63,428 nt of DNA, filler included, from Cercozoa sp. M6MM (GCA_040357565.1; 11 parts of 11 records of this genome joined end to end with filler, not necessarily neighbours in it), one strand, 5' to 3'. Positions 1 to 63,428 are shown, counted from the first letter of the whole stretch. Notes: generated by a model from the letters alone, not told the origin. Made by a program: numbers and translations.

Positions 1-42
1 TATCCATCTTGCTCCCAGGTTATTCCCCATGTTCCCCCATAG

Positions 43-2010
43 AAGTGGAACCTGTCACGTGGCGACAGTGTGTTGCACTGCAGCAGCAGTGTGTCCTCTG
101 TGCAGGCACCTTCACAGGAGGCGGACCTCGTCCGCGTGGAGGCCCTGCGGCACCCTTGCGCTGCCTGGGTAGCTGTGTCCTGTCTTTGCCTCCCCCCCCC
201 TTACTCCCCCCTCCGTAGGAGGAGTCGAAACTGCATGCGATGGCGCGAACACTCGACGCTGCTGTGGCCTTCCGCATCACGCCTTGCACGGCCTGTACCA
301 CTCTGTAGTACGCGCCCTCCCTGCCTACCCCCCTTCTCCCTACTAGGCAAAGAGCAGTCGCAGTGGGACGTTCGCAGTTCGCACTTCGACTGTCCTCTGC
401 TCTACGTTGCTTTCTGTATCTCCTGCATTCTTCCCATCTGCGATTATATAACTGTACGTTATGTATAGATTGTACAAAAACACATAGATAGATTCATATA
501 TTTAGTGTATACAATATGTATATACATGTATATATGTGAGTATGTATATATGTGAGTGTGTGTACATAAACTTCGTACTTGGGATGTTGTATATGTGTGC
601 GTAGAGTGTCTATGTGTTTGAGTGTAGGTGGGTGTGCACTGTGCCCAAAGTGCGCGCGCGAGAGGTGGCGTCCTAAGCCAGAGATGTGTGTCTGCATAAG
701 CCTAATTATATTTGTTTTTATATATTACGATATCTAATAATAGAGATATAGATGCAGATATGTGTATCTATCTATAGACCCTAGATGCATGGATGTAAGT
801 ATAGTGTGTTTTTGTTTGTGCAGGTGTCCCTGCTGTGAGAATGACATGGAGTTCAACACAATTGTGCCGGCACGTGTTCTGGTGTCTGCTTGTATAGTGT
901 ATAGTATTTAGATATAGATATGGGTATAGATATTAATATTTATACATATATATATTTATATAATGTCTCTAGATATATGTATGTTCGTTAGTTGACGCAC
1001 AAGGTCGTTCGCGACGAGGCGGCCGAGTATCGTGCGCACCTCATCGAGAATCAGCAGTATTGTGACGCCCCCCCCCCCTGGAGTTCGGGTAACCCCCCCC
1101 CCCCCCAGGGAACTGCACCGTCTGTTCAAGCTGCGGCAGCAAGAACTGCGCGGTGGCGAGTTGCTCGGCGCACTGGCTCGTACTCTTGCTTTTGGACCTC
1201 CCTGCCCATTCTGCACATAACAGAGTTTCACATGACAGAGATTCGCGCCTTTGAGAACAGAATTATGACTGACACGGACAAGGCGCACGAGATGCGTGTG
1301 TTGGATTTACACTCCATACACACACACCTACACTCCCCTTACCCCTTCCCTCTCCCTTGTCTCCAGGTTACCTGCGTCGACTGCTGCGTTTTCCGCATCG
1401 GCGAATTCCGCTAAAACGCGTGTTTCACCTGTACACACGTTGGCTTTCTTGACCCCTTGCCCCTTGTCCCTTGCACTTTGCCCCCTGACCCCTCCACCCT
1501 TCCCTCTTAACCCTTCCCCCTTACCCTTCACAGACAGGACGACAAGGAGAAGGCGCTGGAAGCCAAGGAGATTCACAAGGACATTGCGGTAGCATACAGA
1601 AAGAAAGATAGGGCAGGGCACTAGCTAGGGTACAGGTGAGGGTGAGGGTCACTGGTGTGTTTGCACAGATGCGAGCGTCGCAGTACGGCACGTGGCTGGA
1701 CCAGTCGGTCAGTGGACTTTCAGCCTCGCAGCGACGTCACTTCCTCGATCAGTTTCGGCTCCAACACGGACATGCCTATCTGCCTTCGGTGTGTGTGGCT
1801 CTCCTTATCCCTGCCCCCCCCCCCTATCCCTATCTCTATCTATCCCTATCCTTTATGATTAGGCCAAGTTGAATGCTGTGTTGAATATTGTGATGCGACA
1901 CAAGCAGGGTAGCTATTCGTCGTCATACCCCCCTTTGTCAGTGCATGCGTTGGCTATTACAGGCACTGACAAGAAACTGCGACGACCGCACAAAGTCTGC
2001 GTCTTCACCA
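43..2010 (+). CDS. Internal part of a multi-exon gene; hypothetical, possibly SNF2/RING helicase-like (partial both ends)
   Basis: GT-AG spliced exons give ...CPCCENDMEF...ELHRLFKLRQQELRGG...AKLNAVLNIVMRHKQGTDKKLRRPHKVCVFT. The last part resembles the K-L-x-x-L...K-V-h-V-F-S start of a helicase C-terminal lobe; the family call is weak. Confidence 0.45.
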
Positions 2011-2055
2011 GTACTGTTTGTGTTTAGCTTTCACCCATACCCTTGGGGGGGGGGG

Positions 2056-2155
2056 NNNNNNNNNNNNNNNNNNNNNNNNNNNNNNNNNNNNNNNNNNNNT
2101 TAATTAATTAANNNNNNNNNNNNNNNNNNNNNNNNNNNNNNNNNNNNNNNNNNNN
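2056..2155. other. Artificial contig linker N44-TTAATTAATTAA-N44; also at 10710-10809, 16069-16168, 30390-30489, 39839-39938, 43235-43334, 47669-47768, 49478-49577, 56138-56237, 59724-59823
   Basis: Identical 100-nt block with stops in all six frames. Flanks end in poly-C/G or microsatellites, and genes do not continue across it. Confidence 0.97.
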
Positions 2156-2157
2156 AG

Positions 2158-2801
2158 GGAGCTGGGCACATCGTGCTCCTTCACGACGGCGCGCAAAAGT
2201 GCTTTTTCTGTCTATACTGTATCGGTAGTTTTTCCCTGTACTGTTACTGTATGTGTGTGTGTGTGCGCGCGCCTAGCTCGGACCAATCGGTGCTGGCCGT
2301 GCAGAAGGCGTTACCCGAGTTGCTGGCGCAAGGCGCGGAGCTAAAAACCATGTCGCAGCTCGACCTGCAAGCCAGTGGATGCGCAGACGTCGTTGATCCA
2401 GACGACGACGGCGACGCTGTCGACAATACCGACAATGACTGCGACGGTGTGGATGATGACTGCGATATCGCAGACGACGGAGACGACACCCCGGCGCAGA
2501 AGAGACGCCGTCATTTGCGTCGCTTGCGTCGCAAGCTCCGCCGACTGCGACATCGCGCTCACCGCCGTAACTTCAGTTTACTGCGCATGTTAGTGTTTAG
2601 ATTATGTACATTGTGCCTACAGGACGACACCGCCGGGCCCGTCGTGCCGCTTCGCGTCTGCCCGAATCGAATGTTTCGGATTCCTTGGACTCCGATTCGT
2701 CTGAATTGAAGTCGCACAAGTCGCACAAGTCGTCGAAGTCGTCAGGGTCAGACAAGTCGAACAAATCGCACCAGAGCGACATGTCGGACGATTACTACTG
2801 A
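2158..2801 (+). CDS. C-terminal part of a polysaccharide/chitin deacetylase (CE4, NodB homology) with acidic, Arg/His-rich and Ser/Lys-rich tail
   Basis: Spliced translation GAGHIVLLHDGAQNSDQSVLAVQKALPELLAQGAELKTMSQL matches the NodB end (GxIhLhHD...L...G..h.Th.EL). Ends ...DMSDDYY-TGA at 2801. Confidence 0.75.
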
Positions 2802-3309
2802 ACCTCGACTCTACTTTAATTTACAGTGCCAACGAGCATCACACATGATACTGCACTTTACTGGGTTACACTTGTTTACTGGCACAGCAACCGGACTCGC
2901 GTCCTGGGAGACCGAAAAATGAAGGTCATCTTGATGTCATCTCTCCATTGCTCGTGTGTGTTTTGATGATAGTGTCCAGCGCCTCAGCGGCTTTAACCGC
3001 TTGAGTCTTCACGCTGCATGGAGAGTCGAGGGAAGAACGGCCAGGCAAACAACTGACCGACACACACACGCACGCGACTCACGTTGTGTGCACGAGGTAA
3101 CGTGAGCGCAAGACAATACGTGAGGGTTCCTCGTGACCCTTGGAACTCCCGGAGACGCACACACACATGCACACGCACACGCACATGACTTGGGAGTACA
3201 CGGGGACCACGGCGGTGGTTTCGTTGAATCAGATACAGTTGGTAAATTTAAATTTACGTTCTGAGGTGCTGGCAACTCTCACATGCGATGTGAGCCGTGT
3301 TGCCGCAAC

Positions 3310-6300
3310 TTACATGATGAGACACGGGCACGTGGCCTCCTCCTCGGTCGTGGTGGTGGCCTCGGGCAGGAAGGCCGGGTTGTACGACTCGGAGTAGCGA
3401 CGCTGCATGCGTGCCTCATCGACGAGGTTCTGATTCTGCTTGGCCTGCACACACGTGTGCTGCTGAATGACACAAACACACACAAGGAAGAAACCGACCT
3501 GAGTTTCGAGACGCTGCTTCTCCTCGTCGTCCTGCTGATCCTTGGCGAGCTTGGCCTCAAGTTCCTCGGCTAGGCGCTGTTCCTGGTAGTTGAAACAACA
3601 TCGGAGTAAGCACCGCTGTTGCACTGGCATAAAGGAGGTACCTCGGCCTTGCGAGCAGCCTCAGCTTCGCGAGCTAGACGCTGCTCCTGCGGAAAGAAAG
3701 AATGCCTTAACAGAAGGGTCCCTCAGAAAGCAACAGAGACACACCTCAGCCTGGCGCTCGGCTTCCTTGCGCGCAGTCTCCTCCGCAGCCTAGGAAAACA
3801 CATTTGCTAAAGAGAGTACTTGGTTCAACGAGCAAATACCAGACGCTCCATGCGTTCTTGCTCCGCACGTCGCTTCGCTTCGGCTTCGGCCGCCAAACGC
3901 TGCTCCTGTGTGGTTCAAACATTGGTAATACAACATCACAATGAAGACAAAAAAGGCACCTCAGCAATACGTTGGGCCTCCTTTCGCGCGGCTTCCTCGG
4001 CAGCCTGCACACAATTCACACGACTATTCGAACAAAGGGAGTACGTATAGCTGGGTGTACTTCTCGGTCGAGACGCTCCTGTTCGAGACGCCTGGCCTGC
4101 CACAAGACACAACCATCAAGTGAGCCAAGTCGAAAGACACATGAAAGAAAGCTACCTCAGCCTCGGCTTCACGAGCGAGACGCTCTTCCTGAACAAAGCA
4201 ATGTGGGAATAGAGGTTTATTTGTACACCAACAAGTAGTACCTCGGCCTTCTTGCGCGCGGCTTCTTCAGCAGCCTGCATCGCAGCGTTTTCCGAATCCA
4301 CAATCATATACAGCCAAACAACAAGGCACCTCGCGTTCCAGTCGTTCCTGCTCGAGTCGTTTGGCCTGCCGAAACACACAAGGCTTTCCACAAAGCGCAA
4401 AGAATGAAGTATTTTCTTCGAGCTACCTCAGCTTCGGCAGCTTCGCGAGCGAGACGCTCCGCCTGCCAGGAGCGCTCGTAAATACAAGACAAGAAGGCTA
4501 CGAAAAAGGAAAAAGTACCTCCAGTCGGGCGGCCTCCTCAGCAGCCTGCCAACAATATTGGAAACGTGAAAGGAACAAAGAAAGCAGAAAAGTCACCTCG
4601 CGCTCGAGACGTTCCTGCTCGAGACGCTTCGCTTCGGCTTCGGCAGCTTCGCGAGCAAGACGTTCCTCCTGCACCCATATATATATATATATATATATAT
4701 AGACATATTTATATGTATATATATATAAAAGTGTCAGCCCATAAGATGTCAGACATGTGGGGAAAGTAAAATCACCTCCTTGCGCGCCGCTTCCGCAGCG
4801 GCCTAAATCAAATCAAGTCAGTTAGATCAAACCAAGTTAAGTCAAGTCAAGCCAAGTCAAGTCAAGTCAAGCCAGTCAAGTCAAACTGAGTGAATGGAAG
4901 CTGTTTACCTCACGTTCCAGACGCTCCTGCTCGAGTCGGCGCGCCTGTCGAAACACAACACATAGAAGGGTTATTTCTTAAATTTCAATCGAGGTACCTC
5001 AGCTTCGGCAGCTTCACGAGCGAGACGTTCCTCCTAATTAAGCAAAAGTAAGCTCAAGCACTCAAGCATGGCAAATAAGGGTACCTCAGCAACACGCGCA
5101 GCCTCCAATCGAGCGGCTTCCTCAGCAGCCTAGGTCACGTATAACAACTGAACGGGCGGAAGGGGGCGGAAGGGAGCAAGCAAAGATACCTCACGCTCGA
5201 GGCGTTCTTGCTCGAGACGCTCTTGCTCGAGACGTTCCTCCTCGAGACGCTTCTCTTCAGCTTCACGGGCGAGTCGCTCCTCCTCCAGACGCTTCTCTTC
5301 GGCCTCACGGGCGAGTCGCTCCTCCTCGAGACGCTTCTCTTCAGCTTCGCGAGCGAGTCGCTCCTCCTGTCGGACAAACATACGAAATTCGCCAGCAAAA
5401 ATAAAAAGACAAACAAGACTCACTTCGGCAATGCGCTCGGCCTCCTTGCGCGCAGCTTCCGCGGCCGCCTACATCAGAAAAAGCTTGAGTCAGTGAGCTC
5501 AAATAAGAAAACCACAGAAGGGCACCTCGCGTTCAAGTCGCTCCTGTTCAAGACGCTCCTGTTCAAGACGCTCCTGCTCGAGTCGCTTCGCCTAAATATA
5601 TTTAAAAAAAACAACAAAAATAAAAAATCAATAGACATATATACATTCGCAAATACCTCAGCTTCGGCGGCTTCGCGAGCCAGACGCTCCTCCTGTAAAA
5701 GCGAGGTTTTTTGAATGAAAACAGGGAGACAACGCTCAAGCACCTCGGCGATGCGCGCGGCCTCCTTTCGTGCTGCCTCTTCAGCCGCCTACACAATCAG
5801 AAAATCTCAAGTAACTCTAGAAAAAGACAGTTCGAATCACCTCGCGTTCCAGACGCTCCTGCTCGAGTCGCTGCGCCTGTGTACAAACACAGCGACAACT
5901 GGACAAACTAGAACAGTTCAAACAAAGTGTTTACCTCAGCCTCGCGTTCCAGACGCTCTTGCTCGAGACGCTCCTCCTCGAGACGCTTCTCCTAAACAAA
6001 GGTAAGCATGCAAGGGCAGACACGAATCGCACAGCCAGGAAAAACCTCGGCAAGGCGTTCAGCCTCCAGTCGCGCAGCTTCCTCGGCAGCCTACAGCACA
6101 CAAGCACAGATTAAAATGCCTGAAGAGCCAACTGAAACTTGAGCAAGTACCTCGCGTTCGAGACGCTCCTGCTCGAGTCGCTTCGCCTGTCAACAGTATG
6201 ACAGAATGCATTGTTTGCAACGCAAAGCAAAAAATACCTCGGCCTCAGCAGCTTCGCGGGCCAGCCTTTCCTCCTGTTGAAACAAAAAGACATCCTTCAA

Positions 6301-8306
6301 AATATAAGCAAACACGAAAGCGATAGAGTACCTCGGCAATACGCTCAGCCTCCAGTCGGGCAGCTTCCTCCTGCAAAGCAAACGGTGCATTGAAAGCACT
6401 GTTCTTTGAAGACAAGAAGATACCGCAGCCAGTCTCTCAGCCTCAAGTCGGGCCGCCTCCTCAGCAGCCTGCAAAAGAACCGACCATCTCCTTGAGACAC
6501 ACAAGAAACACAAAGGAAAAGCAAACCTCTCGCTCCAGTCGCTCCTGCTCTAGTCGCTGTGCCTGCAAGAGAACGATAAGACAATCAGAGTCAGTTTGTA
6601 TAGTTAGAGAGCACCTCAGCTTCAGCAGCTTCGCGCGCGAGACGCTCCTCCTAACAATTCGAACAGATGAAAGTGTATTTTGGAATAATGAATTGGAAGC
6701 ACCTCAGCGATGCGCTCAGCCTCGAGTCTGGCAGCTTCCGCAGCGGCCTGAGGCACGAGATAAGAAAAGATAAGGTACGATAGTAGCAAGAACAAAGGCA
6801 AATACCTCACGTTCGAGACGCTCCTGCTCGAGTCGCTTTGCCTGTTTTAGTTTGGTGTTGACTTGCAGGCTGAAAGCTGGAAGAAGGATACCTCGGCTTC
6901 GGCCGCCTCGCGGGCAAGACGTTCCTCCTGAACAGTTAAACACGTGCACTGAATGCTTGAAAAAGAAAAAAACTGTACCTCAGCGATGCGCTTGGCTTCT
7001 TCCTCGGCGGCCTGAGGAAATGAATCAGTTTCCTTCATTCTGTTTGTAGTTAAAAAAGCAACCTCGCGTTCCAGACGTTCCTCCTCGGCCTTTCGCGCAG
7101 CTTCGGCTTCGCGAGCGAGGCGTTCCTCCTGTGTCAACACACCAAGAACTCTACTGTCCACAATGCACCTAGCAGTAGACTAGTACCTCGGCAATGCGCG
7201 CAGCTTCCTTGCGTGCAGCCTCCTCGGCGGCCTGGTGAAAGGTTAAGAGTGAAGGCGAAAGGTGTGAGTGGGGGCACGAAAGAAAAAACTACTTCGCGTT
7301 CGAGACGCTCTTGCTCGAGTCGCTGCGCCTGTCAGAGTCGAGCTTTCACTTTAAAAACAAACAAAACACAACAACTGAAACTATCGATACCTCGGCTTCA
7401 GCTTCGGCAGCTTCGCGAGCGATACGCGCCTCCTGTGTACAAGCCTATGCCGACTGAATAAAACGAGTACAAGGGCAAAAAACCTCAGCTTCCTTTCGAG
7501 CAGCTTCCTCAGCGGCCTAAGCAAAGCAAGGGTAACAGAACTCAGTGAGACAGACAGTAAGACGGCGTGTAAGACGGCAATACCTCGCGTTCCAAACGCT
7601 CTTGCTCCTCGCGCTGCTTGGCTTCGGCGGCTTCATTGGCCTCGTCGGTCTTCTCGTCCTCGAGCAGGTCTGTTTCAACAATCTCGTCAACGGTGTCGTC
7701 CATGGGTGCAATCTCATCGACGGTCTCGTCAAGTGCTTCGTCGCCCGACGACTCCAGCGCTTCGACCTCGCTTTCTTCCATCGCTTCGATCTCTTCGGCA
7801 TCGACGGTTTCGCCTGCCTCGGTCTCTTGCTGCTCAGCAAGTTCGTCCTCCGACTTGAAGCTCGCTCGCACCGACTGCGATGGCGGACGACGCGTCACAT
7901 TGCCCATCGTCGGACGGTCCAAACTGTGGAAGACCAGGTTGACACTTCCAACAAACAAAGCACAAGCGAAACTGACATTGCGTGCTCAAGTTCGGGCGAC
8001 TTGTCGCTCCGCTTCTTGCGCAGGCTCGGCGGCACACCCATTCCGGGCAGAGGCATGCCCATGCCAGGCTTGGCACCGCCACCCATCATCGCCGGGTCTG
8101 TGGACAAAACCCAAGTTATCTTGTTGGTTACCTTTTAACAGCAATAGGGGTGAAAGAAACACGCACTGAAAACGCCGGCAAGACCACTGGCGAGATCTTT
8201 GACGCTCTTCTGCGACAGAAACAACCAAATCAAAAACGAAAGCGAACACGCAACAAACAAAACGCAACATCGCTGTTTTGGACTAACTCACCTTTTCCTC
8301 AGACAT
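3310..8306 (-). CDS. ~44-exon protein: CPI-like motif, acidic block, very long E/R/A/K single-alpha-helix repeat, C-terminal CaaX (CPCLIM)
   Basis: ATG at 8306; MSEEKKSVKDLASGLAGVFNPAMMGGG...SPELEHAILDRPTMGNVTRRPPS; ~38 short GT-AG-bounded exons (AAEEAARKEAERIAE / EERLAREAAEAE / AKRLEQERLERE); last exon ...EEEATCPCLIM-TAA. Confidence 0.88.
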
Positions 8307-8697
8307 CTGGGTGTTAACAACTGCGAGACAAACTAGGAACACTGTCAGAGGGCGCAATCGCAAGGCGTGCACACTCGTCCTTTGCCAGTATTTTTGGGCG
8401 AGACTCGCTTGAAACAAACGGCGCCAAAAATCACCCTAGATCACTGCATTTAAGATCCACGGCTAGCACCGCGGTGGTGCGCTTGAGTGCTCTGTCTGTA
8501 CACGTTCCAGAATCCTCAGGTGCGCGTGCAGTGGTGGCAAAAATCTCTTGATCGAGCTTTCGGTGGGTGCCTTCTGTTGTGAAGCGTCGGAGCGCACGAA
8601 AGGAGGGCGAAAGCTCGCAAAGGAGAGCGTCTGCTACTGCTATGCGCGTGTGTCTGTTCGACGATGCCGTTCAACTGAGCACTCGGCAGCAGCACCG

Positions 8698-10483
8698 ATG
8701 GACGCGCGTGCAGTCGGTAAGAGCTGCTTCATATGTGTGGGTTGGGAACTACTTGAGATTTAGGCACTGTTTAGGCACTGATGCGTGCATCGTCCAGAGG
8801 TCTGCTGACTCTGCTACCGAACAAGCCACAGAACGAGGCCGTGGTGATTGTGCTCCCATCGGCACATGCGCTTCGCCTGCTGAACAATCCTACTTTGGTG
8901 CCTGTCTGCATGGATGCCTTGATCGAAGGTAGAGGCGAGACCTTGAAACGTGAGCTTTTGTGGAATACACACGTCTTGTTTTGTGCAGAAGATGAGGAAG
9001 AACCGCGCATCGAAGACATTGTAGAACGTATCAGTGCGACTCGAAAAGTTATGCGCGAATGCGTCATCTGTGGCACTGGTTTCCCGGTAGTTTCTTACAC
9101 TTCTTTGTCATACTTCTCTTGATTATCTTTAAACCTTCAGAGAGAACGCGACAAGGAGCACGTGCGTCAGATTGTGCGCTCGCTGGGCGGCACCTACTCG
9201 GGCAGTCTTGTGGCCAAGAGTAAGTCGCAAGTGTGTTTTAGTTCCCCTGTACAGTCGCCTGACCCTGTGTTGTCCCCTGGTGCAGCAACGGCACTGGTGG
9301 TGGCGTCGGTGCCGTCGGACAAGTACCGATCGGCGCTGGAGCACGGGATCGCCGTGCGGTCGCCGCTGTGGATCGAGGAGTGCTGGACGCACGGCAAGCA
9401 CGTCGAGCCGCCACCTGACGCACCTTTGCACCCGTGGATGCCGGCGCTTTTTGCTGGGTACACTTTGGACCGTACACATGGATTGCACTCTTGTACTGTG
9501 CCTCTTATATGTTGTATTGTGCCTCTTGTATTGTATTGTGCCTCTTGTATTGTGCCTCTTGTATTGTGCCTCTTGTATTGTGCCCATACTGTACATTCCC
9601 TTTTGAACAGTTGGCAAGTCGTGATTGACGAGGCTGCCATCGCGCCCGGTGAAGCACAGCGTCTGCGCGAGTGCGTGCAGCAGCACGGTGGCGCTGTATG
9701 TTTACCCCCCCTGTCTCCCCTTGTTACCCCTGTTTATTTCGCTGTACATCTTACACCCAGGTGGCCATGGCGGACCGACTGCGCGACAGTAGAGTGACGC
9801 ACCTGGTGACCACTTCAGTCCACACGGACGCCTTCTCCGCTGCCAATCGCTCTATGAACTTTGGCGGTAGCTTTACCCCCCCCCCCCATCCCTACCCCTT
9901 ACTCCCTGCCGCAGACAGTATAAACACGCCGAAAGTCGTGCTGCCGTCGTTTTTGGCGGATTTTGTCGCCTCCAAAGGCTTGCTCGATGTGAGTGATATG
10001 GTAAGTTCCACCCCCTCCTTCACTGACCCTTCTTGATTCCTTGCGTTGGGACAGAAGTACATGGTGATCGACAAAAGCGAGTCGACTTTTCTGTCGCAAA
10101 TGACGGCGCGTGACTCATTGGATGTAGTTTACCCCCCCCCCCAGTCAACCCTTTACCCCCTACCCTGTGTGCACAGAGTGACGATGCTCCGTCGTTGGTG
10201 CGGCCGAAGAAACGGCAGGAACAAACGACGCCGACTTTTCGGCGTTTCGTGCAGCCGAGTGACCCGTCTCCTACAGTAGTTTTATCCCCCATCTTACCCC
10301 GTAATACCCTGACCTCTTGACCCTCTTTATACCCCCTCCCTCCAGGCACCGTTGAGCCCGACGCAGCCGGTGGAACTGCTGCCGATCACGCCGCCGGTCG
10401 AGTCGCAAAAACAAGAGGAAAACGCGGCTGTTGTTTCGGAGAAACGCGACGCTTTGGACGCCTTGGCCGAGTCGGTCTTGATG
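8698..10483 (+). CDS. Multi-BRCT protein, TOPBP1/ECT2-like N-terminus (3' truncated)
   Basis: ICGTGF...VRQIVRSLGGTYSGSL...ALVVASVPSDKYRSALEHGIAVRSPLWIEECW (BRCT with WxxxC), then a second BRCT CVQQHGGA...VTHLVT...VVLPSFLAD. Confidence 0.72.
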
Positions 10484-10517
10484 GTAGTTTACCCTACCCC
10501 CCCCCCCCCATATCTCC

Positions 10518-10709
10518 TTACCCCTACCCTACCCCTACCCCTACCCCTACCCCACCCCTACCCCTACCCCTAACCTACCCCTACCCCCTACCCTACCCTA
10601 CCCTACCCCTACCCCTACCCCTACCCCTACCCCTACCCCCTACCCCTACCGTACCCCTACCGTACCCCTACCCTACCCCTACCCCTACCCTACCCCTACC
10701 CCTACCCTA
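10518..10709 (+). repeat. (CCCCTA/CCCTA)n simple repeat inside an intron at the contig end
   Basis: Tandem ACCCCT/ACCCT units following the donor at 10484. Confidence 0.9.
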
Positions 10710-10809
10710 NNNNNNNNNNNNNNNNNNNNNNNNNNNNNNNNNNNNNNNNNNNNTTAATTAATTAANNNNNNNNNNNNNNNNNNNNNNNNNNNNNNNNNNN
10801 NNNNNNNNN

Positions 10810-10846
<37 letters not shown>

Positions 10847-10890
10847 CGCCGGCCCCGTAAGATGGGGTAAGATAGGGGAGGTAGAACTAC

Positions 10891-11551
10891 CTCATCCACG
10901 CCCTCCTTGTCACCGATCGCCACTGTGGTTTCGGCCTTGGCATTGCCGATGAGAGCCTGCAGTTTCTGTGCCTCCTTGCCGGTCGGAGTTGCCACTTCCT
11001 CGGTCGACACCTGCGCACCCGACGGCAGGAAGGTCTTGGCGCCCTGGCCGTTCCACTGCGCAACAGGAGGGTATGGGGTAAGGGTAAAGGGTAGGGGTCG
11101 GGATAATATTAGGGGTAGGGGTAGGGGTAAGGGAAAGGTAAGGGTCGGGATAAGGGGAGGGGGTAAGGGTAAGGGTAGGTGTAAAATGAGGCACCTTGCC
11201 GTCGTCCTTGGGCGTGTCGGCGTCCTCCTTCTTGCCCTTAACGACAACCTGGAAGCGCCGCTTGTTCTTCTCCTCCTCGGTCTTGGCCTCTTCGGCCATG
11301 AGTTCCTCCAGCTCCTCCAGACGCTTGCTCACGTCCTCCGTGCTCACCTCGCCGGCACTAGCACTGTCGTTCTACAGGAGGCAAACGGGGGGGGGGGGTA
11401 AGGGGGTAAAGGATGGGCAGGAGTGCGAAGAACTTAAACAACCACATACCTCCTGCTGCTTCTGCTCAGCGAGTCGCTGGGCTTGTCGCTCGCGCATCTT
11501 CTTGCGCAGACGGATCTGCTCCGGCGTCAACTCGGTTCGCACCTTGCCCAT
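10891..11551 (-). CDS. N-terminal exons of a charged hypothetical protein (3' truncated)
   Basis: MGKVRTELTPEQIRLRKKMRERQAQRLAEQKQQE / NDSASAGEVSTEDVSKRLEELEE... / WNGQGAKTFLPSG..., GT-AG introns. Confidence 0.7.
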
Positions 11552-11905
11552 CTTGTCTCCCTACTGTCTGTTACTGAACTGTCAATTTCGCCCGACTTCT
11601 CCTTTGGCCTGGGAGAAACGTCAAGTCGACTTTATAAAAACACGCGTGCGCACGACTTTCCTGGTGCGTCAGCGTGTGTTTGAACTGATAAGAGTCACGT
11701 GCACGGAATGTCGTCGCTTCCTGTCGTCGAACGTTCCGTCTGACCGAGCGCGTGTGTTTTTTGCATTGGCTCACAAAAGGCGTTTCTGGCTCAAGAATTG
11801 ATCTGGCCCCGGTTTTGTTGGCCAGACTCAGGTTCAGTAAAACATGCTGTTGCGTTTTCTGCGTGTGCGTAGGTAGCGCGTTGTACAGTTTAGTGTGGCC
11901 CAGTG

Positions 11906-13473
11906 ATGCCAAAACACGAGACGGAGTGGAGTGAGGTACCATCATAAATCACTTCTGGGATTGTGCTGATGTGGGTCGATGTAGGCGCTCGATGACGTGC
12001 TGTTGCGCGCGCTGCGCCAGGTACTTCGATGAAGCCTCGTGCGAAGACATTCGAGGGGCAAAGACACGTGGAATTTGCAGGCACTGCGCGAGAACAAGAC
12101 GCTGGAGCAGGTGCGCGATGCGTCGCTGCCGGTGCGTCCTTGTGCTGTTGCAGTTCCGCGGTTGCTGAGCATGTATGTGTATGTTTGTGTTGGCGCAGTG
12201 CGCCTCGTGTTGTGTGCGACGAGTGCGCCGGTGTCTGAAGCTATCGACGTCGCCGCGCTGCAGCTGCGTCCGAGAGGTTGTCCGACCGGTCGGCAAGCCG
12301 AGTACGGAGCTTCCTGTAGAGCCGCAGGACGACGTAGCCAGTCCAAAGGCCAGTTCAAAGGCTAGTTCAGACGTCCGTCCAGATGCCCGTCCAGATGTCC
12401 GTCCAGACGTCCGTCCAGACAGTGGTTCAGACAGTAGCCACGAAAGCAGTCAGGAGAGCTGGCAAGACACCAGTCGGACAGAAGAGCCTCCGCGGAAGAA
12501 ACGACGCGGCGTGCGGTCACTCGTGCTGGGTCACCTGGCCGCGCGGAAGCCGCGACCATCGCGGTCACGTGTGCCACTTGCCAGTCAGAGCGACATCAGC
12601 GGCGACACTCTGCAACAGAGGTAGGCCACCCTCCCCACCCCCTGCCCCCCTACCCCCCCCCCCCCGTACAGCGAGGAGAGCACGCAAGCCGGGAGCAAGC
12701 GACGTCGTGCACCGCAGTTGGGCCTCTTCGCACGGTATCTGTGGCACTGACACTCGTTACCCCCTACCCTACCCTACCCTACCTTACCCTACCCCTTGAG
12801 CAGAGCACTAGCGTCGTCGAGGCAGAGCGACACGGCAGGCACGGCGGCGGTGGTGCTGCCGCGGCCGCCGCTGGTGTCGGCGCGCTCGCCGTCGCGCTCG
12901 CCGTCGCCGCCGCCTGTGCTGCTGCGCCGGCGACACGAGCCGCTGCCCGAGGTCGTGGTGCGACCGCGTCGACAAGAGTCTACAGGGCAGGAGATCACCG
13001 ATGCCGAGGTATCCCTGTGCTCCACTTATCCAAGTCTATCTATTCATCTTATTCAACATATTCCAAAGTATTTCACACATCGCTGAAGTCAAGTATCTGC
13101 TTGATAGTTTATGTATTCAGTATCCAATATTCGGGGATGTTAAGTATTTTAGTCTCCGGGTATCCAGTTATTACACTCATGAAATATTCAGGTATCGGTA
13201 TTTTTAAAGTAGTACAAAAAGATTTTTGAGTATCAAAGCACTAGGGAGTGTTAAAGTGATATTGGGAGTGTGTCGTAGTTGCACACGCTGCTGCCAATGC
13301 CGGAGGAGCAGGCGGCGCGACTCACGGCGCCGTCCAAACGCGCCCTCAAGTAACCTGTTTTTTACACTGCATGTTGCTTTTTCTACGTCTGTTTGGGCGG
13401 CAGCTACGCACTCAAGTCGTCGGTTTCGATGGCGTTCGAGCACCGCGCCGGCAGACACAAGTCGCAGAATTAG
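11906..13473 (+). CDS. Hypothetical S/R/P-rich protein, possible Myb/SANT-like N-terminus; PDVR repeat
   Basis: MPKHETEWSEALDDVLLRALRQ...; (PDVR)n at ~12370-12420; spliced to ...AGRHKSQN-TAG. Confidence 0.55.
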
Positions 13474-13917
13474 CCGAGCCGGCACGGTTAAGTTTTCGGC
13501 TAACAAATTTTGACACGCCAGCTTAGTTGCCCACGAGGGTAATCCGGCGCGGTCACGTCTACATAGCTGATTTCTAGTGTACTGTATCCTCCCTCCAAGA
13601 ACAGAGAGACTTTTTTACGTCCCTTCGCTTAAATTTACTGTCGTGTATCGCTGGCAAAGTACCCTCAATTTAGCAGCTGATCCCTATCTGAGAGAGTTGC
13701 AGTAACATAGTGGCAAGGTAGACTGAACTACCTATTTATATCATCCGGTCACGTCGCCACTCGATCCTGTATGTTTAGTGAATCGGCTCAGCGTAGCTCC
13801 TCAAGCCAGCACAGCCATGGAGCCGAGCTGTTACTTCCGTCGGTTGACGGGTTGAGGACTGTCGTACGCGCGCGTGTCAGTGTACTTCTTGCAGCTGAGT
13901 GATCAGGACAGATTTTT

Positions 13918-13951
13918 ACTGCAAGCAGTCGAAAGACCGACTGCTTGCAGT
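13918..13951. other. Perfect 14-bp inverted repeat (hairpin), intergenic
   Basis: ACTGCAAGCAGTCG-aaagac-CGACTGCTTGCAGT. Confidence 0.85.
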
Positions 13952-14152
13952 TTCCTAAATTACACCCGCTTCTGAGTATTTTTGTCTTTTGCAACCAGAA
14001 CTTGCAGACACTGCACTACAGGATTGCAAGCAAGATATTTGCACATCCTGTGTAGGTAGGCTTAGGTTTTTTGGAGCCAGCCGTGCGTGCAACGGGGGGG
14101 GACATTTATTGCAGTTCCAGTTTAGTTTTAGGAAACAACGATCGCGCCGGTC

Positions 14153-15644
14153 ATGGAGCCAGTTCAGCCAGTCAGCGTGGGGGTACCAAACGTCGCGTTT
14201 CTCCATACGAAGGCCGACGGTGAGCGCTCTTGGGTGCCAAACGCAGAGTGGTTCCAAACGGAAGGTGATAATGGCTGTGAACTGTCCAAACCAGTGGAGA
14301 TCTCCGGCAAGCTTGAAGACGGCATCCGGGTTGGCAGCGACATTGTCATCAACGAAGCCGTCGGTCTTGACAAAGACAACGTTGAGCCCGAAGTGCCCGT
14401 ACTCTTGCGTGCTAAACAGGCGCCGGGTCTGCCGCAAGTGGCGACCGACTTATTGCAGGGCGACACTGTGATCGTTCAGCGCGGCCTGTTGGACCTGTTG
14501 GTGCGACCCGGCGGCCGCGCCAGTGGTGTGTCGGCGCACAAGGGACTCGAGTTTTTGAAGTTGAAAGGAGTCACATCGATCAAGCTGGAGCGCTACGATG
14601 TTGGAGGCGACAAGTACGTCCTTGGCATCTATTGCGAGAAAGCGGGGCAGTATGAACAGGATGCGTAAGTTTTGTCAGGTGGGGGGGGGGGGGTCGACCG
14701 TGCCAGTTTGCGCAGAACGCAGACGGTGAAGGCACTGGTGGCGGAGAGACTGCACATCAACAACGGCAAGAATATCGCTCCGGACGGCATAATTAGCGTC
14801 GAGTGGCTGCACGCGGTGACAGCTCTTTCTGACACTGTGCCAGGCATGCAGAACGTCTTCGTTGTCGCCGAGGTTGACGCCTACAGCCTCGGTACCATGT
14901 CTATTAATAGATGTGCTCTTATACAGTAAAGTAAAGTACTGCCTGTATATTGTATAGAGGGAGAGGAGGAAGAAAAGCAGGAGGAGGAGGAAGAGAAGCA
15001 AGGCGAGACGACGACGAGCCGCAGCGTGTGTCTGCACGAGGTCAAGACGCGCCGCAAGGATGCCAAGTCCGCCTCTTTCTCGCCTGTCGACATGAAAAAA
15101 TACATCATCTCGGGCGTCAGAAAGTACGTCATCTACAAGCGTGAAGACGGTAGCGACCAAGATCATCATCGGCTCACGGACAAGCAGGTTGTCAACTTCA
15201 CGTCCACGGCTCTTGGGTATACTCTCGTTTTTTGCGTGTGAGTTGTAAGCTTACAGTAAATTTTACGCTTGGGTAAACAGCCCATTCGTCATCCAAGCAA
15301 CGTCTCTCGGGTTGACAGACGACACGACGTTCCACTTTGAGTTCGCGCAGGCCTTTGTCTCGACCATCCAGCGGGCCGTTGCTGACAAAGTTCTCGCGCT
15401 AGATGAGAGTGGTACGGCCAGCTACGGGCTCGGGCGCCTATACGAGCTGATCGGGAGTGTGATGGAGGATCAGCTGGCGAGCCACTTCCAGCAGCAGCGC
15501 AAATATGGTCCTCGCTGCACCAACAGAGACTGCGATCGCTACCATGCGCCTGTTGAATGCCAGCACTATTCTTTGGAAGACCCAGCAGGGTGCCGTTTTG
15601 GCGACAAATGTCGCTTCACCCACGCGCTCGAAGCGGAAGACTGA
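14153..15644 (+). CDS. Divergent DXO/Rai1-like PD-(D/E)XK nuclease with C-terminal CCCH zinc finger(s), 4 exons
   Basis: DTVIVQRGLLDLL (motif I), VVAEVDA (III), LHEVKT (IV), KYIISGVRKYVIYKREDG (V/VI region); C-terminal CTNRDCDRYH and CQHYSLEDPAGCRFGDKCRFTH. Confidence 0.62.
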
Positions 15645-15940
15645 GGCGTATAAGTCCTGCCGCGTAGGCGTTCGAGAGCGCCATGTTCGCGACACCTGAC
15701 ACACGATTGTTTCAGTTCAGTTAATATTGTCCCAGTAGTTACTCCTAACTCTCTCGCGTGACTCATTGACACCAACGATGAATCTAAACTGGGGAACTGT
15801 TGTAAGCTTACAAGTCAACTTAGAAACAGGCAAATTCCGGTTTGCTTGGGAACAGCCAAATCTGAATTCTGTGGCGACTGTGCCTATTTAGTATAAACTT
15901 AGAAACGCCGCTAGATGTCATTGTACACCCAAAGTTGCCA

Positions 15941-16060
15941 TTGAGCCCGAAGTGCCCGTACTCTAGCGTGCTCAACAGGCGCCGGGTTTTCCGCAAGTGG
16001 CGACCAAAAGGGCGACACTGTGATCGTGCAGCGCGGCCTGTTGGACCTGCCAGTGCGACC
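15941..16060 (+). pseudogene. Degenerate duplicate of part of exon 1 of the DXO-like gene
   Basis: Near-identical to 14382-14510, but GACTTATTGCA is replaced by AAAA (frameshift). 15799-15860 also resembles intron 3 (shared TGTAAGCTTACA and GCTTGGG..AACAGCC). Confidence 0.75.
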
Positions 16061-16184
16061 CCCCCCCCNNNNNNNNNNNNNNNNNNNNNNNNNNNNNNNN
16101 NNNNNNNNNNNNTTAATTAATTAANNNNNNNNNNNNNNNNNNNNNNNNNNNNNNNNNNNNNNNNNNNNCCCCCCCCCCCCGCAG

Positions 16185-17433
16185 GCCGACCTGGCCGATC
16201 TCGAGCGACGTGAACTCGAGGTCATGCGTCGCGAGGCTGCTCTGCGTGTATCTTTATACCATACCCCCTCCCCTACATCCTACCCCTTGTCTGCAGGACA
16301 GAGAAACTGCACTGACGTCGCGTGAGAAGGAGATTCGTGCCGTAGGTTTACTTTACCGCCCCTCCCACACACACCGTACTTTGATGTCTGTGTAGAGTGG
16401 TGTCAAGGCCAATAACTGGCCTTTCAACTGGTACATCTCTGATGGCACTGAGATGGGTTGAGTAGATGGTCCAGTTCAGTGCATGTGCAAGTGTGTATGC
16501 AGGTACGCCATCCTGTACCACTCGATCAAGGACGAGGTGCCCGAGCAGTACCAGTCGCTGTGCAAGCGCATGTACGCGCTGTGTCTGTACACCTTCCTGT
16601 CGTACGCTGTGTTCCTGGTAGCTCACCTCCTACCCTACCCCCTCCCCTCCGTTTTTGTTACCCTTATCCCATCCCCGAACAGTTGTCGGCACTGGTGCTG
16701 TGGTTCGGCGTCAAGGACTACGGCATCTCGTACGGCTTCTTCCCGGGTCTGTACACCTTCTGCGGCGTTGTCACTGCCTGGAAGTGGTGGTACTTCCCGT
16801 TCTACAAGGCGGTAGGTCCTCTTGAACCCTCCCATCCTGCTACTTCTATGACACCCACCCTCTGAACAGTTGGCCAAGCCCAAGGTGCGCTCTTGGGTCT
16901 CGTATTTTGTGGGTCACTCACTGCATCTCGGTTTCACAATCTTCCTGTGCATTGGGTACGTTACTTCTCTACCCCGCCCCCCCCCCCCTCTATCCTCCAA
17001 TCTCGTTGCTCTACAGAATTCCGGGCACGGCATCGACCGGTATGTTCGTCGTGCTGGACGTGTTCTCCAAGGGCAAGAACTTTGCCGGCATCTTGTGCGC
17101 CGTGAGTCTCAGTCTGCTCGTTGTCAACGCCATCGCCACGGCTCTGCTGCTGAAGAAGGCGCACCACACCTACCGACTCCAGGGCATGGAGGTATCTCTC
17201 TGTCTTCTGCTGTCTTGCTCTTAGCTCAGTCCATGCCCTTCCTTCCATGCATCCATTTGTCTGACAGGGCGCCGTACAGGCCGCGGTTGCGTCTGCTGCC
17301 GTCGATGCTGTATCCATAATCCTGTCTTGTGTCTAGTTTGGTGGGTTATACGGGTGGTGATACTTGGAACGATTGTGGACAGGCCGTGAGCAACGCCATG
17401 GGCGGCGACAACGAAAGATTCACGGCCGACTGA
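16185..17433 (+). CDS. SCAMP: Secretory carrier membrane protein (5' truncated)
   Basis: Coiled coil LERRELEVMRREAAL, NNWPF, ILYHSIKDEVP, four hydrophobic segments, WWYFPFYKA, IGIPGTASTG; ends RFTAD-TGA. Confidence 0.9.
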
Positions 17434-18062
17434 GTCCAGCTGTTGTTGCGCTAGCTTCAATTACAATTACATGGCTTCCTGTGCCCGGCCGTGATTGATT
17501 TAATTCCTGTGCCCGGCCGCTTTTCTGCAACTGAATGATACGATATCCACCTCTACGCTACAGTAAGCATTGGCTGCTTTAGAGAGAAGTTTTTAATCTT
17601 CTCACGGTTTTCCCCGTGACGGAAGATTCGTCCACAACTCCGTCTAGTTTACGTCGACGGCGTATTTCGCCAGCGCCGACGCCAGCTGCTGCCGCGGACG
17701 TAAGAACCCAGTTTGGGGTAATTATTCACTTCGCTTCGCTTCGACAAACTGAATCATTTGATTCCCTCGCTTGTCTAATTGATGACTTACTTCTTGCGTT
17801 GTAACATTTCCTGGGAGTTGAACTAAAGCGCAGTCGAGTCATGTATCTCACACAAGAGAGAATCCATGCCTTGTGTATCGGTCGACGCTAATTGGCGGGT
17901 GCAGGCGCGGACATAAGTTTACTTTGTTGAGGACTACAAGCCAAGAAGCGAGTTAGAAGGTCGTAAGCTCGAGTATGCTTAGTATTGCCGAGTCGTCAGT
18001 CAAACTTCACTTCAGTTCGGAGCGAAGTCCGTCATGATGCCGACTCGGGTGAGTCGTGCCGG

Positions 18063-19294
18063 TCAAGTGACAGTTTCAGCTTTCGTATCGAGCAAGCGTA
18101 GTTGTTCGCAGATGGACGCGAGCGTGCGTTCTGGCGAAAGCGAGATGGCGGTGTTAATTTGCTCCGGCGTGTAGCCGACAGCTTTGCTCAAAATGTCAGT
18201 CAGTTCTTCGACAGAGCGCGACTTGTTGAATTGTTGTGAGCTTCCGGCGGTGTGCAGTAGCTGTCCCACGGACGGAGGTTCAATATCAGTGTCAGTGTCG
18301 TCGTACTTTTCGAGAGCAGACTCGAGCTTCCTGAAGAATTCGAGCTCAGGGGTGACATCAGCGTCTGCAGACTTTAGGCCATGCATATGGGTGGCAGCGA
18401 GGCCTTTCACTTTTTGAAGCGTGACGTCATCAGCGAATTTAGACGTTCCCAGAGTTGGCAGACTTCGCAACCCTTCATCAGCTTTCAATGCGTCAAAGGT
18501 TAGACAGCTTTTTACGTCGCCTCCTGTGTTTTTAAATTCTCGCTCGGGCTTTGCGCCATGCACCATGCTTTCGACGGTAGGATTCGAGGGAGGAAAGCAG
18601 CGACCGAGCGGGATGCGGTCGTCTTCTTCGGAGTAGGGCCTGCGAAAGGAATACAAACTTGTAGTTGACACAGATGTACAGTCGTACATTTGCATAGCTT
18701 CTTTCACGCCTTCTTTTGCAGCATCAGAAGGACGTCCGAAGATGTACTGACTAGGATCAATCCCGAGCTGCTCAAAGTTCGTCTTCTTTTTTTGCTCACG
18801 AGATTTTTCAATTGCTTGCGTCGCCGCCCAAGTGTGAATGCAAGAACCAGCTGTAATGTCCGACTTTGCACTCTTAATGCCAAAGACGCGGTCCGTGTCC
18901 CTGTTTTCCTTTTGCCTCCGGCGGTGCTGCTCATGAGGAACTGCCAGAGCGGTCTCCGTTTCTTCACCAAACATTTTCGCGACTTCCGGCTTGCCAAAGC
19001 GAAACGTTTCTTTCTTGTATCGCACTTGATTGCGGATGGCTTGCATTTCGGAGCGTTTTCTTTCTTGCTCAAGTTCAAGACTAGCTTCAGTTTTGTCATG
19101 AAAGAGCTCGCGTAGGCAGCGATCACGATTCAAAACGTCTGACGCATGATCTGACTGCTCTGCACGTCGCTGGCCGGCCTGAATTGCAACGCTCTTGTTT
19201 TTGATTCAAACCTCAACTGAGTTAAAAGCTGTTGGATGGAGCATTGTACGAAAGGGACAGACGGAGCTGTGTCGTGGTAGGTGCTTGGAAGCAT
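18063..19294 (-). CDS. EFHB: EFHB/CFAP21-like axonemal microtubule inner protein
   Basis: MLPSTYHDTAPSVPF/AGQRR... spliced to the 356-aa ORF with repeated FG-K/I/R-P/K-S and HG motifs and C-terminal FNKSRSVEELTDIL. Confidence 0.6.
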
Positions 19295-19429
19295 GACAGA
19301 AGACGTATTATGACGTGCGTGTACGCGCTCTGCTTCCAGCAAGCGGGGGTTTGCTTACAGGGCACGGATTTTTCGAAAAAAGACAGTTCGGAAAAACGCT
19401 GCTGGGGGGTCAGCAGGCAGTTTTGCAAA

Positions 19430-20484
19430 ATGCAATTCCGTTGCTTCGATAGATCATTCAGTCACCAAAACTGATGTGGTTGGTACGCGCAGGTGCTCGG
19501 CTGGGCAGACTAGACCGGTTTACGTTTGGACGCTCCGTCTCTCGTGAGTGTCGTTTCTTGGCCTCAACCACCGGCAGCTCGGAGGCTTCGAAACGCTGGG
19601 TTATCAGGCAGCCGTCCTTTGGAGACATTGCTTCGTACTGTTTTTAACTTGCAGTCGAGCGTACAGTGGTACCCATAGTAAATCTAGTCGGCCCGTTGGT
19701 TGTAGGATCCAAGAACTAATCGCGCACAAGCAACCGAAGCATCTCAGCAGTCGTTTGATCTCAAAACTGAAGGCGTCATTCGACGAGAATCTGCTTTTCA
19801 TCTGTGAAGATGGCTCTAAGCTTGGGGGAATTCTTGTCGGCATGGATCTTTTTGATACGAGAGCAACAGAGGGAGACACGTGAGTTGCTTTTCAATCACC
19901 TTTTTAGCCACCAACTCCGACAACTGCAGAGAAATCGAAAAGGTAAAAGCAGCAGTTTCTGAAGCCTTGCCGAAGGTAATTCGACGAGCCTTGTACCGAA
20001 ATTCCCCTCCCACCTGTCTGCTGTAAAATTTAGGTGTCAGCGAACGACGTGCTCTACTTGGACGCCGCACTTGTGACCGACGAACACGCCGAGTTGACAT
20101 GGTTGATCAAAGAAGCCATTCTGGTGGCACACGACCAAGGCTTTCGTAGTTCTACCTCTTGCCCCTGCTTTAATCCAAGGTCCGACTTGCCCTTGCTTGA
20201 CTGGACCCCCTCTGTGCAGGGCATGTTGTGTACGAGGCAGTCGGACCTCGGGATGTCGAGGAACAGGACAAACTCTGCAAAGACTTTGTGAAATCCTTCC
20301 ACTTTCCTTGTGTGAGCAACGTGAGGTATTTTCCCGCACATATTCGGGATGAATGAAGGGGGTTTCATCAAACAAAGCACATTTACGGTGTAGAGTTCTG
20401 TCGCACATTCCACAAGAGGACGACAACATCGCAAGTTTGATCGCGATTGAAATCATGGACCAGATTCCCGGCAGCTTTTACTGA
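19430..20484 (+). CDS. Hypothetical protein, Arg/Ser-rich mitochondrial-type presequence and GNAT-like fold
   Basis: MQFRARLGRLDRFTFGRSVSRECRFLAS...WVIRQPSFGDIASIQELI...LLFICEDGSKLGGILVG; ends IPGSFY-TGA. Confidence 0.5.
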
Positions 20485-20861
20485 GCGGCTTCACGTACGC
20501 CAGCAGACGGACGAGTAAAAGGCGGAGCAAGAAGTCAGCCGACCAGGTTGTTTGACGTTGTCAGTAACGTTGACTCTAACAAGAGCCGACAGCTTCCGGG
20601 ATTTCTGTTTACGTTTAGACTGTTTCAATTGAAACCGAGACCGAGTCTTCAGTTCGTTATGCCTGTCACTCCCGTTCGACTGGCTGTCTCACACGATGTT
20701 GCAGTTGACATTTCCAAGTTTGACCACCTTTGCGCTCGCGTGTCAACCTCTGGTCCGGGGTCGTTTCTCCAAGCCCGAAAGAGGGGCGAGTAAACCTCAC
20801 TTTCTGCTACCAGACTGACTAGTTCTGAACGAAACCGCGATACTAGGAGCAAAATCAAACA

Positions 20862-22553
20862 ATGAGCGTTGTGAATCACCTCGTTTCACGTCTTGAAAAG
20901 GTTTTTAAGTTTCGAAAGAGTTTAAATTTACATGGTTGCTTCAATAACTGTGTCGGCAGGACGACTTTTCGCCATTGACGGAAGAGGTACAGGATATGGC
21001 GTCGTGACTTTAGGAGCGGCTGAACTGAAGGAAGTGTTTTGCAGGAGCGCGCCGAGTTGTTGACCCTTGCTTCTTCGGAAGACGAAGAGGAAACTACTTT
21101 CTACGTGAATGGTATTAAAATGTTAGTTCCTAGCACTGCAGTCATCTTTCGAGATGCTACTGTTCATTTCATCGATAGATGCTTTGCGCGAGTTTGTGGC
21201 AGACCATCTGAGTCCTGGTATGCCGCGGGAAGCCACATACACAATTTTTACTAGTAAAAATACTCGTAACTTACAACTGTGCTCATAGGCGTCGTAAAGC
21301 ACGACGACATCAAGATGCTGCTGTACTTCTTCAGATGCTCCACTGCGAGCCTAAGTTGCTCATTATGTGAAACTGCTGGGTGTAAATTATTGATGCAGAC
21401 AAGACCTAGTGAAGTGGCATCCTCGCATCGTGTGCTTCGCGGTTTTCATGGAGGACCTCTTTGGCAGTCAGAAGGTCACTGCCGACGAAAGCACCATCGT
21501 CAAGATGAAGATGAAAATGAAAAATACTGTTGACACGCCAGAGGTCCAATTCAATTTAATTTGTATGCAGTACTAAGTTTGTAAGTTTACTGTCTGCTTA
21601 ATTCGGCTTTCAGTTTCAGGCAGTAACCTACTCTGTCATTGTACAGGTGTTCCACGAGTCCGAGATCCAGCATCACTTCGCACGCGCACTCACCGATCTA
21701 GTGTTCACACCAGCCTTCTGTGCCATTGTCTCTTCGCAAATAGTGTCACGCATTGCTGCGGCCGCCTCGATGCCTGCCGACTCGCACTCCGCCGAAGCTT
21801 CCAAGGTCCGTCTTTGTTCGTTTCCCTCTATACTGTGCTGGGCATGATTTTGTTACACTAAGTTTATTTGTCTCCTATATGCAGCTGCTCCAAACCGCGC
21901 GTTCGTGCATTCTCGCCTTTGGTGACCTAGCGGCACGATTTGGCGACACCTTCAGCAGCGTCATTGACACCGTGGAGACTTCGATCGCAGAACTCGCTCG
22001 GTAAACCAAACTTGAGTGACATACAACTAGAGCAAACTGATCGTGTTGCCTGTAGCAATGAAACTCCAGCTCGAAAGCGTGCGTTGTTGTCTGCTGCTAT
22101 TCTGTGTCTGCCCGACAGCTCGGTGGTACAGTGGAGATCGTTGAGAGGCTGCTTTTAATTCTTGAGTTCACGCTTCGTTGAATCGCTCAGCTGAAGGTGC
22201 GCGAGACGTCAAAGGAGGTGCAGAGTGAGTCTCATGAGCCTCTTGAGCACGGGTACACTCGACTTTTGCGGTGTATTTGTCGTCTTTAGTCGCCGAAAGG
22301 AGCTGATGTTTGCTTGTTTCAGTCAAGAACGACACACGGAGAGTGAACCTGCCAGCGCGACTGCTGAAGCAAAGAGTCCCGAGCCGGAGCAACACCTGAC
22401 GACCGAAGAAGAGGAAGAAGAACAGGAGGAACGTATCCATCTGGCTGCTCGACGACTGAGCGACGCTGCTTCTCAGGCCGAAAGTGCCTCAGATTGGTGC
22501 ATGCTCCTCTGATCGTTGATAGGACGTCCATCTTCCGCGAGTGGGAAGAATGA
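20862..22553 (+). CDS. Multi-exon hypothetical helical protein with acidic C-terminus
   Basis: MSVVNHLVSRLEK/DDFSPLTEE/ERAELLTL...; ends ...ASDWTSIFREWEE-TGA; GT-AG introns. Confidence 0.6.
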
Positions 22554-22807
22554 CTTCAACTAAAGTCGAACTGAATTTGAACTGACTGGGTTTACGAAAA
22601 CTAAGTGCTAGCTTTGCTTTGTCTGACAGTACGCTAAACGTGAAGAGCCGATGAATCTACTATCACACCGTACTTGCAGTTTACTGTGGAGACGCAACAG
22701 CAGTTTTCAGTAGTTCAGCAACACAGTGGAAGTCCGAAGAAGCAGTTTCGAACCTTGATTTGTAACTTTGGAGGGCCACGGTGTAAAGTTTGCTCACTCA
22801 AAGAACA

Positions 22808-25592
22808 ATGCCGCTTGTCCTATACGCTTTGATTGCAGCTGCACTTCGCGTTTCACGCTCGCAGGATGTGGTAGAGTACCAGCTTAAATGCATGCATACC
22901 TTTTTGTGATTGTACCGAGACCTGAACATTGCATGCTTGATTCAAAGGCGTCACTAGGTTACGTAACGTGGGGTGCTCCTTATATGAAAGCGGAGCTGCC
23001 CAGAGCAACGTCTGCCGTGGCACAAGGTGCACTCTCGGCCATGTGCACGAACACGCAGTTCGCGTGTGTTATTGCCAACAGAGAGGTATAAACTGAAACC
23101 CCAATTTTCGGAACATTGTTAAAATGTGACCCTGCAGAACATTGGTGCAGCCATGGCAATGTCGACGCCGATCGCGAGTATTTCGCGGCGCATCTCGTGC
23201 GAGTGCGTTGCGATCTTCAACTCAACGTAAACCAACCAACCGACACAGTGCACTCTTCGCTGTGCATACTGTATCTTCTTGAGTGTGCAGTACTGCACTG
23301 ACAGTGACGCTACGTATGCGCTGGACAGCGCAAGACGGCGCCTTTATCGCCGACAGTTCTTCTCTCTTTGGATACCGAACGCAGATGCCTGGCGCTGTTC
23401 CCAATTGCCGGTACATTCTTACTGCTCGAAGCTTCTTGTGTGCATAGTGTTTGGTTTTTAGTTTCGGAAGTGCGCCATGCAACCCGGCTGAGAACTTTCT
23501 CTACCTAGGGGTGAACTCAACGAGTGACATGCCACCAGCGAGAGTACTGTGGATCTGTTTATCGAATGTACACAATGAAAGGGAAACTCAACTTACAGAG
23601 CTTCATATTGGACCCGGTGGACCGAGTGGCGCCGTTTCGTCTCATTCGCGCGCAGCAGCAGGCCGTGACATTGACGGCGCCGTTTCTCGCAATGGTACAG
23701 TCTACGAGAAGACTTTGGCACTAGTTGTCATTGCGAAGTGCTTTTACTTTACTAGGGACAAACAAACATGACACTGCCGACATTTGCTGGCATAGGTAAG
23801 GTTGTGTTTTGCATGTGTCACTTGAGCTAAGGAACCGGTACTGCAGGTGACTCGTGTGCGACGGTGATGCTCGTGTGTGCTGCAGCAGATCCTCCGTCGG
23901 TTCCTCCTGCACTACGACGGCCAGTGACTCAGCTCATGTAAACTTAAGGATAGATCTGGGTTCATTGAAGTGGATACTACATTTTTTCGCATCCTTGCCG
24001 CCTCTGAATTTATTTAAACAGGTGTGAGTGCGATAGTTTCACAATTGCGTCGACTGCTGTGGCCGCAGCGGTACATTGTGACAAAACAGCATGCAGATAC
24101 TTGTTGCATCCTCTGTAGGCCACGAGCGCCAATGCACGTATACTCAATACAAGCATGCTGACCTTCTCGGTACGAGCGCGGAGTTCCGGGGGTTTACGCT
24201 TCCGCGAGGCCCAAGTCAATGCCTCTTTGGCGCGGTAGGGCGTCACAAAGTCTTTCAATCACCCATATTTTGACACTTTTGTGTAGTGTACTCGAGATGA
24301 ACCTACTGCCAGCCTGGATGGCGGCAACGAGCGGCAGAGAACCGCAGATGGAGGCCCTGCAGTCGCAACTCCAGGTGCCTCTGCCTCTGCTGAGTCTAGC
24401 AACTGTAAGAACTACCAGTACGGCGACTTTACAACTGAACACGAGGACAGAACCTAAGTCTTCCGGCAGTGTGGCCACCGGTACGACTGGCCTTGTACCA
24501 GACACTGCATATGCAGCTGTTGCCAACACCGAACACAGTGATCAAACCGGTACGTACTCAAAACATGGCCTTTATATCTCATTCACACGTCTGGTTTTGT
24601 CTAGGGTGACACGGTGATACCTGATGTGATTCTGACGAGAGGTCGAGTCGGAGGCACTTCTTCGGGTACTCTAATGTAAGAAGATATTAATTTGACCGCC
24701 AGTGCAAAATGGGTGGTAGGAGAACTACGGGACGGCACCTGCGAGTGCGTATGGTACCATGTCTCTTACTGTCCAAGAGTAAAGTGAACTTACATACCCG
24801 AGGTTTACTTGCTTGGACAGTCGCAATGCGCGGGCAGTGCAGCGTGCTTGTGAGTGCGGCAACGTCGTCGCTGACACCGAATTTCGTCAGCGGTCGGCAC
24901 TCGCACTCAAGACTGCCGATGTAAATTTGAATGGTGTTTTTATGGGGGAGGGGGGGGGGAGGGTAAGTGTGATGTATTGCTGCAGGCATTGTCGCAACAA
25001 GGACCCCTCGTATTCGATGATGTCTCGCTCGCACTAATGTCGGCCTTTTCGATCCGTCTGTCGATGCAGTCCATCACCGCTGTCGATGCTGGTACAGACA
25101 TGAGCGGTGAGACATGTGTCCGAACGGCTAGTTGGAATAAAACACAGGTGAATGGACGGCACAGTGCCGGTTCAGTCGCATGCAGTCACTCGCACTGCAG
25201 CCTTCTGTTGTCATCGGTGTGTATGTGTACGTGTGTACGTGTGTACGTGTGTACGTGTGTACGTGTGTACGTGTGTACGTGTGTACGTGTGTACGTGTGT
25301 ACGTGTGTACGTGTGTACGTGTGTACGTGTACGTGTGTACGTGTACGTGTGTACGTGTGTATGTGTGAGTGTGCTGTTACAGAGTATCATTGTATGCGCA
25401 CACTGCTAGTGCTTAATTTACTTGTTGTAGGAAGAGTGGCAGTGGCGACAGTGTCATCTTCCATGCGAATGCTGCCTGTGGTATCTCTGCACCTGTTTTA
25501 CATACAAGTGGGCAGAGCAGAACATCTTGGGGGTAGGGGACGCGGAGGTTTGAGATCGTTGGAGTCGAGTTCTCGCCTAATGCGTTAATTTT

Positions 25593-25650
<58 letters not shown>

Positions 25651-27268
25651 CTTAAGTGAGCATGTACACATGCAGTCGCTTCAATCGCGTGCGGTGTCGC
25701 GACGGACGTGGAAGTCTTGTGCTCTGCAGGGCTGAGTCAGTACTATGTGTTGTATTGTTCTCTTTGTGACCGAGACATGAACTGCCCGTACAGGTACTAA
25801 AACCAGGACCTGCAGGCAGTACGCGCAATTCAGTCGACACGTCGAGGTCAGCCGCGTTTCCTGCCACCTCTACCAACACAGAACAAACTTTACTGACTGT
25901 ACCTATAGACTGCTAATAGTTCTTGAGCAACCGCTGACAGTACGCAACGCTGGGGCCTTCCAGGTGCGTCTCGACATCTTCGAGCAGGCCACAAGGTACT
26001 CACAAAGCAAAGTAGTATAAAATCAACCTCCGGATGCAAGCGTGTGAGCAGTACAAGCACACCGTCGATGCAGCAAACTTCTTGGACCACCGTAGGCATT
26101 GTGGCGGCACCTGATGTTGTTCCCGACCGACAGCGACTCATCACCGAGGCACGAGGTACTACTGCTTTATCTCTTTGCCTGTGGACTAGCATAAGTGTAT
26201 CTTGGTCTGGTGACACGAAACACGATGGCAGGTGTCATGGTGCCAACATCACTGGTGCCCCGCGACTGCACACGCGTCCAGGTGCAGTGTTCTGTGCCGA
26301 CAGGCAACACTAAATGTTCCGACCTCGATCTTCTCAACACCGGTACCGCCATCAGACTGTATTTTATACATACATACATATACATATATACATATATGTA
26401 TATATATATATATATTATATATGGACTGTATATAAAATAGCTAATCCAAACATCACGGTGACCAACATCTCGCGCACCGAAGTGCCTTGCACGTGCGGCA
26501 CCGTGTATGACCCGACAGCCATGTGGTATGTGTCCCAGTCTAGACAAATCTGTACCGCTACACAAAGGCTTGTGCAGGGTGGACTTTGCGCACCCACTCA
26601 GCAATGCCATACAGGGCCGTCTGTGCATCGCACTCAGAGTCGACACAGGTGGTACTCTGGTTTCTGCTGGAGCCAAATGCTACTTTTCATGCCCTCACAG
26701 AGTGGACACCGTTTACGGCGGTGGCACAAGTGGTCACCCTGGAGGACCAGAAAACCCGAGCTGTTGTGCTTGGCTTTTTTGTGGCCTCGGTGATCCTGCT
26801 GATCTTCCTCGCGGTACCTGAGTTGTGCTCGTATTGACGTACAGTGCTCAAATGGTAGATAAATTTATTGATTTTACTTGCAGCCCTACGTGGCGAAAAA
26901 GCGAGATCTATGGCTACGGCATGACGCATGGCGACGCGAGCAACAGCAGCTTGTCGCTTCACACGAGGACACTCGCTTGCTCGAGCAACTGCAAGGTACA
27001 GTACAGTTACAGTTTCAACTCACAAAATGATCAGTTGAGCTCCACAAAAATTGATCTGAAACGATCAGAGGACATTGCAAACCGCCCTATCGAACAAACT
27101 GAAACAAAGGGACCCCCAGTGCAACCAGCTCTACCACAAGCAGTCGCGCCACGGCAGCCACAAACCAAACAACCATTCCAGCCGAGCCAACTGCCTCCGC
27201 AGTCCAAGCAAGCACCTCCACGGCCGCAACCCAAACAACCACTGTCACCCTCGCAGCTCAAAGTATAA
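22808..27268 (+). CDS. Large predicted type I membrane protein (signal peptide, Cys/Ser/Thr-rich ectodomain, one TM, P/Q-rich tail); may be more than one gene
   Basis: MPLVLYALIAAALRVSRS signal; TM AVVLGFFVASVILLIFLA at ~26760-26813; tail PPVQPALPQAVAPRQPQ...LKV-TAA. Confidence 0.55.
25222..25360 (+). repeat. Intronic (GTGTACGT)n octamer satellite
   Basis: Direct reading of tandem units. Confidence 0.92.
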
Positions 27269-27755
27269 ATAAAACATGCACTGTTCAATCATCATGAATG
27301 TTAAAGCAGCAACCAATTGGAGCTTCAACCAAACTTCCTCCACCTCGACGCAAACTGAAAAAGCTACGCAAACTGAAAAAGAGAACAGCATGACCTCTGG
27401 CTGGTACAGTGTATTCGGGCGTGTAAAATCTAGAACTTCCAATAAACTAAAGTCAGTAGAAGTGCAATGCAATCACAGCATTGTAGCGTACTGTCAGTGC
27501 TGATCGGATCGATCAATATGGATACAGTCAGCCAGTATCGATGGAAGTTCGGTTCTTGCAAAATAAACTGAGGTGTCGGTCCGGATGGTTTGAGCAAACT
27601 CGGCGAAACTGCCGTGTGCCTACACGAGGTACGAGACGGTTGCAAACTGCGCAGGGATTCGTGTCTTAGACTCGCTACAATAGCTTGAGAGTCAGGAGCC
27701 GCAAAACTAGCACAGGACAAGCTTGTCTACGCTTTGCAAACTCAACTGAAGGCAG

Positions 27756-28393
27756 ATGTCAATGTCGGCCCAGCAAAAGAAGTCTCTTTTACTGTACCTC
27801 AGGGTCGCAAGTGTTTTTGCGGTCCGGGCACGTTCTAATTTAAATTTGCGTTTCTTTTTGTTGCTCTTCAGGACCATGCTGCTCGCGGCAGCTGCAGTCG
27901 GTGCTCTTGGTGGCTTTGTCTACCGCGCCGAGATTAAGGAGATGTGGCATCGTCGTGCCATGAAGAAAGAAGAGGAGCCCGAGAGCAAACTGAAAGAAAC
28001 GCAAGAAAAGGCAGAGACCAAACTCCATGAACTTGGCGACAAAGCGCAAGACAAGGTACCGCGCTCATACCGGTGCAACTCACTGCACAGTTGTGCTTTG
28101 GCTTAACTTTCCACTTACTGTGGTTTTTCCCACTTTGAGTGTGTTTCTTTGGGGAAATCTGCTGTGCAACTACCTGTAATGTCGTACTACTGTAACAGCA
28201 TGTTAAAGCATACTATGAGTGTATTTACTTTGGCATATTTACTGTGAGACTACTGAATTTAGTACTCTGTAACTGAAAGTAGCCATTTATAGTTATTGAA
28301 CTGACTCGGGTTGCGGTGTTGTAACAGGTAACGGACGTCACCGAGTCGGTCAAAGGCTTCTTCAAACGCGGCGACAAAGAGAAGAAGGACTAG
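27756..28393 (+). CDS. Small single-TM protein with LEA/YtxH-like charged tail, 3 exons
   Basis: MSMSAQQKKSLLLTMLLAAAAVGALGGFVYRAEIKEMW...LGDKAQDK/VTDVTESVKGFFKRGDKEKKD-TAG. Confidence 0.7.
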
Positions 28394-28516
28394 ACTCGGA
28401 CATGCATGTCTCGTCGTGCCAGTTCAAGCTTTAGACTTAAGTTCACTCAACTGATTCCCGAATATCTAAAATGAGCCGAGTTGGTATGTTACAGCTCGAA
28501 CACCTGCCAATCTGAG

Positions 28517-29469
28517 TTAATCTGCCTTGCGCGACTGCTTCTTGGCATGGCGCGCACGACGACGACGAGCCTGTCGGTTGCTGCGGAGACACAAATACAC
28601 ACACAGGTAGACGCACAAACACAGACACAGACACAGACACAGACACAGACACAGACACACACAGGTACACAGACAGAGACACTGGGCAGAGACAGTGTAC
28701 TCGATCTGGACTTCCTGCTCGTCCATGGGCGTGTCGGCACCGGCGGCCTGTTGCTGCAGCTTGTCCATCCAGCCCTCGAGGCCCGACTTGGCGAAACTGC
28801 ACACACACCACACACACACAAACATGCACATGCACAGGGACAGTGCAACAATTAAGCAGGGTCAAAGCTTACGGACGACGGAGCGAACGGTCCTCCTCCC
28901 TGTACATATATATATATATATATACATAGATATAGATGCAGATAAGGGTAAAGCCCACTTGTTGAGCACGTAGAGCGAGAAGAGCGGCTGCTGGGAGAGT
29001 CGGTAGAGACCCATGAGACCGGCAAAGAAGAGCGGCTGCACGTACTCCCTGTGTTATACATGCACATGTATTCTATTTATCTCTGTGTACATAAAACGTA
29101 CATATATATATATGTAAACAGATATAAACACATACCACTTGAGGTGCAGCAGCAGCACAATGCCCGTCCTGAGTGGTACACATGTACAGACACAGACAGA
29201 CAGACAAGGACCGAGCGTACTGGATGGCAAGCTGCTGCAGCGACTTCATCAACATGGCCTGGTCATAGGCATGTGTCGGCACGTTGACCACCTCTTCCGG
29301 TGACGCCGTCGCACTCAGCTCCTTCAAGTTTAGCTCCAGTTCACCCTTCCCTTTACCACTCTACCCCCCCGGAGAAGACACACCTGAGCGCGCACACGCA
29401 CGGGCCGATTGTCGGCCTTGCTCTTGATGCGCAAGTACATGAGGCCGTACCTGTGTGTGCACATGTGTG

Positions 29470-29523
<54 letters not shown>

Positions 29524-29818
29524 TACACGGCGAGCTGCAGAGCCACAAAGACGCCAAACACGACGCGGAGGTACTCGACCGGCTGATCGGCCTGTCGTAG
29601 CCATACCCCTCATAATAGATATCTCACTGTAACCACACATATGGGTTTGCCTTACAATTCCCGACTTGCGCAGAACAATCATGATCGCTACCGGCAGCAG
29701 CTGCAGCACGCCCACAGCATCATAAATGAAGGACAATCGGAGGTGTTCTTTTTTGATGTTGCGAATCTACCTGCTTGACCAGACCCTTTCCGGAGGGCAG
29801 CGACGGCGTTTGACTCAT
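28517..29818 (-). CDS. PHO88: Pho88/SND3-family ER membrane protein
   Basis: Spliced ...THAYDQAMLMKSLQQL...IVLLLHLKWEYVQPLF...QQPLFSLYVL...SLRRPF, matching the Pho88 YD / LH.KW...QPL / L.RPF pattern. Confidence 0.8.
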
Positions 29819-30213
29819 CCTGTGTGCCTGATACTCCTACGCACTACTGTAGCACTGTCGCAAGCAACTCGCGCTGCCACTTGCTTTTGCACCCTTAACT
29901 ATCAACCAGCGCTCCGACCACTGATTGTCCATGATTTTGCGTGTTTTCTAGAACTATCGTCGGCTAATAACCAAATCTGCTAAACGATACGATAATTTTA
30001 CTTTCAAAACACCCTCCGATAGTCAAAAAAGGGCGAGCAAGCACCTCTTGGTCGTCTTTTAATTTTGTGCGATTGATCGACTAACGCAACTCTGGGCGAA
30101 AGAGTGTGTGCGCACGTGTGATTTACTGTAAGTTAATTATATTGAGAGCGCAGCAGCTTTGTGTGCAGTAGCCGATTTCAGTTTGATGACTTCTTTTCTG
30201 CAGGAAAAAACAG

Positions 30214-30342
30214 ATGCTGCTGTGGTCACTGGTGGCACTGCTGTCCGCGCGGACGTTGGCAAAGACCGAGTGCCGTGTCAAGGCAGAGAACCACGCTCAT
30301 GTGTTCGATTTGTCCAAGGTGGTGTCGCGAGACGGATATCTG
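30214..30342 (+). CDS. First coding exon of a secreted/membrane protein, possible MRH domain (truncated)
   Basis: MLLWSLVALLSARTLA signal then ECRV...HVFDLSKV. Confidence 0.45.
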
Positions 30343-30496
30343 GTATGCCCCTCTCCGTGCCCTTCTGTGCCCTTTTACCCCCCCCCCCCNNNNNNNNNNN
30401 NNNNNNNNNNNNNNNNNNNNNNNNNNNNNNNNNTTAATTAATTAANNNNNNNNNNNNNNNNNNNNNNNNNNNNNNNNNNNNNNNNNNNNCCCCCAG

Positions 30497-30736
30497 GCGA
30501 GCAGCAGACGCTGCGCCAGGTGACAATCAGTTCGAGTTTCGGCAAGTTCCAGGTGCTCGTGGACGGCGAGGTGTTCGGACCCTTCAAGAAAGTTGTCGTG
30601 TCGCCGCTCTACGTCGATCCCGATGTCGACGATCAGAGGTAATGCCCCCCTCTACCTCTTGACCCCCTGACCCTTGGTATACAGCAAGGAGCAAATGACG
30701 CTACCGATCAAGACCTTCTACCCGGTGCGTCTGTGA
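30497..30736 (+). CDS. Last two exons of an unidentified protein
   Basis: ...FQVLVDGEVFGPFKKVVVSPL...TLPIKTFYPVRL-TGA with one GT-AG intron. Confidence 0.65.
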
Positions 30737-31244
30737 GAGTGACGGTGTGCACACCCACACAGCACCAGCACCAGTATGACTTAGTGTACTGTACTACGAG
30801 CGTTTGCGTTGCTGTCCTCTTTGTTTACTTCAACTACACAAGTGTTATTACGTTTGTTAGTGAAAAGAACTCCCTATCGTAAATCGAAACAACTATTGAA
30901 GTTGATTTGTGCAGTCCTCTCAGATACGATAGGGATCAGGCCTTGGTAGGTACGGTAAACTGAGCGCACTTGCCGGTGATACAAATAAAAAACTAAGGAA
31001 CGTAAGAAAGTCTGTTCTTGGAGGGAGAGTGGCCAAGTGTCAGTTTGAAAGAGTGAGTTACCCCAACGGTTCAGTTGGGCGGTAAAGCACTGGAACGGGA
31101 AAGTCACCGGTCAGGTGTTTTTACTGTAGAAAGGACAGTCAGGACGGAAAGGCGCAATCAGAACTAAGCAGTGAGTTGGCGTGAAGTAACAAGAGGAAAT
31201 CGATTTCGCACGATTCCACAGGAAACCGGAGGAAACGCGGTGTT

Positions 31245-31790
31245 TCAGTTCTTCGTTATCACACGTATGACTCTTGAAAGTTCTCCCGGGACTCGCACGT
31301 CGTTTCGCGCCGGAATGGTCTCCCTGGCTAGAAGGGTTCTGGCCAACGAGTCGGTTTCGACACGTCGCATGAACTTAGTCGTGTAAAACAAGTCGACCGT
31401 GAGGTTGTCGAAACGTGCCACCATCAAAGACAATGCTTCGAGAGACACACGTGTCGGCGGTCTGGCGTGTTGCAGGATGCGGTTTTCGAGATCCAGCGCA
31501 GTCGGAGCGACATATGAATTGCTTTGAATACTTGTTCGCAGACTCGGCCGAGTAGAATCAAGAAGAGGACGACGATTCAATCGCTCTTCCATACGTTCGA
31601 GTTTCACTAGGAGATTGCGAACAGCTTCCTTCGTTTCAACATTGTGTTGGAGCGTCAAAGCTCGTTCGACTTCGGTGAAACGTTTTTGGATTTTTGTCGC
31701 AAACTGCGACATTTCGCTTCGAGCTTCGTCCGCTCGAGCATCTTCATGTGCCATGCAGCTGGAGTGGCAACTGCGGTTGGGTTTTTGCAT
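31245..31790 (-). CDS. Intronless orphan ORF (181 aa) with coiled-coil N-terminus
   Basis: Uninterrupted ORF in an otherwise intron-dense genome; no family recognised. Confidence 0.4.
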   Translation of the reverse strand: MQKPNRSCHSSCMAHEDARADEARSEMSQFATKIQKRFTEVERALTLQHNVETKEAVRNLLVKLERMEERLNRRPLLDSTRPSLRTSIQSNSYVAPTALDLENRILQHARPPTRVSLEALSLMVARFDNLTVDLFYTTKFMRRVETDSLARTLLARETIPARNDVRVPGELSRVIRVITKN

Positions 31791-31859
31791 TTCGTGGACG
31801 CGAATTTCGTCATATCTTCACGCATTGAGATCAATTTCAAGCTATAATGTCATATGTAG

Positions 31860-32471
31860 TTGCCGGTACTCACCTTCGAGGACGGCACCAAGATCGCTCA
31901 GTCGGTCGCCATCGCTGTCTACCTGGCACAGAAGTCGTCGCTCACTGCTGGGCAACTCGCTGGAAGAGCAGGCGCGAACGACGTCGGTGTTCCTGCAGGT
32001 GAACGAGGCTTTTGACGCCTTCAGCGCCTTCTGGTTCTCGACGCCCGAGGCTGAGCGCGGTAAGTGTTTCAATGTATGCTTTCCCTCCAACCAGAAAAAA
32101 GAATGCTATTTTATGAAATAAATTTAATGCAGCGGAGAAGGCCATGGCCGAGGTGACTGAAGGCGCCACGTCCAAGGCGTTGGCCGCCCTGAAAAAGTAC
32201 CTCGACACTGTCGAGACCGACTTTGTGTTCGGCGATTCGATCTCGCTGGCCGACCTGGCCATTGTAAGCCCTGCTCTTTCATGTCTGTCGGCTGTTCTGT
32301 TTGACTTGAATTATGGATATGCTTGTTGTGCAACAGTTCAACCTGCGCGACCAGCTGGCCAAGTTCCCCGATGAAGTCTTCCCGGCCAAGGCGATTGCCA
32401 TTGCCGCCAAGGTCAAGCAGAACGAGAAGCTCGCCGCCTACCTCGAGCAGCGTCCGATCACGCCGTGGTAA
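31860..32471 (+). pseudogene. Sigma-like glutathione S-transferase, 5'-truncated and frameshifted
   Basis: LPVLTFEDGTKIAQSVAIAVYLA then +1 shift near 31943 to LLGNSLEEQAR; FVFGDSISLADLAI; LAAYLEQRPITPW-TAA. No upstream N-terminal exon found. Confidence 0.75.
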
Positions 32472-33135
32472 ACCGCCGCTGGCTTTCGCGCCGTGTCGAC
32501 GAGAGTTTGACCTGCACTCTGTAACCGCGGTTTCACTTTGGTTGACTTCCGAGTAGTAATCACGTCGCGAAACGGACTGTACTGTAATTAGCAGACGCTC
32601 GCTACGTGGAAAGAGACCCAACAGTACCCAACACCTCGAGCGTCAGCGGACTGCACTTGCCGAACCAGAAACGCGAACTCTGGCCTGTGTGGCGGCGTTC
32701 CCGACCACGCAGATGCTGCCACTGAGACACGTGTCTACTGCTATCGTATTGCTGGCATCGTGGCCGAAGATCACGCCACCGTCGTAGCGCACGCCACCGT
32801 CTCGGAATGAAACTGAGTTTTCACGATTCATTCCTCGCCACAACTCAACCTTAAGCAGCACTCTAATGGATAAAGCAAGAGTACAGCGGACTTGGATCGG
32901 AGCTGGCAGCAAGCACAAGCAGTCCCAACTGGTAGAAGCAACTGCCACATCCGTTCCAGCGCTCGCTTAAACTACAAACAGCGTTCAGTCATTAAGGTGT
33001 AGAGACTGATTTATAAAAAACTGATTAATTGCCGAGAGTCCTGCTCTCTCGGTACTTGTTGAGAACGTTATCAGTTTTCGGTTAAACGGTGTTACTTGTA
33101 CAGTAGTTTCAGTTCGTCACTTGTTAGACTAACTC

Positions 33136-34950
33136 CTAGTTGAACTGTGGTGGGTGTGCCGTGCCGGCGACCTGCGACTGTGTGTCCAGCAGGACGGCGA
33201 ACGAGCCGAGCCAGTGACTGCCCATGTAGTGCATGTCGTCCAGCACGGCGGCCATGCCTGCTTGGTAGTGCTCCTGGAAGCGATACCGCAGAACTGCCAG
33301 CTGCTCTTGCAGCTCGTCGTCGCCTGGCAAATAAATTTAATACAGTAAAAAAAAAACCAGATGGGATGCAACAGACCAGTTTGTTCGAGAGCCACAATGA
33401 GCGTTTCAAACTGCATCGCACGCGACAAATTGAGTCCGTCAAAATGCGCTAGCTTGCCGTCAGACTTGTCAGTCACACGCACGGGTTGTAGCCATTTCAC
33501 TGCTCAGTAAAGTCAGCTTTATTAAATTGAATTACATATAATGTTCGGGAACTTGTCATTGGACAAGAGTTACAGGCATCCGCCGACGGCACATCAACTG
33601 GAACGTACAAGAAGCGACGGAACCAGAACGAAAGTTCGTCGCCACTCAAAAAGCGCGTCATCAACGCAGCTTCACCGCTATCGAAAATAAATCCAAAACA
33701 GACCCCGGTTAAAAAGGTTGAAAACTGTTACAGACACGTCGACAAGAAATCGTGTCCAGAAGGTTCGAAGTGCCACGGACAGTTGCGTGCATTCTTGTGG
33801 TGCCTGCACAACCAGACTCACTTTGTTTTATATTTACTGATCAGAGTGTAAATTAAAATCACCTTTCGACAAATTCGTGGATGATTCTTCGAAATTGCGT
33901 CACTTCTTCGTTGCCCTTCTGTACCAGTCAGGGATGCACATAAGCCTTCATTAACCCTAAAAAACTGTACCGGAAAAAGCAACGTAAAGTCGTAAGCCAA
34001 CGACAGTGCAAACGCCGTCTGCGAATGTTCACCACCTCGAATCGGACGTTGCAACTTCGGCAGCCACTCTGCGTAAGTTCGCTCAAACTCAAAACGAGAT
34101 GAAGGATAAAAAACTATACCGCCGAAACTGCGCATAATCAATGACACAAGAGGCCACATGTTCTCCAGCGTGCTTTCGGCAAAGTCTCGAAAACCTACAT
34201 CCTACAAACTCATGCTTCCTTGCCACGTCATTTACTGACTTGGAAAAACTCAACTCACCAGCGAAGTATCCAACACGATACTGCGACACTCTGCGGCGAG
34301 ATACAGGGTCCATGCCATGCCATACGGTCGCTCGAAGGACGGCCGTTTCTGCAGAAAACTGGAGTGAATACCAAAAATGAAAGATCGACAGGTTGTGTTC
34401 AATGCCTCGAAATACGCGAGTTCTTGAGCCAAATTGGCAGCAGTCAACTGCGACCGCAGAAGCGCAACGTGAGCTTCGCGCAGCTTCTTGTTCTCAGTCA
34501 AACGCGCGATGCGAAGCAACTGCCAATGCGTGTGCACAGCACTGTGATGATCGAAGCAGCCTACACGTTTAAAAGTCTCTGTTTGAACAGACCAGACAAC
34601 TAGAGGCACCAAATTAAACTCACCGTAGAATGAGCCAAATAATTCGCTAGGTCGGGCATTTGTTTCGCTCCCATTTGCCATATACAGGGGGACCTGGGAG
34701 AAACGCAAGCTTGGTCACATCATCTGAGAAAGAAAGCTGTAAAAAACAGTGTACCTGATTAGGGAACTCTTGAACCACACATTCACTGGCGAACACGGAC
34801 AGGTGTTGTGCTGTACTCACACACACACAGCAAGGTGTTGACGACAATCGTCCCAGCAACACCAATACCCAGCGTCTCGTTCAAGTTTCGCGGCAGTCCT
34901 GCTTGAGGGTGACCAAAGACACCCGTCAGCAGCAGCAAAATCCACAGCAT
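33136..34950 (-). CDS. DUF2891-family protein with signal peptide, multi-exon
   Basis: MLWILLLLTGVFG; QEFPNQ; GCFDHHSAVHTHWQLLR; SFERPYGMAW; WLPKLQRPIRGGEHSQTAFAL; DKSDGKLAHFDGLNLSRA; HYMGSHWLGSFAV, all hallmark DUF2891 blocks in order. Confidence 0.88.
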
Positions 34951-35242
34951 CTTCTAGAGTGCCAAGAATTTCACCATACAGCACCTGACAAGCAGCAAGC
35001 CGCAGCAGGAGTCCGGACTCGGTGGGCCACCGATCGGAGCGCCGGAAGCACAGGAAAAAGCCCAAAGAGGGCCAACACAACTGAGTGCTTTAAAAGCGCG
35101 GCTGTGGTGCACCTCGTGAGCTAAAATAGTACTGTACCACGTCTGCTCATATCGTCGTCGTGTAGCTCGAGAAATCCGAAAACGCCTGTCACGTGCAGAA
35201 TTTGAGCAAGTGCGGGTGATCGCTCCCACTCGCTGTGGCAAA

Positions 35243-36206
35243 ATGACGCGTCCCCTCAGTGACAATACGTTCTCCTTTCTCGTTAAATTGGTTTTAGTCG
35301 GCGACTCTGGGTGCGTTTCGCTGTGTGTTCTCTGTCTCTTCAAGATACGCGCGGATGTTTGCAGAGTTGGCAAGTCGCAGCTGCTCGCGCGTTTCACTCG
35401 AGGCGAGTTCTCACTCGAAAGCAAAACCACGATTGGTGTGGAGTTTGCGACGCGAACAGTTACCACAGATGACGGCGTACGGATCAAGGCGCAAGTTTGG
35501 GACACTGCTGGGCAGGTACTGTATAGCTCCTTGTGTTGTGCTGTTGTCTCTGTATGCCTATCTGTTGGCTTAGGAACGATATCGCGCCATCACGAGCGCT
35601 TTTTATCGAGGTGCGCTTGGTGCGCTGCTAGTTTACGACCTGACGAAGAGGAGTTCATTTATCAACGCGGCGAAGTGGCTGCGAGAGTTGCGCGAACACG
35701 CCGACGATCGTATTGTTGTCATGCTTTGCGGCAACAAGCGCGATTTAAAGCACTTGAGACAAGTCAGCACGTAGGTTCCTTCCGTTTCTCCCAGCCTTTT
35801 TTATTGCTTGTGTTTCCTGCAGCGACGAAGCGAAAGCGTTCGCGGATCAGCACGATTTGCTGTTTTTGGGTACGACTGTTCTCTGCTTTTGGATGGGTTT
35901 TTGAGAAACAATTTTTTCTGTAGAAACTAGTGCTCTCGACGCAACGAACGTAATTACACTCTGCTTTTTGAACTAATGTGCTTGAATTATTTTTTCCTGA
36001 CGGCAGGTTGACACGGCATTCGAGCGAATTGTTCATGAAGTTTTCGATGTGTTTTGCAAAAACGAACCGCAGCAAGCAAAGTCAGTTGCATTTTCTCAGG
36101 AGGAAACGTGGCAATTTTGGCATGTGCTTGTTTTTGTCGCAGCTTGGACCAAGTGGCCCCAGTTCGACTCGAATCTGAGGAAGAATCACGATGTTGCTCG
36201 TCCTGA
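35243..36206 (+). CDS. RAB11: Rab11-family small GTPase, 7 exons
   Basis: [52 protein letters not shown]-terminal CCSS-TGA. Confidence 0.93.
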
Positions 36207-36420
36207 TTGTCTTCCTGTCTTCGAATTCTGTTTTCGGTCCCGCCCGTTAAACTTTTGGGCTCGCAATCGTAGTCGTAGTCGAGCCGATTTCCCGGTTTGG
36301 TCATACGCGTACAGTACATGACATGCGATGACGGTCGAGTTGGCCGACTATTCAGGCTTTTGTTATAACGCAAACTGACAATACAATTTCAGCGCTAAAA
36401 GTTCCAACGCAATAACTGAA

Positions 36421-36500
36421 CGGACGATGGAAAGAGGGAATCGGCGCGCAAGCGGATCAGTTCGCGATCTTTGACTCGCGCGCGTCACGGCACGTCACAA
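36421..36500 (-). promoter_or_regulatory. SECIS element (type 2, GUGA core) in the SELENOH 3' UTR
   Basis: Minus strand GTGAC-GCGCGCGAGTC-AAA-GATC(gcgaact)GATC-C-GCTTGCGCGC-CGAT: UGA/GA quartet, 10-bp helix II, unpaired AAA, apical mini-stem; core 36440-36488. Confidence 0.85.
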
Positions 36501-36554
36501 ACACGTCACAGTTGTGTGTTTCAATTTTGCACACTGTCTCAGCAGCTTTGCCTT

Positions 36555-37393
36555 CTAGAGAAGCTTGATCGCCGAGGCAGCAATCTCTTGGATCTGTTCT
36601 TCCGAGGGGAACTACGGGAACAGGGAAAATACAATAAAAGCAGAAAATATAAAAGCTGTTGCTGCGGGAGACCTTGAGCCGACGCGGCGGTCCAAGACGG
36701 TGGCCAGACCACAGCAACTGCGGCGTTGCGTTCTTATGCGTGCACGCAAAAATCTCGAACGTCTTGGAACGTGATTTGATCGTGTTAATGTGAGTTTCCA
36801 CGTGCTCTGCAGAACACGCAAGTTTCACTTCCAGTTTCAAACAAAACTGAAAACTCCTGGCACCTTCGTTGTCAGGATCGTCAATTTTGAGGTGCTGCTT
36901 GACAGCCGCGTTAACGCCAGCCACACTGCCATGTTGAAAACAAGGTGTTCGCTTTGTTCTTGGTTAAGGGGGAGGCGGAGACGAATTAATAATCTGTACA
37001 CGGCCGAGGCGTTACGCGAGTAGACGCGTCAGCTGCGACAGTGCTCGATGAGCAGTTTCACAACATTTTCTTGTTCCACCGGCACCGCCAGGACCTCCTC
37101 TGACTGGTGCGGTTCCTAAACCACGGTCATGGATACTTACGACGTATACGGCAGAATATGAACAACACAATACAGTGGACACAGGCTTCGCAGTCGTTTT
37201 TGTGCCTTTCTTGGCTGCCGTCTTTTTGTTGGTCACCTTCTTGGTGACACGCTTCACCGGTGCGCTCTTCTTGGCGACTACTTTCTTCGCCGGCGCACCT
37301 GTCCAAAAAGACAACTGCCACAAAAGATGCCATATTGGAAACAATACCAGCTTTAGCCGAGACTTTTCCTCGGCTCCGTGTTGTAACAGGCAT
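36555..37393 (-). CDS. SELENOH: Selenoprotein H (Sec = TGA at 37029-37031), 6 exons
   Basis: LLIEHCRS-U-RVYSRNA (CxxU), KSRSKTFEI, LLWSGHRLGPPRRLKFP match SelH; SECIS downstream. Confidence 0.93.
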
Positions 37394-37566
37394 GGTGCAG
37401 CACGGGGCACACAGCAAGTGAACCAATCGGCACTGCTGGCCAAGCAAGTTATATGGGCTCAACTTGAGCCAGGGGAACTTCCTGCGCAGCACACGGCATT
37501 TAGAGGGTTTGTGGTGCTCGCTGTGTGAGTTACTGTCCATTTTAGTGAGCCAAGCTGCCTACAAAC

Positions 37567-38735
37567 ATGGCGAAAACTCGCTTCGAGTACGTCAAGGAAT
37601 TCGAGCAATCCGACGTCCTCCAGCGCAATTCATGGTTTGTGGTGCGCATTGATGGACACAAGTTCCACAGGTAAAAACCCTTCTTACCGCTGTGGTAGTT
37701 GGTTTGATTTTTGTTCAGGTTTTCGGATGTGCACGAGTTCGAGAAGCCGCACGACCTGCGTGCCGTGCAACTCATGAACGCAGCAGCGAGCGATGTGATG
37801 CGCGAATTTGGCGAGATTATCGTCGCTTTTGGCGAATCGGATGAGTTCAGGTGATTTTTTGTTTTGTTTTTCAGTTCGATCAGTTTGTTTTTTGTTTTGT
37901 TTTTGATCAGTTTCTTCTGTGTGCAGTTTTGTTTTCCGTCGTGACACACGCGCTTACAAGCGACGACGAGAGAAGTTGGTGACGCTGTGTGCGTCGTTGT
38001 TTGCGTCGAGTTTCGTTTACAACTGGAGTCGCTTTTTTCCGGAAACTGAGTTGCAGGTGAGTTGTTTTTTTTTTTGATTATTTTTAACATTGGACTGAAT
38101 TTAAAAAGAGCGCTTGTGTGTAGTACCCGCCGTCGTTCGATGCGCGCGCCGTGTGCTACCCGACGGATAGGAACATTCGCGATTACCTCAGCTGGCGACA
38201 GGCTGACACGCACATCAACTGTCAGTACAACAGTGCGTTTTGGTTGCTCGTCCAAAAAGGCGGCCTTTCTGGTATTTGTCTGTGTAATTTTAACCTCGTG
38301 GATTTATAGTGTTTTGGTATGCCCACAGCACGCGAAGCCGAGCAGCGACTCTGTGGCACTGTGACACAGGACAAGAACGAAATCATGTTTGAACTCGGAC
38401 TCAACTACAATGACGTGCCAGCCGTGTTTCGACGTGGTAGCACGTTGTTGTGGACGCGCAAACAGCAAGAGCAATCACAGAAAGACCAAGAAACTAGCAC
38501 TGAACAAGGTACGGGTTTTGTCGTATTTTCTTGTTACTGTGGCGTGACTTGTGATCGATCAGTTTTGACTGGCCCGGCAGGAGAAGCCGCAGACACTGCA
38601 GTGCGCCAGGAGAAGCAGAGTATGAGGAAAAAGGCGCGACGCCAGCTTGTGGTGCTGCACGATGACATCATTCGCGACGATTTCTGGCGGCGGCACGACG
38701 GCTTGATCCCGATTCCCGGACGACGTGATCCGTAG
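37567..38735 (+). CDS. THG1: tRNA(His) guanylyltransferase
   Basis: MAKTRFEYVKEFE, VVRIDGHKFHRF, FGESDEFSF, PPSFDAR, DYLSWRQADTHIN, FRRGS, LHDDIIRDDFW. Confidence 0.96.
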
Positions 38736-38745
38736 CCTGATTTAG

Positions 38746-39805
38746 TTAACCGTACTTCCCTACGCGACGGTTAGAGTCAGCGCATTCGGTGACAGTGTTT
38801 CTATAGTAATCAATAAAGCAGACGGGACAGGCAGAAACTTGAATTAGAGCAAGAGGTCCTCCTCGGGCATGTGCAACGGCAGAGCGGCCTGTTTTGCACC
38901 AGTCAAAACGAACAGAAAATAAAAGGCAAAGACACAAGCAAACTGATGCACTGAGTGTTACGTAATCGAAGTGCTTGCGGTTGTCCTCTCGCCATCCGAG
39001 CCACTGTACACACATAGGTTTTTTATTTATCAACAGGTTCTATATTAAAAAAACAGAAACTGGACTCACCTTGTCGGCGCGATCGAAGTTGTCGCGCAGG
39101 TACACGAGTCTCTCATGCAGCACCTACCGAAGAGAGGGGGTAAAGTAGGCAGAGAAAGGTAGAGGAAGGGGTAAAGACGCACCTCAAGCTGCGTCGGACG
39201 CACGAGACGGAAGTGGTAGATCATGCGCATCACTGCAGCAGACACAACAAAGGAATTATACCCCTCCCCCTTTACCCCTGCCCCCTGAGTGCAAGTAGAG
39301 CCTAGATACAGTCGCGGAAAGTGAGGTGCAGCGAAAGCTCGACTTGTGCGCCAAAGGCGGCCAGATCGTCAATGTGCCGATCGAAGATGTGCGCGTACAC
39401 ACGGAACAGCAGTTTGTACACGTGCCACATCTGCGCAGACATCACATCATACCCCCACTATACCCCCTGTTTCCTCCTACCTGTTGACGCAGGTCGTGCG
39501 GCAGACGCGCCGTGGTGCCGGCGCGACGCGGCCAGGCGTTGATGACGGCGTCGCAGGACTCGAGTGCATAGACACACCTATGTTAAGGTTGTTCTTTTGT
39601 GTTAAGGAGGTATTAAGGGATGGTTTTTTTAGGTGTTTTGTTAAGGAAGTACCACTGGAGTGCACTCACGTGCCGACTGTGCGGCAGCGGTACGCCATGC
39701 GGTCCCAGCTTGCTGGGCCACGTGCTGTCAAAGGCCGTCATGTCGTCGCACTCGCACACCTCGCCGCACATGGCCGCCAGCGACACGGCGTTGCTCGCGA
39801 AGCGA
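38746..39805 (-). CDS. MOB kinase-activator family protein, divergent (5' truncated; 3' end uncertain)
   Basis: KLLFRVYAHIFDRH matches the MOB signature RLFRVYAHIY..H; upstream C.C..M.A and downstream F.LV...LE.L. Confidence 0.72.
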
Positions 39806-39938
39806 CTGCACCGTTACACTCCCTCTCTTTACCCCCCCNNNNNNNNNNNNNNNNNNNNNNNNNNNNNNNNNNNNNNNNNNNNTTAATTAATTAANNNNNN
39901 NNNNNNNNNNNNNNNNNNNNNNNNNNNNNNNNNNNNNN

Positions 39939-39987
<49 letters not shown>

Positions 39988-40029
39988 AATCACTCTTGTT
40001 GCGTCCAAAACTTCAATCTGCCGCTTCTG

Positions 40030-40265
40030 CTCCAAGCGACCTCTTAAGATTTGACGTTCGATCGTCTCCTATAAAACTAGAGTCCATCGAAAAACCAAAA
40101 CATGTTGCTGAGGAAAAGGTATACAGCGATTTTTTGAGCCACGACTACGCTCTTATGCTCCTTGCCCCAACCAGTCTTTGACAGACGCAGCGTGAGCACA
40201 AACTCAATGCCGTCAAAGTTGTCGCGGCCCGCAGTTTCCATCAGTTGCGACACACCGCACATCAA

Positions 40266-40314
<49 letters not shown>

Positions 40315-40324
40315 NNNNNNNNNN

Positions 40325-40373
<49 letters not shown>

Positions 40374-43196
40374 GTGCACACACACACACACGCGTGCACA
40401 CACGGTGATAGGAAATGGCGCGTGCCATGACACAACGGCTGCGACTGTCACCTGCTGACTTTGAGCACTCCGAAGGTAGCGATTTTCGCTGACAGAGTCG
40501 AGATGTGCACAACAGTGTGAACATGCAGTGCATCTGCCGGTGAGTCGAATTCGCATTTGGACGCGCCTTCCTTCGTCGTACATCTTACATACCATGGAGG
40601 GAGGGTATACGATAAATACGTTATGATTTCTTGTCTTTCACTTTAGCGACACCACGTCCATGTTACCTCTGCGCTTTGTGAACAACGGTGCCAATTCCTA
40701 CCTGCAAGGTACTGCTTTCTAAGATTCAACTGTTTCAGCTGGACTGGGAGTTGTTTTACAGCAAGACACGCCAAGTTGGAGAGTGCATTTGCTTTGCGCA
40801 AGTTTGTTTCGCACATGACTCAGTGGCAGGCATGCTTTTTTGTCTCTCTGCCTGTCTGTGTTCATCAACATGCTTATATTTTACACAGTGGCTGGCAAGT
40901 CGCAAGCACACTCTCGAGTTGCAGGCTTTGACGACTGGAACTTTTAGTGTAAATACTCTCACGTGCACGCGCCGGTGTATTATGCGTTGATATATTTCTT
41001 TAGAAACAACTAGAGGATGCTGCAATCCACTTGACAGTTGCGACAGATCAAATGATGATGAGAAAACCGTCATCGACACCGTCGCATATGACGCTGCCCA
41101 CAGCGACGCTGCAAGCACGTGTTGTCAGTAGCACGGCAAAAGACAGCTTTCACATTGAGGTAAACTAGGATCTACTTTCTCGTCTCTGTACACCTAGTTT
41201 CGATGCCCACGTGCAGGCGCACGCGATGGTTTTGCAAACCAACGCACTTGGCACACCGTCGTTGCAGGATCTTTTGGTGTACAACAACGTCAACAATCAC
41301 CAAGAGAGAGGTGGAATCTCTTTCTTTCTTTAGTTTGTTGCGTTGGGATATGACAGTATGTACACCTTGAACAGGTGTCGTTGTGGAGGCAACATTTGTA
41401 GCCTCGACTCCTGCTTGTGCGAGGCTGCATGTGGTCCTCACCGACGGTGCTTCTGACCGTATCGTTGTGACAGATGCACGTGACAGAGCGGTACTACACC
41501 TGACTGGTCACGGTCTGTGCCAACCAACTGGCGACGAAGAGGAGGAGGAGGCCCTCAAGGTGACAGTCTCGGCGCATATCTTACTGTCGTTAATCTCAAA
41601 CGCAACCGCCGAAGTTGTCGATAGCAACCCGTCGAAACAAACAGTGAAAGTTGTCGATGCACTGAAGCCTGCCCACGATCCCGTTCCGGTAGCTACCCCC
41701 GGGGGGGGGGGGGGGTGGGTATTTTTCGTGTCTCATGGTGAGAATGGTTCGCAGTCGCGACTAAACTGGTCCTTCGTACTGCCACCGCGGTACCGAACGG
41801 CTCGCTCGAAACATGAGCGTCGGTTGCTACTGACTATACCGATGGATTCCGACTTTTCGATGCTTTTGAACTTCGACTTTTCGCACGGTGTTGGGTACAT
41901 TTCAGTTTCGATTGGTTTCGCTGAAATGTATTAGAAAGCTATGCTTTGCAGAAAAATTTCACTGGAGAAAACTGCGGATGCGCTGGTGGCAACACTGGAC
42001 ATCGAGACCGAGGCCGTAGTTTTGCACTCATGGAACTGATGTATGCAAGTGTCGCACTAAAATCCGCTGTGCAGATAATGCTGCAAGTCAAGATTGGCAT
42101 CAATGTCGTTCATCGAATTTGTATCTTTGGGTTTTCTGGGACTCGGGGGGGGGGCCCCCCCCGGCGGGGCGGCGCAGCAGTAAATAACTCACCTGGCTGC
42201 GCTGGATAGGCTTCCACTTCAAAGCCAAGTCCGACATTCCCGTACGATCCAACTTCGTCTCTTGTTGAGTGTTGGACAAGATAGGTTTTACACTTTTGGG
42301 GCAGAATCTGAAGGAGGTGCACAGCGCCGAGCGACGCGCGAACTCGGTTCTCTCGCTGGATTCCGATTTGGGTAATTCTAAAGCGTCAAAAGGGAGGGAG
42401 GAGGAAAGAGTACGAGGGGGTTGAGTGGCAAAGCCTTGGCCCCCGAGCTAATAAAATGTACAGTACTCAAGTGGTCTTTGTTGTGCTTTAGGCATAGGGA
42501 GTGAACTGACGCCCTCTGATCCCAGTGGCAAAAACGCTGCCTCTGTAGTTTGTTTCATAGTCTGCACTGGAACCATCGCGCGTTTGTTCGATTTGTTGCT
42601 GCTTTGTAGCACCGGGAGCTTCGCATTGGAATCCGCGATGTTGTCGCAAGTCTAGCCGGAGAGAAGTTATCGGTAAAGCATCGTCTTCCCGTCCCCTTAT
42701 CAGGCTACAGCTCTACAAACTGCCCCCCCCCCCCCCGCACCCCCGTAGGCGAACGCGATGATGGTTGCCAGTGCCACTCGTGCACTGTCCAAGCGAGTAC
42801 TGGCTCGGCTCGACAAGGTGAGGCCAAACGCGTGACTGCCAACATTTTAATGTGACGCTGAGGAGAGGTGTTGCGGTATGTGGGCAGGCTGAGGTCCCCG
42901 AGTTACCAGACGTAACCCCGGATGTACGTGGTGGTGTCCCAGGTGGTCTCTTTCTGCCAAAATGTGCGGAACTTCGCGTCGGGAAAATGTCCGTGCTGTT
43001 GCGCACTGCCACAAAGGAGTACGTTTCGTTGAGTCCAAGCACTGACGTACGACAAGCAGTTGCATCCGATGACGTCAGCGTAAGAGAGATCTTGTTCGAC
43101 CTTTTATTGTCTCTGGATTGCGCACGATGCTGTGCCCTTGCAGACGCAATACTGGACAGGCAATGTGCTGTTCCCGCCCAGTATCGAGCCTCACGG
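40030..43196 (+). CDS. One or more multi-exon hypothetical genes (partial)
   Basis: Successive GT-AG-bounded coding-like segments (e.g. 41374-41688, 42610-42672, 42749-42817, 42888-42923); no family recognised. Confidence 0.4.
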
Positions 43197-43840
43197 GTAG
43201 TGCAGCGTTTTCTTTTGGGGGGGGGGGGGGGGGGNNNNNNNNNNNNNNNNNNNNNNNNNNNNNNNNNNNNNNNNNNNNTTAATTAATTAANNNNNNNNNN
43301 NNNNNNNNNNNNNNNNNNNNNNNNNNNNNNNNNNCTCTGTTATGTCCTTCGCTCCCTCCCTACGCGCGAGGTTATCTCCGCCCCCCCGGCAGGGCATTGC
43401 GTCGCCACTGGCCGGAGTGCCGCGCTCGCGTGCCTACAAGAACGCACGCGCGCAGCTTGACGCCGCCTTGGCCGATGTGTTTGACTTCTGAGTGACCAAC
43501 GGCGTCCCAGCGGACCCGAATCATTGTGATTTTTTGACTTATTGTGATTACTAGTAAACTGCACCTCACACACTTTACTAGTACCAATACCGCGAGACAA
43601 TCTGTTTGGGCACAGTAGAGCGTGCAAGAACCAGGCAAACTGATCGCAGCGTAGCCACACCGGGAAGCTGGCGCCGACCAAACTCGATCCGACAGAGTGC
43701 CAGCAAGGTTAGCGGTGGCGTGTGTTGCACGCAACTCCACAGGGTGCCATCGCAGCAGTCTAATTGTAGACTCAATTTCACTCGGGGAGTGCGCGGCGCG
43801 AGAAAGTTATTCCGGGCGGACACGTGGTTGCTGACTCGCC

Positions 43841-46800
43841 ATGTCGGTGGAGCAAGTACTGCAAGCCGTGCGCGTGGCGCTGCATGAGGTGCCCGCCGAC
43901 GAGAGTACGCGACGACAGGCGTTGCAGTTCCTACAGCACCTGCGCTCCAATGCCTCGCAGCTGCTCGAGTTCGGCGCCACTCTCGCGCAGCGCAGCTACG
44001 GCGACGGCGTGCGCATCTCGGCGCTTCGCATGCTCAGCGACGTTTGCAAGTGCAGTCCCGACGCTTCTGTCTCATCACGCCTGCACGAGACTGTGCTTCG
44101 CATCGGTAGTTAAGGCTTTGATTTCGAGTGCAAAGCTTTTGTTTCGGGTGATTTCAAAGTACATAAGAGCCTTTTTGATTGTACAGGTGTAAAGTTTTGA
44201 AATTTAATCGCTTTATTTCGAAATTGAGAGCTTTGATTTCGAAATTGAAAGCTTTGGTTTCGAAATTGAAAGCTTTTGGCGAGCATTTCGCAATGCTAGT
44301 GCTTTGGTGTGAAATATCGTATGCATTATGGTGTTGGGTAGCGTGCGAGGTGAGCGACGCCGAGCAGCAGCAGCAGGAGTCGCGCGCGCTGACGGAGCGC
44401 GCTGCTGCTGTGGTGGTTGACGTGATGAAGTACCAGTGGCCGCACCAGTGGCCGGACCTGCTGCCACAGGTGCTCTCGCTGGCGAATCGGCACGCGGCCG
44501 GTGTGCTCATGGCACTGCGCATCCTGCGAGAAGCTGTGAAGGAGCCCGACGTCGCTCTCGACATTGGCGAAGTGCGACGCTCGCAGCTGCACCGCGCACT
44601 CGGCGATCAGTCGCCGCTCGTGCTGTCCTTCTTGTGTCAGCTGCTCGCTCAGCACGTACGCTTCGCTTTCGCTTTGTTTCGCTTTGTTTCACTGTGTTTT
44701 GCTCTGTTTCGCTTGTTTCACTTTTGCTTTAATTTCGCTTTGCTTTCGCTTTAGTTTCGCTTTGATTTTGGCAGGAACAAATGCCGGCGAAAATGCTGGA
44801 AGAGGCGCTCCAATGTACGGCCAGGTGGCTGAAAAACGCGCCGCTCTTCGTTTTGTTCAAAAGTGGACTAATCGAGGCTTTTTGTGCCGGTAAAATTAAT
44901 TTTTATTCTATTTTGCATTTTTCGAGAAACGCGCGTTTCTTGCAGTTGCAAAACCCCAGACGTTGACGGCGATTCTGCCGTGTTTTGAGTCGTTTTTTGG
45001 TCGTCACATCAAGGATATCGTGGACCATGCGACACAGGAGAGTGTGGACCCTCGTCCGCAGTACCTGGGTTTGTTTTTGTTTTGTTTTGGTTTGTTTTTG
45101 ATTTTACTAGCGAGAAACGCGTTTTCGGTAGGTGCGATGCACTGCCTGCTGCAGCTGCTACGCAGCACGCTGTTGCCGCATATGGATATTGCCCTGAGCG
45201 GGCAGAGCGTGCCGCAGCAGGCGTCGGCGATGAGCAACTTTGACGACAACGACATTCGCATCGCAGCGCAAACGCTCAGCGATCTTGTGCTGAGCAACGG
45301 ACTCAAATACCTCGCCGACGACGCCGCCGTTCCGCTTCGTGCGCCGGTGTTCGGAGCACTTCTCGCGATGATCGACACTCACGTAGGCTTTTTTAGCTGC
45401 GACGTTTTGAGTTGCGACGTTTTGAGTTGCGACGTTTTGAGTTGCGAAGTTTTGAGTTAAGTTGAGTGTGAGTTGAGTGTGAGTGTGCGAGAGCAGAAGT
45501 TTGCGCCGTCGCAACGAGCAGCCACGGCGCTGTGCCAGGCACTCAAGGAGGACAACGCAAAGCTGTTGGACGATGCGGCCGAGGACACGCTCGCGACGGC
45601 GGCGGTTCAGGTCATGAGTCGTCGCGCCTGCAAGCGCCGCTTCGACGAAGACGAGTTCGACGATCGTGAGCAGATGGATAAGGTACTCGGTCTCAAATCA
45701 TAGCTTTCGTTTTTGTTTGCTTCGTGAGTTGCTTTGCTTTGCTTCGTGAGTTGCTTCGTGAGTTGCTTTGTGAGTTGCTTTATGAGTTGCTTTGCGTTGC
45801 TTTAAAAGGATTTCGGTGCCTATCGCGCGGCGTGTTTCCCGCTGATTCGAGAGTGCGCGAACCGTGCTCCATTGGCATCGCTGCGAGCAGTTCATGCACT
45901 TCTCACTCGCGTCTTCTCAGCGCCGATTGACGGTTTGTTGGGTTTTGTATCCCCCTCACCCCCCTTGTTAGTTGCTGTGTGTAGAAGCCAATCCACTGGG
46001 ATTTGCCACGTTGAAAAGCGAGTGTTATCGACAGTGCGAAAATGCGGTTTGCATTCTTAAGAACGCGTTGCTCGGCGTCGATCTGGCATTGAAGGATTCC
46101 AAACTGCAGGTATGGTTGCTCGTTCTGTGAGATGAGATACCTCGAGCGGCTACAGGCGGAGTTGAAAGCGTCGGATGCAGCGACGCGAGGCAAGGTGCCA
46201 TTTTTGGACTCTGCGAGGGAACGTCGTCTCGACGGTAAGTTAGTTGGATTCTTTCATTCTTTCATTTTTGACTGGAGAATGCACCTTGCTCACAGAGGCG
46301 ACTCAGGTGGCCCTAGTGACACAGATGCGCAAGACGTTGCATTTCTTGCTCGGAATCAACACCGAGGATGCTCTAATCGAGGTACAGTTGGTTTTATTTT
46401 AGTTTCTTCAGAATTTGCGTTTCTCCAAAATTTGCGTTTGCGTTTCTCCAATACAAGAATATTATGCGAAATAAACGTAATTTGTGCAGGGCCGCCGTCT
46501 GCACGCACTGTCGTTGTTCACGACGCTGTTCCAGGTGAATGGCGAGGACTGTGCCAGTGCCGTGTCGGCTTTGTTGCAAAAATGCGGTTGGACACCGGCT
46601 GCGTACAAGCGACTCTCGCAGATGCCTCAAGACAACAAGCAAGTAAGTGTCGATGCTCTGTTTGCTCTTACTCCCCCGTTTACTTGCCTTTAACTCCTGT
46701 CTTTCACTCTTGCACAGGTACAATCGTGCCACTGCGATCTGTCGCAAGCGAGACGACGCGCGTGCTACAGTCTCGTCGGCATCGGCAAACACAGCGGCGA

Positions 46801-47576
46801 GGCCGTGCTGCGCTCGTGCTTTGCACAGGCGCTGCGACAGGTCGAGTTGCTGCTGGACTCGCCGATGTCCGAGCAGAACAAAGCTTTGTTGCTCGAGTTC
46901 TGCGTCTCTGTTGCCAACGCTATGCGAGAGCCGGCTCAACAGGTGCGTTTCTTCGCTTGCTTTTGCTTTGTTTCACGAGCTTTCGCTTTGTTTCACGAGC
47001 GCTTTGTTTCACGAGCTTTCGCTTTGTTTTCGCGGGCTTTCGCTTTGTTTTCGCTTAATTTCGAGTGATTTCACTTGCTTCCGCTGTGTGTTTTCAATTG
47101 CTTTTCGTGTCTTTTCCTTGTTTTCAGCTTTTCACAAGTCGCGAGGTTGCTTTGTGCAGGCGCAGTTCGTGCAGCAAGTGCTGGCGCAGCCGACGCAAAA
47201 CTGGCAAGCGATGCAGGCACTCCTGCAGGACGATAACGCTGTCGTGCGTCTTATCGAAGGTACCTTAACCTTGGAAGCTTCGAAACAGCCTCAAAGCCGA
47301 GGCGAAAGTTTGAAAAGGTTTTAAAGCTGAAGTGAAAGCTTGAAAAAGCCCAAAGCTAAAGCGAAATTTGGGGAAAATGCTCAAAAAGTTTAAGCCTTAA
47401 AGCAAAACAAAAAGCGAAAAAATGTTGCGTTGCAGACGACGCGCTGCAGGCGCAGCGAGCCAAGATTCGCGGCTGCTTGTCGACGTTTGTCGCCGTGTTT
47501 CGCGCGCAGGCACGCTTCATGCAGCAGACGCGCTACGCGAGTGAGAGTGCGCCGGGCTGGTCGCTCATGCAGCAGT
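43841..47576 (+). CDS. Importin-beta superfamily exportin, exportin-5-like (3' truncated)
   Basis: IBN-N-like start (TRRQALQFLQHLR), VVDVMKYQWPHQWPDLL, RRSQLHRAL, FDEDEFDD; HEAT-like helices throughout. Confidence 0.72.
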
Positions 47577-47803
47577 GTAGTTTCACCCCCCCCCCCCATT
47601 ACCCCCCTTCACCCCCTGTTTCCCCGTTTACCCCCTCTTCACCTATTTACCCCCTATTTACCCCCCCCNNNNNNNNNNNNNNNNNNNNNNNNNNNNNNNN
47701 NNNNNNNNNNNNTTAATTAATTAANNNNNNNNNNNNNNNNNNNNNNNNNNNNNNNNNNNNNNNNNNNNCCCCCCCCCCCCCCACTTTACCCTCTCGCGTG
47801 GCA

Positions 47804-49449
47804 GCTTCGAGAGTGCGCCTGATCGTGCAAGTCGTGGACGCGCAGAATCTGCCGGTATTTAACAAAAACAAACAACAAGAAAAAACAACAGGAAAAACAA
47901 CAAGAAAAACAACAAGAGTGTTGTTGTTTTCAGACCCGAAAGAGCGGCGCGACGCGGCCTTTCGTCGAAGTTGTTTTTGGTCGCGCCGCGGCGAAAACGG
48001 CGATTTGCTGCGACGAACAAATCCACCAGTGGCATGAGGTATTATTGGGGGTAAAGGGGGGTAAACAGGGGGGTAAACAGGGGGGTAAAACAACCTGTGT
48101 CGTGTCAGGTATTCGCAATCGACGTCGGCGACGCGTTGGACAAAAACGTCGAATGGACGCCCACACTGTTGTATCGCGAGTTTACCCCTCCCTACCCCTT
48201 CCCCTACCCCTACCCTTGACTCCTTCCCCTACCCCTACCCTTTACCCCTCCTTCTTAACCCCCTTTACTCCCTTACCCCCCAGGGCGCAGCGCGACGCGT
48301 CGGTGCGACTGAGTGTGTACGACGCAGTGGAAAGCACACGTGGCGACGTGCTTCGCAGAGGAGCGACGGTGCGACGGTGCGAGCGACGGTGGCTGGGCAG
48401 TGCGCACGTGCCACTGTCGGTACTACTGACACGTGTCTCAGTGGACGGACGGTTCGCTCTGCAGAGTGCTTTTTTCACTCGTGACGGTTTGCTGCCGCCG
48501 TCGCTGCGGTGTTTTTTGACGCTCGATCCGCCGCTGGTGCACGCCATGCCTGCGCCCGACGACGACGACGACTTTTCCGTACTTTCGCACTTCCGCGCGG
48601 ATCTCGCAAAATACCGAAAATTCGCCAAAAAATTAAGGCTCTGTTTTAGATGGAAGAAACTGACGATTTGATGCGACTTGACACTTTGGCTCTGCTTTGT
48701 CGACGCTTCAAACGGCGCACTGGTTTCTTACCCCCCCCCCCCCCTTGCTTCTCTGTTTACCTCTTGTTTATCTCCCTGTTTATCCCCCTGTTTACACCCT
48801 ATTTACACCCCTATTTACACCCCTGTTTACACCCTATTTACCCCCCCCCCCATTTACCCCACTGTTTAACCCCTGTTTATCCCTGTTTACTGTTCTGTTT
48901 CCTCACTTATCCCTCCCCTAGGTGTGAACGCACGTGCGCGATTGGCGGGCGGGAAACGCGCGTTGGTGTGCCGATTCGTGCGGTCGCTGGCGCCGCCGAA
49001 ACGTTTCGAAATCGGCGCCTGCGTGCGCTTTGTGTCGGTGGTAGTTTTACCCTCTGTTTATCGCCTCTATACTCCCTTATACCCTCTATTTTCCTCTCTT
49101 TTTATTCCCTATTTACTCCTCTATTTACCCCTCTATTCACCCCCTATTTACTCCTCTATTTACCCCCTATTTACTCCTCTATTTACCCCCTATTCCTTAG
49201 CCCCTGAATACTCCTTGCTTACCCCTATATACCCCCTATATACCCCTGTTTACCCCCCTATCTACTCCCTGTTCACCCCTGTATACCCCCTCCCTATTTA
49301 CCCCCCTATTCACCCCTGTATACCCCCTGTTTACTCCCCCTGTCTCCCCCCAGATACCGTTCAAATCGGATCTGTCGGTGTCGCGCGGAACGGCGACGGA
49401 CGTTTGGTGCACGCCAAAGCAGTTTCTTCAGCTGGGATTGGGCGACTGG
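47804..49449 (+). CDS. CC2D2A: CC2D2A/MKS6-like ciliary transition-zone protein (internal fragment)
   Basis: C2 start LIVQVVDAQNLP; RRWLGSAHVP...DGRF; FLTLDPPL; LVCRFVRSLAPP; RFVS/IPFKSD; DVWCTPKQFLQLGLGD. Confidence 0.75.
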
Positions 49450-49591
49450 TATTTTACCCCCCCTTAACCCCCCCCCCNNNNNNNNNNNNNNNNNNNNNNN
49501 NNNNNNNNNNNNNNNNNNNNNTTAATTAATTAANNNNNNNNNNNNNNNNNNNNNNNNNNNNNNNNNNNNNNNNNNNNCCCCCCCCCCGCAG

Positions 49592-49802
49592 TCCCTGATT
49601 CCGGCCGGTATGCTGTTCGGCGCCGATGTTTCCTTTTCGCGTTTGCTGGAGCGTCTCGTGCTTGCGTAAGCTTTTGGCTTCGCTCTGCTTGTTCGACATG
49701 CATACCCTATCATGCCTCTGTAGTATCCTTGGCAATGCCTTTGGCGGCGTACTGTTTGTTGGCGGCATCTACGCGGCCATCTACCGCCGCGATCTGCACT
49801 GA
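49592..49802 (+). CDS. Formate/nitrite transporter C-terminus
   Basis: LIPAGMLFGADVS...ILGNAFGGVLFVGGIY matches the FNT LGN.hGG motif. Confidence 0.8.
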
Positions 49803-51451
49803 ACTTAGCCATCTGGGGAACCTGTTGTTCTCTTTTGTTTTCTATCGCGAGCCATGATGCGGGCAATACTTCCGCAGCCGGGGCGATTCCGGACTCGCTG
49901 CCTTCCGAAGACGATGTGCCAAAGTCGTGGAGAGCGTCCCACTGGTACTTTCCCCCCGCCTCATCACTCTCTATCCACGCTTCCTTGACAGCATACGATT
50001 TGATAGCAGGTCGAGCAAGCCATGATCAACAGCCAGGCCGAGCACGAAAAGTCTAAGAGCGCTTGCACCACTAGGTTTCCGCCGCTACTAGGTGTTCTAA
50101 CTATAACTAGTCCGTAATTAGTGGTTTATAGCTCCCTGTGTCGACTTTTGAAACTCGACCGACAACGCACGAATTTCAATTCCGGTGAATTTCGTCAAAA
50201 CTATGTCTCCATAGTGGCCCAAACTTCACTAAGTCTAACATTTGGACAATTAGTGTGCGGGCTACTCTAATAGCAGTCGTTTCGGGCTCTTTTGTCCGTA
50301 ATTGTCAGTCATGCTTTGAAAACTAAACGATCTATCTGAATTTACAGTATTGTGCAGTGCTGCAGTCTGTTGCTTGGCGTTTCAGTGATTGCGTGACTTG
50401 CTCGTTTTTAGCATGGTAAACAGTCTGCAACATTTTATGCCGATCAGCGCGTCGAAGTTCCACATCACTCCCCGGATAGTCTCCCAGAGCATACCCTGGG
50501 CCGCTGTTGCAGTTAACCGCACTCCCTGATACAGCGTGATGGTCGATAACTTGTGTTAGTCGGTCGCGACCAAGTTTCGATAGCGAGGAAAGGGTTGCAC
50601 GCCTTTCTGAGAGTCTGTTAAAAGTCTGTGCTGCGTTCACCGGCAACCAGCACCAGGTATAAACTAACCTGCATAGTGTTGTTCGCTGCTGCGATTATTT
50701 TAGACGCGCGCTACCTCCGAATAAAGCGGCTCTCAGGGCTAACACCGCGGTTTGCGCAGAAACCGGTGGTCGCGCGAGCTGCCCGAGGTCTTTCTGGCTG
50801 GGTGGACCGTCGCTGCTGTCACGTGTTGCACCTGTTGCCTCCGATGCCAGTCTCAAGTCGGACACAGTGCCGACACACTTGATCTCACTGCAGAGCAGGT
50901 GAGCACACTGGCACGTGCGTCGGTCGACAAGGTGAACAACGCGACTGTCTACGATGCAGAAAAGGTTATCTTCACAACACTGTTTTTCCGCAGCCTTTCA
51001 GAAATTGAGGCTTTGGCAGTGCAAAAGAGTACTATGCCAGGAAAAAAACGAAAGAAACAAATGGAATCGATGCGAAGAAGAATTGAGTCAGACGTAGTCA
51101 GTTCAGATGTAGTTACCCCAAGATAGGGTCGGCAAAGTACAGGAAGTAAGTTTAGACTAGTCGGGAGAAGAGAGGCCGGTAGTCAGAAGAATAAGGAAGG
51201 AGAAGGAGAGACGTACAGGAGAAAAAGAAAGGCTCTATGTGCTGGAGTCTGGTTAGGAGAGAGCCTTTTCAGGAAAGGAGCAAAATCTTGCTCTTTCGAT
51301 TCGTTACAACAAACCTTAAACGCGGTCGCGATCGGGTTGTGTTGTAGACTTCGGTCGAGTTTAATTTACCATTGCATCAACCATGGTGCCAAGAAGCAAA
51401 GATGGATCCACAAACCTCGCTCAGACTCGACTCACTTTAAGGAAGACGCGA

Positions 51452-52660
51452 TTAGTCCGAGGCGAGCACAGCCTGGATGCGCTCAAACGGAATGGCCGAG
51501 AGGTCGCGGTTGTCGCCTGTGCCGCGCGCGAGCTGCGTCAGTCGCTGCAGCATCTGTCTGACCTGCCATTGGGGGGAGAATGGAGGGTAAAGCGAAGAGC
51601 AAATAGGACGCAAAGACACCTCGGTCCGAAGTACGCGGGTGTCTACAGGCAAGCCGTCAGTCCGAATGACATCACCGTGCTGCAGGTAATGCCGTGCCTG
51701 TCTAGACGAAAGGGGGTGGGGAAACCATGCCTGATGGGTAGTAACAAAGACACACCTGCGCGATGCAGAACAGGCCGCAGTCCGAGCTGTTGTCCTGCTG
51801 AGCGCACTGCTGCACAGTCGAGTGACTGCCGGAACCTACGTTCTGTCTGTGTGCACACAAGTACACATATGTTAGCTGGCTCCAATAAGTCTGCGGTACA
51901 CGAGGCGACTGGTGGACTCGCGCAATTGCTGCGACAACTGAGCGGCGGCCTAGTGTCAGAGTATGGGTACAGTGTGAGAGGAGGGAGCAGAGGGAGCAAA
52001 GGAGACCTCGGCATTGTAGTTGCCGTGCGAATCGACATGAAACGTCGTCCAGTTTGTACCTTGTCCTGAGCAACATCAATCAGGTCAACAGTCAGGTCAA
52101 CAGTGAATATTGAGGAAAGAAGGCGGTGGAGGGGGGGGGGTAAATCACCTCGAGTGGCCACAAGCAACGACCAGTGCGTGCCGCTGTCGTTCGACACGGC
52201 GGCATTGTTCACCGGAAACAACACCGTATCTGCCTCACTATATATAAAATGTTGTCAGAATAAGTCCTAGTATTAGATCTAAATAACTCACAGCAAGGGC
52301 TCCACAATGTCGTCGATGTCGTCGGTGTCGTTTTCATGCCTCAGGATAAACATAGCGCCGGGACTCACCACCTCGGCCTTTCTGCTGACGATAAAGGGAA
52401 AACACAAAGGAAGGATGAACGTGGATACCTGTTCTGGTGCTGCGCCAACAGAGCAGCGTGCTGCAGAGCACAGAAAACGACGGCATCGTTCAGCCAACAG
52501 CCTGGTGTACAACACGTTTTTAAATGAATTGGTGCTGTTGAAAAAAACAACGGAAATGATCTGAACCATCGTCTAGCGTCGCAAAATCGCTCTGATACAC
52601 TGTACTTTCCTTCCACACAAATGAGTGCATCTTAGTCTCCTCAAAAACACGTCTCCTCAT
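51452..52660 (-). CDS. SENP8: SENP8/NEDP1 deneddylase (peptidase C48)
   Basis: VYQSDFATLDDGCWLND, LFPVNN...SGTHWSLLV, HVDS, QQDNSSDCGLF (His-Asp-Cys triad). Start is 52660 or 52630. Confidence 0.88.
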
Positions 52661-52765
52661 CAGCGTCGGCGTTCTCCGAAAACAAAAATATTAAAACATT
52701 TTAGATACGCGATCGGAGAGTCCTAACAGCGGCGAAACACTTTAACAAACTTAAGGCAATAATTC

Positions 52766-55700
52766 ATGGGTGTTCCAGCCTTTTTCGTCTGGCTCGCGAA
52801 AAAGTAGTCATCTTTCACCTCGGGTAGTTGTGTTTGCTCAGTTTCGTTGGTCTTTCTGGCGCAGGTATCCAGCATGCGTGAGTGACTGGTCACCAGAGTT
52901 CGTGGAAGAGCGTGTGCCCAAGTCAGAGGTAAGTCGTGCTGTCCCGATAGACCTGGGAATGAGTACACGTGTGTAGGTGCACAACCTGTACCTCGACATG
53001 AACGGCATCATTCACCCGTGCAGTCATCCCGAAAGTGGTTTCAACGCGTCAAAGTATTTTCCAGTTTCTTTTTGAGTAAAATCGAGCTTTTGAACGCGTG
53101 TATGCTGCAGGAAACCCAAGAGCGAGGCCGAGATTATGAAGAACATTTGTGACTACATTGATGTGCTTCTGGAACGGTATCTGAGTGCCGTGTGAACTTT
53201 GCTTGTGTCTCTAATGTTGAGTTTGACCCTTTTCAAAGTGTAAAACCAACAAAGCTGCTGTATCTCGCCGTGGATGGCGTGGCACCACGCGCCAAAATGA
53301 ACCAGCGTACCTGACTGACTGACTGAGTATTTGCTGGCTGATTAAGGCTGCGTGTGTCAGAGCGAGCACGCAGGTACAGGAGTGCCATGGACCGCGAGCA
53401 GTACCAGTTGGTTGCACAGCGTCTCGGTGTCCAAACTGGAGGTAGCCCAGTTCTGCTTGGTCTGTGTTTGGACTACACAGGCATCTATCTCACCTTCAGA
53501 TTCGGGACACGACTTTGACTCCAACGTGATCACGCCTGGCACCTCCTTCATGTGCAAGGTCGAGGCGACACTCAAGGACTACGCACGTCGAGTGTACCTT
53601 GCAGCTTTTTGTGGGTGTGTCGGGAGGATCTACCTGTATGTAAGAGCAGGAGCAAGAAACACAACCTGACCTGTGTCGTGAGTGATGCCAACGTGCCTGG
53701 CGAGGGCGAACACAAAGGTAACCGTTGTGTCTTCTATCAAGGAGACAAGGAGAAGCGTGTCTTCTGTAGTGATGGACTACATCCGACGAGCACGCAACGC
53801 ACCCGGCTACGATCCCAACACCACGCACGTCTTGTACGGCCTCGATGCCGACCTCATCATGCTGTATGTCTTCCCTGCTATCAATGTAATATATATATAT
53901 ATTTTTTTTAAAATGTGTGTGTACAGATATACCCCCCTTTATATGTAGTGCACTAGCGACACACGAGACGCACTTTTACGTCCTCCGAGACAAGCCTTCT
54001 CGCTTCCACAAGGGTGCACTTGTTCAGTATATATTATATATACACACATATATATATACATGTATATATATACTGGTCCCCTGATCCCCTGTAGGCAAGG
54101 ACAAGAAGGACAAGAGGTTCGGCGTGCAGGACTACCAGGTTAGAGACCTTGATGACAGAGAGTAGAACGGGAGTAAAATTATGACTTTGCTAGGTGTGCG
54201 AAATCGGCGTACTGCGCGATTATTTCGAACGCGAGTTCTCGCACCTCGACTTTGAGGTATAGTTCTTATATGGGGGGGGGTTAAGGTGGAGAGGTGGGGT
54301 ACCAACCGTCTTTGTGGTCTCACAGCGAGTGATTGACGACTTTGTGCTGCTGTGTTTCTTCGCGGGCAACGACTTTCTGCCGGAACTGCCGGGTTTCGAC
54401 ATTCGCGACGGCGCACTCGACACCTTCCTGGGTAGGGTCATTGCTAGTTGGGCAATGGGGGAGGGTTAAGGAAAGATAGGGAGTTAGTGTATGGAGTAAA
54501 TGGGTATATGTGTGTGTGTAGACATCTACAAGCAGCAATGGGAACGCGGACTGTATGGTGGTCGCTACCTGACGGATGGCAACAAGGCGTATGTCGACCT
54601 AGAAGCACTGGACACTTTCGTGGCCGGTCTGGTGCCCTACGAGATTGTACCTCTCGCCTCTATCTATGTCCTTATTCTCTCTATGTCCAAGTCTGTATGT
54701 CTATATTTCTATGTCTCTATGTCTCTATGTCTATGTCTCTATGTCTTTGTCTCTATGTCTATGTCTATGTGAGTCTATGAAAAATAGGACGCACTGCGCG
54801 CACAGCACCAGCGTCGCAAGCAGCAGCAGCAGGTTTGACTCCTTCCCGCCCCTCCATTTTCTCACCTTTCCTTACCCCGCGACTGAGACAGAACCTTTTC
54901 AAGAAGATCTTTCCAAATGGAAGCAACAACAACAACAGTGAAAACAACGACAACGACAAAAACAGCAACACCGAAAACAACAACATCGAAAACAATAACA
55001 CCGAAAACAACAACATCGAAAACAACAACACCGAAAACAACAGCGGCGAAACCTTCGAGGACCCGAAAGTCGAGATCGAGAGACTGAAAGAACTCGTCGA
55101 CAGGGGTACCGCAAAGACTTGTTTGTCCCCTGCTTCCTTAACCTTTCATACGTGCAGGTCAGATCAACTCGGCCAAGGCCAAAAAACGCATCGTGAAAAT
55201 TCTTGAGGTAGGGGGCGTGTGTGTGTGTGTGTGCGTGCGTGTGTGTCATCTGTCTGTTGCAGAAAGCAGTCGAAGCTGACACCCTCAAACTCGCCATGAC
55301 AACCTCTGAGATTGTCGACTTTGACGCTGTAAACACACCTCTTTCCCATGTCTCCTTGCAGATACACATTTCCCTAAAGGCAAGGACGTCGACGAATGAA
55401 TGGCGTCGCGCCTACTACCGACACAAGTTCGGCTTTGAGGACTTTGCTGTACCTTGTGTGTGCTGTCTAGTGACCCCCCCCCCCCCCATGTCCTTTTGTC
55501 CCAGAAGAAACTGAACGAAGTACGCGATGCCTACATTCGAGGCCTGCAGTGGATCTTTGCCTACTACTACGGTGGTCGGTACACACAGTGCTTTTGTACA
55601 AGCAGATTCTTATCCCGTTGTTTGACAGGTGCATCTGGGACTACTACTACCCGTACCACTACGCCCCATTGCCGGGCGACCTCGTGAACTGCGACAGTCT

Positions 55701-56067
55701 GGAGATGCACGTGTTCTCGCGCGAGTCGACGCAGCAGATGGACGTGCCGCTGATGCCGCAGGAACAGCTGTGTGCAGTCCTGCCTCCGCAGTCGGCCCAC
55801 CGATGGTACTTTGCCCTCTCTCGGTATAGGTGCTGTGCGGACACGCATACTGTGTCTGCGCAGTCTGCCTGCCGAGTTGGCGTCGCTGGTGTGCCGTGCC
55901 TCGGCTTACAACTGCGAGTGTGAAGGCGAGGTGCAACATCATATCTGTGCTGTGCGCATTCTTTTTTATGTTTCGATTGGTCTACTGCACTGATAGGATG
56001 CCAAGACACTGGAGCAGTACTACCCCAAGCAAGGCAAAGTCTCGCTTGATCTCAACGGCCGACACCG
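52766..56067 (+). CDS. XRN2: XRN 5'-3' exoribonuclease, XRN2/Rat1-like (3' truncated)
   Basis: [92 protein letters not shown]1 versus XRN2 is not certain. Confidence 0.85.
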
Positions 56068-56070
56068 GTA

Positions 56071-56133
<63 letters not shown>

Positions 56134-56237
56134 TGTGNNNNNNNNNNNNNNNNNNNNNNNNNNNNNNNNNNNNNNNNNNNNTTAATTAATTAANNNNNNN
56201 NNNNNNNNNNNNNNNNNNNNNNNNNNNNNNNNNNNNN

Positions 56238-56289
<52 letters not shown>

Positions 56290-56330
56290 GTATGTGTGTA
56301 GTACACACCGCGTGAGTTAGTGATCAACAA

Positions 56331-56945
56331 TAAATTACCATCCTCCTCTGCGCAAGGGAACACAGAGCGGCATAGCATACACCCATACACAGGCACACAT
56401 ACCGCATAGACATAGTAGACACAGAGACAGAAAGACAGAAGAGAGACAGAGAGACAGAGACACAAGGAAAGAAAAATAGATGTGTCAAGACGCGCCTTCC
56501 TCAGAGCCGCTCGACAACAACGACATCTCCTCCAGGATCAGCAGCACCGAACGCTCGCCCTGACACACCACACACATCATAGCATAGTATAGCTTAGCAT
56601 ACGAGACTTCTCCTACTGGGCAGGCCACACCACACACAAACACACACACACACAAAGGGCACTACCTGCGACAACAGGTTGACGTTGGAGATCGCCGCCA
56701 ATCTGCGCAAGCGCCGGCAACGAACACGTCAAAAAAGCACAGCAAAACAGATCAAAACAAGACCCCAAAAGCATCCCAAATTTTGACCGAAAATTGCGCA
56801 CAGGACAACCACAAAAACTAGCGCCCAAGCTTATGCGTATAGTGGAGGAAACAACGTACAACCGCGTCTGCGGCATGGCCATCGCTGGGCGACGCATGTT
56901 CTTGAACGCCGAGTTCGCGAAACGGCGACCGCTCTGACGCAACAT
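56331..56945 (-). CDS. Small protein with mitochondrial-type presequence (3' end uncertain)
   Basis: MLRQSGRRFANSAFKNMRRPAMAMPQTR/LAAISNVNLLSQ/GERSVLLILEEMSLLSSGSEE. Confidence 0.6.
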
Positions 56946-57191
56946 CCTTTCCTATTTCAAAGCTGCTGCTAACACCTGTGAACCACGGCGCGGCAAGCTC
57001 GGTGCAGACTTGGCTATTGTACACCAGAAGTGATGTACAATTTTTCCTGCACAGCTGTTCCGTCCAGGTCGGACACAAAATAAAACAATGTGAACATTCG
57101 CTCCGCAGGCATTGCGCTGCTTGAGTTGCTGCGCGTGTGTTCCAAGAGATTCCGAGTTGTCGGGTTTTACAGTGAGCCGGTTTAAAAGCTC

Positions 57192-58979
57192 ATGGGCGAT
57201 CAGGGCGAGGCACGATGATTTGTTGAATAAAGAAAACTGTGCTGTGCTGCTCAGTGCCTGGGCTTACGAGTGCTTTTTGCTTGGTGCTAGCAGGCACCAT
57301 GGCGTGTTTATATGCGCGGCATGTTCGTGGCGCTCTCAAAACTACTTGTGGGCCGTAATTGACCTGACTAGTGTGCATGTCTGTTGTTTTTACAAGACGT
57401 CCTCGTGTGTGGCTTGCGTAGACCCGTTTGATACCGTGAAGGTACGGCAGCAGGCACTAGGCGACACGACAAAACACTTTGCCTCACCGCTGACTACTTT
57501 GAAGTGAGTTCTATGTAGCAAGTTGTCTTGGTCAGTGAGGAGATCGGAGTGTTCCAACTGGGCTGAGTGTAGATACACGATAACACGGGAGGGACCGCTG
57601 GCTTTGTACAAGGTGAATTTACGAGTCAAACTGAGTTGCCATCTGTATCTCTCTAAACATACGGTGTGTGTGTGTGCAGGGCGCATCGCCTCAGTTGCCG
57701 GGTCTCCTGGTGTACAACACACTGCTGTACGGGTGCTTTGACTCGTCGCTGCGACTGCTGGACTGGCAGAGTCCACTGGCTGCCACGGTACTGCCTTGTC
57801 GTCTCGCTCAGTACCTCGTGTCTAGTCACAGCTGTCCTTGTCTGTTCAGAAGGACGGCTGGACGCCCCTGCACCGTGTGGCCCAAGCTGGCGTCTGTGTC
57901 GGCCTCGTGACTGGCATCTGTGTGTCGGTACAGTCATTCCAGAGATGTATATACGTATATATATATATATATTTATGTTTACATGTATGTCTGTAGCCCT
58001 TTGAACTCCTGCGTGCGAGATGCCAGTACTAGACTTATACGCGACGTACACATGCATAGATATCACTCGTCCCGACAAGGGGGACACACCGACCCAGTGT
58101 GGAGCACACATTCCCTTTGTACCTCCCGTTGTTTGTGAATGGACTGTCAGGGTCCAACACGGCTCGGCGCAGCTGCAGGAAGGCGTGATCGCCTCCATGA
58201 AGCGACAGGTAGCGACTATACCCCTCCTCACTTACCCTTACCCCCCCCCCCCGTAGGTGCGTGAACTCGGTCTGGTCAAAGGCATGTTCCGCGGCACACT
58301 GGCCATGACGATGCGTGAGACATTCGGCAACGCTGTGTTCTTCGGCTCCTACGAGGTAGTCGCTGCTGAGTCTTTACCACCCTCCCCCAACCCTTGTTGA
58401 TATGTGTGCAGGCAATGTTGCGCAACGTCTGGGGTGTCTCCTCGTTGGACAGCACACGACGCCCGTCAGCGCTGAGTGCTTTTATTGCCGGCGGTGTGGC
58501 CGGGGTATCCTTTGTTGTTTGAGGCTTGTGCGTGCGAGTGTATGCGGTGCAATTACGCTAGTCGGTCAACTGGCTCGCCATCTACCCAATCGACACGGTC
58601 AAGAACCGCATGCAGGCCGACGATCCGTCCCGTCCTGTGTTTAAGGTGAGCACACTTTAGCTTTTTTCTTTCTGTTTGAGCCTTATTCGTGCGTAGAACA
58701 TGCGGCACTGCTTCAGAACCGTGTGGGAAGGCGCCAATGGCTGGCGTGGATGTACCCTAGCTTTGTCTTTAAGGGGGCGAAAGCTAGATAACTGGCCAAT
58801 AATGCAGTGTACGCCGGCCTGAGTCCGTGTCTGTTACGAGGTTTCGTTGCCAATGGTGGTAAGCTCTTTTTGGAACAGTAGTTCTTTTTAAAACTATTTT
58901 GACTGTAGCCGGTTTTGTTGCGATCGAAATGTCACGCCGCGCCGAATCCGCGGTTTCGCTCCGTCTGCAGCATCGGTAG
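57192..58979 (+). CDS. Mitochondrial carrier (SLC25; carnitine/ornithine-carrier-like)
   Basis: Px(D/E)xx(K/R)-type signatures HPFDTVKVRQQ, PFEL and YPIDTVKNRMQAD; EGPLALYKG, RETFGNAVFFGSYE, YAGLSPCLLRGFVAN. Confidence 0.92.
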
Positions 58980-59383
58980 CACGAGCAGCTCTCAAAAGCT
59001 ACCTCTCAAAAGCTACCACTTTCTTCGCTCACGGCATGTCATATCGGTTGACTCCATTGTCCAACTGCCTTGCGGTTTGGTTTCGGTTGCAATCGCAACT
59101 TTAACTGTGAATCTCGCCCGGCCGAGGGGCCTGTAGCTCTCGCGGCCGCTCATACCCCGTGTTTATGCAAAATAAATTATTAACGAAGCCCCAAAAGCCA
59201 TCAGCTGATGGGAAGATTTAACATTCCACAACTCACAGTTACTTGGACACAATGCCTCTATAAATCAACCAGCTATCTTAGTCGTGCTGATCAAACAAAA
59301 TCTCTTTTTTGGATTTTGGATCAACGCAAGACTATCGGCTTAAAATATCGCTGTTCGAAAGGGATGGGTTCCCGGCGCCAGAG

Positions 59384-59679
59384 TCAATGAGCGCGAGTGG
59401 CAGGATCGACGGCGACTGCTTTGATCTCAATCAAAAGGTTCGGGTGCGGCAACTCGCGCACGGCCACCTGAAGAATGAAAACAAAAGTAGCATACAACTC
59501 GAAGGGTCTGTCTGACAGAAGCATACTGTGGTTCGAGTGGGACCCGTCTCGGCATCAAAGTAGCCTAAAAGACACAGGTAGAAGGGAACAAAGTGGGGCT
59601 AAGAGAAAAGGAGCAAGAGTGTACGGTTGTAGACGCGATTGAATCCCGGAAAGTCACGTTTCATGTTCACCAGGAACAC
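59384..59679 (-). CDS. RidA/YjgF family C-terminus, 2-aminomuconate-deaminase-like (5' truncated)
   Basis: VFLVNMKRDFPGFNRVYN/YFDAETGPTRTT/VAVRELPHPNLLIEIKAVAV-...TGA over three exons; not visible in the ORF track. Confidence 0.85.
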
Positions 59680-59891
59680 CTGAGTTAAAGGGAGTAAAGT
59701 GGGTGTGGGGGGGGGGGGGGGGGNNNNNNNNNNNNNNNNNNNNNNNNNNNNNNNNNNNNNNNNNNNNTTAATTAATTAANNNNNNNNNNNNNNNNNNNNN
59801 NNNNNNNNNNNNNNNNNNNNNNNCCCCCCAATGGAAACTCAGTTCGACTGAAATCCGGTCCCTTAATTTTTTGGTTCATCTTTTGGCGTAG

Positions 59892-60102
59892 TGACGTGGG
59901 TATGGGCGAGTCCTTCATTGAGTGTGCTGCCACTGACGTCGACTGGATCCCGCACAAGCAGTACACCACGAGACTCTTTCTCTCGATGGACGAGCCACCA
60001 GACGCCCCGGCTCAATACTCCCAAGTTCGAACAGACATGCACAATACGAGCGTAAGCACCAGCGGGCTTAGTTTCGACACCACAGTGTCCTTTATTCGGT
60101 GA
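59892..60102 (+). CDS. Terminal exon of an unidentified gene
   Basis: Acceptor ...GGCGTAG then open frame to ...TVSFIR-TGA. Confidence 0.45.
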
Positions 60103-60256
60103 TCGCTGATCAAGTTAGCTGAGCGAGTTGCTACGCTAACTGACGTTAGTTAAAGATGCTAACAAACGCTCTGCGAAGAGACAAGACTTTGAATCTACCC
60201 AAGCGAAGTGAGGTCGGTAGTTTCGACGAATTTGGTCTGGTTGAGTCACGGTAAAA

Positions 60257-62301
60257 TTAGTGTGCGCCAGGCATCATCTTCTGTTCCTGCTCGACAGCAA
60301 CCTGCGCAGCTGGCGCACTGGCAGCGTGCCACTGGAAGCCGTCCCACACCATACCGGCGGCCTGTTGCTGCTCAAATACAGGGGAGTAAAGTAACAGGGT
60401 GCGCGGGGGGTTAAACGTACCGGCGTCGGACCAGCACCAGTTCGCAGGGCACTACGGGGGGGGGTAAAGGGGGTAAAAGGGGGTAAGAGGAAGGGTAACT
60501 GTACCGCTTGAGCGGCGGCGAGCGCGAGCGACTGGTGCGTTGCGGTCGGCGGCCGTGCTTCTCCTCGAGCTGATCGACGTGCGCGCGAACGTAGCGCATG
60601 ATCTCGCGCCGACTAGCCGGCGGTCGGATCACCTTCTCCTCCAACACCACTACGGAGGGCAAAGGGATAAGGGGGTAAGGGGACGAGGGGTGAGGGTAGG
60701 GGAGTCAGGGGTCAGGGGGTCAGGGTGGAGGCATGGGTGAAGTACCGCCCTCGGTTGCGCCGTACATGGTGGCAGCATTGGTGCCGCGATTGATGCCCAT
60801 GGCCTGTGTACAAAGTCGAGTCCATTTGTACTCTTTTAACTTAAGGTTGCGTACCTGCAGTTGCTGCTGCACGCGTTCCGGCTTGACGATCGGCTGCATG
60901 GCGCGGCCCACCTTGATCGGCATGTGTCCGAACAGTCGGCCTGTACATACATGGGTACACAGTCCAAATGGACAGTCCATATGGACATGATGGACGTGGT
61001 TCAGATGGACACACAGAACGGTACAAACGGACCACTGAGCTGATGCGAGTCGTTGGCGGCTTTTGAATCGGCGAATTCCACGAACGCGTAGCGACTGTTG
61101 GCACCCGGCTGCGCATGCTCATTTTTAGTTAAGGGGGTGCCACACCGGTATAGTTAAGGGACAGGATGGTTAAAGGGCAGGATGGTTTAAAAGGGCAGGA
61201 TGAGAAAAACGGCAGAGTACGGCAGCATGAGAGAACTTGACGTAGACGACTTTGCCGACGGATGAAAGGAACTGCGGGAGGGTGGAGGGGTAAGGGGGGG
61301 GGGGGTAAAAGGAGTAAGGGCGGAAAAGCCTACCTGCTTGAGGTGTTCCTCGGTGATGGACGGATTGAGATTGCCGACATAAACCGTGCGCGACACTTCC
61401 TCCTTCTCCGACCCCCCCCCCCCCCCCCCCCCCCCCGCCCCCCCCCAAAAGGGTAAGAGAAGGATGGGATAGGGTCTACCGGTCCAGTGATCGTCGTTGG
61501 CAGGTTGGCCATCGACTTCTGATCGATCTGCACAGACCGCACATTTAAGAATACACACTTCTCTTTAAAGGTGCGACAATACGCCGGGTTCACTGGGCGT
61601 GCTCTTGTACTCCTTCTCTGTCTGCACATGGGGTAAGGGGGGTAAAGGAAGGGGGAAGGGGGTAAGAAAGGGGGTAAAGGAAGGGGTAAGGGGTAAGAAA
61701 GGGGGTAAGAAAGGGGGTAAGAAAAGTAAACTGTCCTACCTGTGCCCGAATCAAGCGAGTGCCGAAGTTCATGTTATTCAGTGCCAGCACGGCCAGTTGG
61801 GCCTGTTAAAAAACGGGGGGAAGGGGTAAAGGGTAAAGAAGTAAAGGGTAAAGAAGTAAAGGGGTAAAAAGAGGGTAAGAATAAGGAGTATCGGGTGGTA
61901 CAGCCTGTGAGTTATCGAACTGCACGACACATTGACCTGCCACAAACACAACATGACATGGGGGAGGAGTAAAGGGGTACAGCATTAAAAAGCCTACGCG
62001 TCTGGTCACTCTCGGGGAAGAAGTGAACGTTCAAAACAGCGCCTGCTTCTTGCAGCACCTGAACAAAAAAGGCAAGGTAAAGTCGCCCAACAACTGCAAG
62101 CTGCGAGACACAAGAAGCAGCACACCTTGCGGAACTCATCCTCGGGCAGTGTGATGTCAATGTTCGACACATAGACGGTGCAGTCCTCCTTGCTAGTGTT
62201 GGCACCGTGCACCACTGCGCCAAACAATCAGTACCAGTGTGCTTTGAGACACAACGAGAGATACAAAACACAAAAAATATTCATTCTGTACCGACAGACA
62301 T
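60257..62301 (-). CDS. Two-RRM, RS-containing splicing factor (SREK1/SRSF11-like)
   Basis: TVYVSNID, RTVYVGNLNPSITEEHLKQF, RYAFVEF, IKVGRAMQPIVKP, SRSRSPP, GMVWDGFQW. Confidence 0.8.
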
Positions 62302-62521
62302 GGTGACGCTTTTTGTATGCTCTTACTGTAACAATGTCACACGCACTGTCCGTACCAGTTCCAGCCACCGTAGCTCGCGACCCAGTAAGAAATTACGGTA
62401 CAAATTGGGCGGTACAGTATTGTTCTCTAGCCACCAGCGCTCACCAAGAATCAAGATCCGATCGGGTGCTGTAAGAGCTCGTCCGTGTGTGTGCACGTGT
62501 GTTGGTTCTATTTTGGTCAGC

Positions 62522-63403
62522 ATGGGACCTAAAAAAGAGCGCGAGGAGCCTGCTTCGCTGAGCTCGTTCTTCGTGTTCAATCCGACCTTGGTACTGATGC
62601 AGTTCAGTCTTTGCTTTCTGTGCCTCGGTGGTTTTCTTGAGAGTTGGCACGCAGGGCGACGATGAACTTCGACAGCACGAGAAAATCCTGTTTTTTGCGC
62701 CGGAAAGTGTCCCGGCCAATGAGCAAGACACAGTGCGAAGGTAGGTGTATTGATAGGGTGGGCTTGGTTGGTACCCCTAAGGAATCTGGTGGTCCAGAGT
62801 GGCGGACGGTTTGTACCAGTGGTCACAGTCACTGTCGGAGCGACCGTTCGAGTCGCTGCGCTGCGTGGAGCGAACGCTGGTGTGCATGCGACGCGAGTCG
62901 CACTTCTACTGGTGCATTGTGATTCGGCATCCTCGCACAGTCAGTGTGGCTACAGGGGTACTCTATCTCTCTTAAGTTAGGTCAAATTAAGGCTGCGGTG
63001 TGACTTAAGGGTGAGTGTAGGAGGTACTGCGGTGGCACTCGTTCCAGGTGGACGACTCAGTGCTGCTAAATCTCCTGAGTCGGTGCTACGACACCTTCCG
63101 ACTCTTCAATGGTACCTTTACTGGACTGGACTGAACGGAACTGGACTGGACTGGACTGGACTGGACTGGACTGGACTGGACAGGTGCCATGCAGCACATG
63201 GACCTGAGTGACCTGAGCGACACGGAGAACAAGGCCGTCGATGCCGGCGCAGCTGTCAACTGCCGGCGCGCCCTGTCGCTGCTGCTGCACTACCTGCTGC
63301 CGACACTCAAGGTGGCCCAGTTGCCGCGCTTCCTGCCTCTCACCGGCCTGCAGTTCTTCCCGGTGCAGCGCACGGTTTTCCTGACGCTGCATTACGTTGC
63401 CAG
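62522..63403 (+). CDS. CCZ1: CCZ1 (Mon1-Ccz1 Rab7 GEF subunit), 3' truncated
   Basis: LSSFFVFNPTLG..E...EKILFFAP longin N-terminus; GLQFFPVQRTVFL. Confidence 0.82.
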
Positions 63404-63428
63404 TGTAGCCCACCTTTACCCCCCCCCC

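Follow-up and report, generated by a model that had tools for sequence, protein, structure and literature searches.

An orphan gene of Cercozoa sp. M6MM predicted to encode a very long charged helix between a head with a divergent CPI-like string and a C-terminal CaaX box

The window, the whole stretch of 63,428 nucleotides (filler included) analysed from Cercozoa sp. M6MM (GCA_040357565.1), carries on its minus strand a predicted gene whose 820-aa product may be an orphan lipid-anchored molecular spacer, with capping protein as one candidate partner of its head. We favour this reading tentatively. In such a spacer, Cys817 of the terminal CPCLIM would receive a farnesyl group, trimming and methylation would follow, Cys815 would probably be palmitoylated, and the lipidated tail would be fixed in the membrane. 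About 610-665 Pro/Gly-free residues, in which nearly every Arg or Lys is paired with a Glu four residues away, would form one helical rod. At its far end would be the acidic block and a head that is basic, predicted to be disordered, and rich in Pro, Gly and Met. The head would offer short linear motifs to cytosolic partners; capping protein, as a candidate, would be bound via LEHAILDRP...RRPP, with Arg63 directed to CP-beta Asp44.

A sequence-only reading of this DNA had proposed a protein in which a head is followed by an acidic block, a very long charged helix and a CaaX box. This layout was confirmed by the spliced gene model, and all the strings that had been quoted were located on the minus strand of the gene region. 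The features are as follows.

3310..8306, minus strand: whole gene model (splice-aware model, exon/intron GC contrast, third-position bias, single copy)
7977..8306, minus strand: exons 1-3 (8306-8292, 8209-8167, 8097-7977), carrying the start codon and encoding the basic G/P/M-rich head as far as ...SPELEHA (gene model)
7924..7976, minus strand: intron 3, 53 nt, phase 2, GTCAGT...TCTTCCACAG (...CCACAG), splitting the CPI-like motif within the Ile60 codon (gene model)
7878..7990, minus strand: CPI-like string L56-E-H-A-I-L-D-R63-P64-T-M-G-N-V-T-R-R-P-P-S75, intron included (gene model, consensus comparison)
7623..7850, minus strand: acidic block, aa 85-160, DETVDEI-like acidic-hydrophobic repeats (composition)
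3511..7622, minus strand: charged, predicted helical repeat region, aa 161-772, 612 aa (gene model, composition, charge pairs, AF2)
5190..5366, minus strand: exon 27, at 59 aa the longest of the repeat exons; a 42-nt x3.4 tandem lies inside it, uninterrupted by introns (TRF)
3310..3444, minus strand: last exon, AKQNQNLVDEARMQRRYSESYNPAFLPEATTTTEEEATCPCLIM followed by TAA (gene model, single copy)
3313..3330, minus strand: CPCLIM, CaaX box CLIM with a second Cys two residues upstream, a candidate palmitoylation site (sequence)
3261..3313, minus strand: candidate intron of 53 nt, GTAAGT...CAG, that overlaps the stop codon; its use would change the end to ...CPCLIIT and remove the CaaX box (intron scoring)

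The splice-aware model runs from 8306 to 3310 and comprises 44 exons and 43 GT-AG introns (50-107 nt, median 56), giving a 2463-nt CDS with a frame that is open throughout. The start codon is uncertain, the upstream frame being open to 8436 and the ATG being preceded by CAG; exons 1-3 have a GC3 of 0.71, similar to that of the remaining CDS. The GC content was 0.645 in exons versus 0.408 in introns. When copies of the same type of micro-exon were compared, 76 of 86 nucleotide differences (type B) and 141 of 169 (type C) fell at codon position 3, and the ratio of synonymous to nonsynonymous codon differences was 76:5 and 124:28, respectively. The introns flanking the repeat exons had an identity of 0.55-0.61, as against 0.52-0.57 for shuffled introns, i.e. 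the shuffle level. The exon/intron contrast and the third-position bias thus indicate that the repeat exons truly code for protein and are under selection. The gene is present as a single copy in the 23.6-Mb assembly. Searches for orthologues returned no match among 1.84 billion representatives and no confirmed locus in two metagenome scans, and no similarity to CaaX-anchored helical proteins was detected with Pfam profiles on exon pieces or among the 1.84 billion representatives. As judged from its sequence, the gene is genuine, expressed-looking, single-copy and lineage-restricted, in an intron-rich protist.

The acidic block (E 32%, D 14%, net charge -34) was predicted by AF2 to contain low-confidence helices. 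It is followed by the repeat region, which spans the last part of exon 4 and 39 further exons of 27-177 nt. Three exon types recur, A (AAEEAARKEAERIAE), B (EERLAREAAEAE) and C (AKRLEQERLERE), and form a three-exon unit of 45+36+36 nt coding for a 39-aa helical repeat, with introns of ~55 nt; the intron positions therefore recur in step with the peptide repeat. The region is composed of E (34%), A (26%), R (18%), L (10%), Q (5%) and K (4%), and P and G are absent. Its longest stretch restricted to E/R/A/K/L/Q/I/D/V/M has 566 aa, so that an earlier hand count of ~575 residues of repeats was of the right order, and the longest Pro/Gly-free run extends over 665 aa (aa 134-798).

This region is most likely one long charged helix, a predicted monomeric single alpha-helix (SAH) rather than a coiled coil. 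Opposite charges at i/i+4 numbered 175, as compared with 96.5 ± 7.5 in shuffled sequences (z = 10.4), whereas like charges at this spacing numbered 35 versus 105.6 (z = -9), z-scores that overstate the significance because the repeat copies are not independent. Opposite-charge pairs at i/i+3 were also more numerous (127 vs 96.3), and 135 of the 138 K/R residues have an acidic partner at ±4. Exon 27 was modelled by AF2 as a monomer in the form of one helix (residues 2-58, mean pLDDT 98.1). The earlier proposal of a single alpha-helix was thus backed by the i/i+4 pairs, the lack of a heptad hydrophobic seam and the AF2 helix. E, R and K make up ~56% of the region, with more E+D (~35%) than K+R (22%) and a net charge of -77 over 612 aa, and it therefore departs from the acid/base balance of classical ER/K helices. 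The contour length of the helix would be ~90 nm. The reach of up to ~85 nm that had been put forward is a contour length: ER/K helices have a persistence length of ~15 nm, and the rms span would then be ~48-50 nm (~48 nm against the claimed reach), if the helix is as flexible as known ER/K helices.

At the other end of the coding sequence, the protein terminates in ...EEEATCPCLIM, followed by TAA. CaaX boxes in which X is Met are of the farnesyltransferase type. The genome contains prenyltransferase α repeats (PPTA) at two loci, prenyltransferase β at three loci, an ICMT gene and, for DHHC, nine matches that score above the family cut-off. The interpretation of CPCLIM as a CaaX box with a nearby Cys is supported by the motif and by these prenyltransferase, ICMT and DHHC genes, and we infer that the C-terminus is lipidated. 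Of note, the residues preceding the CaaX box are acidic, not basic.

The head (aa 1-84) is basic and G/P/M-rich, has a net charge of +7 with P, G and S at 12% each, and contains LEHAILDRPTMGNVTRRPPS. Once spliced, it reads, in successive segments, MSEEK, KSVKDLASGLAGVF, NPAMMGGG...RKKRSDKSPELEHA and ILDRPTMGNVTRRPPSQSVRASFKSEDE. We enumerated the splice alternatives around the CPI-like motif and found 37 frame-preserving GT..AG pairs, among which we judged intron 7924-7976 to be the sole one to combine a typical length with a donor close to consensus and a CAG acceptor rich in pyrimidines, while excising only the AT-rich segment. The intron said to split the motif is thus present in the model, though at 7924-7976 and not at ~7926-7978. 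The CPI consensus is LxHxTxxRPK(x)6P (PMC5491179). The string in the head keeps four of the seven consensus positions (L, H, the central R and P). At the other three, T is replaced by I, K by T, and the final P comes one residue later than in the consensus, at +8 and not +7 counted from the K position. With regular expressions, the core L.H....RP occurred once in the spliced model (aa 56-64) and the strict consensus LxHxTxxRPK(x)6P had no full match there. What had been described as a CPI motif in the head is therefore a partial string, LxHxIxxRP rather than LxHxTxxRP. It is placed in a segment that is basic by composition and predicted to be disordered, AF2 showing the first 24 residues of exon 4 as non-helical and devoid of secondary structure (pLDDT 60-68). 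RRPP follows the core at nearly the correct spacing.

Profile searches, which had been suggested as a check, gave the CPI assignment no backing. Exon 3 and exon 4 pieces, each carrying half of the motif, had no Pfam match at E ≤ 10, and the CARMIL_C (PF16000) and CAP-ZIP_m (PF15255) profiles had no match anywhere in the genome. Similarly, a PDB peptide search returned no match. We regard the CPI reading of the head motif, which rests on comparison with the consensus, as weak.

Both subunits of capping protein are nonetheless encoded in this genome (CP beta on C339 and CP alpha on C1733). The beta subunit keeps the contact residues R15, D44, Y64 and Y79 at colinear positions, Ser41 being replaced by Gln, and retention of these four residues indicates that the CPI groove is conserved in this organism. 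Mutation of the central Arg abolishes binding in all tested CPI peptides, and these peptides bend at the conserved Pro that adjoins it (PMC2897767). The two residues correspond to R63-P64 here. The CPI consensus by itself binds capping protein weakly without its C-terminal flanks, and binding is mainly electrostatic. Samd14 binds capping protein with only three of the seven consensus residues. In CARMIL1, the K987A/R989A mutant is binding-dead; at the site that we take to be equivalent to K987, the present protein has Leu, followed by Asp, where CARMIL has Lys-x. Binding of capping protein by the putative motif seems rather unlikely. A more specific proposal is that the protein acts as a capping 'ruler', in which a farnesyl/palmitoyl-anchored SAH of ~610 residues, bearing a divergent CPI motif on the end away from the anchor, would set the distance between the membrane and capping protein. 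We consider this improbable. If it were true, the length of the ruler could be tuned by exon skipping in the cell or by exon duplication in evolution, since all 39 repeat exons are symmetric, being phase 0/0 and of a length divisible by 3.

We considered the possibility that the architecture is as described and that the CPI-like string arose by chance, in which case the head would bind something else or nothing specific. The protein might then be a passive membrane-attached spacer, a polyanionic brush, or a scaffold controlled by phosphorylation of the basic Ser-rich head (RKKRS, RRPPS, RASF). The motif was first spotted by eye, post hoc, and its L.H....RP core is expected by chance, according to our estimate, ~0.005 times per 820 aa and some tens of times per whole proteome. 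The unmatched strict consensus, the empty family-profile (exons, genome) and PDB searches, and the Leu-Asp at the CARMIL Lys-x site in a mainly electrostatic interaction point in the same direction. Yet the core has the essential Arg-Pro placed as in CPI motifs and lies in a disordered basic segment, with RRPP downstream at a nearly right spacing, divergent motifs with three of seven residues do bind capping protein, and both this protein and its groove are conserved here. A chance match is a real possibility, although we do not favour it.

The two other alternatives concern the rod and its anchor. The repeat region could form a coiled coil, either parallel or antiparallel, or a rod that builds filaments, by means of Ala/Leu faces, which would make the protein a lamin-, paralemmin- or tropomyosin-like element of the cortex or membrane skeleton and not a flexible ruler. 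Ala (26%) and Leu/Ile (~11%) are abundant, the a/d occupancy rises to 0.57 (maximum 0.75) once Ala is counted, the 39 residues of one unit can be divided arithmetically into four heptads and a hendecad, and an AF2 monomer prediction is blind to the difference between a single helix and a coiled coil. Self-association through Ala/Leu faces (Leu 10%) may therefore occur as far as sequence statistics go. In contrast, Fourier analysis of the repeat region gave no hydrophobic peak near 3.5 residues, L/I/V/M/F occupy only 0.23 of the a/d positions in the best register, the intrahelical i/i+4 salt-bridge pattern is very strong, and the net charge is unfavourable to self-association; we hold this alternative to be unlikely. 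It is also conceivable that the model errs at its 3' end, and that the 3313-3261 intron or another exon is used, so that the protein ends in ...CLIIT or otherwise and is an unprenylated, soluble charged-helix protein. A perfect GTAAGT donor does overlap the stop codon, with an AG at the typical distance of 53 nt. However, the candidate falls outside the range of the 40 training introns taken from this gene on three counts: its GC of 0.57 exceeds their maximum of 0.55, its T fraction of 0.19 is below their minimum of 0.24, and its acceptor score of -5.3 is below their minimum of -1.0. Its splicing would gain two residues only, and a C-a-a-X at the stop, with an extra Cys, is improbable by chance (an estimated 0.2-0.3% from composition). 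This candidate thus looks like a poor intron and stands as a caveat to the CaaX reading, and we think a wrong 3' end unlikely.

The preferred reading, a lipid-anchored spacer, can be compared with several known systems. Proteins with CPI motifs comprise CARMIL, CD2AP/CIN85, CKIP-1, CapZIP, WASHCAP/FAM21, the twinfilin tail, the fungal Aim21/Bsp1 and the Samd14 CPB. The present protein resembles them in that a segment predicted to be disordered carries a short, basic linear motif that retains Leu, His and the central Arg-Pro. Several CPI proteins are membrane-targeted, CKIP-1 by a PH domain and CARMIL by a membrane-binding domain. As these proteins are otherwise mutually unrelated, an orphan carrier would be normal for the class. 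Unlike them, it has no PH, LRR, SH3 or other domain, it keeps only four of the seven consensus positions without a CARMIL_C or CAP-ZIP_m match, and its putative prenyl/palmitoyl anchor is at the opposite end of a ~90-nm helix, whereas in CPI proteins a lipid-binding domain adjoins the motif.

Charged SAHs (ER/K helices) are found in the central repeat of caldesmon, the lever extensions of myosins VI and X, INCENP and MAP7-type segments. The repeat region shares with them a Pro/Gly-free composition rich in E/R/K/A/Q, dense i/i+4 opposite charges and the lack of a hydrophobic seam, and the EEEKRAAEERQRIK-type units of caldesmon resemble its repeat units in composition. It is far longer (~610 aa) than the SAHs that we know of, which to our knowledge span some tens to about 200 residues, and it differs further by the replacement of Lys by Arg, its richness in Ala, its excess of acid and its CaaX tether.

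Paralemmin, B-type lamins, CENP-E/F and Spindly also combine a C-terminal CaaX box with a long alpha-helical protein. The likeness extends to a role in linking membrane and cytoskeleton, which is putative here, and, for paralemmin, to extra Cys residues for palmitoylation, for which Cys815 is the candidate. Their rods are coiled coils with heptad hydrophobic cores, unlike the present repeat region. Finally, tandem arrays of symmetric micro-exons are known from the 54-bp exons of fibrillar collagens and the PEVK exons of titin, where, as here, a repetitive protein is built from dozens of short phase-0/phase-0 exons; the present array differs in its unit of 45+36+36 nt, which specifies a helical repeat of 39 aa, and in belonging to a compact gene of a protist.

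Listing ORFs on the minus strand returned only fragments of the gene, and all of the strings quoted in the sequence-only reading were found on this strand. The strand reads as dozens of short GC-rich coding blocks, which end GAG/gt and resume after (c/t)ag/G, with AT-rich stretches of some 55 nt between them. The gene model, obtained by splice-aware dynamic programming with hand correction of the N-terminus and of two in-frame stop-free introns, comprises 44 exons and 43 GT-AG introns of 50-107 nt (median 56). Its 2463-nt CDS begins with the ATG at 8306, ends with the TAA at 3312-3310 and encodes 820 aa; the GC content is 0.645 in the exons versus 0.408 in the introns. The uncorrected automatic model was dropped because it kept the two stop-free introns as coding, and its N-terminal path, with introns of 105 and 114 nt and an odd peptide, was dropped as well. 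The contig carrying the gene (C527; window 2156-10709) belongs to an assembly of 23.6 Mb in 2235 contigs. The gene is single copy: in a search of this genome, exons 4, 27 and 44 each matched only themselves, and no paralogues of them were found.

Two sets of introns stand out in the model:

4669-4775 and 4803-4908, minus strand: introns 31 and 30, about twice the usual intron length
introns 9, 10, 23, 26, 32 and 43 (e.g. 5693-5743, 5367-5423, 3445-3498): length a multiple of 3, without in-frame stops

One of the two long introns contains an (AT)25 microsatellite at 4677-4727 and the other a TCAAG/20-mer tandem repeat at 4808-4884. Retention of any of the six stop-free introns, two of which the automatic model had retained, would keep the frame and add 17-19 residues, mostly hydrophobic (e.g. 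VLERCLPVFIQKTSLLQ), inside the charged helix.

The gene is flanked by the following ORFs:

9162-9797, plus strand: ORF with BRCT-domain matches (PF00533, E = 0.00097, 19.8 bits, below the cut-off of 21.3)
2173-2709, plus strand: ORF of 178 aa, an Asp-rich stretch followed by KRRRHLRRLRRKLRRLRHRAHRR

The BRCT-match ORF is part of a divergently oriented neighbour, whose first ORFs start upstream of the ATG at 8306, at a distance of about 250 bp, and this neighbour and the charged-helix gene may have a common promoter region. The 178-aa ORF, for which no Pfam match was found, is convergent with the 3' end of the gene. At about 3090-3190, in the presumed 3' UTR region, there are CA/GT microsatellites.

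Most of the coding sequence is made up of repeat exons of three types:

type A, 45 nt: AAEEAARKEAERIAE
type B, 36 nt: EERLAREAAEAE
type C, 36 nt: AKRLEQERLERE

They follow one another in the order A-B-C, with some fused or shortened variants, and one A(45)-B(36)-C(36) triplet encodes a unit of 39 aa. All introns from intron 4 onward are in phase 0 and the lengths of exons 5-43 (3499-7516, minus strand; 27-177 nt) are all multiples of 3, making 39 of 39 repeat exons symmetric (phase 0/0). Copies of the same type share 0.74-0.84 nucleotide identity, and their differences fall mainly on codon position 3 (76/86 for type B and 141/169 for type C), with synonymous to nonsynonymous codon differences of 76:5 and 124:28, respectively. 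The introns that follow exons of the same type are no more alike than shuffled sequences (identity 0.55-0.61 versus 0.52-0.57). This position-3 bias in the exons, together with the shuffle-level identity of the introns, indicates old exon-block duplications in which purifying selection has held the peptide and the introns have fully diverged. TRF found local repeats only, among them a 42-nt × 3.4 tandem within exon 27, and no long-period DNA repeat.

The encoded repeat region (aa 161-772, 612 aa) contains 34% Glu, 26% Ala, 18% Arg, 10% Leu, 5% Gln and 4% Lys, and neither Pro nor Gly. The longest run restricted to E/R/A/K/L/Q/I/D/V/M is 566 aa and the longest Pro/Gly-free run 665 aa, so that the earlier hand count of about 575 residues was a fair one. 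Opposite charges at i/i+4 number 175 versus 96.5 ± 7.5 in shuffles (z = 10.4, a score inflated because the repeat copies are not independent) and at i/i+3 127 versus 96.3, whereas like-charge pairs at i/i+4 are underrepresented (35 versus 105.6); an acidic residue stands at +4 or -4 of 135 of the 138 Arg/Lys residues. No Fourier peak near 3.5 residues was found for the hydrophobic residues of the repeat region, and in the best heptad register L/I/V/M/F fill 23% of a/d positions, or 57% counting Ala. AF2 predicted the 59 aa of exon 27 as a single unbroken helix (pLDDT 98.1), a result that reports on helicity and not on oligomeric state.

Charge pairing, the absent heptad seam and the AF2 helix favour a charged single alpha-helix (SAH), as previously proposed. 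Most sequence features of an SAH were found, though not all, since acidic residues exceed basic ones (net charge -77) and the Ala and Leu content leaves room for self-association. With both sides considered, we regard a coiled-coil or filament rod as unlikely. With a rise of 0.15 nm per residue, the helix would have a contour length of about 92 nm. ER/K helices have a persistence length of about 15 nm, for which a worm-like chain predicts an rms span of about 48 nm. The reach of 'up to ~85 nm' put forward in the sequence-only reading is therefore an upper bound only and does not serve as a working distance.

The last exon ends ...EEEATCPCLIM followed by the stop, CLIM being a canonical CaaX box directly before it. 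Met at the X position is of the farnesyltransferase type, and Cys815, two residues upstream of the CaaX Cys, is a plausible candidate for palmitoylation. The genome encodes the corresponding enzymes: prenyltransferase alpha repeats (PPTA) occur at two loci and prenyltransferase beta subunits at three, ICMT is present, and DHHC gave nine matches above the family threshold and eleven with E ≤ 0.001. Several of the DHHC matches hold one or two in-frame TAG codons each, most likely from introns that the six-frame search read through. The CaaX box with its nearby Cys, already recognized in the sequence-only reading, is thus present in the gene model, conditional on the predicted 3' end.

We considered the possibility, foreseen in general terms in the sequence-only reading, that this 3' end is wrong and that the protein has no lipid anchor. 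The context of the stop codon, ATG TAA GTT, contains a perfect GTAAGT donor, with a CAG 53 nt further on (3313-3261, minus strand); use of this intron would change the C-terminus from CPCLIM to CPCLIIT. Yet the candidate lies outside the range of the gene's 40 other introns in GC (0.57, maximum 0.55), in T (0.19, minimum 0.24) and in acceptor score (-5.3, minimum -1.0). The CaaX ending seems the more likely one, and a model with a wrong 3' end unlikely.

At the other end of the protein, exons 1-3 encode MSEEK, KSVKDLASGLAGVF and NPAMMGGGAKPGMGMPLPGMGVPPSLRKKRSDKSPELEHA, and exon 4 carries on with LDRPTMGNVTRRPPSQSVRASFKSEDELAEQQ... after intron 3 (7924-7976, 53 nt, GTCAGT...TCTTCCACAG), which divides the Ile60 codon as AT/T. 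Full enumeration yielded 37 frame-preserving GT..AG pairs around the motif. By inspection, the splice pair chosen earlier is the only one with a donor close to consensus, a CAG acceptor rich in pyrimidines and an intron of typical length that takes out no more than the AT-rich segment, in agreement with the claim that an intron divides the motif. An alternative intron of 77 nt (donor CAA/GTCGCC), which would remove KSPELEHAI, was rejected for its poor donor and the GC-rich, coding-like sequence inside it. The head is followed by an acidic block (aa 85-160, net charge -34). Readings of the head as WH2, RPEL, RVxF or 14-3-3 mode-1 motifs misfit by eye in spacing or residues.

The spliced head reads L56-E-H58-A-I60-L-D-R63-P64-T65-MGNVTR-R72-P73, to be compared with the published capping-protein-interaction (CPI) consensus LxHxTxxRPK(x)6P (PMC5491179; PMC2897767). 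Four of the seven positions match (Leu, His and the central Arg-Pro pair), while Thr is replaced by Ile, Lys by Thr, and the last Pro comes one residue late; there is no strict match. Mutation of the central Arg, which pairs with Asp44 of CP beta and bonds to Ser41 and Tyr64, abolishes binding in all tested CPI peptides, the interface is mainly electrostatic, and the conserved Pro marks a bend in the peptides (PMC2897767). The family 'tolerates significant divergence' (PMC6249002), and a Samd14 segment with just 3/7 consensus residues binds capping protein (PMC9282853). The consensus without specific C-terminal flanks binds weakly (PMC2897767). The CARMIL1 mutant K987A/R989A does not bind capping protein. 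In the head motif, the position equivalent to Lys987 is presumably Leu, followed by Asp. The CPI-like segment is predicted to be unstructured.

Capping protein itself is encoded in this genome, alpha on contig C1733 and beta on contig C339:

C339:5324-6181 and C339:12785-13617: CP beta and PPTA genes, about 7 kb apart on one contig

CP beta retains Arg15, Asp44, Tyr64 and Tyr79 at colinear positions, and Ser41 is replaced by Gln. Its exon scored slightly higher with vertebrate capping protein than with 4akr, the lowest-scoring CP-beta entry, which we take to be Dictyostelium capping protein. The introns of the CP beta gene are also about 55-60 nt long, suggesting that short introns are a genome-wide trait. 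The nearness of the CP beta and PPTA genes is probably a coincidence.

The profile searches that had been suggested as a check on the motif did not bear it out. Pfam gave no match for the exon pieces, each carrying half of the CPI-like motif, CARMIL_C matched nowhere in the genome, and CAP-ZIP_m gave no genome match, a weak negative as the control also gave no signal. Nor did exon 4 or its first 28 aa match any PDB sequence (E ≤ 10). Since strict consensus and family profiles were both unmatched, the protein is, on sequence grounds, no demonstrable member of the CPI family. By an estimate from composition, the core L.H....RP should occur about 0.005 times in this protein and some tens of times per proteome, so that a motif found by eye carries limited weight. 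That the same spacer bears a CPI-like motif by chance is quite possible, if at somewhat less than an even chance; the four matching residues, the essential Arg among them, the predicted disorder of the segment, the divergence that the family tolerates and the presence of capping protein with its retained contact residues speak for the CPI reading. Against it speak the replaced Thr and Lys, the shifted Pro, the presumed Leu-Asp at a mainly electrostatic interface, the weak binding of the bare consensus and the lack of profile and PDB matches. We hold it rather doubtful that the head binds capping protein.

No relatives were found. The 97-aa exon 4 query (motif half plus acidic block) had no match, not even with itself, among 1.84 billion representative proteins (HMMER). 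When the exon 4 piece and the C-terminal 90 aa were used to scan metagenomes, there were pattern matches but no confirmed locus. The ESM Atlas gave no usable match for exons 4 and 27, and the literature nothing relevant on SAH+CaaX proteins or on CPI motifs in protists. The gene therefore appears to be an orphan within reach of these searches.

We propose, as the most likely mechanism, that the tail would be farnesylated, and probably also palmitoylated, and enter a membrane, from which the charged helix of 610-665 residues would reach out into the cytoplasm like a semi-flexible rod. At its tip, the acidic block and the head, which is basic and disordered, would bear short linear motifs and draw in a partner at a distance of tens of nanometres from the bilayer. 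One specific and testable candidate would be capping protein. Speculatively, the acidic block could mask the adjoining basic motif electrostatically.

The architecture is solid and unusual, the headline capping function speculative. If this architecture is real, its helix would rank among the longest predicted single alpha-helices, and the protein would be a natural spacer, anchored in a membrane and tens of nanometres long. Should the head bind capping protein, the CPI family would gain a new type of carrier and the membrane distance of barbed-end capping a direct handle. At the gene level, skipping or duplicating any one of the 39 symmetric exons would leave the frame intact. The gene offers a clean case, from a protist with a compact genome, of repeat growth via duplication of exon blocks, and shows why proteins of such exon structure escape ORF-based annotation. 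We know of no earlier example of this combination of parts, of a helix of such extreme length or of a gene built from micro-exon triplets in this way, nor of an SAH joined to a CaaX lipid anchor. Compared with known systems, the protein resembles a three-way hybrid, its head having a counterpart in CPI-motif adaptors, its charged helix in ER/K single helices (caldesmon-like repeats) and its anchored tail in CaaX-anchored helical proteins such as paralemmin and lamin B.
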